Assembly (NCBI GenBank): GCA_025800285.1 | Contig: JAOXRX010000037.1 | Location: forward strand, 52,651 to 116,650 | DNA from: Alphaproteobacteria bacterium | GTDB taxonomy: Bacteria; Pseudomonadota; Alphaproteobacteria; JAOXRX01 | Reading direction: 5' to 3' | DNA: 64,000 nucleotides | Shown here: piece after piece, positions 1 through 64,000 of the stretch | How positions within the stretch are numbered: the first letter of the stretch is position 1 | Layout: each line of letters begins with the position of its first letter | The notes under the pieces: generated by a model | Told to the model about the DNA's origin: nothing | What the model saw: the letters and a program-made list of their open reading frames with translations, nothing else | Databases searched by the model: none | Program-made: the position numbers and the translations under genes

Positions 1-8821: not shown

Positions 8822-10639
8822 ATGGAATTTAGAAATATAGCAATCATTGCCCATGTTGATCATGGCAAAACCACTCTTGTTGACAATATGCTGAAACAAA
8901 GTGGAGCTTTTGAAGCTCATAAAGAAATGGCTGACAGAGTTATGGACTCTAACGATTTAGAAAAAGAAAGAGGAATAACAATTTCTGCTAAATGCACTTC
9001 AATTGAGTGGAAAAACTATAGAATCAACATTGTTGACACTCCTGGTCATGCTGACTTTGGAGGAGAAGTAGAAAGAATACTAAGTATGGTTGACGGAGTT
9101 GTATTGCTAGTTGATTCTGCAGAAGGATGCCTACCTCAAACTAAATTTGTTTTAACAAAAGCTTTAGGCTTAGGGCTAAAGCCGATGGTAGTTGTAAACA
9201 AAGTTGATAGAGGAGATGCAAGACCTCACGAAGTTCATGATGAAGTTTTCGATTTATTTGACAAAATTGGAGCGAATGACGAACAACTAGACTTCCCAAC
9301 ACTGTTTGCAGTTGGAAGAGATGGTTGGGCTGTGGAAGATTATGAAAATGATACTCCTAAAGATTTGTCCCCGTTATTTGACTTAATAATAGATCATGTT
9401 CCTGCACCAACTTGTGCTCCTGAAAAACCATTTGCTATGCTAACGACTCTTATAGAATCAGATCCTTATGTTGGCAGAGTTCTAACAGGTAAAGTTTATA
9501 ACGGAAACATAAAAGTTGGCTCTCCTATTAAAGCTATCTCTCTTGATGGTAAGACAATAGAACAAGGCAAGGTTACAAAAATTATGGCTTTCCGTGGAGT
9601 AGAAAGAACATCTGTAAGTGAAGCTATCGCTGGAGACATTATTTCTATAGCTGGATTATCAAAAGCAACTGTAGCAGATACAATTTGTGATTTATCAGTA
9701 GAAAAGGCTTTTGAAGCACACCCAATCGATCCTCCTACACTTTCAATGACATTCTCTGTTAACGATTCTCCGTTCGCAGGTCAAGAAGGAGATAAACTTA
9801 CTTCAAGAGTAATTGCAGCAAGATTATTTAAAGAAGCTGAAAGCAATGTAGCTCTAAAAGTTGAAGAAACTGAAGATAAAAATAGCTTTATTGTATCTGG
9901 TCGTGGAGAACTACAATTAGGAGTGCTAATAGAAACTCTTAGAAGAGAAGGATTCGAACTTTCTATCTCAAGACCTCATGTTGTTTATAAATATGAAGAC
10001 GGTCAAAAACTAGAGCCAATTGAAGAAGTTATTATCGATGTTGAAGATGAGTTCTCTGGTATAGTTATTGAGAAAATGAATAAAAGAAAAGGTATTATGT
10101 CAGACTTAAGACCTTCTGGCGATGGAAAAACAAGAATAACATTCTATACTCCATCAAGAGGTCTAATCGGTTATTTATCTGAGTTTAGAACAGATACAAG
10201 AGGAACTGGTGTTATGAATAGATTATTCCATAACTACGAACCGTTTAAAGGAGAAATTGAGAAATATAGATCAGGAGTTCTAATCTCTATGGGAAACGGA
10301 GTCGCAGCTCCATTTGCTTTATTCAACTTAGAAGCAAGAGGTGTAATGTTCATTGATGCTGGTGTAAAAGTTTATGATGGCATGATTATTGGAGAACATT
10401 CTCAAAGCAATGATTTGGAAGTAAACCCTATTAAAGGTAAGCAACTTACAAACATCCGTGCTTCTGGTAAAGATGAGGCTGTTAAGCTTACAACCCCGAT
10501 TACAATGAGCTTAGAAGAGGCAATTTCATACATTCATGATGATGAATTAGTTGAAGTTACTCCTGAGAGTATGAGACTTAGAAAAAAACATTTAAGTGCT
10601 ATTGACAGGAAAAAAGCTTTAAGAGCTAAAAACAAATAG
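8822..10639 (+). CDS. typA: Translational GTPase TypA/BipA
   Basis: 605 aa. N-terminus is AIIAHVDHGKTTLVD, then DTPGHADF and NKVD G-motifs, followed by the C-terminal TypA domain. Confidence 0.95.
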   Translation: MEFRNIAIIAHVDHGKTTLVDNMLKQSGAFEAHKEMADRVMDSNDLEKERGITISAKCTSIEWKNYRINIVDTPGHADFGGEVERILSMVDGVVLLVDSAEGCLPQTKFVLTKALGLGLKPMVVVNKVDRGDARPHEVHDEVFDLFDKIGANDEQLDFPTLFAVGRDGWAVEDYENDTPKDLSPLFDLIIDHVPAPTCAPEKPFAMLTTLIESDPYVGRVLTGKVYNGNIKVGSPIKAISLDGKTIEQGKVTKIMAFRGVERTSVSEAIAGDIISIAGLSKATVADTICDLSVEKAFEAHPIDPPTLSMTFSVNDSPFAGQEGDKLTSRVIAARLFKEAESNVALKVEETEDKNSFIVSGRGELQLGVLIETLRREGFELSISRPHVVYKYEDGQKLEPIEEVIIDVEDEFSGIVIEKMNKRKGIMSDLRPSGDGKTRITFYTPSRGLIGYLSEFRTDTRGTGVMNRLFHNYEPFKGEIEKYRSGVLISMGNGVAAPFALFNLEARGVMFIDAGVKVYDGMIIGEHSQSNDLEVNPIKGKQLTNIRASGKDEAVKLTTPITMSLEEAISYIHDDELVEVTPESMRLRKKHLSAIDRKKALRAKNK

Positions 10640-10695
10640 ATTATAAAAAAGCTTGCATTTTTTATAAAAATGGAGTAGCTTACTGGAATAAATAA

Positions 10696-10720
10696 GGAGA
10701 GGTGGCTGAGTGGCTGAAAA
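10696..10720 (+). other. Orphan duplicate of tRNA-Ser 5' end (28-nt identity including 3 nt upstream)
   Basis: ataaggagaggtggctgagtggctgaaa occurs at 10693-10720 and again at 10873-10900. The first copy does not continue into a tRNA fold. Confidence 0.5.
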
Positions 10721-10875
10721 TACGCTTAGTCTTCTCAAGAAGCAAAGCGACTGCAAGAAGACTTAGTCTTTTGCCCGAATACGAGCCTAAAAGGCGAAGT
10801 ACCGAGGGAAATCGTGGAGCTTTTAAGTTAGAGTTAAATAGTTTTTTAAATCTAGCTTCACAATTGGTTATATAA

Positions 10876-10966
10876 GGAGAGGTGGCTGAGTGGCTGAAAG
10901 CGCGCCCCTGCTAAGGGTGTATAGGGCAACCCCCTATCGAGGGTTCGAATCCCTCTCTCTCCGCCA
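10876..10966 (+). tRNA. tRNA-Ser (anticodon GCU), class II with long variable arm, CCA encoded
   Basis: Hand fold: acceptor GGAGAGG/UCUCUCC; D-arm GCU…AGC; anticodon stem CGCCC/GGGUG with loop CUGCUAA; variable arm; T-arm GAGGG-UUCGAAU-CCCUC; discriminator G plus CCA. Confidence 0.9.
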
Positions 10967-10977
10967 TAAATAAAAAA

Positions 10978-11000
10978 GTCGTGCATAGCACGGCTTTTTT
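10978..11000 (+). terminator. Rho-independent terminator after tRNA-Ser
   Basis: Stem gtcgtgc/gcacggc with loop ata, followed by tttttt. Confidence 0.6.
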
Positions 11001-11149
11001 GTTTATAGGAGTGAAGTTAGGATTAGAAACTTTATGAGTAAATCTTTGATTTACGAATGGTTCGACAATTGAACTTCATTTCATAGGGCAGAGCCCGCAT
11101 GAAATGTTAGTGATTGCAACTTTTGAAGAAACCTTAGTTTCTGATAAAA

Positions 11150-11501
11150 GTAATCCCTCTCTTTACATAATATTTTTCAATTTATATTCGATGAATTAGG
11201 AATAGATAAAATAGCGAAGGAAGTTAATAAACATTTCTCAAATCAAGATATAGACATCATTGTCATAGATCCATGGAGAAATATCTACGAACAAGGATTG
11301 TCAGGAAAAAGCTCTGTCGATCCAAATGCTGATATTATAGCTTTTTTCAAAAGCCGTATTGAAAGTTTGCGAGAAAAAACAAATCCGAATGCTGGAATTG
11401 TGATAGCTCACCATACAAATAAGAACCAAGAATTAGAACACAAAATATTATTAATATATATATTTGTTTTTTCATGGTTGTATTATTACGACCTTTTATA
11501 A
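11150..11501 (+). pseudogene. Fragment of RepA-like / AAA_25-family ATPase (mobile-element replication/primase-associated), degraded
   Basis: The readable frame contains …DIDIIVIDPWRN… (Walker B-like) and …GIVIAHHTNKN… (the HHxxK motif typical of AAA_25/RepA ATPases). There is no intact N-terminus or Walker A. Upstream frames are broken by stops. Confidence 0.35.
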
Positions 11502-11514
11502 TTTAAAATTCTAT

Positions 11515-11895
11515 TCATAACGAAAGTTTGTAATTAATATATATGCTAAAAGACAATATAAAATTGTAATACATAAAGTATATTATAGCCATGCAAAAAT
11601 AATAACCAATACATATGAAGCGACTTTTTAGTTTATTCTTAATATCTAAAACATTATTTTTTGTTTTCCAAAATATAAAGGAATACAAAAAAACAATCAA
11701 AAATATCATAAGTAAAGAAAAATAAACATTAGGGCAATCCCCTTTTATACATACATATTTGTTATAATAATCTTCGTTAAATATAGAAATCATGTAATTT
11801 TTTATGGATATTATACTAATTGTTATAAAACCGAAAAGCCCTAGTATAAAAATTATGCTTGGTATATTATTTGCAATTTTTCTAAATTTATTCAT
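11515..11895 (-). CDS. Small multi-TM membrane protein, hypothetical (candidate immunity protein for upstream toxin-like gene)
   Basis: 126 aa, very hydrophobic with 3-4 predicted TM helices. It lies immediately downstream of the MuF/Tlde1-like gene on the same strand. Confidence 0.4.
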   Translation of the reverse strand: MNKFRKIANNIPSIIFILGLFGFITISIISIKNYMISIFNEDYYNKYVCIKGDCPNVYFSLLMIFLIVFLYSFIFWKTKNNVLDIKNKLKSRFICIGYYFCMAIIYFMYYNFILSFSIYINYKLSL

Positions 11896-11933
11896 AATAA
11901 TAATTGTTTAACATATAGGCTTATATAATGCAA

Positions 11934-12557
11934 TTATTTTTTATATTGAACTATTAAATCAATAGTTCCTATTTCTGATATTGATCTAAATTCTTCTAAA
12001 AAACTTTTTATTTCAGATGTTAGATCTATGCATCCTATAGAACCAGGATATGTACCTCCATGGATAGAAAACCCACTTCTTCCTTTTGTATCAGTTCCCT
12101 TTTTGGGATCAAGCCATACTCTTCCATCTCCCCATGACTTTTCCCCTCCCGGAAAAGTTCCACCATAAAATATACCTTTAAATTTATCCCAATCACTTCT
12201 ATTATCAGTATACTGAATATCAGGTCTTACTTTATATTCTCCTTCAGGAATTGGACCTTTATTTTTTTTATCAGTATCTTCAGGATGTTGATATCCTGGT
12301 TTACCAGAAACACCATTCCAAGATTTAATAACCTCTTCCGCCCAAATGAGTTTTAAAATTTTGCCATTAAATAATAAATAAGGTTTTCCTTCTCTTTGAT
12401 ATATTTTCTTTAAATGGCATCTACAATTTGGATGTATAGGTAGTTTAGGAGCATCTTGCATTTTATCAAACCTTTTTCCTTGATGTTCTTTGCATTTATC
12501 ACAAATATTGTCTCCTTCGTTTTGATAAACCCAATCATAAATTTCATATTGTTGCAT
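11934..12557 (-). CDS. Putative polymorphic-toxin-like protein: MuF-type Zn-ribbon motif (CDKC…HPNCRCH) + L,D-transpeptidase/Tlde1-like C-terminal domain
   Basis: 207 aa. The N-terminal D-x2-C-x2-C…G-x-x-F…LPIHPNCRCH block matches the conserved C-terminal core of phage Mu F / SPP1 gp7 head-morphogenesis proteins. The C-terminal FSIHGGTYPGSIGCIDL block resembles the His/Cys catalytic signature of YkuD-type L,D-transpeptidases and Tlde1 (DUF2778) effectors. Confidence 0.55.
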   Translation of the reverse strand: MQQYEIYDWVYQNEGDNICDKCKEHQGKRFDKMQDAPKLPIHPNCRCHLKKIYQREGKPYLLFNGKILKLIWAEEVIKSWNGVSGKPGYQHPEDTDKKNKGPIPEGEYKVRPDIQYTDNRSDWDKFKGIFYGGTFPGGEKSWGDGRVWLDPKKGTDTKGRSGFSIHGGTYPGSIGCIDLTSEIKSFLEEFRSISEIGTIDLIVQYKK

Positions 12558-13129
12558 TATTTTTCTCCTTTTCTTGAGATTGGTAAATTATTATTTACTT
12601 CTGTTAATTTTTTATCTAAATTAATTTTCTTTTTCCCCCAGCAGTATTCAGCATAAACATTGTTAAAAGCTCCATCCTTAATAGCTCTTTTAATTTCTAA
12701 CAAAGGATAAAAAGAGCAAATTTTTTCTAAAAAAGATTTAGTTTTATTACCTAAAATTCCATCCTCTTTTAGAGCTATGATTTCTGTTATTTGATGTTCT
12801 TTTTTATATCCTGTGAGAATATTTAATCCTCTTTGCAAATCTTTTAAAGCTTGTTCTTTTCCTACTCTCTTTGAATGAGTCTGCAGAAATTCATTTAATT
12901 CAGATATTTTCTCTTTAGTTGAAGAGGGTTTTATTACTTTATTCTCTTTTATTGCTACCACAGGAGGTTCTTCTTCAATTACTTGCTTTTTTAGTTCTGG
13001 TTTTTTAGCGACTTTCTTTATAGGCCTTTCTTCAATACCATATTCTCTTTTTAAAAAGGATTTAATCTCTTGCTCAAAAAGGTGTTGTTTATAAGCCTTT
13101 TTAATATTTTCATAATTAAAATTTATCAT
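12557..13129 (-). CDS. Hypothetical charged protein, translationally coupled (TAATG) to the MuF/Tlde1-like gene
   Basis: 190 aa. Its stop codon overlaps the start of the downstream gene by 1 nt. No recognisable domain. Confidence 0.5.
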   Translation of the reverse strand: MINFNYENIKKAYKQHLFEQEIKSFLKREYGIEERPIKKVAKKPELKKQVIEEEPPVVAIKENKVIKPSSTKEKISELNEFLQTHSKRVGKEQALKDLQRGLNILTGYKKEHQITEIIALKEDGILGNKTKSFLEKICSFYPLLEIKRAIKDGAFNNVYAEYCWGKKKINLDKKLTEVNNNLPISRKGEK

Positions 13130-13350
13130 TATATTTGCTCCAATAAAAAAGCCCTGTCTTGCGACAGAGCATAGGTATTTCTTTTTCTAATTACCTTCTA
13201 TAGGACATTATTCCTAACTTGTCAAGTAAAAAATAATTTATTTGTTTTATTCGCTTTATTGTCTTTTTTGCTGGACTTTCTCTGAAAGTTATGGCTTTGT
13301 TGTGTTGTGCCGCGACTCGAGTCGCTAAAACAACTAAACCAGGAGGATAT

Positions 13351-13440
13351 ATGGAATTAGAGATTAAAAAGAAAGTAGGTTTAAATCTATTTAAAATTCG
13401 CAGAGAAAAGCATTATCAAATTAATTCTGATTACTATTAA
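13351..13440 (+). pseudogene. 29-codon ORF resembling N-terminus of an XRE-family HTH regulator (probable remnant)
   Basis: A perfect AGGAGG at 13341-13346 precedes ATG 13351. The peptide MELEIKKKVGLNLFKIRREKHYQ… resembles the start of an XRE HTH and then terminates. Confidence 0.25.
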
Positions 13441-13592
13441 AGACTGCATACAAAATATAATTTTAGCATATTATTATAATTAACTTTCTCACAATATTAA
13501 AAAAGTTGCAAACATGCTAATTTTATGATATATTAACAGTGCACAGAACAAAGATTGTTTTATAATTAAACAAAATTAAGGAGATAAAAAAT

Positions 13593-14522
13593 ATGTTAAA
13601 GATGAGCGAAAACAAAAAAATAGATACTACTTTAACAACTGTTTTATTAGCTGGGGTTTTTGCAGTAGGAAAGAAACATAAAGGCTTTATTCCCGAAGCA
13701 GAAATGAATTTATTAAAAGACTCTTTAGAAAGAGTTAAAAGTGCTAGCATTTTACATAGAGGTGTATCCCTTTTAGGAACTAAAACACCAGGATTTGCTA
13801 TAAAAATTCTAGATACTTTTTCTCATGGATTAGCATATCAGTATGCAGAAAGAAATAGAATATTTCGTGAACAATTCTCTCAAATGCACAGCATTTATGG
13901 CTCAGACTTATCTATAGTAAATTTAAGGGCTGGTCTTGATTTTATACCGGATTTATATGCTTATAATAACAATTTAGAAACTATAAATATTGATAGCGAG
14001 GAAATTTTAAGTCAAAGAAAATGGTTATTGCAAGAGAAAAGACCTGAGCTATTCTATAACTCTAAAGAAGTTCCTTTGAACTTATCATTGGAGAATGATA
14101 TTTCTAAAATACAAAACTTTTTAAAAGATAAACCAACTTTAGTTATGGCTAAAGGATTGTTTCCATATTTAGAACATGATAAAGTTAAGCTTATTTTACA
14201 AGAAATAGCAAAATCACCTAAACCATCAATGCTTACATGCTCTTTTTTAAATTCTTTAAATGGAAATACAAAAACTAAAAAAGAGGAATCTACTAAACAA
14301 AGCATGAATTATAAATCAGCTTGGAGCCCTAAAGATTTTACAGCATTAGCAACAAGCTTAGGCATGCAGGTTCAATTTGCACTAAAAGCCTCAACTTGGA
14401 TGAGTGAAGCTATAATAAAATCTGGAAAAATAAACCCTCAGCAATTAGATGAAACTTGGGATATAGAAAACATGGCGACAATATCTAATGCAAGACATTC
14501 ATATATACCTTCAATTAGTTAA
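13593..14522 (+). CDS. Hypothetical protein (weak resemblance to leucine-carboxyl/TcmP-type SAM methyltransferases)
   Basis: 309 aa with an AAGGAG RBS 9 nt upstream. Segments IVNLRAGLDFIP and YLEHDKVKLILQEIA loosely fit LCM-family motifs. This assignment is not secure. Confidence 0.55.
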   Translation: MLKMSENKKIDTTLTTVLLAGVFAVGKKHKGFIPEAEMNLLKDSLERVKSASILHRGVSLLGTKTPGFAIKILDTFSHGLAYQYAERNRIFREQFSQMHSIYGSDLSIVNLRAGLDFIPDLYAYNNNLETINIDSEEILSQRKWLLQEKRPELFYNSKEVPLNLSLENDISKIQNFLKDKPTLVMAKGLFPYLEHDKVKLILQEIAKSPKPSMLTCSFLNSLNGNTKTKKEESTKQSMNYKSAWSPKDFTALATSLGMQVQFALKASTWMSEAIIKSGKINPQQLDETWDIENMATISNARHSYIPSIS

Positions 14523-14553
14523 TTCAAAACCTTATACAAAAAAAATCTAAGTA

Positions 14554-15450
14554 CTAATGTGTTCTACCAGCTAGATATTGAGCTAGCTCTATTAACAAAC
14601 TTACATCTTTGTTAAATATCTTTAACTCATCACAAGCTTCCTGAGTTAATTTATCAACTGCTATTTGTGCTTCTTCCAGCCCATACATAGAAATAAATGT
14701 TGTTTTCTTATTAGCCTCATCTCTTCGTAATGGCTTACCTACTAATTTTTCATCACCAATAACATCTAATATATCATCCGTTATTTGAAAAACAATGCCA
14801 AATTTTGTTGCATAATTATACAAAGCTTTTCGCTCCTCTTTAGAAGCCTTTCCCAATATAGCTCCAGCCAAACAAGAGAATATAAACATTTTACCTGTTT
14901 TAAGAAACTCCATTCTTTTCATTGTCTCAAAGGACAAAGATCTTTTTTCAGATAGTAAGTCTAGTATTTGACCAGCAACCATCCCCTTTGCTCCAATTGT
15001 TTTTGAGAGTTCTAAAGCAATTTCGCTTCTTAATTCAGCATCCGATATATTGCTTGGATTAGAAATAATCTCATAAGCTAAGGGTATTAAAGCATCACCA
15101 GTAAGTATAGCAGTTGCCTCATCATATCTTATATGGTTTGCGGGCTGTCCTCTTCTAGTATCGGCATCGTCCATAGAAGGAAGGTCATCATGAATAAGAG
15201 AATAAGCATGCACGAACTCTATTGCACTAGCCACTTTTAAAGCCTCTTTTCTAGAAACTCCAAATAGCTTTGATGTTTCTACTACTAAAAATGCTCTAAT
15301 TCTTTTAGCCTTTGCCATAGAAGAATATCTCATGGATTCATATAGGAAACTCTCTTCTTCCGTTCCATTTGGGATTAAAGCCAGCATTTCAGCCTCAATA
15401 TCTTTAACTACTCTTTTTATTTCTGATGATAAAGCTTTGCTGATATTCAT
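14554..15450 (-). CDS. ispA: Polyprenyl (farnesyl/geranylgeranyl) diphosphate synthase
   Basis: Has the FARM motif LIHDDLPSMDDADTRRG and the SARM motif FQITDDILD. The ORF extends up to 15507, but the internal Met (MNISKAL…) gives a start 1 nt after the xseB stop, avoiding a 56-nt overlap. Confidence 0.85.
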   Translation of the reverse strand: MNISKALSSEIKRVVKDIEAEMLALIPNGTEEESFLYESMRYSSMAKAKRIRAFLVVETSKLFGVSRKEALKVASAIEFVHAYSLIHDDLPSMDDADTRRGQPANHIRYDEATAILTGDALIPLAYEIISNPSNISDAELRSEIALELSKTIGAKGMVAGQILDLLSEKRSLSFETMKRMEFLKTGKMFIFSCLAGAILGKASKEERKALYNYATKFGIVFQITDDILDVIGDEKLVGKPLRRDEANKKTTFISMYGLEEAQIAVDKLTQEACDELKIFNKDVSLLIELAQYLAGRTH

Positions 15451-15451
15451 G

Positions 15452-15667
15452 TTACATATCCTCTTCTTTTGATACTTCTCCGTTACTACTAACGGCAATT
15501 TTTTCAAGTTTTGTTTTTGCTTCTTTTAATCTAGTTTCACAGATTGATGCGAGCTTAACACCTTTTTCATAATTAGCCAAAGCATCTTCAAGTTTACCTT
15601 GTCCGCTTTCCATAGATTTAACAATTAGTTCTAGCTCTTTTAAAGCATCTTCAAAATTAGTATCCAT
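15452..15667 (-). CDS. xseB: Exodeoxyribonuclease VII small subunit
   Basis: 71 aa, helical. Matches the XseB signature …FEDALKELELIVKSMESGQGKLEDAL…, and sits in the conserved xseB-ispA arrangement. Confidence 0.85.
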   Translation of the reverse strand: MDTNFEDALKELELIVKSMESGQGKLEDALANYEKGVKLASICETRLKEAKTKLEKIAVSSNGEVSKEEDM

Positions 15668-15677
15668 ATCTTTCTCC

Positions 15678-16643
15678 TTATTTAAAAACCCCTATCACAC
15701 TCATCATATCTTCTGGAATCTCACTTATAAAGTGCATCTCCTCTTTTGTACTAGGATGAATAAAAGCTATTTCTTTTGCATGCAAAGCTTGTCTATCAAA
15801 GCATCTCAATATCGCCTTTTGTTCATCTGTAAATTTATATTTATTGATTTTGCTTCTACCATAAACTTGATCTCCTAAAAGAGGACAACCTATATGAGTC
15901 ATATGAACTCTTATTTGATGAGTCCTTCCTGTTTCAAGTTTACATTCAACTAAACAAAGCTTTCTCTCAAATGTTTTAAGAGTCTTATAATTTGTGATTG
16001 CCTCTTTACCAGCATCTTCACCCAGAACAGACATTTTTTTACGATTCGTTTTACTTCTTCCAATGTTAGTTAGGATTGTTCCTGATGATGGAGATGGATT
16101 TCCCCAAACAATAGCATTATAAACTCTAGAAAGCTTTCTCTTTTCTAACTGCTTTGATAAATGTTTATGTGCTTTATCGTTTTTCGCAACGATCATCAAG
16201 CCACTTGTATCTTTATCTAAACGATGAACAATTCCCGGTCTTTGTACTCCACCTATGCCAGAAAGGCTATCTTTACAATGGAACAGTATAGCATTTACTA
16301 GAGTCCCATCATAATTACCAACAGCAGGATGCACAACCATACCTACTTCTTTATTGATAACTAGAACATCATCATCTTCATAAACGATGTTTATAGGTAT
16401 ATCTTGTGGTTCTGGGATTGCCTCTTTAACTTCTGGAATTTCAACGAAAAACACATCTCCTTTTTTAACTTTTGTTGCTGGAGATATTTTTTCATAATTT
16501 TTACTTTTTACATAATCATTCTCTATGTAATTCTTTAATTGGTTTCTGGATATTTCTGGCAGAGATTTCGCCAAACAGAAATCCAATCTTTTTTTATTTA
16601 ACTCTTCTGATATTTGAACTTTTAACATACAGCTTTTATACAA
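15678..16643 (-). CDS. rluD: 23S rRNA pseudouridine synthase, RluD-like (RluA family)
   Basis: S4-like N-terminus followed by the catalytic HRLDKDTSGLMIVAK motif. Confidence 0.85.
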   Translation of the reverse strand: MYKSCMLKVQISEELNKKRLDFCLAKSLPEISRNQLKNYIENDYVKSKNYEKISPATKVKKGDVFFVEIPEVKEAIPEPQDIPINIVYEDDDVLVINKEVGMVVHPAVGNYDGTLVNAILFHCKDSLSGIGGVQRPGIVHRLDKDTSGLMIVAKNDKAHKHLSKQLEKRKLSRVYNAIVWGNPSPSSGTILTNIGRSKTNRKKMSVLGEDAGKEAITNYKTLKTFERKLCLVECKLETGRTHQIRVHMTHIGCPLLGDQVYGRSKINKYKFTDEQKAILRCFDRQALHAKEIAFIHPSTKEEMHFISEIPEDMMSVIGVFK

Positions 16644-16678
16644 TAGATTTTTACAAAAGACAAATTATTTCTTTTTGA

Positions 16679-18823
<2,145 letters not shown>

Positions 18824-18851
18824 TTTTTATATAATATAATAAATCTATTTA

Positions 18852-20027
18852 TTAAGATACATTTTCCAACCAAGATTCATAAAGTTTTTTCTGGTTGTAA
18901 TGCTTATTAGCCATAGCCTGCCTTAACTTGTCTTTGATTTCCGGCCAACCATCAACTAATTTTTGCAAATCATCATTCTTAAGAACAAGCAGAGTACTCT
19001 CTGTAACAGAGGTTACACTAGCAGTTCTGATTCCACCACCGCCAAGAGCACTAACTTCTCCAAAAAATTCTCCTTCTCCTAAACTTACAACACCATGCGA
19101 AAGATCCATTTCCATTTCACCCTTTGCAATAAAGTAAAGAGCATTTGATATTTCTCCTTTTTGAATTACTACAAATCTAGCAGGAACAAGTTTTTGCTTC
19201 AATACGGAAGTAATCTGAGCAAGTCTCTCTGGATCAAGCCCCTTAAAGAAAGGCACTTTTGACACCATGGAAAAGTTTAACATAAAGTCTTTTCTTTTTA
19301 TCTCTCTTGCAAAACCAGCAGCTAACAAACCTGCAGGCAAAGTAAACATAGCAATACCCATAACCGCAATTATACCACCAAACATTCTACCCGCTGGAGT
19401 TAAAGGCACAATATCTCCATAACCAACTGTTGTCATAGTAGCAACTGACCACCACATAGAAGCAGGAATGCTAGAGAATGTATCTGGTTGAACATCCTTC
19501 TCAAGCACCCAAATAACACCTGAAGCGAAAACAAATACTATAAGCATTGTAAACAATGCAGCAAACACAGGTTTTCTCTCATAGTAAAGCACTTCCCCCA
19601 GAGTTTTCAATGCTGGAGAATACCTAATAATCTTAAGTATCACAACAAGCTCTAGAATTAAAGCTGTATTTGGATTAATAGGAAATAGGAACCAAGGTAT
19701 AAAAGCTAAAAAGTCTATTACAGACAAAAATTGTGTCATAAACTTCAATCTACCAAAAACTGGATGGCGATTTTCTTCTCTTCTATCTTCCACACAAGAC
19801 CAAAGTCTCAATATAAACTCAACAAAGAAAACAGCTTTTGCTGTTAAATCTATTGATTTAAACCACATTGAGAAACCTTGATTTATAGCTTCTACACTAT
19901 CTAAACAAAGGGAGAAAACATTAAACAGTATTAGAGATATAATAAAAACTCTAAATATGTTGTACCCATCATTATATCTATTATTATCAGATAGTATGTC
20001 AAATGTTTTTTGTCTTAGTCTTACCAT
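18852..20027 (-). CDS. Cyclic-nucleotide-gated potassium channel (MloK1-like: 6TM K+ channel + C-terminal cNMP-binding domain)
   Basis: TTVGYGD selectivity filter in the pore region. The C-terminal FFGEVSALGGGGIRTASV segment matches the CAP/cNMP-binding phosphate-binding cassette. Confidence 0.8.
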   Translation of the reverse strand: MVRLRQKTFDILSDNNRYNDGYNIFRVFIISLILFNVFSLCLDSVEAINQGFSMWFKSIDLTAKAVFFVEFILRLWSCVEDRREENRHPVFGRLKFMTQFLSVIDFLAFIPWFLFPINPNTALILELVVILKIIRYSPALKTLGEVLYYERKPVFAALFTMLIVFVFASGVIWVLEKDVQPDTFSSIPASMWWSVATMTTVGYGDIVPLTPAGRMFGGIIAVMGIAMFTLPAGLLAAGFAREIKRKDFMLNFSMVSKVPFFKGLDPERLAQITSVLKQKLVPARFVVIQKGEISNALYFIAKGEMEMDLSHGVVSLGEGEFFGEVSALGGGGIRTASVTSVTESTLLVLKNDDLQKLVDGWPEIKDKLRQAMANKHYNQKKLYESWLENVS

Positions 20028-20106
20028 AAAAAATAAAATCCCTTGTTTTTCTTAAAAATACAAGAGATTTCATTTTTTGTCAAATATTTAATTTCTGTTA
20101 AATAGA

Positions 20107-21045
20107 TTATTTAGTCATTTCAAAGAACTTATTTCTTCTGTCTTCACGAATTTCTTCTCTAGACATGTTCTCATAAGATTTAAGAGATGCTAAAATTGTT
20201 TCTTTAACTGCATCCATCATTTGGTTTCTAAATCTATGAGCACCACCTATAGGCTCTTTAATAATTTCATCAATAATACCTAACTCTTTTAAGTCTTTTG
20301 CTGTTAATCTAAGAGCATTTGCAGCATCTTTTGTGAACTTCCCACTTCTCCAAAGAATTGAAGCACAACCTTCTGGAGAGATAACAGAATAAACAGAGTT
20401 TTCTAACATAATAACTTTATTTGCTGTTGCAATAGCTATAGCACCACCAGATCCACCTTCTCCGATAACAACTGAGATAATTGGGACTTGAACATCAAAA
20501 GAAACCTCCATTGATTTAGCAATTGCTTCTGCTTGTCCTCTTTCTTCAGCTCCAAGCCCTGGATAAGCACCAGCTGTATCAACTAGAGTAATTACTGGTA
20601 TATTGTATCTATCTGCAAGTTGCATAAGTCTTTGAGCTTTTCTATAACCCTCAGGGCAAGTCATACCAAAGTTATGTTTAATTCTGCTTTCTGTGTCAGA
20701 ACCTTTTTCTTGGCCTAGTATCATACAAGTAACCCCACCAATACGACCGATACCACTTATAATAGCTTCATCTTCAGAGAACAGTCTATCACCAGCAATT
20801 GGCATAAAATCTTCTACAAAGTATTCTATATAATCTTTTGTGTGAGGTCTATCTGGATGTCTAGCAACCTGAACCTTTTGTTCTGGAGTCAACTTTTCAT
20901 AAGTTGATTTTAAATGTTTTTCTAGTTTAACACTTAATTTTTCAATTTCTGAGCCTATATCTACTTTATTCTCACATGATAAAAGTTTCAGCTCTTTAAT
21001 CTTATTCTCTAATTCAGATATATCTTTTTCAAAATCTAAAATCAT
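20107..21045 (-). CDS. accA: Acetyl-CoA carboxylase carboxyltransferase alpha subunit
   Basis: 312 aa. AYPGLGAEERGQAEAIA motif. Confidence 0.95.
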   Translation of the reverse strand: MILDFEKDISELENKIKELKLLSCENKVDIGSEIEKLSVKLEKHLKSTYEKLTPEQKVQVARHPDRPHTKDYIEYFVEDFMPIAGDRLFSEDEAIISGIGRIGGVTCMILGQEKGSDTESRIKHNFGMTCPEGYRKAQRLMQLADRYNIPVITLVDTAGAYPGLGAEERGQAEAIAKSMEVSFDVQVPIISVVIGEGGSGGAIAIATANKVIMLENSVYSVISPEGCASILWRSGKFTKDAANALRLTAKDLKELGIIDEIIKEPIGGAHRFRNQMMDAVKETILASLKSYENMSREEIREDRRNKFFEMTK

Positions 21046-21133
21046 AATTCTTCCTGTTTTTTGTTAGCGACAAGAAAAACCCTAACACAATTATAAAAAA
21101 AATGCTAGAGTTTTTTATATCAAAAAAATTTAA

Positions 21134-21742
21134 TTAGTTTAAAACTAACTGTCTTTTAGCATCAGAAGTAAAAGAAAGCTTAGGCTTAACTTCTTTAGCT
21201 TTATCATATTTAATAGAGTTTTCTCTCTCTGAGAATGAGTATTCTTCTTCATATTTCTTTAAAAAGCCTCTATTCATAGCATTTTGAACACTGCTTCTTT
21301 CAAGAACCTCTAGTGGTAAAGCTCTTTCAAGAACTTCTTCATAAAAGTTATCAGCATAACCAGATGCATGTTTTTCAATACCTGTAACAACTAGATCTTC
21401 ATTTTCACCTCTTGACATAAAGAGATCTGACAAACTATCTAAAAGGAAAGGAATTCTTCTACAGTCACACACTTCCAAACCCTTCTCTACCACACATCTG
21501 TGCTCTTTAATATCTTCAGGTATCAAATCTTTAAATAATTCTGGAACTCTACTTGAGCTAAATAATCCTTGATGAACAGTGATTAAGTTAATTGTCTCTT
21601 CAACTAAGTCTTCTCTTAGAATATTTCTATCTTTTAAGTTATCTTTATACTCTTTAATAGTTCTAGCTATTAATTTACTTTTTTCTGCTGTTCTTTTTTT
21701 CATTTTCTTAACTTCTGCTATTGTTAAAACTCTCTCTGACAT
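21134..21742 (-). CDS. Hypothetical protein (Cys/His-containing, HRC…CDCRR)
   Basis: 202-aa ORF, tightly spaced with the next two ORFs on the same strand. No recognised domain. Confidence 0.5.
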   Translation of the reverse strand: MSERVLTIAEVKKMKKRTAEKSKLIARTIKEYKDNLKDRNILREDLVEETINLITVHQGLFSSSRVPELFKDLIPEDIKEHRCVVEKGLEVCDCRRIPFLLDSLSDLFMSRGENEDLVVTGIEKHASGYADNFYEEVLERALPLEVLERSSVQNAMNRGFLKKYEEEYSFSERENSIKYDKAKEVKPKLSFTSDAKRQLVLN

Positions 21743-21757
21743 TTATTTTCACCTTTC

Positions 21758-22303
21758 TTAGATTATCGATAACAACTTTCCTCTTGGTATAACTTTTCCA
21801 CTTAGTGTTTTTATTTTTACATTATTATTATGTAATTTTTGATATTCAATATACTTAATATCCTCTATGAAGTCTCTAAAATCATCAAGAGAACCACCAG
21901 TTTCTTTTATTTGCTGATAACCCTTAACTTCAATTTCAGACCTAATTCTTTTATCCGCAATAACACCTGCAGGAAGAGATTTAGCCACATCTACCATATC
22001 AACTCCTTTATCATTAGCTCGCTCTATTGCAAAAAACATTAAATCTCTATTTTCAATTTTCTCTGCAAAATCTTTCGGCATATGAGACATAACATCAACT
22101 ATTTCAATTAAGTTAGCAGATTTAAGAGCCTGCTTCAATATATGTCTATCATATCTGAATTCTTCACCCATGATTTCTGAATATAGCATAGAAACACTAT
22201 TCTTATACCCCTTTTTTTCAGAAGCCATCATGGATATTAAAATCCTAGCTTTAGCTTTTTTATAAGATTCTTTTTCGAACTCAGCCTTATATTTATTAGA
22301 CAT
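21758..22303 (-). CDS. Hypothetical protein
   Basis: 181-aa ORF. Only 1 nt separates it from the upstream 82-aa ORF. Confidence 0.5.
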   Translation of the reverse strand: MSNKYKAEFEKESYKKAKARILISMMASEKKGYKNSVSMLYSEIMGEEFRYDRHILKQALKSANLIEIVDVMSHMPKDFAEKIENRDLMFFAIERANDKGVDMVDVAKSLPAGVIADKRIRSEIEVKGYQQIKETGGSLDDFRDFIEDIKYIEYQKLHNNNVKIKTLSGKVIPRGKLLSII

Positions 22304-22304
22304 T

Positions 22305-22553
22305 TTAAACCCCTAAGTCTAAAGCTTTAGTTTTTATCAGACCCTTACCAGATAAAGAAACAGATTCTTCTTTTCTTCTTACATCAGATATATACTTTTT
22401 CAATCCCTCTTTTTGTTCCTTTGGACATTTAGAAATTAGTATAGAAGCATTATTTATTAAATTTTTTACAGGAAGAGAGTGAGCCAAAGCTACAATTTCT
22501 TCTGGTTTTGCTTTTAAAATAGCCCTGATTGCTTCTCTTTTAAATTTTTCCAT
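22305..22553 (-). CDS. Hypothetical small protein
   Basis: 82-aa ORF and first gene of a putative 3-gene operon downstream of lpxC. Confidence 0.45.
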   Translation of the reverse strand: MEKFKREAIRAILKAKPEEIVALAHSLPVKNLINNASILISKCPKEQKEGLKKYISDVRRKEESVSLSGKGLIKTKALDLGV

Positions 22554-22674
22554 ATTAGTTACCTTTTATTATTAAGTTAAGATTAATTATATCATAAAAT
22601 TTCATTTTTTTCAATACAAAAAACATAGGGTTAAACCTATGTTTTTTATACATTAAATATATTTATATTTTTGA

Positions 22675-23625
22675 CTACATTGCCATTTTTAGATTAAAGG
22701 CAGCATTCATTTCATCTTCAACAGTCATATCAACCATTTCCCATGCTGATTTATCTGCAAAGATAGCTCTTAATAGCTTATTATTTAAGTCATGTCCTGA
22801 TTTTATCCCATGGAATTTACCTATTATAGGAGCTCCAGCCAAGAACAAATCACCAATTGAATCTAGAATTTTATGACGAACAAACTCATCTGCATACCTT
22901 AAACCATTTTCGTTTAAAATCTTATCATCTTCTACCACAACAGCATTTTCTAAAGACCCACCCAAAGCTAGCCCCATAGATTTTAAAGCTTCAACATCCT
23001 TAAGCATACCAAAAGTTCTTGCTCTAGAAATCTCTTTCTTAAAAGCTGTTTCATCTAAATGCATGTCTTTATCTTGTTTACCAATAGCTTTACTATCAAA
23101 ATCAATTGAAAAACTAAATGAGCTCTTTTCTGCAGGAGTCATAACCACAGATTTATTTCCCTCATCAACAACAATTTCTTTTAAAACTTTAATTGCTTTT
23201 CTTTTCTCATTTTGTTGCTTGATGCCAGCACAATCAAATAAGAATACAAAAGGTTCTGAAGAACCATCCATAATAGGAACTTCTGCACCATCAATTTCAA
23301 TTAAGATGTTATCTATACCACAACCTCTAACAGCAGAGACTAAATGCTCTACAGTACCAACACTTGCTCCAAATTCATTTGCAACAACTGTACATAACTT
23401 AGTATCAACAACATTATCCCATGTTGCGTTTATTATATTTTTTCCATCTTCTAAGTCAGTTCTGACAAAAACAATCCCTGTATTAGCTTCAGCTGGCATA
23501 AATGTCATATTTATGTCTTTACCTGAATGCAATCCAATACCATTACAATGTATTTCATCTTGTATTGTTTGTTGAAACAATATATTGCTTTTATTTTTTC
23601 TTGGCATTTCAATAACTTTATTCAT
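22675..23625 (-). CDS. lpxC: UDP-3-O-acyl-N-acetylglucosamine deacetylase
   Basis: Conserved LpxC blocks (HCNGIGLHSG, …TVEHLVSAV…, HKILDSIGDL, GHDLNNKLL). Confidence 0.9.
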   Translation of the reverse strand: MNKVIEMPRKNKSNILFQQTIQDEIHCNGIGLHSGKDINMTFMPAEANTGIVFVRTDLEDGKNIINATWDNVVDTKLCTVVANEFGASVGTVEHLVSAVRGCGIDNILIEIDGAEVPIMDGSSEPFVFLFDCAGIKQQNEKRKAIKVLKEIVVDEGNKSVVMTPAEKSSFSFSIDFDSKAIGKQDKDMHLDETAFKKEISRARTFGMLKDVEALKSMGLALGGSLENAVVVEDDKILNENGLRYADEFVRHKILDSIGDLFLAGAPIIGKFHGIKSGHDLNNKLLRAIFADKSAWEMVDMTVEDEMNAAFNLKMAM

Positions 23626-23770
23626 AAAAATTCACCTTCCTGACTTCATATTTATCACGACTATAAATAGGAGTAAACAAATTTTGTGTTACATTTTGTA
23701 ATGTTTTATAAAAAAAGCTCCCTCTTATCAATAAATTAGAGAGAGCTTTTAATAAAATTAAAGATATATA

Positions 23771-26209
<2,439 letters not shown>

Positions 26210-26530
26210 TTAGTTTATTTATTTTTAACACATTTACGATTCGGAATGCAAAGGAAAAATGCAAAAAAACCATCTTTTCCCCTCAGCTAAGTCATTGATA
26301 TTGTCGAGTTTTTTTCTTCCCCTTCTAAAAACATGTTTAAAAACGAGTTATGCATAGACTTAATTAAAAATAAATAAATAAAAATGATGTTTAAGCTATG
26401 TTGAGAAAGGTTAAATTAGCTTATATAAAAAAAGTTAAGATTGTTTATTGTATATAATAACACAATAAATAAAGCCCCGACCAAAAGATCGAGGCTTTAA
26501 CAATTATCTAAAATTGAATTAAAATCTATT

Positions 26531-27274
26531 TTATACTCTTGCCATTCCACCGTTAACATTAATAGTTTGACCTGTAATGTATCCTGACTCTTCTGAAGCT
26601 AGGAAAATAACAGTATTAGCTATATCTTGAGATGATCCTAATTGTTTCATAGGAATGTTAACTGTAAGAGCATCTTTTTGCTCTTGAGTTAGTTTATCTG
26701 TCATTGGAGTTGCAATAAATCCAGGTGCGATAGCATTAACTGTAATTCCTCTTGTAGCAACTTCTACAGAAAGAGATTTACCCATAGCAATTAATCCACC
26801 TTTTGATGCAGAGTAGTTACATTGACCTGGGTTACCTGTAACACCAACAATAGAAGCCATATTGATAATTCTTCCATATCTATTTTTCATCATTGGTTTG
26901 ATAGCAGCTTTTGACAGGAAGAATGGCATTCTTAAGTTAACACTTAAAACTGAATCCCAATCAGCATCTGACATTCTCATTGCTAAACCATCTCTTGTAA
27001 TACCAGCATTGTTAACTAAAATGTCAACAGCCCCAGCAATTTCCACAGACTCTTCAATAAGAGCTTTAGCATCATCTTCTGTTGCTAAATCTTTTACGAT
27101 TGTGAATACTCTTGAGTCATCACCTAGAGAAGCTTTTAAAGCATCAAGACCTTCAGCACCTCTATCAGTTAAAACCAAAGTTGCTCCTTGAGCAAATGCA
27201 GTTTCTGCAATTTTTCTTCCAATACCACCAGCGGCACCAGTTAGTAACATAACTTTACCTGTTAAATCGAACAT
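26531..27274 (-). CDS. fabG: 3-oxoacyl-ACP reductase (SDR)
   Basis: TGAAGGIG Rossmann motif, NNAG, and the catalytic YSASK. Confidence 0.85.
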   Translation of the reverse strand: MFDLTGKVMLLTGAAGGIGRKIAETAFAQGATLVLTDRGAEGLDALKASLGDDSRVFTIVKDLATEDDAKALIEESVEIAGAVDILVNNAGITRDGLAMRMSDADWDSVLSVNLRMPFFLSKAAIKPMMKNRYGRIINMASIVGVTGNPGQCNYSASKGGLIAMGKSLSVEVATRGITVNAIAPGFIATPMTDKLTQEQKDALTVNIPMKQLGSSQDIANTVIFLASEESGYITGQTINVNGGMARV

Positions 27275-27350
27275 TATATTTCTCCTTAAGTTATTAAATA
27301 TTCTTTAGAACTTGTAATCTTATAACCTTTTTTATTTAAAAAAGCAAGTT

Positions 27351-28247
27351 TTATCTTGAGAAGCAGTCAGGCAAAGGAGCCTCTACACTAATCATTTTCT
27401 CTTCATTTGATGGGTTTGGAAAAGTTATTTTCTTAGCATGTAAATACATTCTATCTTTAAACTCTTTAAGATAAACTTTCTTACCACCATATTTACCATC
27501 GCCAATTATAGGACAACCTATCTTTTGCAAATGAACCCTAATTTGATGCATTCTTCCTGTCTCTGGATATAATTCAAACAGAGTAGCTTTATTCTCATAT
27601 TTATCTAAAACCTTATACCTTGTAACCGCTTCCTTACCATTTACACTAACAACTACTCTTTCATTATTTCCTAACTTCTTCATTAAAGGATAATTTATAA
27701 CCCCTTCTTTTTTGCTGGTACTGCCCCACCCCCATGCGACATAAACCTTTTTAATTGTTTTCTGTTTAAAGCCTTCTAACATTTTATGAGCTGTTTTATT
27801 GTTTCTAGCAAGAATTAAAACTCCAGATGTTTTCTTATCTAATCTATGAACAAGCTTTGGATTTTCTTTATTCCCAAATCTTAAAACCTCAAGCATAGAA
27901 TCTAAATTTTTAAAAGAGCCAGAACCTCCTTGCACTGCAAGCCCCTCCGGCTTATTAATAACTATAACATTATCATCCCTATACAAAACAGATTCAATTA
28001 ATAATTTTCTATCTCTTTCGTTTGGCTCATACTTTTTCTTTTTAGACTTTATAACTTCAACTTCTGGACAACAAACCTCATCATTAAAACAAACTCTTGC
28101 ATTTATTTTAACTTTTTTCCCATTAACTTTAACCTTACCTGTTCTTATAAACTTTTGAGCCTCTACTGCAGAATTAACAAGCTTATTTTTTAATAACCAC
28201 CTATCTAACCTGCTATTATCGTAATCTTTTTCAATCTTTTTTATCAT
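27351..28247 (-). CDS. RluA-family pseudouridine synthase (RluC-like)
   Basis: S4-like N-terminus and HRLDKKTSGVLILARN catalytic motif. Confidence 0.8.
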   Translation of the reverse strand: MIKKIEKDYDNSRLDRWLLKNKLVNSAVEAQKFIRTGKVKVNGKKVKINARVCFNDEVCCPEVEVIKSKKKKYEPNERDRKLLIESVLYRDDNVIVINKPEGLAVQGGSGSFKNLDSMLEVLRFGNKENPKLVHRLDKKTSGVLILARNNKTAHKMLEGFKQKTIKKVYVAWGWGSTSKKEGVINYPLMKKLGNNERVVVSVNGKEAVTRYKVLDKYENKATLFELYPETGRMHQIRVHLQKIGCPIIGDGKYGGKKVYLKEFKDRMYLHAKKITFPNPSNEEKMISVEAPLPDCFSR

Positions 28248-28309
28248 ATTAACGATTTTATAATAAATTACATGTTATTACAATAAAAAAGTTCAGGGGG
28301 AGGACTTTA

Positions 28310-28378
28310 TGAATGTTATAATGTTAACAATGCAAGCTTTTATAGCTTACTTCACTGTTATTTTATTTTTTTCTTGAT
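28310..28378 (+). CDS. Candidate 22-aa hydrophobic micro-protein / leader ORF (MNVIMLTMQAFIAYFTVILFFS)
   Basis: A strong SD (agggggagg) lies 5 nt before the ATG. It sits 27 nt upstream of the next ORF. Confidence 0.25.
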
Positions 28379-28404
28379 TTTAGAGAACTGCTTTTTTATA
28401 ATAC

Positions 28405-29079
28405 TTGCGAAAAGGAAAAACAAGCATTATGGGAAAAATATTAACAGTACTAAAAACTATATTTATAGACAAAATGTGGGATAACATCGAATTCTGGCAT
28501 TTATTCTTTTTAACTGTACTTATATCATTAACAATTATAAAAATTTTATATATAATAGACAGAAATTTTGGAGCTTTTAAGAAAAACAAACAATATGATT
28601 TGTTAATATATAGAAAAATATCAGCCTTTGCTTCAAATGAAGAGATTCTGCTTTTTCTAGATGACTTACTTAAAAACCTTAGGTTTAAAAAATCAGAACT
28701 AAAACAAATTGAAGATTTAATTTCTTTACTAAGAAATAATAACAATAGATATAAAAGTGAATTATTGAGAATGCATGTAGATAAAATCTCAAAAGACTTA
28801 AATGTTTTAAAACACTTTTTGATTATAAACTTTTCAGAAGAAGAGTTAGATTCTATTAGTGAAGACTCATATCTAGTTCTACTACCAGAAACATTAAGAA
28901 CTCTTAATGACAAGAATAAAAAAGAGATATTAGTGCAAGACAACATGGGTGCAGAAATTATAGCTCAAAAGCAAGAATTCTACTTCCAAAAAGAAAGAGA
29001 ATTAAAAGAAATTACTCAAAAAGTTAAAAACGAATACAATTCATATGTAGCTTTAATAAAGAGATATCTAAATGTTTAA
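28405..29079 (+). CDS. Hypothetical membrane-anchored protein upstream of ftsB
   Basis: 224 aa with one TM helix and a coiled-coil-rich C-terminus. Its end overlaps ftsB by 8 nt. Confidence 0.5.
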   Translation: MRKGKTSIMGKILTVLKTIFIDKMWDNIEFWHLFFLTVLISLTIIKILYIIDRNFGAFKKNKQYDLLIYRKISAFASNEEILLFLDDLLKNLRFKKSELKQIEDLISLLRNNNNRYKSELLRMHVDKISKDLNVLKHFLIINFSEEELDSISEDSYLVLLPETLRTLNDKNKKEILVQDNMGAEIIAQKQEFYFQKERELKEITQKVKNEYNSYVALIKRYLNV

Positions 29080-29374
29080 CTCAAACAAAATAAATAAAAA
29101 AAACATAACTAGTGCAATATTGGTTATATTTATAATATATTTTATGTTTTACTTCCTATTTGGACGATATGGCTTTATTGAACACTCTAAAATACAAAGA
29201 GAAATTGTTGTACAATCTAAAGAACTTGAAAACATAGAAAACAGCAATACAAAGTTATCAAACAATATAAACTCTTTAAAGAGCCATAGTCTAGACAAAG
29301 ACTTACTAGATGAACAAGTTCGAAGAAATCTTGGATATGTTGATAAAGATGAGGTTGTTATATATTACAAATAA
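29072..29374 (+). CDS. ftsB: Septum formation initiator FtsB/DivIC-like
   Basis: 100 aa. N-terminal TM, a coiled coil, and a C-terminus (…LLDEQVRRNLGYVDKDEVVIYY) typical of FtsB. Confidence 0.7.
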   Translation: MFNSNKINKKNITSAILVIFIIYFMFYFLFGRYGFIEHSKIQREIVVQSKELENIENSNTKLSNNINSLKSHSLDKDLLDEQVRRNLGYVDKDEVVIYYK

Positions 29375-29377
29375 AAC

Positions 29378-29410
29378 AAACTCCTCTGATTAGAGGAGTT
29401 TATTTTTATT
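29378..29410. terminator. Bidirectional rho-independent terminator (ftsB + / trxB -)
   Basis: Stem aaactcctct/agaggagttt with loop gatt, followed by a T-run. Confidence 0.6.
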
Positions 29411-29425
29411 AAACACTAAATATAT

Positions 29426-30346
29426 TTAAGCTAAGAACTTTTCAACTTCTATTGAAGCTTTAGCTCCAGTTCCTGCTGCTATAACAGCTTGCTTATAATT
29501 AGGCTCTGTAACATCACCACAAGCAAAAACACCCTCAACACTAGTCTCTGTTGAATACTCTTTTACTTTAATATAACCTAGCTCATCAATATCTAATGAA
29601 CCTTGAAAAATTTGACTATTTGGAACATAACCAATCGCAACAAAAGCACCGTCCACTTCAACATCAGACACTTCTTCTGTGTTTTTATTTTTAACTCTAA
29701 CTGCTGATAATTTTTCTCCATCGCCTACGAACTCTTGCACTAATGAGTCCCAAACGATTTCTATTTTATCATTATCAAATAGCTTTTGCTGTTGTATTTT
29801 TTCTGCTCTTAGAGCATCTCTTCTATGTATTAAATAAACTTTTTTACAAAAGTTTGTTAAGTACAAAGCTTCTTCCACAGCGGTATCTCCGCCACCTAAA
29901 ACAGCTACAGTCTTACCTTTAAAAAAGAACCCGTCACAAGTAGCACAATAAGACACACCTTTATTTAAATATTTTTCTTCAGATTCAATTCCAAAAGTCC
30001 TTGGTTTTGCACCTGTAGCAATAACAACAGAGTCTGCTTCATAAGTTTCATTATCAGATTTAAGAATAAATGGTCTTTTTGAGAAATCGACTCCTGTAAT
30101 TGTGTCTCTCTTAATCTCTGCTCCAAATCTTTCAGCTTGAGACTTCATCTTCATCATTAAATCAAAACCTTGTATTCCTTCTGGAAATCCTGGGTAATTC
30201 TCAACATCTGTAGTTTTTGTTAATTGACCTCCCTCAACATCTCCTGATAAAATTATTGGGTTTAGATTTGCTCTACCCATATAAACACCTGCTGTATATC
30301 CTGCAGGACCTGTTCCAAGAACAATAACTTTACTTTTTACTGTCAT
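29426..30346 (-). CDS. trxB: Thioredoxin reductase
   Basis: GTGPAGYTA FAD motif, redox-active CATCDG, and NADPH-binding GGGDTAVEEA. Confidence 0.95.
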   Translation of the reverse strand: MTVKSKVIVLGTGPAGYTAGVYMGRANLNPIILSGDVEGGQLTKTTDVENYPGFPEGIQGFDLMMKMKSQAERFGAEIKRDTITGVDFSKRPFILKSDNETYEADSVVIATGAKPRTFGIESEEKYLNKGVSYCATCDGFFFKGKTVAVLGGGDTAVEEALYLTNFCKKVYLIHRRDALRAEKIQQQKLFDNDKIEIVWDSLVQEFVGDGEKLSAVRVKNKNTEEVSDVEVDGAFVAIGYVPNSQIFQGSLDIDELGYIKVKEYSTETSVEGVFACGDVTEPNYKQAVIAAGTGAKASIEVEKFLA

Positions 30347-31295
30347 TCTTTATCTCTCCTTCAATTTGCATAGCAACATCTTTTGCATTTTCAACTCTAG
30401 CATAAGAGTAATCTTCTATTTTATCTTTTCCAAGCACTCTTATGATTTTCTTTTTTTTCAGCTCGCAATGAAATTTATCAAATTTTTTACTTCCACCCTT
30501 TAGTTCAATTAAGTAAACGGGCTTACCTGTAAAAGTAGCCTCACTTAACATAGACATAGAATCACTAGAAACAAATATATAATCTGCAATATCCATAAAA
30601 GCAAAATAAGGATTATCGCTTACATTATCATAAATATAAGTATTTCTCTTCCTTTTAAATTCTTTTTTTATTAAATCAAAACAAACCTCAGGAGTTCTTC
30701 TTGAAGCTGTTAATACAATATTTGCTCGTAGTTTTTTAGAAGCTTCCTTAATATCATCACATATTTTTTTGGTTAACTCTAAATCCATAGTATGATTTCT
30801 TGAATTGCCACCAATAAGCACCGCAATTGTTTTTTTGTTTTTAAAGCTTTTAAATAAATGTGCAAACCTTTTTCCTTCAGATTTTATCTTTTTATCTGTA
30901 AGCTTATGCATAGCTCCTGTTGTTAAAATAACATTTTTTGCTCTTAGAGAATCGTGTTCTGGAATAACAATATAGTCAAACTTCTTTCTAGACACTCTAG
31001 GATCTTGTATGCAAATTAAAATAGTTTTTGGATTTTTTTTCTTAATATGCAACCCTACAGAAACAGCTTTTCTACCCGATACAATTAATATATCAGGATA
31101 TTTATCTGAGAATTTTTCTGTAGTAGGATTTATAGAATCAATTCTAATATATGGATTGATTTTATCCCATATTTTTTTTAATGTAATTGTTTTTATTTGA
31201 TAAGAATCTACAAGATTATCTGCTAACCCTATACACTGATTAAGAGTTCCTATTTTTCCATCAGTTACAACCCAACATTTTTTATTTTTAATCAT
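30330..31295 (-). CDS. ELM1/DUF1022-family protein (mitochondrial-fission ELM1 homologue; GT-B-like)
   Basis: The N-terminal CWVVTDGKIGTLNQCIGLA block is typical of bacterial Mito_fiss_Elm1 homologues. Confidence 0.65.
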   Translation of the reverse strand: MIKNKKCWVVTDGKIGTLNQCIGLADNLVDSYQIKTITLKKIWDKINPYIRIDSINPTTEKFSDKYPDILIVSGRKAVSVGLHIKKKNPKTILICIQDPRVSRKKFDYIVIPEHDSLRAKNVILTTGAMHKLTDKKIKSEGKRFAHLFKSFKNKKTIAVLIGGNSRNHTMDLELTKKICDDIKEASKKLRANIVLTASRRTPEVCFDLIKKEFKRKRNTYIYDNVSDNPYFAFMDIADYIFVSSDSMSMLSEATFTGKPVYLIELKGGSKKFDKFHCELKKKKIIRVLGKDKIEDYSYARVENAKDVAMQIEGEIKNDSKK

Positions 31296-31341
31296 AATTA
31301 AAATCCTAACACTCTTTAAATAAAATTAAAAGAAAAAATAG

Positions 31342-31785
31342 CTAAATAGATTTAGCTATTTTATCAAGTATTACATTTACAATCCCTATTTCTTTCTTAT
31401 CATAGAAAGCATTTGTTACATCTAGATAAGAAGAAATTATATTTGGCTTTGTATATTCACTTGTATTTTCTAAAAGTTCATAAACTCCAGCTCTCAATAT
31501 ACACTGAAGTATTATTTCCAATCTATCCATTTCATATTTTGAAACTGAAGATATTATTCCATCTACATCTTCTTTTCTATTATCATAACCTTCAACTATT
31601 TTTGTTAAAAGATCTAGATTCGCTGGATTAAAATTAATACCGTCTAAATCTTTACCTGTAAAGTAATCATCTTTATCCAAAAGAGCTCTTTTTGCAGATA
31701 CTCCTGTTGTTTGCATTTGATATAACAGTTGTACTGCTCCAAGCCTAGCGGCCATAATATATTCTTTTCCAATTATAGATGTCAT
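31342..31785 (-). CDS. nusB: Transcription antitermination factor NusB
   Basis: ARLGAVQLLYQM N-terminal signature and all-helical fold. Confidence 0.85.
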   Translation of the reverse strand: MTSIIGKEYIMAARLGAVQLLYQMQTTGVSAKRALLDKDDYFTGKDLDGINFNPANLDLLTKIVEGYDNRKEDVDGIISSVSKYEMDRLEIILQCILRAGVYELLENTSEYTKPNIISSYLDVTNAFYDKKEIGIVNVILDKIAKSI

Positions 31786-31925
31786 ATAAATCCTTTTCTG
31801 TATTTTCTTATTGAAGAACTTTATACAACAAAAGGCTCAAAAAATCAAGGTCAAAAAAAGTTTGTTTTTTATATTTTTTAATGCTAGAATTTTAATACAA
31901 AGAGGAAAACAAGAGAAAAACAAAT

Positions 31926-33308
31926 ATGATTAATGAAATTAAATCTGAAATAGCTTTTTTGAAAGACCATCATCTAGAAAAAGAGGTCTGGAAAGAGACT
32001 CCTCTAGACTTGATAAAGAGACTTACATCAAATATAAAAGCTCATAACAAAGAACAAAAGTCTAAGCTGATTGAAGAAGTTAGAGACTTTATTGCTAAAG
32101 GCAAAGGTAATGACGACTCATTTGATTTTGTAACAAGAGAAGATAAAAAGTTTTACAAAGAAATTCATATATACAGACATAAAAACAAAGTTGTTGCAAG
32201 AATCGATAGGACAATGGATGACGGATTCGGTAAACACACTCCATTTGAGAACTTTGTAACAATTGAATACGATGAAGATAGCAATGAAAAAATACAAGCA
32301 AAAAAAATAAATATTTTAGGATTAGAGTATGTTCCATATCCAGCTAATCTAATCTTTGCTGAAAAACTTTTTTCTCATATAGCAGGAGAAGTTGTAGATG
32401 GGAAAGACCATGACCGCAAACATTATGACGGATTCATTAAAGAGATAGCTCATGAGGTTCCTGATATATTTGCCTCTGATGAGCAAAAAGAAAAAGATAA
32501 AGAGATAGCAGAGGAAAACAAATATAAAATATGGAAAAAAGAAAAAGGTTTAGACTCTGATAGGAAGCTACATAAAGAAGATCTCAGTAACAATATAATT
32601 TATAAGTGTTTAATCCAAGCCTTAGAAGATAGCGATTTAAATAGCATAGATACTGACGGCTTAACAGAAGAAGATATATTAAAGAATCTTGTTAGCAAAA
32701 TACAGCTTAAAAATGATGAGTTAAGTAAAGAACTCAAAAGACAAGCAAAAGAGTTTTTGGATCCAAATTATGGAAACGACAGCTTCAATATGGAGAAAAA
32801 ACTTAAAGATGGTGCTTTAATATACTCTATTGATAGAGATAGAAAAAACAATAAAATAGATGCAAACATAAAATACATGCAAAAAGGGGAGAGAAAGACT
32901 AAGCATATACATATGTTTGACCTTATTCATATGGTTTACGATGAAGATGAAAACAACCCAGGAGAGTTCGTATTATATCAAATGTATATAATGGGTAAGA
33001 AATACCCTGTAACAAAGCAATGGGAATGGCTAGGAGAGAGATTCTATAATTATTTGTTATTTGAACTACAAATATCTGATGATAACCATGTTGATCTAAA
33101 CCAGATGGGAGAAGTTCTTGATATTCTTGAAAACCGCTGGCAAGACCATCGTTATATAGGTAATGAATATCTAGAAGAAAGAAAAGTTCTTTTAGATAAT
33201 AAATTTGAAGACAAGGACGAAAGATACGAAAGACTACAAAAAGAAGAACAACTTCGTATTAAAAAGAAATATGAAGAACTCTATAAAATGGATTTAAAAC
33301 CTTTATAG
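31926..33308 (+). CDS. Large hypothetical protein (460 aa, highly charged, coiled-coil-rich, no signal peptide)
   Basis: A long uninterrupted ORF on the strand opposite its neighbours. No recognisable domain. Confidence 0.55.
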   Translation: MINEIKSEIAFLKDHHLEKEVWKETPLDLIKRLTSNIKAHNKEQKSKLIEEVRDFIAKGKGNDDSFDFVTREDKKFYKEIHIYRHKNKVVARIDRTMDDGFGKHTPFENFVTIEYDEDSNEKIQAKKINILGLEYVPYPANLIFAEKLFSHIAGEVVDGKDHDRKHYDGFIKEIAHEVPDIFASDEQKEKDKEIAEENKYKIWKKEKGLDSDRKLHKEDLSNNIIYKCLIQALEDSDLNSIDTDGLTEEDILKNLVSKIQLKNDELSKELKRQAKEFLDPNYGNDSFNMEKKLKDGALIYSIDRDRKNNKIDANIKYMQKGERKTKHIHMFDLIHMVYDEDENNPGEFVLYQMYIMGKKYPVTKQWEWLGERFYNYLLFELQISDDNHVDLNQMGEVLDILENRWQDHRYIGNEYLEERKVLLDNKFEDKDERYERLQKEEQLRIKKKYEELYKMDLKPL

Positions 33309-33788
33309 ATCTATTTGATTTAAGAAAGCTGATACTTTTAATTTTATATCATCAGCAATAAGCTCCAAAGATTTCTCAATCTCATTACCTCTTGCTGTCA
33401 TTGTAGTAAACTCATTATCATTAATAGCATAGGAAACATTATTAGAAGTTGTTCCTTTCATTATGACCTTACCTTGTTCTAACATTTGGAAATCAGCTTT
33501 CATCCAAAGCACTTTTCTCGTTGCAACATCATCTATATTAAGTCCTAAATCAGTTGAAGTTATTCTAAGTTTTACTCTAAGTTTATATCTAGCTCCAGCA
33601 CCTGCTGTTGATATTCTATTTTTTAATAAACTTCTTAAAATTTGACCTTCACGATTTGGAATAACATCTACGAACACCTCTCGAGAAACAGATACTTTCC
33701 CAAGAGGAGCTTCGTTTTTATGATACAAAGGTTTAAACCCACAAGAGCATAAAACCATTAGCATTAAAATTATTAAATATTTTTTCAT
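33303..33788 (-). CDS. lptE: LPS-assembly lipoprotein LptE (RlpB)
   Basis: Lipobox LCSCG after a signal peptide. It sits immediately downstream of leuS in the conserved leuS-lptE arrangement. The start is taken at the MKKYLIIL Met. Confidence 0.65.
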   Translation of the reverse strand: MKKYLIILMLMVLCSCGFKPLYHKNEAPLGKVSVSREVFVDVIPNREGQILRSLLKNRISTAGAGARYKLRVKLRITSTDLGLNIDDVATRKVLWMKADFQMLEQGKVIMKGTTSNNVSYAINDNEFTTMTARGNEIEKSLELIADDIKLKVSAFLNQIDL

Positions 33789-33792
33789 AATA

Positions 33793-36270
33793 CTAGTTTG
33801 CAACAATGTTGATAATTCTACCAGGAACATAGATGAATTTTCTCACTGTTTTACCTTCTATAAATTTTTGAACTTTTGGATCAGAAAGAGCCAGCTCTTT
33901 TGCATCATCTTCTGATGCATCTGGAGCTAATTCTACTTCACTACGAAGTTTACCCATAACTTGCACACCTATTGTAACTGTAGATGATTTTGTTTTCTCT
34001 TCATCATACTTAGGCCAACAAGCGAAAGCAATGCTTTCTTTATTACCCAAAACTTCCCAAATTTCCTCTGAAATATGAGGTGCATATAGAGATAACATTT
34101 GAATAAATGGAGCATACATTTCCTTAGAAACAACATCTTTATCAGCCATGTAATTTAGCATTTCCATTAAAGCAGATATAACTGTGTTATGAGAATTTGT
34201 TTCTACTCTTTCACTTACATTTTTAATTGTAGAATGAAGAACATTTTCATCTTTGTCTGATAACTCAACATCACCTAATTTATCTTGCATAGCCCAAACT
34301 CTTTTTAAGAATCTAAACACTCCAACTAAAGAGTTTTCATTCCAAGCAACTGCTTGCTCAAATGGACCGATAAACATTTCATAAATTCTAAGAGCATCAG
34401 CTCCATATTCTGCAATAACATCATCTGGATTTACAACATTACCACGAGACTTTGACATTTTCTCCCCATTTGAGCCTAAAATCAAACCTTGGAATGTTCT
34501 CTTATTGTATGGTTCATATTCTGGCAATACTGCTGTACAAATATTATCATCATCTTTTAAGTAGCTATAGTTATTTGGATTATCTCCTGTTGCAGCATCT
34601 CTTAAAGCTTTATACCAGAAGCGAGAGTATAATAAATGACGAGTCGTATGTTCTTGTCCACCATTATACCAATCAACCTTGCCCCAATAATCCAATGCTT
34701 CTTGACTTGCGAATGCATCATCATTCTTAGGATCCATATATCTTAAGAAATACCAAGAAGAGCCAGCCCAACCAGGCATTGTATCTGTTTCTCTTTTAGC
34801 AGATTCGCCACATTTTGGACATGTACAATTAACCCAATCAGTAGCTCTTGCTAATGGAGCATCAGCATCATCTGTTGGTAAAAATTCATCCATTTCTGGC
34901 AATTCTAAAGGAAGTTCTTTTTCTGGAACTGTAACCCAACCACACTTTGGACAATTAATCATAGGTATTGGTTCTCCCCAATATCTTTGACGAGTAAATA
35001 ACCAATCACCCATTTTATAGTTAATTGCTTTTTTACCACACTCTTTTTCTTCTAGGAAAGATATTGCAGCATCAATAGCCTCTTGTTTACCCATACCATT
35101 TAAGAATTCAGAATTAATATGAGCACCTTCTTGTGTCCAAGCTTCCTCTTCAATATTTCCTCCTTCTAAAACAGGAACTATATCTAAGTTATATGCTTTA
35201 GCAAAATCATAATCTCTTTGATCATGAGCAGGAACTGCCATGATAGCACCCGTACCATAACCTGACAAAACATAATCAGCTACGAATACAGGAATTTCTT
35301 TTCCATTGAATGGATTAATAGCTTTTAATCCTTGAATTTCAACACCTGTTTTAACCTTAGCTTCACCAGCTGCGATTTGTCTTTCTAAATCTGTTTTATG
35401 TCTAGCTTCATCGATATAAGATTTAACTTCTTCTGCATTACCAAAAGAGCTCATATATTTTGTTAATAATTCATGCTCAGGACACACTGCCATAAAAGTA
35501 ACACCAAAACATGTATCTGCTCTAGTTGTGAAAACAGAAAGCTTTTCTTCACCTAAGTTAATTTTAAAATCAATTTCTGCACCAACAGATTTACCAATCC
35601 AGTTTTGTTGAGAGGTCTTAATACTCTCTGAGTAATCAACTGTCTCTAAGCCTTCCAAAAGCTTTTCTGAATAGTCTTGCATTTTCAAAGTCCATTGCGA
35701 CTTAACTCTTTGTTCTACTGGACCTTTACACCTTTCACAATTTCCACCTTCAAGCTCTTCATTTGTCCAGGCTCTTTTACAATGATCACACCAGTTAATT
35801 GTGCTATCAGCTTTATAAGCCAAACCAGACTTATAGAATTTCAAAAACATCCATTGTGTCCATTTTACAAAATCAGGATCTGTTGTAGAAACAACTCTAT
35901 CCCAATCAAAGCTGTAACCAAGTTTTTTCAACTGTTTTGTAAATATAGATTTACATTCATCAACAGCTTCTCTTGGATGTATTCCTGTTTTAATAGCATA
36001 ATGTTCAGCAGGAGCACCAAAAGCATCAAACCCCATTGGGAAAAGAACATTATATCCTTCCATTCTTCTTTTTCTTGACACAGCATCCATAGCTCCGTTC
36101 GATCTAGGGTGTCCAACATGCAATCCAGATCCTGAAGGGTATGGGAACTCTATCAGAGTATAATATTTTTCTTTGTCATTATCTATCTCTGTTTTAAAAG
36201 TATTATTTTCTTCCCAATACTTTTGCCATTTTTCTTCAATTACTTTAAAGTTATATTTTTCATTTTCCAT
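33793..36270 (-). CDS. leuS: Leucyl-tRNA synthetase
   Basis: 825 aa. HVGH (HIGH-class) and KMSKS motifs, and a zinc-knuckle Cys cluster. Confidence 0.97.
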   Translation of the reverse strand: MENEKYNFKVIEEKWQKYWEENNTFKTEIDNDKEKYYTLIEFPYPSGSGLHVGHPRSNGAMDAVSRKRRMEGYNVLFPMGFDAFGAPAEHYAIKTGIHPREAVDECKSIFTKQLKKLGYSFDWDRVVSTTDPDFVKWTQWMFLKFYKSGLAYKADSTINWCDHCKRAWTNEELEGGNCERCKGPVEQRVKSQWTLKMQDYSEKLLEGLETVDYSESIKTSQQNWIGKSVGAEIDFKINLGEEKLSVFTTRADTCFGVTFMAVCPEHELLTKYMSSFGNAEEVKSYIDEARHKTDLERQIAAGEAKVKTGVEIQGLKAINPFNGKEIPVFVADYVLSGYGTGAIMAVPAHDQRDYDFAKAYNLDIVPVLEGGNIEEEAWTQEGAHINSEFLNGMGKQEAIDAAISFLEEKECGKKAINYKMGDWLFTRQRYWGEPIPMINCPKCGWVTVPEKELPLELPEMDEFLPTDDADAPLARATDWVNCTCPKCGESAKRETDTMPGWAGSSWYFLRYMDPKNDDAFASQEALDYWGKVDWYNGGQEHTTRHLLYSRFWYKALRDAATGDNPNNYSYLKDDDNICTAVLPEYEPYNKRTFQGLILGSNGEKMSKSRGNVVNPDDVIAEYGADALRIYEMFIGPFEQAVAWNENSLVGVFRFLKRVWAMQDKLGDVELSDKDENVLHSTIKNVSERVETNSHNTVISALMEMLNYMADKDVVSKEMYAPFIQMLSLYAPHISEEIWEVLGNKESIAFACWPKYDEEKTKSSTVTIGVQVMGKLRSEVELAPDASEDDAKELALSDPKVQKFIEGKTVRKFIYVPGRIINIVAN

Positions 36271-36776
36271 TAGTTAGCTTTCACCTCTTGTATTTTAAGT
36301 TCTCTTGCTTTTGTTAATATTGAATCTTCAATTTGAGTAGCCATTGCATCATCTATATCTACATCTTGCCATTGACCATTCTCATCTCTCTTTTGCTTAA
36401 ATACAGACACTTTAACACCATCTGCTCTAAGCTGTTTGTCTAAAATATATATGTTTAACTTATACCTATAGCCTTCATCTTTTAATGAAGTTTTCCAATC
36501 TGTTAGAATAACTCCTCCAAATGGATCAGCAGAAGCAACAGGCATGAAAGAAACAACATCTAAAGTTGCTCTCCATAAGAAAGCATTAACACCTATACCT
36601 ATATTTTGCTTTTCCTCTTCATTAGAGAATATATCTAAACCATCTTCTCCAAAAGCTTTATCGTGCTTGCCATAAACAGCTTGAGCCTCACCTCTTACTC
36701 TTGTAGGATATACAGCTTCACCACCACAAGCAGATAAAATGCTTAGCATTAACACTGAAAGGTATATTTTTTTCAT
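36270..36776 (-). CDS. DUF3576-family lipoprotein
   Basis: Signal peptide plus lipobox (LSACGG). This alphaproteobacteria-typical family is usually found beside leuS. Confidence 0.7.
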   Translation of the reverse strand: MKKIYLSVLMLSILSACGGEAVYPTRVRGEAQAVYGKHDKAFGEDGLDIFSNEEEKQNIGIGVNAFLWRATLDVVSFMPVASADPFGGVILTDWKTSLKDEGYRYKLNIYILDKQLRADGVKVSVFKQKRDENGQWQDVDIDDAMATQIEDSILTKARELKIQEVKAN

Positions 36777-36866
36777 AATAAATCTCCTAATATATTAGTA
36801 GTATTCTTTTAGCATTTTTTTTATTTTTTTTCAAACTCTTTTTTTATTTGATATATTTTTACACAA

Positions 36867-37547
36867 ATGTTATTTATTTTAATTATGAATATAGATTACA
36901 AGATATATAAGAGCTCTAGAAAAACTCTTTCTATAAAAGTACAAAACGGAGAGGTTATTGTCAAGGCTCCTTTAAAGTGCTCTGATAAAATGATTGCTGA
37001 TTTAATTCAAGAAAAACAATCTTGGATAAACAAACATTTAGACATAGAAAGCAAGAAACCTAAACTTTCATTTAATCATGGAGACATTATCCCATTCTTA
37101 GGGAACAACTACAAACTAATAATAGTGAACAAGTCTTTACAAGACAAAGTTATACTAGATGATGAGGAAATAATAGTTTTCTCAAAAAAAGATGACATTA
37201 AAAATCATGAGAAATTATTAATTAACTGGTTTAAAAAGGAAGCTACAGAATTTATCTCAGATAGATATAAAAGCAATGCCACGCTTTTTGATTATAAAAA
37301 AGCTCCTCCATTAAAAATTAGAGAATTTAAAAGTCGTTGGGGATCTTATCATAAAAAAGGTTTATCTGATCAAATAAAAATCAACTGGAAACTTATTATG
37401 TATCCCTCATTATGTATAGATTATGTGATAATACACGAACTAGCACATAAAACTCACAACAATCACTCTAAAGATTTTCATAATCTAGTAGAAATGAAGT
37501 TTCCAAACTGGAAAACAGCTAAAAACATTTTAGACTCTAAGAATTAA
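36867..37547 (+). CDS. YgjP-like (DUF45/M48-like) metal-dependent hydrolase
   Basis: HELAHKTHNNHSKDF zinc-binding motif near the C-terminus. Confidence 0.75.
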   Translation: MLFILIMNIDYKIYKSSRKTLSIKVQNGEVIVKAPLKCSDKMIADLIQEKQSWINKHLDIESKKPKLSFNHGDIIPFLGNNYKLIIVNKSLQDKVILDDEEIIVFSKKDDIKNHEKLLINWFKKEATEFISDRYKSNATLFDYKKAPPLKIREFKSRWGSYHKKGLSDQIKINWKLIMYPSLCIDYVIIHELAHKTHNNHSKDFHNLVEMKFPNWKTAKNILDSKN

Positions 37548-37822
37548 GCCGCTAATTTTAATTTATATTTTCTATAAGATCTAGTTTTAATAATTCTATC
37601 AAACATTGGGGTAAAATCCATACCCTCAACCATTGTATAGTGCATTCCCCCGATTTCAAAAGAGTAGCCATGATCTCCATGAACTACAAAGTTGTCGGCA
37701 ACAACTTTAGACCCTTTAACACAACCATTTGCAATCTCTTTTAACAAACAAATAAGATATTTATCTAAACTTTCATCTCTCTTAACAACAACACTACTAC
37801 CTTCAATACCCTTTAATATCAA
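37544..37822 (-). CDS. Hypothetical small protein
   Basis: 92-aa ORF whose end overlaps the previous gene convergently by 4 nt. No recognised domain. Confidence 0.4.
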   Translation of the reverse strand: MILKGIEGSSVVVKRDESLDKYLICLLKEIANGCVKGSKVVADNFVVHGDHGYSFEIGGMHYTMVEGMDFTPMFDRIIKTRSYRKYKLKLAA

Positions 37823-37912
37823 AACTACCTCTTTCTTATTAAACTAATAACATTACCAATATATGTTATATAAATAACACATATTTTCAAAAAACACAAA
37901 GTTTATTTTAAC

Positions 37913-38293
37913 TTATTTATATTTTTTTCTTAATGTTGATTTACCACATGATGAACAAAACAAGTGATACGGTTGCAAAACTTTACCACAATGAATACAT
38001 TTAAAGTTATCTTCATCGACCCATTCACAATGCTTGTTATGCTGAATTAAAAAAACAATCAACAAACAAGGTATAAAAACAGCTAAAGATTTAGCAAAAA
38101 TGATTAAATTGAAATGACATACTGATTCGATCAAAAGCATGAAGTAACCCAATGTTAAAACAGAATAAGAGTATAAAGATAAATCCCTCACCTCTTTATG
38201 TTTATGAATTTTTATTACCTGCAACCAATATGCTATTGAAACTATAAATATAGCAGTCCATGAGAAAAACTCAAAAGCGAAATTAATATCCAT
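37913..38293 (-). CDS. Membrane protein with C-terminal zinc-ribbon (CIHCG…CSSCG)
   Basis: 126 aa with 3 TM helices followed by two CxxC pairs. Confidence 0.5.
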   Translation of the reverse strand: MDINFAFEFFSWTAIFIVSIAYWLQVIKIHKHKEVRDLSLYSYSVLTLGYFMLLIESVCHFNLIIFAKSLAVFIPCLLIVFLIQHNKHCEWVDEDNFKCIHCGKVLQPYHLFCSSCGKSTLRKKYK

Positions 38294-38344
38294 TTTTATT
38301 ACCTTTTTACTTGATTTTTTTATTTTTTATGTTATAGCTTAAAT

Positions 38345-38920
38345 ATGATTAAATTACCAGAAAAAAATAAAAAACTCCTATTACATGCATGTTGTGCACC
38401 TTGCTGTTGTGCTATTGCTAAAGAGTTAAAAAACTCTGGTATTGATTTTACTGTTTTTTTCTACAACCCTAACATCTTCCCTTCAAAAGAATATGAGAAG
38501 AGAAAACAGGAGTTAATTAGATATTGTAAAAAAATTAAAGTTCCGCTTATAATAGCTGAAGATGAAAAAAGCAAAAAACAATGGGAAGAAGCAGTAAGAG
38601 GATTAGAATTACAACCAGAAAGAGGCAAGAGATGCTGTAAGTGTATAAATCATAGATTATATAAAACAGCCAAATATGCTTCTAAAAATGACTTTGATAT
38701 AATATCATCAACTCTATCAATATCTAAATTTAAAGACTTTATAATAGTTACAAACTCTGGTAAAGAAGCGGTAAAAGAATTTAAAAATGTTGATTTTTGG
38801 GCTCAAAACTGGAGAGAAATTATAAACCAAGAAGAGCCAAATAAAATATCTCGTGAAGAGAACTTTTATAGACAAAGATATTGCGGTTGCTTCTATTCTA
38901 TCGGAGATGCTTTAAAATGA
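38345..38920 (+). CDS. queH: Epoxyqueuosine reductase QueH (DUF208)
   Basis: LHACCAPCCC N-terminal Cys cluster, then CxxC…C and a terminal CGC. Confidence 0.85.
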   Translation: MIKLPEKNKKLLLHACCAPCCCAIAKELKNSGIDFTVFFYNPNIFPSKEYEKRKQELIRYCKKIKVPLIIAEDEKSKKQWEEAVRGLELQPERGKRCCKCINHRLYKTAKYASKNDFDIISSTLSISKFKDFIIVTNSGKEAVKEFKNVDFWAQNWREIINQEEPNKISREENFYRQRYCGCFYSIGDALK

Positions 38921-39717
38921 TAAAAAATAAAGACAATATTCCAATTTGGTCAGAAAAAGATTTTGATGGCATGAGAAAAGCTGGTAAGCTAGCAGCTGAA
39001 ACACTTGACTATATAACAGATTTTGTTAAAGAAGGCATATCAACATTAGAGCTTAATGATTTATGTGCAAAGTTCATAAAAGATAATGGAGCTATAGCAG
39101 CCCCTTTAAATTATAATGGATACCCTAAAGAAGTTTGTATTTCCCTTAACAATGTAATTTGCCATGGCATACCTGATGAAAAAACAGTACTTAAAGATGG
39201 TGATATTTTAAACATTGATGTAACGGTTATATTAAACGGTTGGTACGGAGATACTAGCAGAATGTTTACAGTAGGAAAAACATCTGTAAGAGCTCAAAAG
39301 TTAATTGATAAAACTTACGAGGCTCTTATGGCTGCGATTAATGCTGTTAGACCAGGAATGAAACTTTATGAAGTTGGTGAAATAATTGAACAAGTAACAA
39401 AACCTTATAACTTTTCTATAGTTAGGGATTTTTGCGGACATGGATTGGGTAAAGAATTTCATACTCAGCCTATGGTACTACATTATAAAAGCAAATTGCA
39501 TAACAATATAACTCTAGAAGAAGGGATGTTCTTCACAATAGAGCCTATGATCAATGCTGGTAAATACGATGCTAAAATACTAAGCGATGGATGGACAGCT
39601 GTAACAAAAGACAGAAGCCTATCTGCTCAATTTGAGCATTCTATCGGAGTCACAAAAGATGGTGTTGAAATATTCACATCTTCCCCTAAAGGCTTAGACA
39701 AACCTCCATATAAATAA
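38917..39717 (+). CDS. map: Methionine aminopeptidase type I
   Basis: Metal ligands in conserved context (…NVICHGIP…, D…D, H, E, E). The start is taken at MIKNKDN, which gives an ATGA overlap with queH. Confidence 0.9.
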   Translation: MIKNKDNIPIWSEKDFDGMRKAGKLAAETLDYITDFVKEGISTLELNDLCAKFIKDNGAIAAPLNYNGYPKEVCISLNNVICHGIPDEKTVLKDGDILNIDVTVILNGWYGDTSRMFTVGKTSVRAQKLIDKTYEALMAAINAVRPGMKLYEVGEIIEQVTKPYNFSIVRDFCGHGLGKEFHTQPMVLHYKSKLHNNITLEEGMFFTIEPMINAGKYDAKILSDGWTAVTKDRSLSAQFEHSIGVTKDGVEIFTSSPKGLDKPPYK

Positions 39718-39760
39718 TATATTTACATAAGATTTTGGATTAACTTCTATTTAAAAGCAC

Positions 39761-40525
39761 TTAAGCTTTTAAAAAAATATTTTTAAAATTATCTTCAAGC
39801 TGTTTTTCTAAAGCATCTTCTTCAACACCCTTTAACATTGCTACCTTTTTAAAAGTCTCAATCACATAAGCAGGTTCACACTTTTTACCCCTATAAGGAA
39901 CAGGTGCTAAATATGGAGAATCAGTCTCTACTAAAAGTTGTTCTATAGGACATAAGCAAACTGCATCTCTAACATTAGACCCATTTTTAAAAGTTACTAT
40001 TCCAGATATAGAGATATAGTACCCTTTTTCAATCGCCCATTTTGCCAACTCAATCCCAGCAGAAAAACAATGTATAATAACTTTTGATTTTCCTGTATGA
40101 TACTTATCCATAATTCTCATCATATCTTCATCTGAGTCCCTATTATGAATAACAAGAGGTAAACCTGTATCTTCACTAGCCTTTATATGCTTAATAAAAT
40201 TAGCTTTTTGAGATTCTTTACAAATATCTTTATATGAATAATCTAGTCCACTTTCTCCAATAGCAACACATTTTGGATGCTTTGAAAAAGAGATTAAATC
40301 GTTATAAACTTTTTCCAAATCTTGTTCTAAAGCTTCTGGATGAATCCCAACTGCAAAATAAAGGCTATCATTTTCTTCTGCTATTTTTTGTGATATCTCG
40401 AATTCTCTTCTCTCTGCTGCAATAGTTATCATCTTTTCAACACCAACCGCTTTTGCATTATCTATAACTTGCTTAAGCTCTAATGGTGTCAATTCATCTA
40501 AATGACAATGAGTATCTATAATCAT
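39761..40525 (-). CDS. tatD: TatD-family metal-dependent hydrolase
   Basis: MIIDTHCHLD N-terminus and the TIM-barrel His/Glu/Asp ligands. Confidence 0.85.
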   Translation of the reverse strand: MIIDTHCHLDELTPLELKQVIDNAKAVGVEKMITIAAERREFEISQKIAEENDSLYFAVGIHPEALEQDLEKVYNDLISFSKHPKCVAIGESGLDYSYKDICKESQKANFIKHIKASEDTGLPLVIHNRDSDEDMMRIMDKYHTGKSKVIIHCFSAGIELAKWAIEKGYYISISGIVTFKNGSNVRDAVCLCPIEQLLVETDSPYLAPVPYRGKKCEPAYVIETFKKVAMLKGVEEDALEKQLEDNFKNIFLKA

Positions 40526-40583
40526 AATTCACCTTTCTTTTATAATCATCAACAAGCTAAAAAGCTATTAATGATATAATAAA

Positions 40584-41876
40584 TTACTTTATCCTTTTTA
40601 ATCTTGCAATAAAGAACCCATCGCTTGATATATGCTCATTTATATCTGAAGGTATTATTCTAATCATACCTTCTTTATTTATAATTGAGGATAATCCCTC
40701 AACCTCTTCAGGTTTTACCGGAAGTAGTTCAAAATTCTTATTACTATCTAAGAAGTTTTTAATCTGCTCTTCACCTTCTTCTTTTTGCAGAGAACATGTA
40801 GAATAAATCATAGTTCCTCCTACTTGAAGAAGATTAGAAATATTCTTTAGAATATCTTTTTGTAAAATTACCAAATCTTTTATCTGCTGAGGCTTTTTAA
40901 AATATAAAGCATCGGGATTTTTTCTAATTGTCCCCGTAGCAGAGCACGGAGCATCAATCAAAATAGCATCAAAATTACCCTCGTCATATTTAGTTGCATC
41001 TGCCTCTTCAATTTTAACATCAAAGCTTAATCTTTCCATATTCTCTGAAAGAATTTTTAATCTTTTATTATTCTTGTCTATTGCTATTACATCTGCTCTA
41101 GCATTTGCAAGCTGAGCAGTTTTTCCTCCTGGAGCAGCACAACAATCTAATACTCTTTTAGATCTTATATCACCTAGCAACCTTGCAGGCAAAGAGCTCT
41201 CAAACCCTTGAACCCACCACTCTCCTGCTGAGAATCCACTTGCATTTGGGACATTCATGCTATCTCTACATTTCAACAAAGACCCAAATTCACTTGAAGC
41301 CTTAGAATATACAACTTCTGCTTCTAATTCCTTTTCCCATTTATCTGGATTTGATTTAACATTAATGTACAAAGGATATCTCTTCAGAGAATATTCCATA
41401 ATACTTTTTGTTTTTTCTATACCATATTGTTTTGTCCATGACTCAACTAACCATTTAGGGAAATTTTGGGAAACATCAATATTATTTAGATTATCTATTT
41501 TACATATTTTTCTAACTACAGCATTAACCAAACCTTTTAATTTTGTTTTCTTCATAAATTGAGTTGCATTTACTGCATTATTAACCACGGCATAATCTGG
41601 AGACTCTGCAAAAAAGTGTTCAGCTGCCGCTACTCTTAGAACATACATGATGTCAATTGGCACTCTTTTAGGATTTGCTAAAAACTTATTAATGACAACA
41701 TCTAATTGCCCCATATGTCTTAAGCACTCATTAACCAATAGCATTGCAAAATTTTTATCATTTTGCTTTAGTTTTGCATATTTTGAGTTACTATTAATTG
41801 CATGGATTAAACTCTTTTTGTCATTTATACAATTCTTTAATATTTGAGCTGCTACAACTCTACTTACTTCTGTCAT
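40584..41876 (-). CDS. rsmB: 16S rRNA (cytosine-C5)-methyltransferase RsmB/Sun
   Basis: NusB-like N-terminus, then a SAM MTase with DAPCSATGTIRKNPD and TCS motifs. Confidence 0.85.
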   Translation of the reverse strand: MTEVSRVVAAQILKNCINDKKSLIHAINSNSKYAKLKQNDKNFAMLLVNECLRHMGQLDVVINKFLANPKRVPIDIMYVLRVAAAEHFFAESPDYAVVNNAVNATQFMKKTKLKGLVNAVVRKICKIDNLNNIDVSQNFPKWLVESWTKQYGIEKTKSIMEYSLKRYPLYINVKSNPDKWEKELEAEVVYSKASSEFGSLLKCRDSMNVPNASGFSAGEWWVQGFESSLPARLLGDIRSKRVLDCCAAPGGKTAQLANARADVIAIDKNNKRLKILSENMERLSFDVKIEEADATKYDEGNFDAILIDAPCSATGTIRKNPDALYFKKPQQIKDLVILQKDILKNISNLLQVGGTMIYSTCSLQKEEGEEQIKNFLDSNKNFELLPVKPEEVEGLSSIINKEGMIRIIPSDINEHISSDGFFIARLKRIK

Positions 41877-41877
41877 A

Positions 41878-42501
41878 TTATTTTTTCTTTTCTTTAATTA
41901 GCTCGTAAGCTTTGTTTATTTCTGCCATTTTCTTTTCTAAAAGACTTATCATTTCTACAGGCATTCCGCAAGCAATTAAATGATCTGGATGATATTTTTT
42001 CACAAGATAATGATATCTTAATTTAAGCTCTTCTTTAGAAACTCCCTCATTAACTCCTAAAATGAAGTACGGATTTGATAAATCATAAACATTATTTATA
42101 TTACAAATCCTTAAAAAAGAACTATTATCTATTTGAAATATTTTTGCAACACTTCTTATCTCTTCTAAAGCCTCATCACTAAGCTTACCATTTGCTTTAG
42201 CTATTTGTATAAAAGCTGACAATAACTCTTCCAAGACTTCTGGGTATTTCTTAAATTTTTTATAAAGAACCTTTGCATGCAAATCAAACCCTTTAATTTC
42301 TTTAGAGGATAAATCAAATATTCTTTCAACATTGCCTATTTCCTCTTTCTTTGATTTAAAGATATCAAAAAAAACTTTCTTTTTTAAGAACAAATCATCA
42401 TCTCCAGCACGAGCAACTTTAGCAGACAAAGACACGATAGCAGAAGTTGTGTTTATCTGCTGATTTATTTCTTTTATCTTGCCTATGATTTTCTTAATCA
42501 T
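41878..42501 (-). CDS. J-domain protein (C-terminal DnaJ domain with HPD; DjlA-like, TerB-like middle region inferred)
   Basis: …NPYFILGVNEGVSKEELKLRYHYLVKKYHPDHL… is a canonical J-domain. The ORF overlaps sufD by 8 nt. Confidence 0.6.
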   Translation of the reverse strand: MIKKIIGKIKEINQQINTTSAIVSLSAKVARAGDDDLFLKKKVFFDIFKSKKEEIGNVERIFDLSSKEIKGFDLHAKVLYKKFKKYPEVLEELLSAFIQIAKANGKLSDEALEEIRSVAKIFQIDNSSFLRICNINNVYDLSNPYFILGVNEGVSKEELKLRYHYLVKKYHPDHLIACGMPVEMISLLEKKMAEINKAYELIKEKKK

Positions 42502-43180
42502 TTTTATTCTCGTTTATAAGATCAAATATTTTCTCTTTTATAGAATTATCACTAACAAACTTTACAGCTTCATCTAAAAATCCATCAATCAGCATTTCTC
42601 TTGCCAAGGATTCTGGAATCCCTCTACTTTGCAAATAGAACACTGCTGTTTTATCCAAGTTTCCAACCGTATTACCATGAGCACACTGAACATCATCATT
42701 ATAAATTTCTAACTCTGGTTTAGCCATAATTTTTGCATCATCTGATAGTACCATAGCTCTGTGCAACTGTTTAGCTTCTGTTTTAACAGCTCCTTCAGCA
42801 ACCAAACTCTTCATTAGAAGATTTGCTCTTGATTTGTCTTTTGCAATACCTCTAATATTTATTGAGGAAGAACATTTTGGCTTATCATGGAAAACATTTA
42901 TGTTAATATTAGCTTCTTGTTTATCTTTTAAAGAGTAAACACCCGCTATATTCGCTTCACAATTTTCTGACTCCATATTGACACTAATATCTATACTATT
43001 AGCTTTATTTATGAAAAAAGTTTCAAAATAAGATTTTTCTTCTTGTTTTACTTTTAGGCAAACATCATCTTCACTATCTAATAAATACAGATATAGTCTT
43101 GCATTTCTTTTTACGACAATGACATCTTCACTGTGAGCATCTATAATTCTATGTTCTGTATTTTCTGTTACATTAAGCAT
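42494..43180 (-). CDS. sufD: Fe-S cluster assembly protein SufD (unusually short, 228 aa)
   Basis: The C-terminal SufBD beta-helix region is recognisable (…QCAHGNTVGNLD…FYLQSRGI…). It follows sufB-sufC. Confidence 0.7.
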   Translation of the reverse strand: MLNVTENTEHRIIDAHSEDVIVVKRNARLYLYLLDSEDDVCLKVKQEEKSYFETFFINKANSIDISVNMESENCEANIAGVYSLKDKQEANININVFHDKPKCSSSINIRGIAKDKSRANLLMKSLVAEGAVKTEAKQLHRAMVLSDDAKIMAKPELEIYNDDVQCAHGNTVGNLDKTAVFYLQSRGIPESLAREMLIDGFLDEAVKFVSDNSIKEKIFDLINENKND

Positions 43181-43911
43181 TATGATTTATACCCTGTCTC
43201 TTCCAGCTCAAGAGCAAGATTCTTATCACCTGTTTTAGTTATTTTTCCATCTGCTAAAACATGAATAAAATCTGGCTGTATATAATCTAACAATCGTTGA
43301 TAGTGAGTAATAATTAAGAACGACCTACCTTCACTTCTAAGTCTATTAACACCGTCTGCGACTTCTCGTAGAGCATCAATATCCAAGCCCGAATCCGTCT
43401 CATCCATAATTATCATATCTGGCTGTAGCATAGTCATTTGCAAGACTTCATTTCTTTTCTTTTCTCCACCTGAGAATCCAGAATTAACTCCTCTTTTACC
43501 CATATCAGAATGAATATGTAAATCTTTAATACTTGCTGATAGAGCTTTCATAAACTCTAAAGTATTCATTTCTTTTTCTCCAAGAAACTTTCTCTTTGAG
43601 TTTATTGCCATTCTTAAAAATGTATTATTTGTAACACCTTCTATCTCAACTGGATACTGAAAAGCTAAGAATAAACCATTATTTGCTCTTTCATCAATAC
43701 TCATGTTTAATAGGTTATGACCTTTAAAATCTACATGACCATCAGTTACCTCATAACCCTCTTTACCTGCAAGAGTATAAGAAAGTGTAGACTTACCTGC
43801 TCCATTAGGACCCATTATAGCATGAACCTCCCCAGGATTAATATCTAAGCTCAATCCCTTGATAATTTCTTTATCTTGTACTTTTACTTTTAAGTTTTCT
43901 ATTTTTAGCAT
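43180..43911 (-). CDS. sufC: Fe-S cluster assembly ATPase SufC
   Basis: Walker A GPNGAGKST, ABC signature LSGGEKKR, and Walker B IMDETDSGLD. Confidence 0.95.
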   Translation of the reverse strand: MLKIENLKVKVQDKEIIKGLSLDINPGEVHAIMGPNGAGKSTLSYTLAGKEGYEVTDGHVDFKGHNLLNMSIDERANNGLFLAFQYPVEIEGVTNNTFLRMAINSKRKFLGEKEMNTLEFMKALSASIKDLHIHSDMGKRGVNSGFSGGEKKRNEVLQMTMLQPDMIIMDETDSGLDIDALREVADGVNRLRSEGRSFLIITHYQRLLDYIQPDFIHVLADGKITKTGDKNLALELEETGYKS

Positions 43912-43924
43912 TTTTATTTCCTAT

Positions 43925-45328
43925 CTAACCTACTGATCCTTCTAGGGATAAACTAATCAATTCTTGTGCTTCAGAGGCAAACTCTAATGGCATCTTAGTC
44001 ATAACATCTGCACAAAATCCATTTACTATAAGAGATACTGCATCCTCTTCTTTTACACCTCTTTGCTGACAGTAAAACAACTGTTGTTCTGAAATCTTAG
44101 ATGTAGTAGCTTCATGCTCTAATATTGAGCTTTTGTTATCATTCTCTACCACTGGGAATGTATGAGCACCACATTTATCTCCTATAAGAAGGCTATCACA
44201 TTGAGTATAATTTCTGGCATTTTCTGCATTTTTTAGCACTTTTACCATTCCTCTATATGAAGATTCCGATTTACCACAGCTAATAGTTTTTGCAATAATC
44301 TTAGAGGTTGTATTCTTCCCAATATGTATCATCTTTGTTCCTGTATCAGCTTGCTGATAATTATTAGTTATAGCTATTGAATAGAACTCTCCTATTGAAT
44401 TATCTCCTTTAAGAATACAACTAGGGTACTTCCATGTTATAGCAGATCCTGTTTCAATTTGAGCCCAACTAATTTTTGCATTATTGTAAGCAGTTCCCCT
44501 TTTGGTAACAAAGTTATATATACCACCATTGCCCTGCTCATCTCCTGCAAACCAATTTTGTACTGTGGAGTATTTAATATCAGCACCATCAAGAGCAACT
44601 AATTCAACAACAGCTGAATGCAATTGATTTTCATCTCTTTGAGGAGCTGTACAACCTTCCAAGTAAGATACAGAAGCACCCTCATCTGCCACGATTAGAG
44701 TTCTCTCAAACTGCCCTGTTTTTTCACTATTAATTCTAAAATATGTGGATAGATCCATTGGGCATTTAACACCTTTAGGAATGTAAACAAAACTACCATC
44801 AGAAAATACCGCAGAATTCAAACAAGCGAAATAGTTATCAGTTGCAGGAACAACTGTAGCTAAATATTTCTTAACTAGCTCTGGATGATTCTTTACAGCA
44901 GATGAGAACGAACAGAAAATTATGCCTAAATCTTCCAACTCTTTTCTATGAGTAGTAATTACAGAGACACTATCAAAAACAGCATCAACTGCAATTTTAT
45001 TTTCCTGAGTCTCATTTATAGGAACACCTAATTTTTCATAAGTTTCTTTAAGCTCTTTATCTTCTTTATTCTCTGGTTCTGAATAATAGAAAATATCTTG
45101 ATAATCTATTTCTGGATAATCTAGCTTAGCCCACTTAGGCTCTTTCATTTGCAACCATTTGCTATAAGCATTAAGTCTAAACTCTAACAACCACTCTGGT
45201 TCTTCTTTTTTAGAAGAAATAAGTTTAATAATTTCTTCATTAAGCCCCTTTGGTATCTTATTGCTTTTTATCTCACTTACAAAACCATATTTATAATGGC
45301 TATTTGCAACTTTTTTTATTTCTTCCAT
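43925..45328 (-). CDS. sufB: Fe-S cluster assembly protein SufB
   Basis: 467 aa with SufB-specific conserved blocks. Confidence 0.95.
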
Positions 45329-45471
45329 AGAGCTTTTTTATAACAGAAAAAGAAAATAAAATCAATTATTGTTTTAAATAAAAAATAAAATTTTATAAAA
45401 TCAAGCGGATAAAAAAATAGAGAAAAAGATCGAAATCTTTTTCTCTATTTACACTGTTCTTTATGCTAAAA

Positions 45472-48400
45472 TTAATCAGTCCAATTTTCAAGCCAAGCAT
45501 TAAGAGCTGCTTTTGCTTCTTCTAATACTTCGTCTGCTTCTACAGCCATATCTTTTAAATCTTGCATTTCTTCTTTTTGAGAGTCTTTTTCAAGAGCTTC
45601 CATAAAGTTACCAACAATTTTAAGACCAATATTTCTAGACATTCCTTTTAGCAAATGAGCTTTTGATTTTATTTGATCTCTATCATTCTCAGATATTGCT
45701 TCTAGCAAGTCTTTTTGTGCCTCTTGTGAAGATGCTCCAAATTGAGCAACAAGACCTTGGAAAACATCTAAAGAGAAACTTTTCTTAAGATTTCCTAACA
45801 CTTCCATATCTAAATGCTTCATTAATTCTTCTTCTTGTAAATCTATTTTTTCCACAGATCCTCTGTTCCTTTCTAACGCACCCTTTAAATAGTTAGGGTT
45901 AATTGGTTTACCTATAAAGTCATTCATCCCTACTTCTCTACATAACTCTACATCTTTTTGTTTTATATTACCTGTTATAGCTATCACAGGTGTATTTGCC
46001 TTCATTTCATCTGTTAAAGATCTAATTTTTTTAGTAGCTTCTAATCCACTAATACCGGGCAAATCAATATCCATCAATATCGCTAAGAAGTTATTCTTAT
46101 CTATTAGGCTCAAACCTTCTTCCGCAGACCCAACAACTACTGGATTATATTTAAAGGACACCAAATATTCAGATACTATCTTTTGAGAAACAGGATCATC
46201 CTCGACAACAAGAACATAAGGAAGTCCTTTAACTTCTTCATTTTTCTCAATTTGCACAGATACCTCTAAAGATACTGGGTTTTTATGTTTTGGAACAGGT
46301 ATTTTATTCTTTTCTAAGTTTTTGTTAACACTCTCAAAAGAGAATCCTGAACCAACAGCATCTACATTTGCCATTCTAAGCATAGCACCTCTTAGATAAT
46401 CTGGGTCGACAGGCTTACCAATGAAATCATTCATCCCAGCTTTTCTGCAATCTTGTATATCCTCTTCAGAAACATTACCTGTAACAGCAATAATAGGAAC
46501 CTCAGCCTTTTTCTTATCCTCTAAAGACCTTATTCTTTTTGTTGTTTCCAACCCACTCATACCAGGCATATTTATATCCATAAGTATAAGGTCAAACTCT
46601 TCTGCTTTAATCCAATCTATAGCCTCTTTACCACTTCCTGCAACTTTAGTAGTATGGGCATCATTCTTTAAATAGCCTTCAATAATTTTTTGAGAAATAG
46701 CATCATCTTCTACTATAAGAACTCTATCTATTTTATTAGAGCCATCTTCAGATACTTGATTCAAATCTTTTTTCTTCTTCTCTGTATCATCTTCTTTTAG
46801 TTCTTCTTTTACTTCTTTAAGTTTTTCTTCTTTTTTGGCTTTTGTCTTTTTATTATTCTTTTGAGGACCACCTTCTTCTGAAGACTTACCTTCATCTTTT
46901 TCATCTATTAACTTAAATATTTCAAAAAGAGCTTGTTGAATATCTTCTGGAGAAACAGGCTTGCCTAAACAGAAGTTCACACCTTGCTCCATATATCTTT
47001 TCCTGTCTGCTTCCGCCACATTACCAGTAAGAGCAACAACAGGCATATTTTCCACACCTTCTTTTTGTCTTATATACTTACAAACTTCTATACCATTCAT
47101 ATCTGGCAAGCCCATATCTAAGAATACAAAATCAACATCGCCAGCATCTACCATACGTATAGCACTTGCTCCATCAGAAGCATATTTAGGCAATTGACCA
47201 TTTGAAGATAAGTATGACCCTACAACTTTTTGAGAAATAGCATCATCCTCAACAACAAGTACTTCATAAGACCTATCTTTTTGGTTCTCCATATAGTCCA
47301 TTTGCTCTGTTTTTTCTTCAATTGCATCAGCTATATCGAATTCAACTTCCCACCAGAATGTTGAACCATCGCCTTCTTTAGAAATAACTCCTATTTCTCC
47401 TCCCATAGCAACAACAAGCTTCTTACATATACTTAGACCTAGTCCAGTTCCACCAAAGTTTCTTGTAGTTGATTTATCAGCCTGCACAAACTCTTGGAAC
47501 AACTTATCTTTCGCATCTTCTGGAATACCAATACCTGTATCACGGACCTCTGCTCTAATCTTACATCTCTCTCCTGATCTTTTTATACTTCTTAGAGAAA
47601 CATAAACCCCACCCTCTTTTGTAAACTTAATAGAGTTACCTATCAGGTTAAGCATAACCTGTCTAAGCCTTGTTGGGTCACCATTTATAAATTGAGGAAT
47701 AGTATTATCAAAATCAGCTTTTAGCTCTATTCCTTGTTGTTCTGCTCTAGCCTTCATAGTTAGAACAATATTATCTATAAACTTATGTAAATCAAAAGGA
47801 ATGTCTTCCAGCTCCATATGTCCAGAAGAAAGCTTTGAGAAATCCAACACATCATTAAGTAGTGATAACAGTGCCTCACCAGAATAAGTCAAGTTATCTA
47901 GGAATTCTTGTTGTTTTTTATCTAACTCAGTATTAGCTAACATCCTAACCATACCCATAATACCATTCAAAGGAGTTCTAACCTCATGACTTAAGAAAGC
48001 AATATAACCAGACTTAGATTCACTCTCAGCACTTGCTTTATCAGCAATCTGTTGAATCGCTTTACCTCTTTCAGCCATTTTAAGCAATAGATTTGCTTCA
48101 ACTTCTTTTTCTTGCTCTATAATTTTCATTTTATGAGCCTGTTCTGAAACTTCTTTAAAATGTCTCTCTTCTGCTTTTTTTCTTAATATCTCTTCTTTTT
48201 TAGCTCTAATTCTTAAAGATCTTGCTTTCAAAAACCTCACATTCTCTAGAATTGCTGACAAAAATACTGAGAAAAACAAGCAATAAACTATCGGAGCCAT
48301 ATATAGCACAAAGTTATAAACAAAAGACTTCTCTATAGATTTCATTTGAAAAACATCAAATAAGAAAAGAGGTATTAATGCTGCACCCGCTAACAAACAA

Positions 48401-48900
48401 GAAAAACAGTATTTAGAAACTGTTTTTGGTTGTACAGACGAATAATAGCTACCTGTAACAAAGCATGTAAACAATGCAATAATCATACTTGCAAAACTAA
48501 TTGTCTCTTTTATTTTAAATCTAATGGTCGGAATAAAATTCATTGCAATTAAGAACACCAAACAAACTATTAGTGCATTTATATTCTTATTTATTTTTTC
48601 ATTTGTTAATTTTGTACTAAATATGCTTTTACAAAAAGATATGAAAAATATAGCCCAAACCAACATTAGAAAATTTGATATTACAGCAATATCTGTTATT
48701 GATAAGTTTAAGTTAAAAACCTCTACTTCTATCCCCGCTATTTGTTTAACATATATAGCTAAAAGCCCTGAAATAAAAAGTAAAAAAGACCATAAAAACT
48801 TATTGCTCTTTAGTATTTTAAAAAATTTAAAGTTAGTGTATGTTAAGGCTACAACCAAACCTGAGTCTAAATGACTTATTGATTCCATCCAAGAGTACAT
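45472..48900 (-). CDS. Hybrid sensor histidine kinase: multi-TM sensor + HisKA/HATPase + three receiver (REC) domains + C-terminal Hpt
   Basis: H-box LSHEVRTPLNG, N/G1/G2 boxes, three REC cores (VFLDMGLPDMNG; LILMDINMPGMSG; AILMDIDLPGISG), a K/E-rich linker, and Hpt His in SKAHLLKGMSRNIGL. Confidence 0.9.
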   Translation of the reverse strand: MYSWMESISHLDSGLVVALTYTNFKFFKILKSNKFLWSFLLFISGLLAIYVKQIAGIEVEVFNLNLSITDIAVISNFLMLVWAIFFISFCKSIFSTKLTNEKINKNINALIVCLVFLIAMNFIPTIRFKIKETISFASMIIALFTCFVTGSYYSSVQPKTVSKYCFSCLLAGAALIPLFLFDVFQMKSIEKSFVYNFVLYMAPIVYCLFFSVFLSAILENVRFLKARSLRIRAKKEEILRKKAEERHFKEVSEQAHKMKIIEQEKEVEANLLLKMAERGKAIQQIADKASAESESKSGYIAFLSHEVRTPLNGIMGMVRMLANTELDKKQQEFLDNLTYSGEALLSLLNDVLDFSKLSSGHMELEDIPFDLHKFIDNIVLTMKARAEQQGIELKADFDNTIPQFINGDPTRLRQVMLNLIGNSIKFTKEGGVYVSLRSIKRSGERCKIRAEVRDTGIGIPEDAKDKLFQEFVQADKSTTRNFGGTGLGLSICKKLVVAMGGEIGVISKEGDGSTFWWEVEFDIADAIEEKTEQMDYMENQKDRSYEVLVVEDDAISQKVVGSYLSSNGQLPKYASDGASAIRMVDAGDVDFVFLDMGLPDMNGIEVCKYIRQKEGVENMPVVALTGNVAEADRKRYMEQGVNFCLGKPVSPEDIQQALFEIFKLIDEKDEGKSSEEGGPQKNNKKTKAKKEEKLKEVKEELKEDDTEKKKKDLNQVSEDGSNKIDRVLIVEDDAISQKIIEGYLKNDAHTTKVAGSGKEAIDWIKAEEFDLILMDINMPGMSGLETTKRIRSLEDKKKAEVPIIAVTGNVSEEDIQDCRKAGMNDFIGKPVDPDYLRGAMLRMANVDAVGSGFSFESVNKNLEKNKIPVPKHKNPVSLEVSVQIEKNEEVKGLPYVLVVEDDPVSQKIVSEYLVSFKYNPVVVGSAEEGLSLIDKNNFLAILMDIDLPGISGLEATKKIRSLTDEMKANTPVIAITGNIKQKDVELCREVGMNDFIGKPINPNYLKGALERNRGSVEKIDLQEEELMKHLDMEVLGNLKKSFSLDVFQGLVAQFGASSQEAQKDLLEAISENDRDQIKSKAHLLKGMSRNIGLKIVGNFMEALEKDSQKEEMQDLKDMAVEADEVLEEAKAALNAWLENWTD

Positions 48901-48973
48901 AAATGAGATTCTCCTAATAAATATATATATTTTTTATTATTAAATCATTTAAAGCATATTTTCAAGTAAAAAA

Positions 48974-50260
48974 TCAATTAAACACTATGTTAAGCTTATT
49001 AATAGCATCTTTTATAGGAATAAAGAAATTAATCCCTATTGAATATTCGCCTATACCAGAAACACAAATTGCTAATAGATTTCCCTTATCATCTAGCAAA
49101 GGACCTCCGCTATTTCCAGCTTGCACATCAATATCTGTTTGAATTAATTCATAATTAGATCCTTCTTCTTGCCTCCAAGAACTTACCATTCCCTTAGAAA
49201 GAGTGTTTTTTAAAGATGTTAACAAAGGGGTTCCAACCGCATAGACCGTTTCTCCTAGCTCAGCTTGCTGATCTCTTATAGGTAAAAAAGGTAATTTTAA
49301 TCCCTCAGGTACATCTACTTTTAATAAAGCAATGTCTCTAGATTTATGAACCCGTATAATATCTGCATCCATTACTAAACCGTTTTGATTTTCCACAACA
49401 ACAGAATCAACATCCCCAACAACATGATAATTTGTTAACAAATAACCATCTTTAGAGATAAAAAACCCGCTTCCATGACCCGTTGCCGTTCTTATAAAAA
49501 CCGTAGAGTCCATTACTCGATTCATATTTTTCTGTATTTTATCTTTAAAGTTATTTGCTTTTTTTATCTCTAAACCTTTAAAAGGCCACTTTTCTCTTAA
49601 ACTTCTTTTATTTCTTGGTTTTGAAAATATTAATTTTTGAAACTCTTCATTATTTGCTAACTTATTAGCCGCTGAGGCAAAGGCTTCGTTTAACAAAACC
49701 TCTCTTCCAAATAAGTTTCTATTTTTTAATTTATAATACCCTCTAGTTTTTATACTCATAACTATTTCTTTTTTCGCCACTGAATAAACTTGCCAAAAAA
49801 CAGTCATTTCTCCCTCTCCAGAAACACCTTTGAGCCAATAAAAACTTCTATGGTTGCATTCATTCAATTTAATGCCTCTAATTTGAGCTCCAATTCTATA
49901 CCTAGCTCTTTTTTTATCAGAGGTTACTCCATACATTAAGCCAGGATCTCCGACTACATCATATCCTCTTAGGCTCATTTCTTCAAAAAACAAATCTTGA
50001 TAACTCATTTCTTTAGCAATTTTTCTAATCCCCTTCCAAACCAAACTGTCTAAAGAAGAAGAACACTTTAAACTAAGCATTCTTTTACCTATAATTGCTC
50101 CTCGGGGTAAAGAGTAAGAAACTTTATCTAAAATTATTGGCTCTGGCAGATTGTTTTCATATCTATTATGATACTCTATTAATTCAGGCTTTATTATTTG
50201 CATTTTATTACAAGAGCTAATAGCAAAAAGCATAAAAAAACATGTAATTATTTTTTTCAT
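48974..50260 (-). CDS. Lipoprotein with C-terminal trypsin-like (S1/Do-type) serine protease domain and uncharacterised N-terminal domain
   Basis: Lipobox AISSC. Catalytic triad in context: TNYHVV (His), RDIALLKV (Asp), GNSGGPLLD (Ser). Confidence 0.7.
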   Translation of the reverse strand: MKKIITCFFMLFAISSCNKMQIIKPELIEYHNRYENNLPEPIILDKVSYSLPRGAIIGKRMLSLKCSSSLDSLVWKGIRKIAKEMSYQDLFFEEMSLRGYDVVGDPGLMYGVTSDKKRARYRIGAQIRGIKLNECNHRSFYWLKGVSGEGEMTVFWQVYSVAKKEIVMSIKTRGYYKLKNRNLFGREVLLNEAFASAANKLANNEEFQKLIFSKPRNKRSLREKWPFKGLEIKKANNFKDKIQKNMNRVMDSTVFIRTATGHGSGFFISKDGYLLTNYHVVGDVDSVVVENQNGLVMDADIIRVHKSRDIALLKVDVPEGLKLPFLPIRDQQAELGETVYAVGTPLLTSLKNTLSKGMVSSWRQEEGSNYELIQTDIDVQAGNSGGPLLDDKGNLLAICVSGIGEYSIGINFFIPIKDAINKLNIVFN

Positions 50261-50348
50261 TTTTTAATCTTTCTTTTTTAAAAAAATTATCCTATAATCA
50301 TGACGAAATACATTAAAGAAAATTTAACAAATTTACAAGAGGAATTTT

Positions 50349-50696
50349 ATGGAATACGATAAAAATAATATATTTGCAAAGATATTAAGAGGGGAAATAC
50401 CTAACGATACAGTTTATGAAGATGAATATTGTTTAGCATTTAATGACTTGTATCCAAAGTCTGAAGTTCATATCGTAGCAATACCAAAAGGAGAATATAT
50501 CAATTTTGCCCACTTCAATTCTAATGCTAGTGATATAGAAATATCTAATTTCTTTAAGGCTATATCAAATATAATAAGAGAAAAAAACATTGAATTAGGC
50601 TGTCAAATACTTTCAAATTGCGGTGAAAAAGGTGGACAAGAAATTCCTCATTTCCACATGCATATATTAAGTGGGAATAAAATAAAACTTGACTAA
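50349..50696 (+). CDS. HIT-family (Hint) nucleotide hydrolase
   Basis: Histidine triad HFHMHIL. Confidence 0.85.
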   Translation: MEYDKNNIFAKILRGEIPNDTVYEDEYCLAFNDLYPKSEVHIVAIPKGEYINFAHFNSNASDIEISNFFKAISNIIREKNIELGCQILSNCGEKGGQEIPHFHMHILSGNKIKLD

Positions 50697-50736
50697 AACA
50701 TGCTTACATACTAATTTGTTCTTTAAAGGTTGAATT

Positions 50737-51423
50737 ATGAAAAAGAATTTATTTGTATTAATTTTATTGCTGTGCACTTCTTGCTCTTACCAGAAATATA
50801 ATATTTTTGGTGGTAAAGTTATGTACGCAGAAGATATAAAACCAGAATATAAAAAAGCTCAAGCAGTTAAAGAGTATAAAGAAGAAACAATAGTAGCAGA
50901 AAAAGAAGAAAGCTCTAATCGACCTCAGATAAAAGAGTTAAAAGTTGGAGAGTTTCCTAATATAAAAGACATCCCAACAGAGCCTAAAAACTTCCCTAAA
51001 AAAGCTGACATAGATAATCAGAAAAGAGATCTTTTATCAAAAACTACTGTTATAGAAAGTAACTCTGCAATTATAACAGAGTCAATCTTCTCTGGCTTTG
51101 ATGACGAGTTATTGCAATTTACTGTTTCAGATATAATGAGCAGAAACTTACCGAAAGAATATAAAGATCAAAGAGCCTTACTATCCGCTTCAATTAAAAA
51201 TGAAATATCTGCTGATGATTTATCAGCTATAGAACTAATCGCAAAAGATCGTATTATAAATATAAAACCTATATTACTATCTTTCAATAAAGATTCAAAT
51301 GATGCATTTATTGAAGAGACTATCTCTACACTACTATTAATGGGAATTGACCCTTCAATGGTATATGTAAATAGAAAAAATTCATCTAAAAACCTTAATG
51401 CAGAAGTATATCTGTACTACTAA
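50737..51423 (+). CDS. Hypothetical lipoprotein
   Basis: Signal peptide plus lipobox (LLCTSCS). No domain recognised. Confidence 0.5.
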   Translation: MKKNLFVLILLLCTSCSYQKYNIFGGKVMYAEDIKPEYKKAQAVKEYKEETIVAEKEESSNRPQIKELKVGEFPNIKDIPTEPKNFPKKADIDNQKRDLLSKTTVIESNSAIITESIFSGFDDELLQFTVSDIMSRNLPKEYKDQRALLSASIKNEISADDLSAIELIAKDRIINIKPILLSFNKDSNDAFIEETISTLLLMGIDPSMVYVNRKNSSKNLNAEVYLYY

Positions 51424-51452
51424 CAAAATTGTGAAATCATGAGGAGCATAGA

Positions 51453-64000: not shown

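Follow-up and report, generated by a model that had tools for sequence, protein, structure and literature searches.

The three minus-strand genes between positions 11,515 and 13,129 of the 64-kb stretch of DNA analyzed here (the window) most probably constitute an intact, chromosomal, and phage-independent polymorphic toxin-immunity cassette with the cell wall as its target, a reading to which we give a probability of about 0.72 on the basis of sequence comparisons and structure models. The host genome is AT-rich and alphaproteobacterial. The cassette encodes, in the order of transcription, a 190-residue partner protein, a putative toxin of 207 residues joining a minimal MuF-type module to a Tlde1-type domain, and a 126-residue membrane protein that is a candidate for immunity. 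The first-pass annotation had proposed these three ORFs, the TAATG coupling between the first two, and the motifs quoted below, all of which are present where it placed them. The features are as follows, with coordinates counted within the window.

10876..10966, plus strand: tRNA-Ser(GCT), ~550 nt past the end of the cassette
11140..11501, plus strand: truncated AAA-ATPase pseudogene fragment (frame translation 'DIDIIVIDPW...IVIAHHTNK'), between the tRNA and the cassette
11515..11895, minus strand: candidate immunity gene, 126 aa, three TM segments (from TM segments, charge distribution, and a homolog after the closest toxin relative)
11934..12557, minus strand: toxin gene, 207 aa, MuF-type module and Tlde1-type domain
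11937..12386, minus strand: toxin residues ~58-207, predicted Tlde1-type L,D-transpeptidase-fold domain (from Pfam, AF2, Foldseek, and the family profile)
12030-12032, minus strand: Cys176 codon, in the Tlde1-type domain of the toxin
12060-12062, minus strand: His166 codon (catalytic-type), in the Tlde1-type domain of the toxin
12393..12557, minus strand: toxin residues 1-55, minimal MuF-type module (from Phage_Mu_F, TIGR01641, PHROG MuF families, and aligned modules)
12557..13129, minus strand: partner gene, 190 aa, with an N-terminal helix, a K/E/P-rich low-confidence (likely disordered) linker, and a C-terminal helical domain that appears PG_binding_3-like (~71-181)
12565..12570, minus strand: Shine-Dalgarno sequence AAGGAG of the toxin gene, inside the 3' end of the partner ORF (read from the sequence)
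13151..13170, minus strand: terminator-like hairpin with a T-run, just upstream of the partner ribosome-binding site

The stop codon of the partner gene and the start codon of the toxin gene overlap as TAATG around 12555-12559, as read from the sequence, and the Shine-Dalgarno sequence lies 8 nt upstream of the toxin start. The terminator-like hairpin marks the upstream edge of the cassette. Upstream of the partner, promoter-like sites occur at a frequency not above that in shuffled sequence, and a regulatory leader was rejected on the absence of an Rfam match in the region 13120-13480 and on its fold z-score of -1.6, which is not significant. The G+C content of the toxin gene (31%) equals the window mean, and that of the immunity gene is only 20%. 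An identical copy of the cassette was independently assembled from a read set. The flanks of the window consist of housekeeping genes (TypA, IspA, LigA, GyrB, and others). The AAA-ATPase fragment is the trace of a decayed mobile element, with a tblastn match (E 1e-4) to an annotated AAA family ATPase of an Eleftheria plasmid and no match in a Pfam search. As for att-site direct repeats, the sole flanking candidate, an A-rich stretch of 15 nt repeated at 10969 and 13142 with 87% identity, was judged to be due to chance. No phage, T6SS, or other delivery apparatus is encoded near the cassette, and T6SS genes are absent both from its immediate surroundings and from the ten large window ORFs tested.

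The C-terminal part of the toxin is predicted to adopt a Tlde1-type L,D-transpeptidase fold with a His...Ser-x-Gly-Cys catalytic motif. The full protein matches the Pfam family Tlde1_dom (PF10908, DUF2778) with an E-value of 1.1e-7 and 32.7 bits, above the gathering score of 30.1, and the toxin family profile matches Tlde1a (E 1.3e-9), aligning H166, S173, G175, and C176 with H121, S128, G130, and C131. These four residues, located in the segment F163-SIHGG-x6-S173-I-G-C176-IDL, are invariant across 120 toxin homologs. The profile is required for the Tlde1a match, as a direct phmmer search against PDB sequences returned nothing meaningful. The YkuD family (PF03734) gives no match to the window toxin at E-values up to 10. 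The motif is S-I-G-C and not S-H-G-C. The AF2 model of the domain displays a mean pLDDT of 88, and its three best Foldseek matches in the PDB are those of Tlde1a (7uo3, 7uo8, and 7uma; E ~2e-8, target-normalised TM-score of 0.62), followed by the YkuD/Ldt enzymes YkuD and LdtMt2. Comparison of the predicted structure with L,D-transpeptidases, which the first-pass annotation had put forward as a check on its assignment, agrees with it, as does the invariance of the His and the Cys. In place of H129, the second His of the Tlde1a catalytic pocket, the window toxin has Ile174, this position being Ala or Ile, and never His, throughout the clade; because of this replacement, the chemistry of the toxin may differ from that of Tlde1a.

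The window toxin is named 'DUF2778 domain-containing' by NCBI. For some clade members, the name given by the source is 'L,D-transpeptidase family protein'. PF25023, which we take to be a Rhs/YD-shell-type domain, occurs in one clade member, P0107. Neither the toxin nor the partner has a Sec signal or a lipobox; the toxin lacks a hydrophobic N-terminus, and such a hydrophobic segment is found in only one of the 120 clade members. The glycine-rich loop, previously read as a sign of periplasmic activity, corresponds to W-P-G-G...W-G-x-x-R, a segment conserved in this Tlde1 clade, and is by itself silent on localisation.

Judging from profile comparisons, residues ~1-50 of the toxin share homology with the Cys/His core at the C-terminus of phage MuF/SPP1 gp7 proteins. 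The match to the Phage_Mu_F profile pairs residues 6-49 with its last ~50 positions only (64-111 of 112); it scores 17.2 bits with the whole toxin and 21.2 bits with the module taken alone, neither of which reaches the cut-off of 29.6, and TIGR01641 (SPP1_gp7) reaches an E-value of 6e-4 and a score of 20.1 against a threshold of 39.65. The same residues are matched by more than ten PHROG families of head-morphogenesis or minor-head proteins. Phage_Mu_F is matched by nine of ten aligned modules, and fused partner-motif relatives exceed its gathering score, at 37-48 bits. The joining of a MuF C-terminal core to a Tlde1/L,D-transpeptidase domain, as proposed at the first pass, is therefore borne out by profile matches, above threshold for Tlde1_dom and below it for Phage_Mu_F. 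The motif reads C19-x2-C22...H42-P-N-C45-R-C47, plus H48, and occurs once in the 64-kb window, in the toxin. Positions C19, C22, G27, P40, H42, P43, N44, C45, and C47 are invariant among the aligned modules, and the four Cys together with H42/H48 are predicted to bind zinc.

This short MuF piece had been regarded as a reduced remnant. Since the partner family is recurrently paired or fused with the same Cys4 MuF motif, the ~50-residue N-terminal piece is instead the conserved form across many intact cassettes, and not a truncation. A split MuF, in which the partner would supply the missing N-terminal part, was rejected as unsupported: Phage_Mu_F crossed the junction in only one of four concatenations (L014, profile positions 11-109), and when the partner family was compared by hhalign with the part of 46 phage MuF proteins that precedes the motif, the probability was 0.1%.

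The 190-residue ORF, first taken for an orphan, in fact belongs to a conserved partner family that is paired or fused with the MuF motif. With 75 clusters among 1.84 billion proteins, the family is rare, and its distribution is patchy; a metagenome scan revealed two loci only, one of them a duplicate. In nine of nine loci, a MuF-motif protein comes right after the partner, the two genes overlapping or lying no more than 4 nt apart. P0138, P0155, P0179, and P0183 combine partner, motif, and toxin in a single chain, and because of such fusions the partner and the MuF motif are likely to form one functional unit. The source MAG (locus-tag prefix OIF36) contains at least three partner paralogs, of which at least one, that at L011, precedes another cargo, a split prok-SAA toxin.

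In the structural model of the partner, residues 1-70 form one helix and a low-confidence, likely disordered linker. The window partner has no match in Pfam, including PG_binding_3 (PF09374), PG_binding_1 (PF01471), and Glyco_hydro_108, or among PDB sequences, and hhalign with a small PG_binding_1 alignment gives an E-value of 0.1, so that a sequence-level proof of PG_binding_1 or PG_binding_3 failed for this protein. The relative P0129, with four partner-domain repeats, exceeds the thresholds of both PG_binding_3 (56.1 against 24.6) and PG_binding_1 (38 against 23), and P0183 obtains 17 bits. The partner would thus represent a PG_binding_3-like domain family, the two lines of support being its structure and the repeat-bearing relative P0129. 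The 'DG-x-x-G-x-x-T' motif of PG_binding_3 is presumably common to the partner and to GH108-type muramidases, the family to which we take SagA, TtsA/Sen1395, and NMB1012 to belong. These muramidases with a C-terminal peptidoglycan-binding domain (Brucella SagA, 7DNP; Salmonella TtsA/Sen1395, 6V3Z; Neisseria NMB1012, 2IKB; PMC8334348) are the closest known kind of the partner. In contrast to them, it lacks the N-terminal hydrolase domain (catalytic Glu/Asp/Thr), a TM anchor, and a signal peptide, and it is coupled to a MuF-motif toxin in all nine loci.

Behind the N-terminal MuF module, the relatives carry Tlde1, lysozyme (81 bits), prok-SAA (up to 77 bits), or an unrecognised C-terminal domain, and each cargo type is then followed by a small TM or secreted protein that differs between loci. 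One partner and motif unit with unrelated lytic cargo and changing downstream proteins is a signature of polymorphic toxins, which supports the framing chosen in the first-pass annotation. Related cassettes are also found in Gastranaerophilales genomes, the same three-part layout being intact in unrelated lineages. Two 'Bacteriophage sp.' records with Tlde1 matches were considered as phage occurrences and rejected, as they are unverified contigs with bacterial genes and without the MuF motif.

The 126-residue protein is a credible candidate immunity protein, lying where the first reading of the sequence had expected one. Its hydrophobic segments span residues 13-31, 57-75, and 100-118, and the loop 32-56, which contains Cys49 and Cys54, is predicted to be periplasmic from the charge distribution. 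There is no significant Pfam or NCBIfam match, and the database search retrieved no relative besides the homolog located directly after the closest toxin relative, at L009 (BLASTP E 4e-8, 34.7 bits; shuffles 13.3 ± 2.6, maximum 21.9). This position of the homolog supports the immunity role. Behind other Tlde1 toxins lie TM proteins that are in tandem or are paralogs. The proteins downstream of the toxins are all membrane or signal-peptide proteins, which fits a periplasmic toxin action; the Lipocone paper infers the periplasmic or membrane action of prok-SAA toxins from their immunity proteins (PMC12419801). A single immunity family was considered and rejected, as hhalign comparisons among four groups of downstream membrane proteins related only those of the window and L009.

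In the mechanism that we propose, the toxin would reach the periplasm of a target cell, helped by the partner acting in trans as a wall-binding subunit; this step we can only infer, because the toxin and the partner both lack a signal peptide and no machine for delivery came to light. The thiol of Cys176 would then attack the peptide stems of peptidoglycan, acting like Tlde1a as an L,D-carboxypeptidase or by exchanging D-amino acids, and thereby disturb wall homeostasis. The periplasmic, Cys-containing loop of the 126-residue inner-membrane protein would shield the producing cell and its kin. As for the Cys4 MuF module, it would bind zinc and serve as a conserved trafficking or assembly handle.

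The 'phage-borne' origin first proposed for the cassette corresponds to a different explanation, which we consider improbable: a classical phage MuF toxin or a virion-associated wall-degrading ejection protein, the cassette being a leftover prophage head module. The toxin would be packed in the capsids of a resident phage or GTA via the MuF motif and ejected into the recipient envelope, where it would aid DNA entry or kill non-lysogens. Consistent with this, the N-terminal module shares homology with the MuF/gp7 core, its best matches in deposited phages are head-morphogenesis proteins, MuF toxins have been proposed to be capsid-targeted (PMC3482391, PMC5576092, PMC11699363), and virion proteins with wall-degrading domains are known (PMC5512222). 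The tRNA-Ser and the AAA-ATPase pseudogene adjoining the cassette are typical of a decayed integrative element, and a phage or GTA encoded elsewhere in the genome could package the toxin in trans. However, 96% of classical muf genes lie in prophages or prophage remnants (PMC5576092), whereas no portal, terminase, or capsid gene was found within the 64-kb window (ten large ORFs tested, plus the cassette neighbours), and no portal, terminase, capsid, or other phage gene at any related locus examined. Of 68 phage ORFs, all but a few have the motif starting somewhere around residue 140-630, where a full MuF domain ends, and not at the N-terminus. The partner and the close toxin relatives are absent from 2.9 million viral contigs and from 50,697 phage records, and a minimal three-part layout that stays intact in unrelated lineages is unlike decay.

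Because the tRNA and the pseudogene fragment adjoin it, the cassette could also be a dead or silent passenger of a decayed island, with its expression or function lost, which is highly improbable in our view: the three ORFs are intact, with a conserved Shine-Dalgarno sequence and start/stop overlap, every invariant catalytic and Cys4 residue is retained, the toxin gene matches the window mean in G+C, and the identical copy came from an independent assembly. Silence would agree with the truncation of the neighboring AAA-ATPase, with the hairpin directly upstream of the partner ribosome-binding site, with promoter-like sites no commoner than in shuffled sequence, and with the low G+C content of the immunity gene. 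The least probable explanation is housekeeping wall remodelling, in which an L,D-transpeptidase or carboxypeptidase of the cell itself would act together with a membrane regulator and a peptidoglycan-binding subunit, and not as a weapon. The fold and catalytic motif are those of an L,D-transpeptidase, housekeeping Ldt enzymes often carry LysM or PG_binding domains, the naming of some clade members points the same way, and the flanking genes are housekeeping ones. Nevertheless, such an enzyme is hard to reconcile with the lack of a Sec signal or lipobox in toxin and partner and with the scarcity of hydrophobic N-termini in the clade. The best matches are to the T6SS effector Tlde1a and not to YkuD, the partner and motif unit is combined with unrelated lytic cargo (lysozyme, prok-SAA) and changing downstream proteins, and the family is rare and patchy, with several differing copies per genome.

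The toxin-immunity cassette that we favor shares several traits with Tlde1a/Tldi1a of the Salmonella Typhimurium T6SS (PMC9638812; PDB 7UMA, 7UO3, 7UO8). The window toxin and Tlde1a have the same fold and Pfam family at ~22% identity, a His-to-Cys spacing of 10 residues, a conserved Ser-x-Gly-Cys, no signal peptide, and an adjacent gene for a protector acting outside the cytoplasm, in the window a candidate. Unlike Tlde1a, the window toxin has an N-terminal MuF-type Cys4 module, a PG_binding_3-like partner, and no T6SS genes nearby, and its candidate protector is a 3-TM protein without recognisable family, whereas Tldi1 is described as Sec-exported. Through this cassette, Tlde1-type wall toxins would have a new carrier that does not belong to type VI secretion, and a Tlde1 clade without the second catalytic-pocket histidine should inform the choice between a carboxypeptidase and an exchange mechanism.

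The MuF toxins of temperate phages (Zhang et al. 2012, PMC3482391; Jamet et al. 2017, PMC5576092; PMC11699363) likewise combine a MuF-derived N-terminus, with a homologous Cys/His core, and a variable C-terminal toxin, and are similarly followed by a small downstream ORF (<150 aa) of presumed immunity function. Classical MuF toxins carry a full MuF domain of ~200-320 aa, compared to its last ~50 residues in the window toxin, and are encoded just downstream of the portal in prophage head modules, whereas the window cassette has no phage context. They are enriched in Firmicutes and the characterised ones are cytoplasmic, while the cargo of the window is predicted to be envelope-directed and, unlike theirs, is preceded by a dedicated PG_binding_3-like partner. 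Delivery and biological role are unsettled even for the two characterised MuF toxins, Apk2 and Bxa (PMC11699363). MuF-class toxins are thought to ride phage capsids; the cassette pares this system down to a 50-residue predicted zinc motif with a dedicated partner and no phage genes, and offers a small, tractable three-gene system for probing what the MuF core motif does. Throughout these cassettes, the cargo is predicted to act on the cell envelope.

More speculatively, the partner and the minimal Cys4 MuF motif could form an unrecognised phage-independent trafficking or anchoring unit, a new delivery class for envelope-targeting cargo (Tlde1, lysozyme, prok-SAA) in diderms, although we regard this as rather doubtful. 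If it were true, the C-terminal core of phage MuF proteins may have an envelope or peptidoglycan role at ejection, beyond that of a capsid-targeting signal.

MuF-prok-SAA toxins with Imm-SAA have been catalogued in the Lipocone superfamily survey (eLife 2025; PMC12419801 and its supplement). Nothing is listed in that survey upstream of or N-terminal to MuF, so that the PG_binding_3-like partner is unrecorded there, and Tlde1 and DUF2778 are unmentioned; neither the Tlde1 cargo nor the peptidoglycan-binding partner appears to have been described before. The MuF-prok-SAA toxins (PMC12419801) represent sister cassettes that differ from the window in their cargo and immunity family. We found such cassettes, with the MuF motif joined to a prok-SAA Lipocone domain, in L011, L013-L016, L088, P0138, and P0179, where a TM-anchored four-cysteine protein follows the toxin.

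The three ORFs that the first-pass annotation had proposed are all present on the minus strand:

12557-13129, minus strand: partner ORF, 190 aa
11934-12557, minus strand: toxin ORF, 207 aa
11515-11895, minus strand: candidate immunity ORF, 126 aa

The partner stop and the toxin start overlap in TAATG, and the Shine-Dalgarno sequence of the toxin gene (AAGGAG) lies within the partner ORF, 8 nt ahead of the start codon. The G+C content is 31% for the toxin gene and 31.5% for the window. An identical toxin is already present in NCBI under the name 'DUF2778 domain-containing protein' (alphaproteobacterial MAG, 247.8-kb contig).

Near its C-terminus, the toxin carries the motif H166-GGTYPG-S173-I-G-C176, and residues 84-184 match the Pfam Tlde1_dom profile (E 1.1e-7) with 32.7 bits, above the gathering score of 30.1. 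The AlphaFold2 model built on 120 homologs (mean pLDDT of 88.2) has as its top PDB matches the three crystal structures of Tlde1a, the T6SS effector of Salmonella Typhimurium (E ~2e-8, target-normalised TM 0.62), followed by YkuD and mycobacterial L,D-transpeptidases. Profile search and structure comparison therefore agree with the family proposed at the outset. The 120-homolog profile also recovers Tlde1a by sequence (E 1.3e-9), pairing toxin residues H166, S173, G175 and C176, invariant in 120/120 homologs, with the catalytic-motif residues H121, S128, G130 and C131 of Tlde1a (PMC9638812). The two proteins differ at Tlde1a H129, which orients D-Ala4 in the catalytic pocket and whose mutation lowers the other activities but leaves D-amino-acid exchange intact (PMC9638812): this position is Ile in the window toxin and, among the 120 homologs, Ala in 72, Ile in 42 and never His. 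A hydrophobic N-terminus occurs in only one of these 120 clade proteins, so that the clade as a whole, unlike housekeeping L,D-transpeptidases, is not Sec-exported.

The N-terminal motif of the toxin reads C19-x2-C22...H42-P-N-C45-R-C47. Residues 6-49 align with positions 64-111 of the 112 in the Pfam Phage_Mu_F profile, at 17.2 bits and thus below the threshold of 29.6, and the same N-terminal residues match TIGR01641 (SPP1 gp7) and more than 10 PHROG head-morphogenesis or minor-head families. With a MuF-type core and a Tlde1 domain both matched in the 207-aa protein, the original domain reading was largely right, and these domain identities are established. Its view of the MuF part as a reduced remnant does not hold: the C-x2-C...HP-x-C-x-C motif is present in 11 of the 120 closest Tlde1 relatives, beginning 17-96 residues from the N-terminus, and across 10 aligned modules, nine of which match Phage_Mu_F (best E 5e-7), residues C19, C22, G27, P40, H42, P43, N44, C45 and C47 are invariant. 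Scanning viral contigs with the module retrieved 70 phage loci with the motif in 68 ORFs, where, in all but a handful, it starts about 140-630 residues into the ORF, at the end of a full-length MuF domain. The window toxin thus uses the C-terminal core of MuF as its N-terminus. Judged from these alignments, the short MuF piece is a module and not a truncation.

The upstream ORF, previously called an orphan, is in fact a conserved partner. A word-index search returned six relatives, two of them from the same MAG (OIF36_04105, OIF36_04700), and searching 1.84 billion representatives exhaustively with HMMER yielded 75 clusters. At every locus with readable context (the window, L011 from the same sample, L012, L093, L013-L016 from Gastranaerophilales and other MAGs, and L088), the gene after the partner overlaps it or begins at most 4 nt on, and always encodes an N-terminal MuF motif. 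The cargo joined to this motif is Tlde1 in the window, Phage_lysozyme (81 bits) in L012 and L093, and a prok-SAA/Lipocone domain in L013-L016 and L088. In L011, the prok-SAA cargo is split over two ORFs, with SAA profile scores of 29.6-35.8 bits versus 75-77 bits in the fused relatives. The conserved gene order, with the partner first, then the MuF motif with its changing envelope-directed cargo, then a protein of the membrane or periplasm, is established, as are fusions in other genomes: P0138, P0155, P0179 and P0183 unite partner domain, MuF motif and toxin domain in one polypeptide. The partner domain of P0129, P0188 and P0199 leads directly into a canonical MuF C-terminal motif, and with 37-48 bits these proteins exceed the gathering score of Phage_Mu_F.

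The four partner-domain repeats of P0129 match Pfam PG_binding_3 (56 bits) and PG_binding_1 (38 bits), and the C-terminal helical domain of the partner looks like a peptidoglycan-binding domain. This assignment is moderate rather than firm, because the window partner alone has no Pfam match and its hhalign comparison with PG_binding_1 is not significant. No hydrolase domain, signal peptide or TM segment was found in the window partner, and the toxin likewise has no signal peptide. Elsewhere in the Tlde1 clade, many members have PG_binding_1 or LysM attached in cis, which fits a window partner supplying wall binding in trans. The idea that the partner is the missing N-terminal part of MuF is unsupported: the partner profile, compared with that of the N-terminal regions of 46 phage MuF proteins, reached a probability of 0.1%, and the match crossed the junction in just one of four concatenations.

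Two loci have further features. The L011 cassette (2242-2903), a second one from the same MAG as the window, consists of a partner gene, a 97-aa ORF with MuF motif and coiled coil, a separate 121-aa prok-SAA ORF and two small Cys-rich TM ORFs; its toxin corresponds to the single-chain MuF-prok-SAA toxins of L013-L016, divided between two ORFs. In L092, P0129 (8001-11012; 1003 aa) is directly preceded by six near-identical lipoprotein genes in tandem (1556-7842), each encoding 245 aa and spaced regularly at 1.1 kb. P0129 itself combines LysM repeats with the four PG_binding_3 repeats of partner type and, at its C-terminus, a canonical MuF motif; the gene after it is relaxase-like.

The 126-aa protein has hydrophobic segments at residues 13-31, 57-75 and 100-118, and its loop 32-56 (Cys49, Cys54) is predicted to be periplasmic because the N-terminus is basic and the 76-99 loop Lys-rich (positive-inside rule). 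A 124-aa homolog begins 4 nt after P0002, the closest toxin relative (43% identity); the pair aligns with a BLASTP E of 4e-8 and 34.7 bits, versus 13.3 +/- 2.6 (maximum 21.9) for 200 shuffles. This conserved neighbourhood largely bears out the toxin-immunity logic suggested earlier. No further relative was found in 5.8 billion clusters. Behind more distant MuF-Tlde1 toxins (L004, L005, L089) lie different small membrane proteins, in some cases as tandem copies, that show no detectable relation to the window protein. The L012 lysozyme cassette is followed by a Sel1-repeat protein whose N-terminal hydrophobic segment we read as a signal peptide, and the prok-SAA cassettes by TM-anchored Cys-rich proteins. 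The position, small size, rapid turnover, duplication and extracytoplasmic topology of these downstream genes are the usual marks of immunity genes, which argues that all three kinds of cargo (Tlde1, lysozyme and prok-SAA) act outside the cytoplasm.

Housekeeping genes surround the cassette: TypA and tRNA-Ser lie to one side, and IspA, XseB and an LCM-type methyltransferase to the other (TypA, IspA and XseB being named by eye from ORF translations), with FabF, LigA, GyrB, LeuRS and SufB further out. Its immediate surroundings comprise:

11140-11501, plus strand: truncated AAA-family ATPase pseudogene ('DIDIIVIDPW...GIVIAHHTNK'), between tRNA-Ser and the cassette
13151-13170, minus strand: strong terminator-like hairpin with T-run, ~10 nt upstream of the partner ribosome-binding site
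13593-14522, plus strand: LCM (Leucine carboxyl methyltransferase)-family ORF, 309 aa, E 2.5e-8, divergent from the cassette and probably unrelated to it

The pseudogene has a match (E 1e-4) in a gene annotated as AAA family ATPase on a plasmid of Eleftheria terrae, which suggests that the cassette is the surviving cargo of a since-decayed integrative element at tRNA-Ser. The best promoter-like site lies ~340 nt further upstream of the hairpin; as the leader (13130-13480) has no Rfam match and a fold z-score of just -1.6, we claim no regulatory element there.

Among the ten large ORFs and cassette neighbours checked in the window, and in every related locus examined, no phage, T6SS or other delivery genes were found. 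Neither IMG/VR nor the deposited phage genomes contain a relative of the partner, and the MuF module and Tlde1 occur together in no phage record. The absence of phage genes from the ORFs and loci checked is established, and the initial description of the toxin as phage-borne was mistaken. A capsid encoded elsewhere might deliver the toxin in trans; we consider this possible but unlikely.

Classical MuF toxins have a full MuF domain, lie beside the portal gene in prophages and, where characterised, act in the cytoplasm (PMC3482391, PMC5576092, PMC11699363). The window protein has their modular logic and core motif but fails two defining features, and is therefore no classical MuF toxin in that sense. 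A 2025 Lipocone survey describes MuF-prok-SAA fusions followed by a four-cysteine 'Imm-SAA', with periplasmic action inferred; it lists nothing ahead of MuF, and Tlde1 goes unmentioned (PMC12419801). No paper with both 'MuF' and 'Tlde1' was found in the literature searched. Given this silence, the Tlde1 cargo and the immunity family appear to be new here, as does the putative, previously unrecorded peptidoglycan-binding partner. The loci examined show this branch of 'MuF' toxins to be minimal and free of phage linkage. In the mechanism we propose, the partner and the Cys4 module of the toxin would make up one unit, with the partner binding peptidoglycan. In the periplasm of the target cell, the Tlde1 domain would use Cys176 and His166 to cleave off the terminal D-amino acid of stem peptides or swap it for another, and the 3-TM protein would neutralise the toxin from the periplasmic side.

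A short N-terminal motif, 'PVDATGRMIRD' or 'DATGQYIEPEY', absent from the proteins of the window cassette, opens several MuF-motif toxins or a small ORF directly upstream (P0002 residues 9-20, P0183 residues 8-19, L001 9641-9970, L004 121-282). In P0004, this upstream ORF is fused to the toxin, and the motif could be a second kind of N-terminal handle. The 18-kb metagenome contig L005 is a textbook polymorphic-toxin array with no partner gene: two tandem toxins share the short MuF N-terminus, the first unit (6738-8896) comprising a 351-aa toxin with an unrecognised C-terminal domain and two multi-TM proteins after it, the second (9293-11450) a MuF-Tlde1 protein followed by two paralogous 195/200-aa TM-anchored proteins. 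Finally, the unverified 'Bacteriophage sp.' record MT837095 (L090) encodes at 4659-5402 a 247-aa protein whose N-terminal membrane region looks like the 'DDYY...W-G' immunity proteins of L001 and L004 and is joined to a Tlde1-like domain in which the catalytic Cys position is lost ('HGGTKNSSPWGIDM'). This protein may represent a toxin domain that was inactivated and then taken over as an immunity decoy.

What the first reader, a model, noticed from the sequence alone, without database searches (positions are those of the whole stretch)
45472..48900. 1142-aa hybrid histidine kinase with three tandem receiver domains and a terminal Hpt: a complete phosphorelay in one polypeptide
Domain order by motif: 6-7 TM helices, a coiled coil, HisKA (H in SHEVRTPLNG), HATPase_c, REC1, a 50-aa K/E-rich linker, REC2, REC3, then Hpt (KAHLLKG). 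All three REC domains keep the phospho-acceptor Asp and the conserved Lys. Single-REC hybrids are common; a triple-REC plus Hpt architecture is rare. It suggests branched or sink-type intramolecular phosphotransfer. The sensor domain is membrane-embedded with no periplasmic loop, so it probably senses a membrane or lipid signal.
Basis: seen in the sequence. Interest (0 to 1): 0.55.

Follow-up and report, generated by a model that had tools for sequence, protein, structure and literature searches.

The report
Sensor kinase with three receiver domains
This is a real, intact gene for a membrane-bound bacterial sensor kinase that carries three working-looking receiver domains plus a phosphotransfer domain, which is a rare arrangement of ordinary two-component-signalling parts, not a new kind of system.

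Summary
The ORF at 45472..48900 (minus strand, 1142 aa) is real. All three RECs keep the full catalytic set of residues. So do all 21 RECs in the six relatives. Four orthologues from other metagenomes (61-67% and 33% identity) have the same single-polypeptide architecture, and one shares the gene neighbourhood, so this is not a fusion artefact. The protein is already deposited as MCV6599127.1, auto-named "response regulator", from an uncultured low-GC alphaproteobacterial MAG.

A 2010 census allows at most 10 proteins with this domain set among 43,426 two-component proteins, so the architecture is rare. It is not unique: an unrelated HK-REC×3-Hpt protein turned up among the hits. "Complete phosphorelay in one polypeptide" overstates the case, because there is no output domain. 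The C-terminal Hpt most likely feeds a separately encoded regulator, and none lies within the window or 10 kb either side. The seven-TM sensor has no periplasmic domain and belongs to a very small family, possibly a divergent 7TMR-DISM. What it senses is unknown. Interest is low to moderate.

The parts
45472..48900 (-). Whole gene: 1142-aa hybrid (unorthodox) sensor histidine kinase, stop codon included
   Evidence: ORF list. Identical protein in NCBI as MCV6599127.1 and in a Logan contig.
48235..48900 (-). aa 1-222: seven-helix transmembrane sensor domain with no periplasmic domain (loops of 12 aa or fewer)
   Evidence: Hydropathy. AlphaFold helices 2-30, 34-56, 68-93, 101-121, 128-156, 159-180 and 193 onward. 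Orthologues P0004 and P0005 match Pfam 7TMR-DISM_7TM at 29.8 and 23.1 bits. A profile of this domain finds only its own three clusters among 1.84 billion representatives.
48019..48234 (-). aa 223-294: charged helical connector (signalling-helix-like) between TM7 and the DHp
   Evidence: 44% charged residues and 69-75% identity among the low-GC orthologues. AlphaFold helix 193-262 continues from TM7, and helix 282-322 leads into the DHp.
47821..48015 (-). aa 296-360: HisKA/DHp domain with phospho-acceptor H305 and the E306-x-x-T309 motif
   Evidence: Pfam 6.9e-17. H305, E306, R308, T309 and P310 are invariant.
47338..47682 (-). aa 407-521: HATPase_c catalytic domain with intact N, G1 and G2 boxes
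   Evidence: Pfam 9.9e-29. N418, N422, D454, G456, G458, G484, G486 and G488 are invariant.
46900..47274 (-). aa 543-667: REC1 (E551, D552, D595, T625, K647; D+2 is Gly)
   Evidence: AlphaFold confidence about 90 with a (beta-alpha)5 fold.
46735..46899 (-). aa 668-722: disordered K/E-rich spacer
   Evidence: For aa 665-724: 58% charged, 24-28% identity and a length of 55-97 aa among orthologues. AlphaFold confidence below 50 for 669-721.
46357..46734 (-). aa 723-848: REC2 (E731, D732, D775, T807, K829; D+2 is Asn)
46225..46356 (-). aa 849-892: second linker, carrying the clade-conserved motif NLEKNxIPVPKHKNP
   Evidence: 47-57% identity in the low-GC clade but not conserved in P0005. Low AlphaFold confidence with a short helix at 855-864.
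45847..46224 (-). aa 893-1018: REC3 (E900, D901, D944, T976, K998; D+2 is Asp), joined to the Hpt by about 15 aa
45478..45813 (-). aa 1030-1141: Hpt four-helix bundle with phospho-acceptor H1082 (AHLLKG)
   Evidence: Pfam 2.6e-08. H1082 is invariant and K1085 nearly so. AlphaFold helices 1032-1141 at confidence about 90.
45415..45450 (-). Terminator-like hairpin (16-bp perfect stem, then a T-run) 21 nt after the stop codon, separating the kinase gene from sufB
   Evidence: It was the only terminator-like site in 45200-50500; shuffles gave a mean of 2.5.
48911..48965 (-). Upstream region: promoter-like TTGAAA-18-AATAAT (48936-48965) and Shine-Dalgarno AGGAG (48911-48915)
   Evidence: Promoter-like sites are not enriched over shuffles, so this is only a consensus match.

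Best explanation
The gene encodes a functional multi-receiver 'unorthodox' hybrid sensor kinase.

Shown from sequence: a seven-helix membrane domain with no periplasmic module is connected by a long helix to an intact HisKA/HATPase_c transmitter. This is followed by three catalytically complete receiver domains and a C-terminal Hpt.

Inferred mechanism: a signal perceived in or at the membrane modulates autophosphorylation of H305. The phosphoryl group moves to the tethered receiver aspartates D595, D775 and D944. It then passes to H1082 of the Hpt, and from there to a response regulator encoded elsewhere in the genome.

Only one REC is needed as the through-route. REC3 is the best candidate because it is fused to the Hpt by a tether of about 15 aa whose length is constant across the five three-REC proteins. 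The other RECs would compete as acceptors (sinks or buffers) and as reverse-flow sites. That would set the threshold, gain and decay time of the output.

REC1 is the extra module relative to the two-REC family member P0011.
For: -
- All 21 RECs in the seven family sequences keep the acidic pair, the phospho-Asp, Thr/Ser and Lys.
- Each REC is conserved at 68-81% between orthologues, whereas linker 1 is at 24-28%. So all three RECs are under purifying selection.
- The three RECs form one in-family clade. Each groups with its counterpart in the low-GC orthologues, and REC1 and REC3 also do so in the 33%-identical P0005.
- All three share the alpha1 motif D-x-[IV]-S-Q-x-[IV]-[IV]-x-x-Y-L. This is the helix known from the HK-RR specificity literature to contact the DHp and Hpt, which is consistent with shared docking partners.
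- D+2 differs by position: Gly, Asn and Asp in REC1, REC2 and REC3 of the low-GC clade, and Asn, Asn and Asp in P0005. From memory of the Bourret-lab work, this position tunes phosphoryl-group stability.
- P0011 has REC(N)-REC(D)-Hpt directly after a P/A-rich linker, so it looks like this architecture minus REC1.
- P0011 has a REC-GGDEF regulator gene 19 bp upstream, which supports output through a separate regulator.
- Census data show that T-R-P proteins are predominantly orphans (PMC3018481).
- Precedents: RetS REC2 acts as a phosphate sink (PMC5992135). RodK has three RECs that are all required, with preferential transfer to the third (PMC3868531).
- The HExxT motif at 305-309 is compatible with transmitter phosphatase activity. 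This rests on established knowledge, not a test here.
Against: - No phosphotransfer was measured, so the route and the roles of the three RECs are inference.
- No partner response regulator or other Hpt lies in the window or within 10 kb either side. The output is therefore unidentified.
- REC1, not REC3, sits in the canonical position next to the catalytic domain, about 23 aa away. It could equally be the first acceptor.
- The single REC of one-REC relatives aligns with REC3 in one alignment and with REC2 in another. Orthology to the canonical relay REC is therefore unresolved.
Confidence: 0.55

Rival explanations
1. Self-contained His-Asp-His-Asp relay. H305 passes phosphate to REC1 (D595), then to Hpt H1082, then to REC2 and/or REC3 as the terminal acceptor inside the same polypeptide. 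The phosphorylated terminal REC gives the output through protein-protein contacts, as single-domain regulators such as CheY or DivK do.
For: All four site types are present and intact. The gene is an orphan with no regulator gene within the window or 10 kb either side. REC1 sits next to the catalytic domain as a canonical first acceptor, and REC3 abuts the Hpt. Single-gene T-R-P-R relays exist: 85 in the census in PMC3018481.
Against: There is no output domain. The Hpt is C-terminal after all the RECs, whereas the census single-gene relays are written T-R-P-R. The relative P0011 has an adjacent REC-GGDEF regulator. Most T-R-P proteins are orphans yet are thought to use distant regulators.
Confidence: 0.15
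2. One or two of the RECs are mainly regulatory modules and not phosphate carriers. They would dock on the DHp/CA to autoinhibit the kinase or bind a ligand, as in Caulobacter ShkA, where c-di-GMP binding to a pseudo-receiver frees the true receiver. They could also mediate contacts with other kinases, as in RetS.
For: ShkA (6qrj) and RetS (6dk8) are among the closest solved relatives of the kinase core, at 230 and 154 bits. The long flexible linkers would allow domains to dock back. REC1 is the most divergent REC, at 33-36% identity to the others.
Against: All three RECs keep every catalytic residue in every family member. That differs from ShkA REC1, which I recall as a degenerate pseudo-receiver. 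No c-di-GMP-binding motif was looked for or found.
Confidence: 0.2
3. Assembly or frameshift artefact that fuses separate kinase, receiver and Hpt genes.
For: One related assembly (P0001, a 7.1-kb Logan contig, 94% identity) has the gene broken after REC3 into 1040-aa and 116-aa ORFs.
Against: The identical 1142-aa ORF occurs in two independent assemblies: an NCBI MAG contig of 247.8 kb and a Logan contig. Orthologues at 66%, 67%, 61% and 33% identity from other metagenomes have the same uninterrupted architecture. P0004 shares the gene order RecJ-HIT-protease-kinase-SufBCD. The break in P0001 splits a gene; it does not fuse genes.
Confidence: 0.01

Closest known systems
Unorthodox (tripartite) sensor kinases ArcB, BarA/GacS, TorS, EvgS and BvgS
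   Same: They share the HisKA-HATPase_c-REC-Hpt order with a C-terminal Hpt that serves a separate response regulator. These are the best NCBIfam partial matches: TorS 530 bits, BarA 509 bits and ArcB 445 bits.
   Different: All scores fall below the equivalog cut-offs of 676, 890 and 838, so this protein is not an orthologue of any of them. It has three RECs where they have one, and a seven-TM sensor without a periplasmic or PAS input domain.
7TMR-DISM hybrid kinases (Pseudomonas RetS and LadS, and the Micavibrio-type DISMED2-7TM-HK-REC-Hpt proteins among the hits)
   Same: They share a seven-helix membrane domain followed by a long helix, a HisKA kinase and REC domains. RetS has two tandem RECs, one of which acts as a phosphate sink (PMC5992135). 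The RetS kinase core is a close solved relative (6dk8, 154 bits). Two orthologues match Pfam 7TMR-DISM_7TM.
   Different: There is no DISMED1/2 extracellular domain. The window protein itself does not reach the Pfam threshold, and small-profile comparisons are not significant. From memory, RetS and LadS lack an Hpt. This protein has three RECs plus an Hpt.
RodK of Myxococcus xanthus (and the archaeal MA4377 system)
   Same: RodK has one transmitter followed by three receiver domains. All three are needed, and the kinase prefers the third (PMC3868531). In the MA4377 system of Methanosarcina acetivorans, a hybrid kinase transfers phosphate to three RECs and prefers the third, R3 (PMC11784639).
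   Different: From memory, RodK is cytoplasmic and has no Hpt. Sequence orthology was not tested. In the MA4377 system the third REC (R3) is a separate, downstream-encoded protein.
ShkA of Caulobacter crescentus
   Same: It is an alphaproteobacterial hybrid kinase with two REC-fold domains after the transmitter. It is the second-best solved match (6qrj, 230 bits).
   Different: ShkA is cytosolic and is activated by c-di-GMP (10.1101/675454). From memory, the c-di-GMP binds a degenerate pseudo-receiver and the Hpt protein is separate. In the present protein all three RECs are catalytically complete and the Hpt is fused.
P0040, an unrelated metagenomic 4HB_MCP-HAMP-PAS-HisKA-HATPase_c-REC×3-Hpt protein
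   Same: It has an identical output architecture, T-R-R-R-P. This shows that the arrangement has arisen more than once.
   Different: It has a different sensor (periplasmic four-helix bundle, HAMP and PAS). Its first REC falls in a separate REC clade together with the first RECs of the two-REC hybrids P0026, P0055 and P0063, and a weak CRE1-type pseudo-receiver match lies over its third REC.

Membership tests
Hybrid/unorthodox histidine kinase (HisKA class) | HisKA dimerisation domain with a conserved phospho-acceptor His in the H-box | tested here: met
   Pfam HisKA at 296-360, E = 6.9e-17. H305 is invariant in 121 sequences.
Hybrid/unorthodox histidine kinase (HisKA class) | HATPase_c domain with N, G1 and G2 ATP-binding boxes | tested here: met
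   Pfam HATPase_c at 407-521, E = 9.9e-29. N418, N422, D454, G456, G458, G484, G486 and G488 are invariant.
Hybrid/unorthodox histidine kinase (HisKA class) | Fused receiver domain with the acidic pair, phospho-Asp, Thr/Ser and Lys | tested here: met
   All three RECs carry the full set. It is conserved in all 21 RECs of the family.
Hybrid/unorthodox histidine kinase (HisKA class) | C-terminal Hpt four-helix bundle with the HxxKG histidine | tested here: met
   Pfam Hpt E = 2.6e-08, 34.4 bits against a cut-off of 24.6. H1082 is invariant. AlphaFold gives a helical bundle at confidence about 90.
Hybrid/unorthodox histidine kinase (HisKA class) | Actual His-Asp-His phosphotransfer | not testable with these tools
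   This needs biochemistry.
Named equivalogs TorS, BarA, ArcB, RcsC, LuxQ and EvgS (NCBIfam) | Whole-protein score above the curated equivalog cut-off | tested here: not met
   TorS 530.6 against 676.5, BarA 509 against 890, ArcB 445 against 838. All others are lower.
7TMR-DISM receptors | Seven transmembrane helices N-terminal to the signalling module | tested here: met
   Seven helices in both AlphaFold models. Hydropathy shows six strong and one weak segment, and seven segments in P0004, P0005 and P0011.
7TMR-DISM receptors | Significant match to Pfam PF07695 (7TMR-DISM_7TM) | tested here: inconclusive
   The window protein gives no hit even at E up to 10. Orthologue P0004 scores 29.8 bits (cut-off 29) over profile positions 10-203 of 205, and P0005 scores 23.1 bits. 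hhalign against 15 DISM relatives gives 6% probability. Small-profile hmmsearch is not significant.
7TMR-DISM receptors | Extracellular DISMED1 or DISMED2 domain | tested here: not met
   No Pfam match. Only 11 codons lie upstream of the ATG. All loops are 12 aa or shorter.
Multi-receiver hybrid kinases of the RodK type (T-R-R-R) | One transmitter followed by three receiver domains in one polypeptide | tested here: met
Multi-receiver hybrid kinases of the RodK type (T-R-R-R) | Sequence orthology to RodK | not tested
The resemblance is architectural only.
ShkA-like c-di-GMP-gated hybrid kinases | Degenerate pseudo-receiver that lacks phospho-acceptor chemistry and binds c-di-GMP | tested here: not met
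   All three RECs keep the complete catalytic set. Ligand binding cannot be tested here.

The most novel reading that the evidence does not exclude
The three tethered, catalytically intact receivers might form a built-in phosphate-partitioning circuit. Two RECs would act as competing sinks with different phosphoryl stabilities (D+2 is Gly, Asn and Asp in REC1, REC2 and REC3). Output from the Hpt would then rise only after the sinks fill, giving a threshold or timer device in a single polypeptide. It would be driven by a lineage-restricted, ligand-domain-free seven-TM sensor. The two-REC relative P0011 and the three-REC proteins would then be a natural before-and-after pair for the acquisition of an extra sink (REC1).
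Probability: 0.15. Interest if true: 0.5.

Novelty: new member of a known kind. Interest (0 to 1): 0.25.

Why it matters
If the three receivers really partition phosphate, this small family would be a compact natural model. Two-REC and three-REC versions share the same sensor and Hpt, so the pair could show what extra receiver domains do in hybrid kinases (sink, buffer, insulation or threshold). That question has so far been addressed in only a few systems, such as RodK, RetS and MA4377. Otherwise this is one more auto-annotated hybrid kinase from an uncultured alphaproteobacterium. Its practical value is a corrected annotation: it is a sensor kinase, not a "response regulator".

Tried and rejected
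- **Genome-collection scan.** One of the six patterns, MDINMPGM, is a generic REC motif and probably caused the saturation. Absence of orthologues in that collection therefore cannot be concluded.
- **TM domain against 7TMR-DISM relatives.** hhalign and small-profile hmmsearch were not significant.
- **TM-domain profile against 1.84 billion representatives.** It found only the family itself plus one spurious weak hit, so it gave no functional clue.
- **Search for REC or Hpt proteins near the gene.** None was found in the window or in the 10-kb flanks.
- **DnaA-box search near the GC-skew minimum.** There were 24 matches against 19.9 expected. That is no enrichment, and there was no cluster.
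- **Taxonomic placement through MnmG.** It resolved only to an uncultured alphaproteobacterium. The nearest genus-named hit is Micavibrio at 63%.
- **Fusion artefact, degenerate RECs and a hidden N-terminal domain** were each considered and rejected on the evidence above.
- **RodK primary paper.** PMC2648370 is not held, so RodK facts come from a citing paper.
Full report
**Observation**

The window carries an ATG-started ORF at 45472..48900 on the minus strand that encodes 1142 aa. Only 11 codons separate the upstream in-frame stop from the ATG. An AGGAG Shine-Dalgarno lies 10 nt upstream. Orthologues start with the same MYSWME. No N-terminal domain has therefore been missed.

Pfam finds HisKA (296-360), HATPase_c (407-521), three Response_reg stretches (8.5e-78 together) and Hpt (1050-1118).

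Alignment to CheY shows that each receiver keeps the acidic pair, the phospho-acceptor Asp, the Thr and the Lys:
- REC1: E551, D552, D595, T625, K647.
- REC2: E731, D732, D775, T807, K829.
- REC3: E900, D901, D944, T976, K998.

H305 and the N, G1 and G2 box residues are invariant in a 121-sequence alignment. The Hpt histidine H1082 is invariant in a 45-sequence alignment.

**Structure prediction**

An AlphaFold2 model of the full protein has mean pLDDT 78.5 and pTM 0.37, as expected for beads on flexible strings. It shows:
- Seven helices between residues 2 and 215. The seventh continues as a long helix to residue 262.
- Three (beta-alpha)5 receivers at pLDDT about 90.
- A helical Hpt bundle.
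- Confidence below 50 for 669-721, 848-893 and 1014-1020.

Coiled-coil pairing of the connector helix was not tested.

**Not an artefact**

The identical protein is in NCBI as MCV6599127.1, "MAG: response regulator [Alphaproteobacteria bacterium]", on a 247.8-kb contig. It also occurs in an independent Logan assembly.

Four further proteins from other metagenomes have the same uninterrupted TM-HK-REC-REC-REC-Hpt architecture. They are P0002 (66%), P0003 (67%), P0004 (61%) and P0005 (33% identity, from a higher-GC organism judging by its Ala/Gly/Pro/Arg-rich sequence).

P0004 lies on a 342-kb contig with the same gene order as the window: RecJ, hypothetical, HIT, trypsin-like protease, kinase, SufB, SufC, SufD, DnaJ/TerB, RsmB, TatD. 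One 94%-identical assembly (P0001) has the gene broken after REC3. That is a split, not a fusion.

**Organism and context**

The window is 28-35% G+C. MnmG from the window is 99% identical to a protein of an "Alphaproteobacteria bacterium" MAG. Identity then falls to 86%, 78%, 73% and about 65%, with Micavibrio at 63% the nearest genus-named hit. This is a deep, uncultured alphaproteobacterial lineage.

A perfect 16-bp hairpin followed by a T-run sits 21 nt after the stop codon. The kinase is therefore transcriptionally separated from the downstream suf genes.

No other REC or Hpt coding region exists in the 64-kb window or in the 10 kb beyond either end. In this lineage the kinase is an orphan.

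**The family**

A profile of the TM domain was searched against 1.84 billion representative proteins. It found only its own three 50%-identity clusters, represented by P0003, P0005 and P0011. The sensor module is therefore very narrowly distributed.

P0011 comes from a Rhodospirillaceae-labelled MAG. It has the same TM domain, kinase and Hpt but only two RECs.

In a neighbour-joining tree, all RECs of this family form one clade, separate from the single RECs of the DISMED2-7TM relatives. REC2 and REC3 are 50% identical. REC1 is 33-36% identical to either. Each REC groups with its counterpart in the low-GC orthologues, and REC1 and REC3 also do so in P0005.

The residue two positions after the phospho-Asp (D+2) is position-specific:
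- REC1: Gly in the low-GC clade, Asn in P0005.
- REC2: Asn.
- REC3: Asp.
- P0011: Asn in its first REC and Asp in its second.

P0011 therefore looks like this architecture without REC1. In P0011 a P/A-rich linker follows the catalytic domain directly.

Receiver domains are 68-81% identical among the low-GC orthologues. Linker 1 is only 24-28% identical and varies in length from 55 to 97 aa. The REC3-Hpt junction is 15 aa in all five three-REC proteins. All three receivers share the alpha1 motif D-x-[IV]-S-Q-x-[IV]-[IV]-x-x-Y-L. That helix is the main DHp/Hpt contact surface in the HK-RR specificity literature.

**The sensor**

The window protein's own TM region has no Pfam match. The orthologous regions of P0004 and P0005 match 7TMR-DISM_7TM over nearly the whole model, at 29.8 bits (cut-off 29) and 23.1 bits. 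Many of the next-best full-length hits are DISMED2-7TM-HK-REC-Hpt proteins of Micavibrio-like alphaproteobacteria.

Direct profile comparisons with those relatives were not significant. Foldseek of the TM model against the PDB found nothing.

I regard the domain as a probable but unproven, highly divergent 7TMR-DISM-type 7TM module that has lost, or never had, the extracellular DISMED domain. What it senses cannot be inferred. Polytopic sensors without periplasmic domains are known to sense membrane state, small ligands, quinones or partner proteins. This is general knowledge and was not tested here.

**Mechanism**

The best-supported reading is a multi-receiver unorthodox kinase. Phosphate would move from ATP to H305, then to one or more tethered REC aspartates, then to H1082, and finally to a regulator encoded elsewhere.

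The domain complement and intact chemistry are shown. The route is inferred. Three observations argue that the Hpt serves an external regulator:
- The Hpt is C-terminal.
- There is no output domain.
- P0011 has a REC-GGDEF gene 19 bp upstream. Its GGDEF motif reads DGQQF, so that domain is probably not a cyclase.

Extra receivers acting as competing acceptors have precedent:
- RetS REC2 is a phosphate sink for GacS (PMC5992135).
- RodK needs all three RECs and prefers the third (PMC3868531).
- MA4377 transfers phosphate to three RECs, preferring the third, which is a separate downstream-encoded protein (PMC11784639).

Three rivals remain. Mainly regulatory or autoinhibitory receivers, as in ShkA, is the second; the ShkA kinase core is the second-closest solved relative (6qrj). 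Conservation of every catalytic residue in all 21 family RECs argues against degenerate pseudo-receivers. It cannot decide between route, sink and regulatory roles. The third rival, an assembly artefact, is rejected on the evidence above.

**Comparison and novelty**

NCBIfam's best matches (TorS, BarA, ArcB) all fall below their equivalog cut-offs. The protein works like an unorthodox kinase but is not a member of any named orthologue group.

The architecture is rare. In a census of 43,426 two-component proteins, 88 single-transmitter proteins had three receivers. Only 20 proteins had five signalling domains, and 10 of those were PPPTR. At most 10 could therefore be T-R-R-R-P (PMC3018481).

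It is not unique. P0040 is an unrelated 4HB_MCP-HAMP-PAS kinase with the same REC×3-Hpt tail. Two-REC-plus-Hpt hybrids were common among the top hits, at 31 of 121, although that list is biased towards multi-REC proteins.

All parts are standard and the protein is already deposited. I file it as a new member of a known kind (multi-receiver hybrid/unorthodox sensor kinases), with an unusually narrow sensor family. Interest is low to moderate (0.25). It is a tidy candidate for studying what extra receivers do, but nothing here would surprise a two-component-system specialist.

Noticed in passing
window ~50260-50349 (and the whole-window skew profile): The cumulative GC skew reaches its minimum near 50 kb. 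Gene orientation also switches there: minus-strand genes lie to the left of 50260 and plus-strand genes to the right of 50349. gidA-gidB, two isochorismatase genes, parA-parB and a CcrM-like methyltransferase (N6_N4_Mtase plus RAMA) follow 10-25 kb to the right. The chromosomal replication origin may therefore be close to the kinase gene. However, the intergenic gap is only 88 bp and DnaA-box-like sites are not enriched (24 against 19.9 expected).
   Followed up: partly
window 48974-50260 (-): A 428-aa predicted lipoprotein lies 73 bp upstream of the kinase on the same strand. It has the signal and lipobox MKKIITCFFMLFAISSC, a C-terminal Trypsin_2 protease domain (aa 263-398) and an N-terminal 250 aa with no Pfam match. 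The same neighbour is present next to orthologue P0004. The whole region is syntenic there, so the adjacency alone does not show a functional link.
   Followed up: partly
L085 9056-9982 (+), next to P0011: The two-REC family member P0011 is preceded, 19 bp upstream, by a REC-GGDEF response regulator. Its GGDEF signature reads DGQQF, so the domain is probably catalytically inactive. It is a candidate cognate regulator type for this kinase family. No counterpart was seen near the window gene.
   Followed up: partly
protein P0001 / P0125 (Logan contig, 7.1 kb, 94% identical to the window protein): In this related assembly the kinase gene is broken after REC3 into a 1040-aa ORF with a scrambled tail and a separate 116-aa ORF. 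This is either a sequencing indel or a real frameshift in that strain.
   Followed up: no
window 46225-46356 (aa 849-892, REC2-REC3 linker): Unlike the first linker, this one carries a motif conserved in the low-GC clade, NLEKNxIPVPKHKNP, with a short predicted helix at 855-864. The motif is absent from the 33%-identical P0005. It could be a short docking motif, but its function is unknown.
   Followed up: no
window 10876-10966 (+): A single tRNA-Ser (anticodon GCT) is the only Rfam or ARAGORN RNA gene found in the 64-kb window.
   Followed up: yes
window 42494-45328 (-) and 41878-42501 (-): A sufB-sufC-sufD cluster is followed directly by a DnaJ/TerB-domain gene, with no sufS or sufE. The arrangement is conserved in the P0004 contig.
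   Followed up: no
window 50737-51423 (+): A 228-aa predicted lipoprotein (MKKNLFVLILLLCTSC) has no Pfam match. It is conserved in position between HIT and RecJ in the P0004 contig.
   Followed up: no
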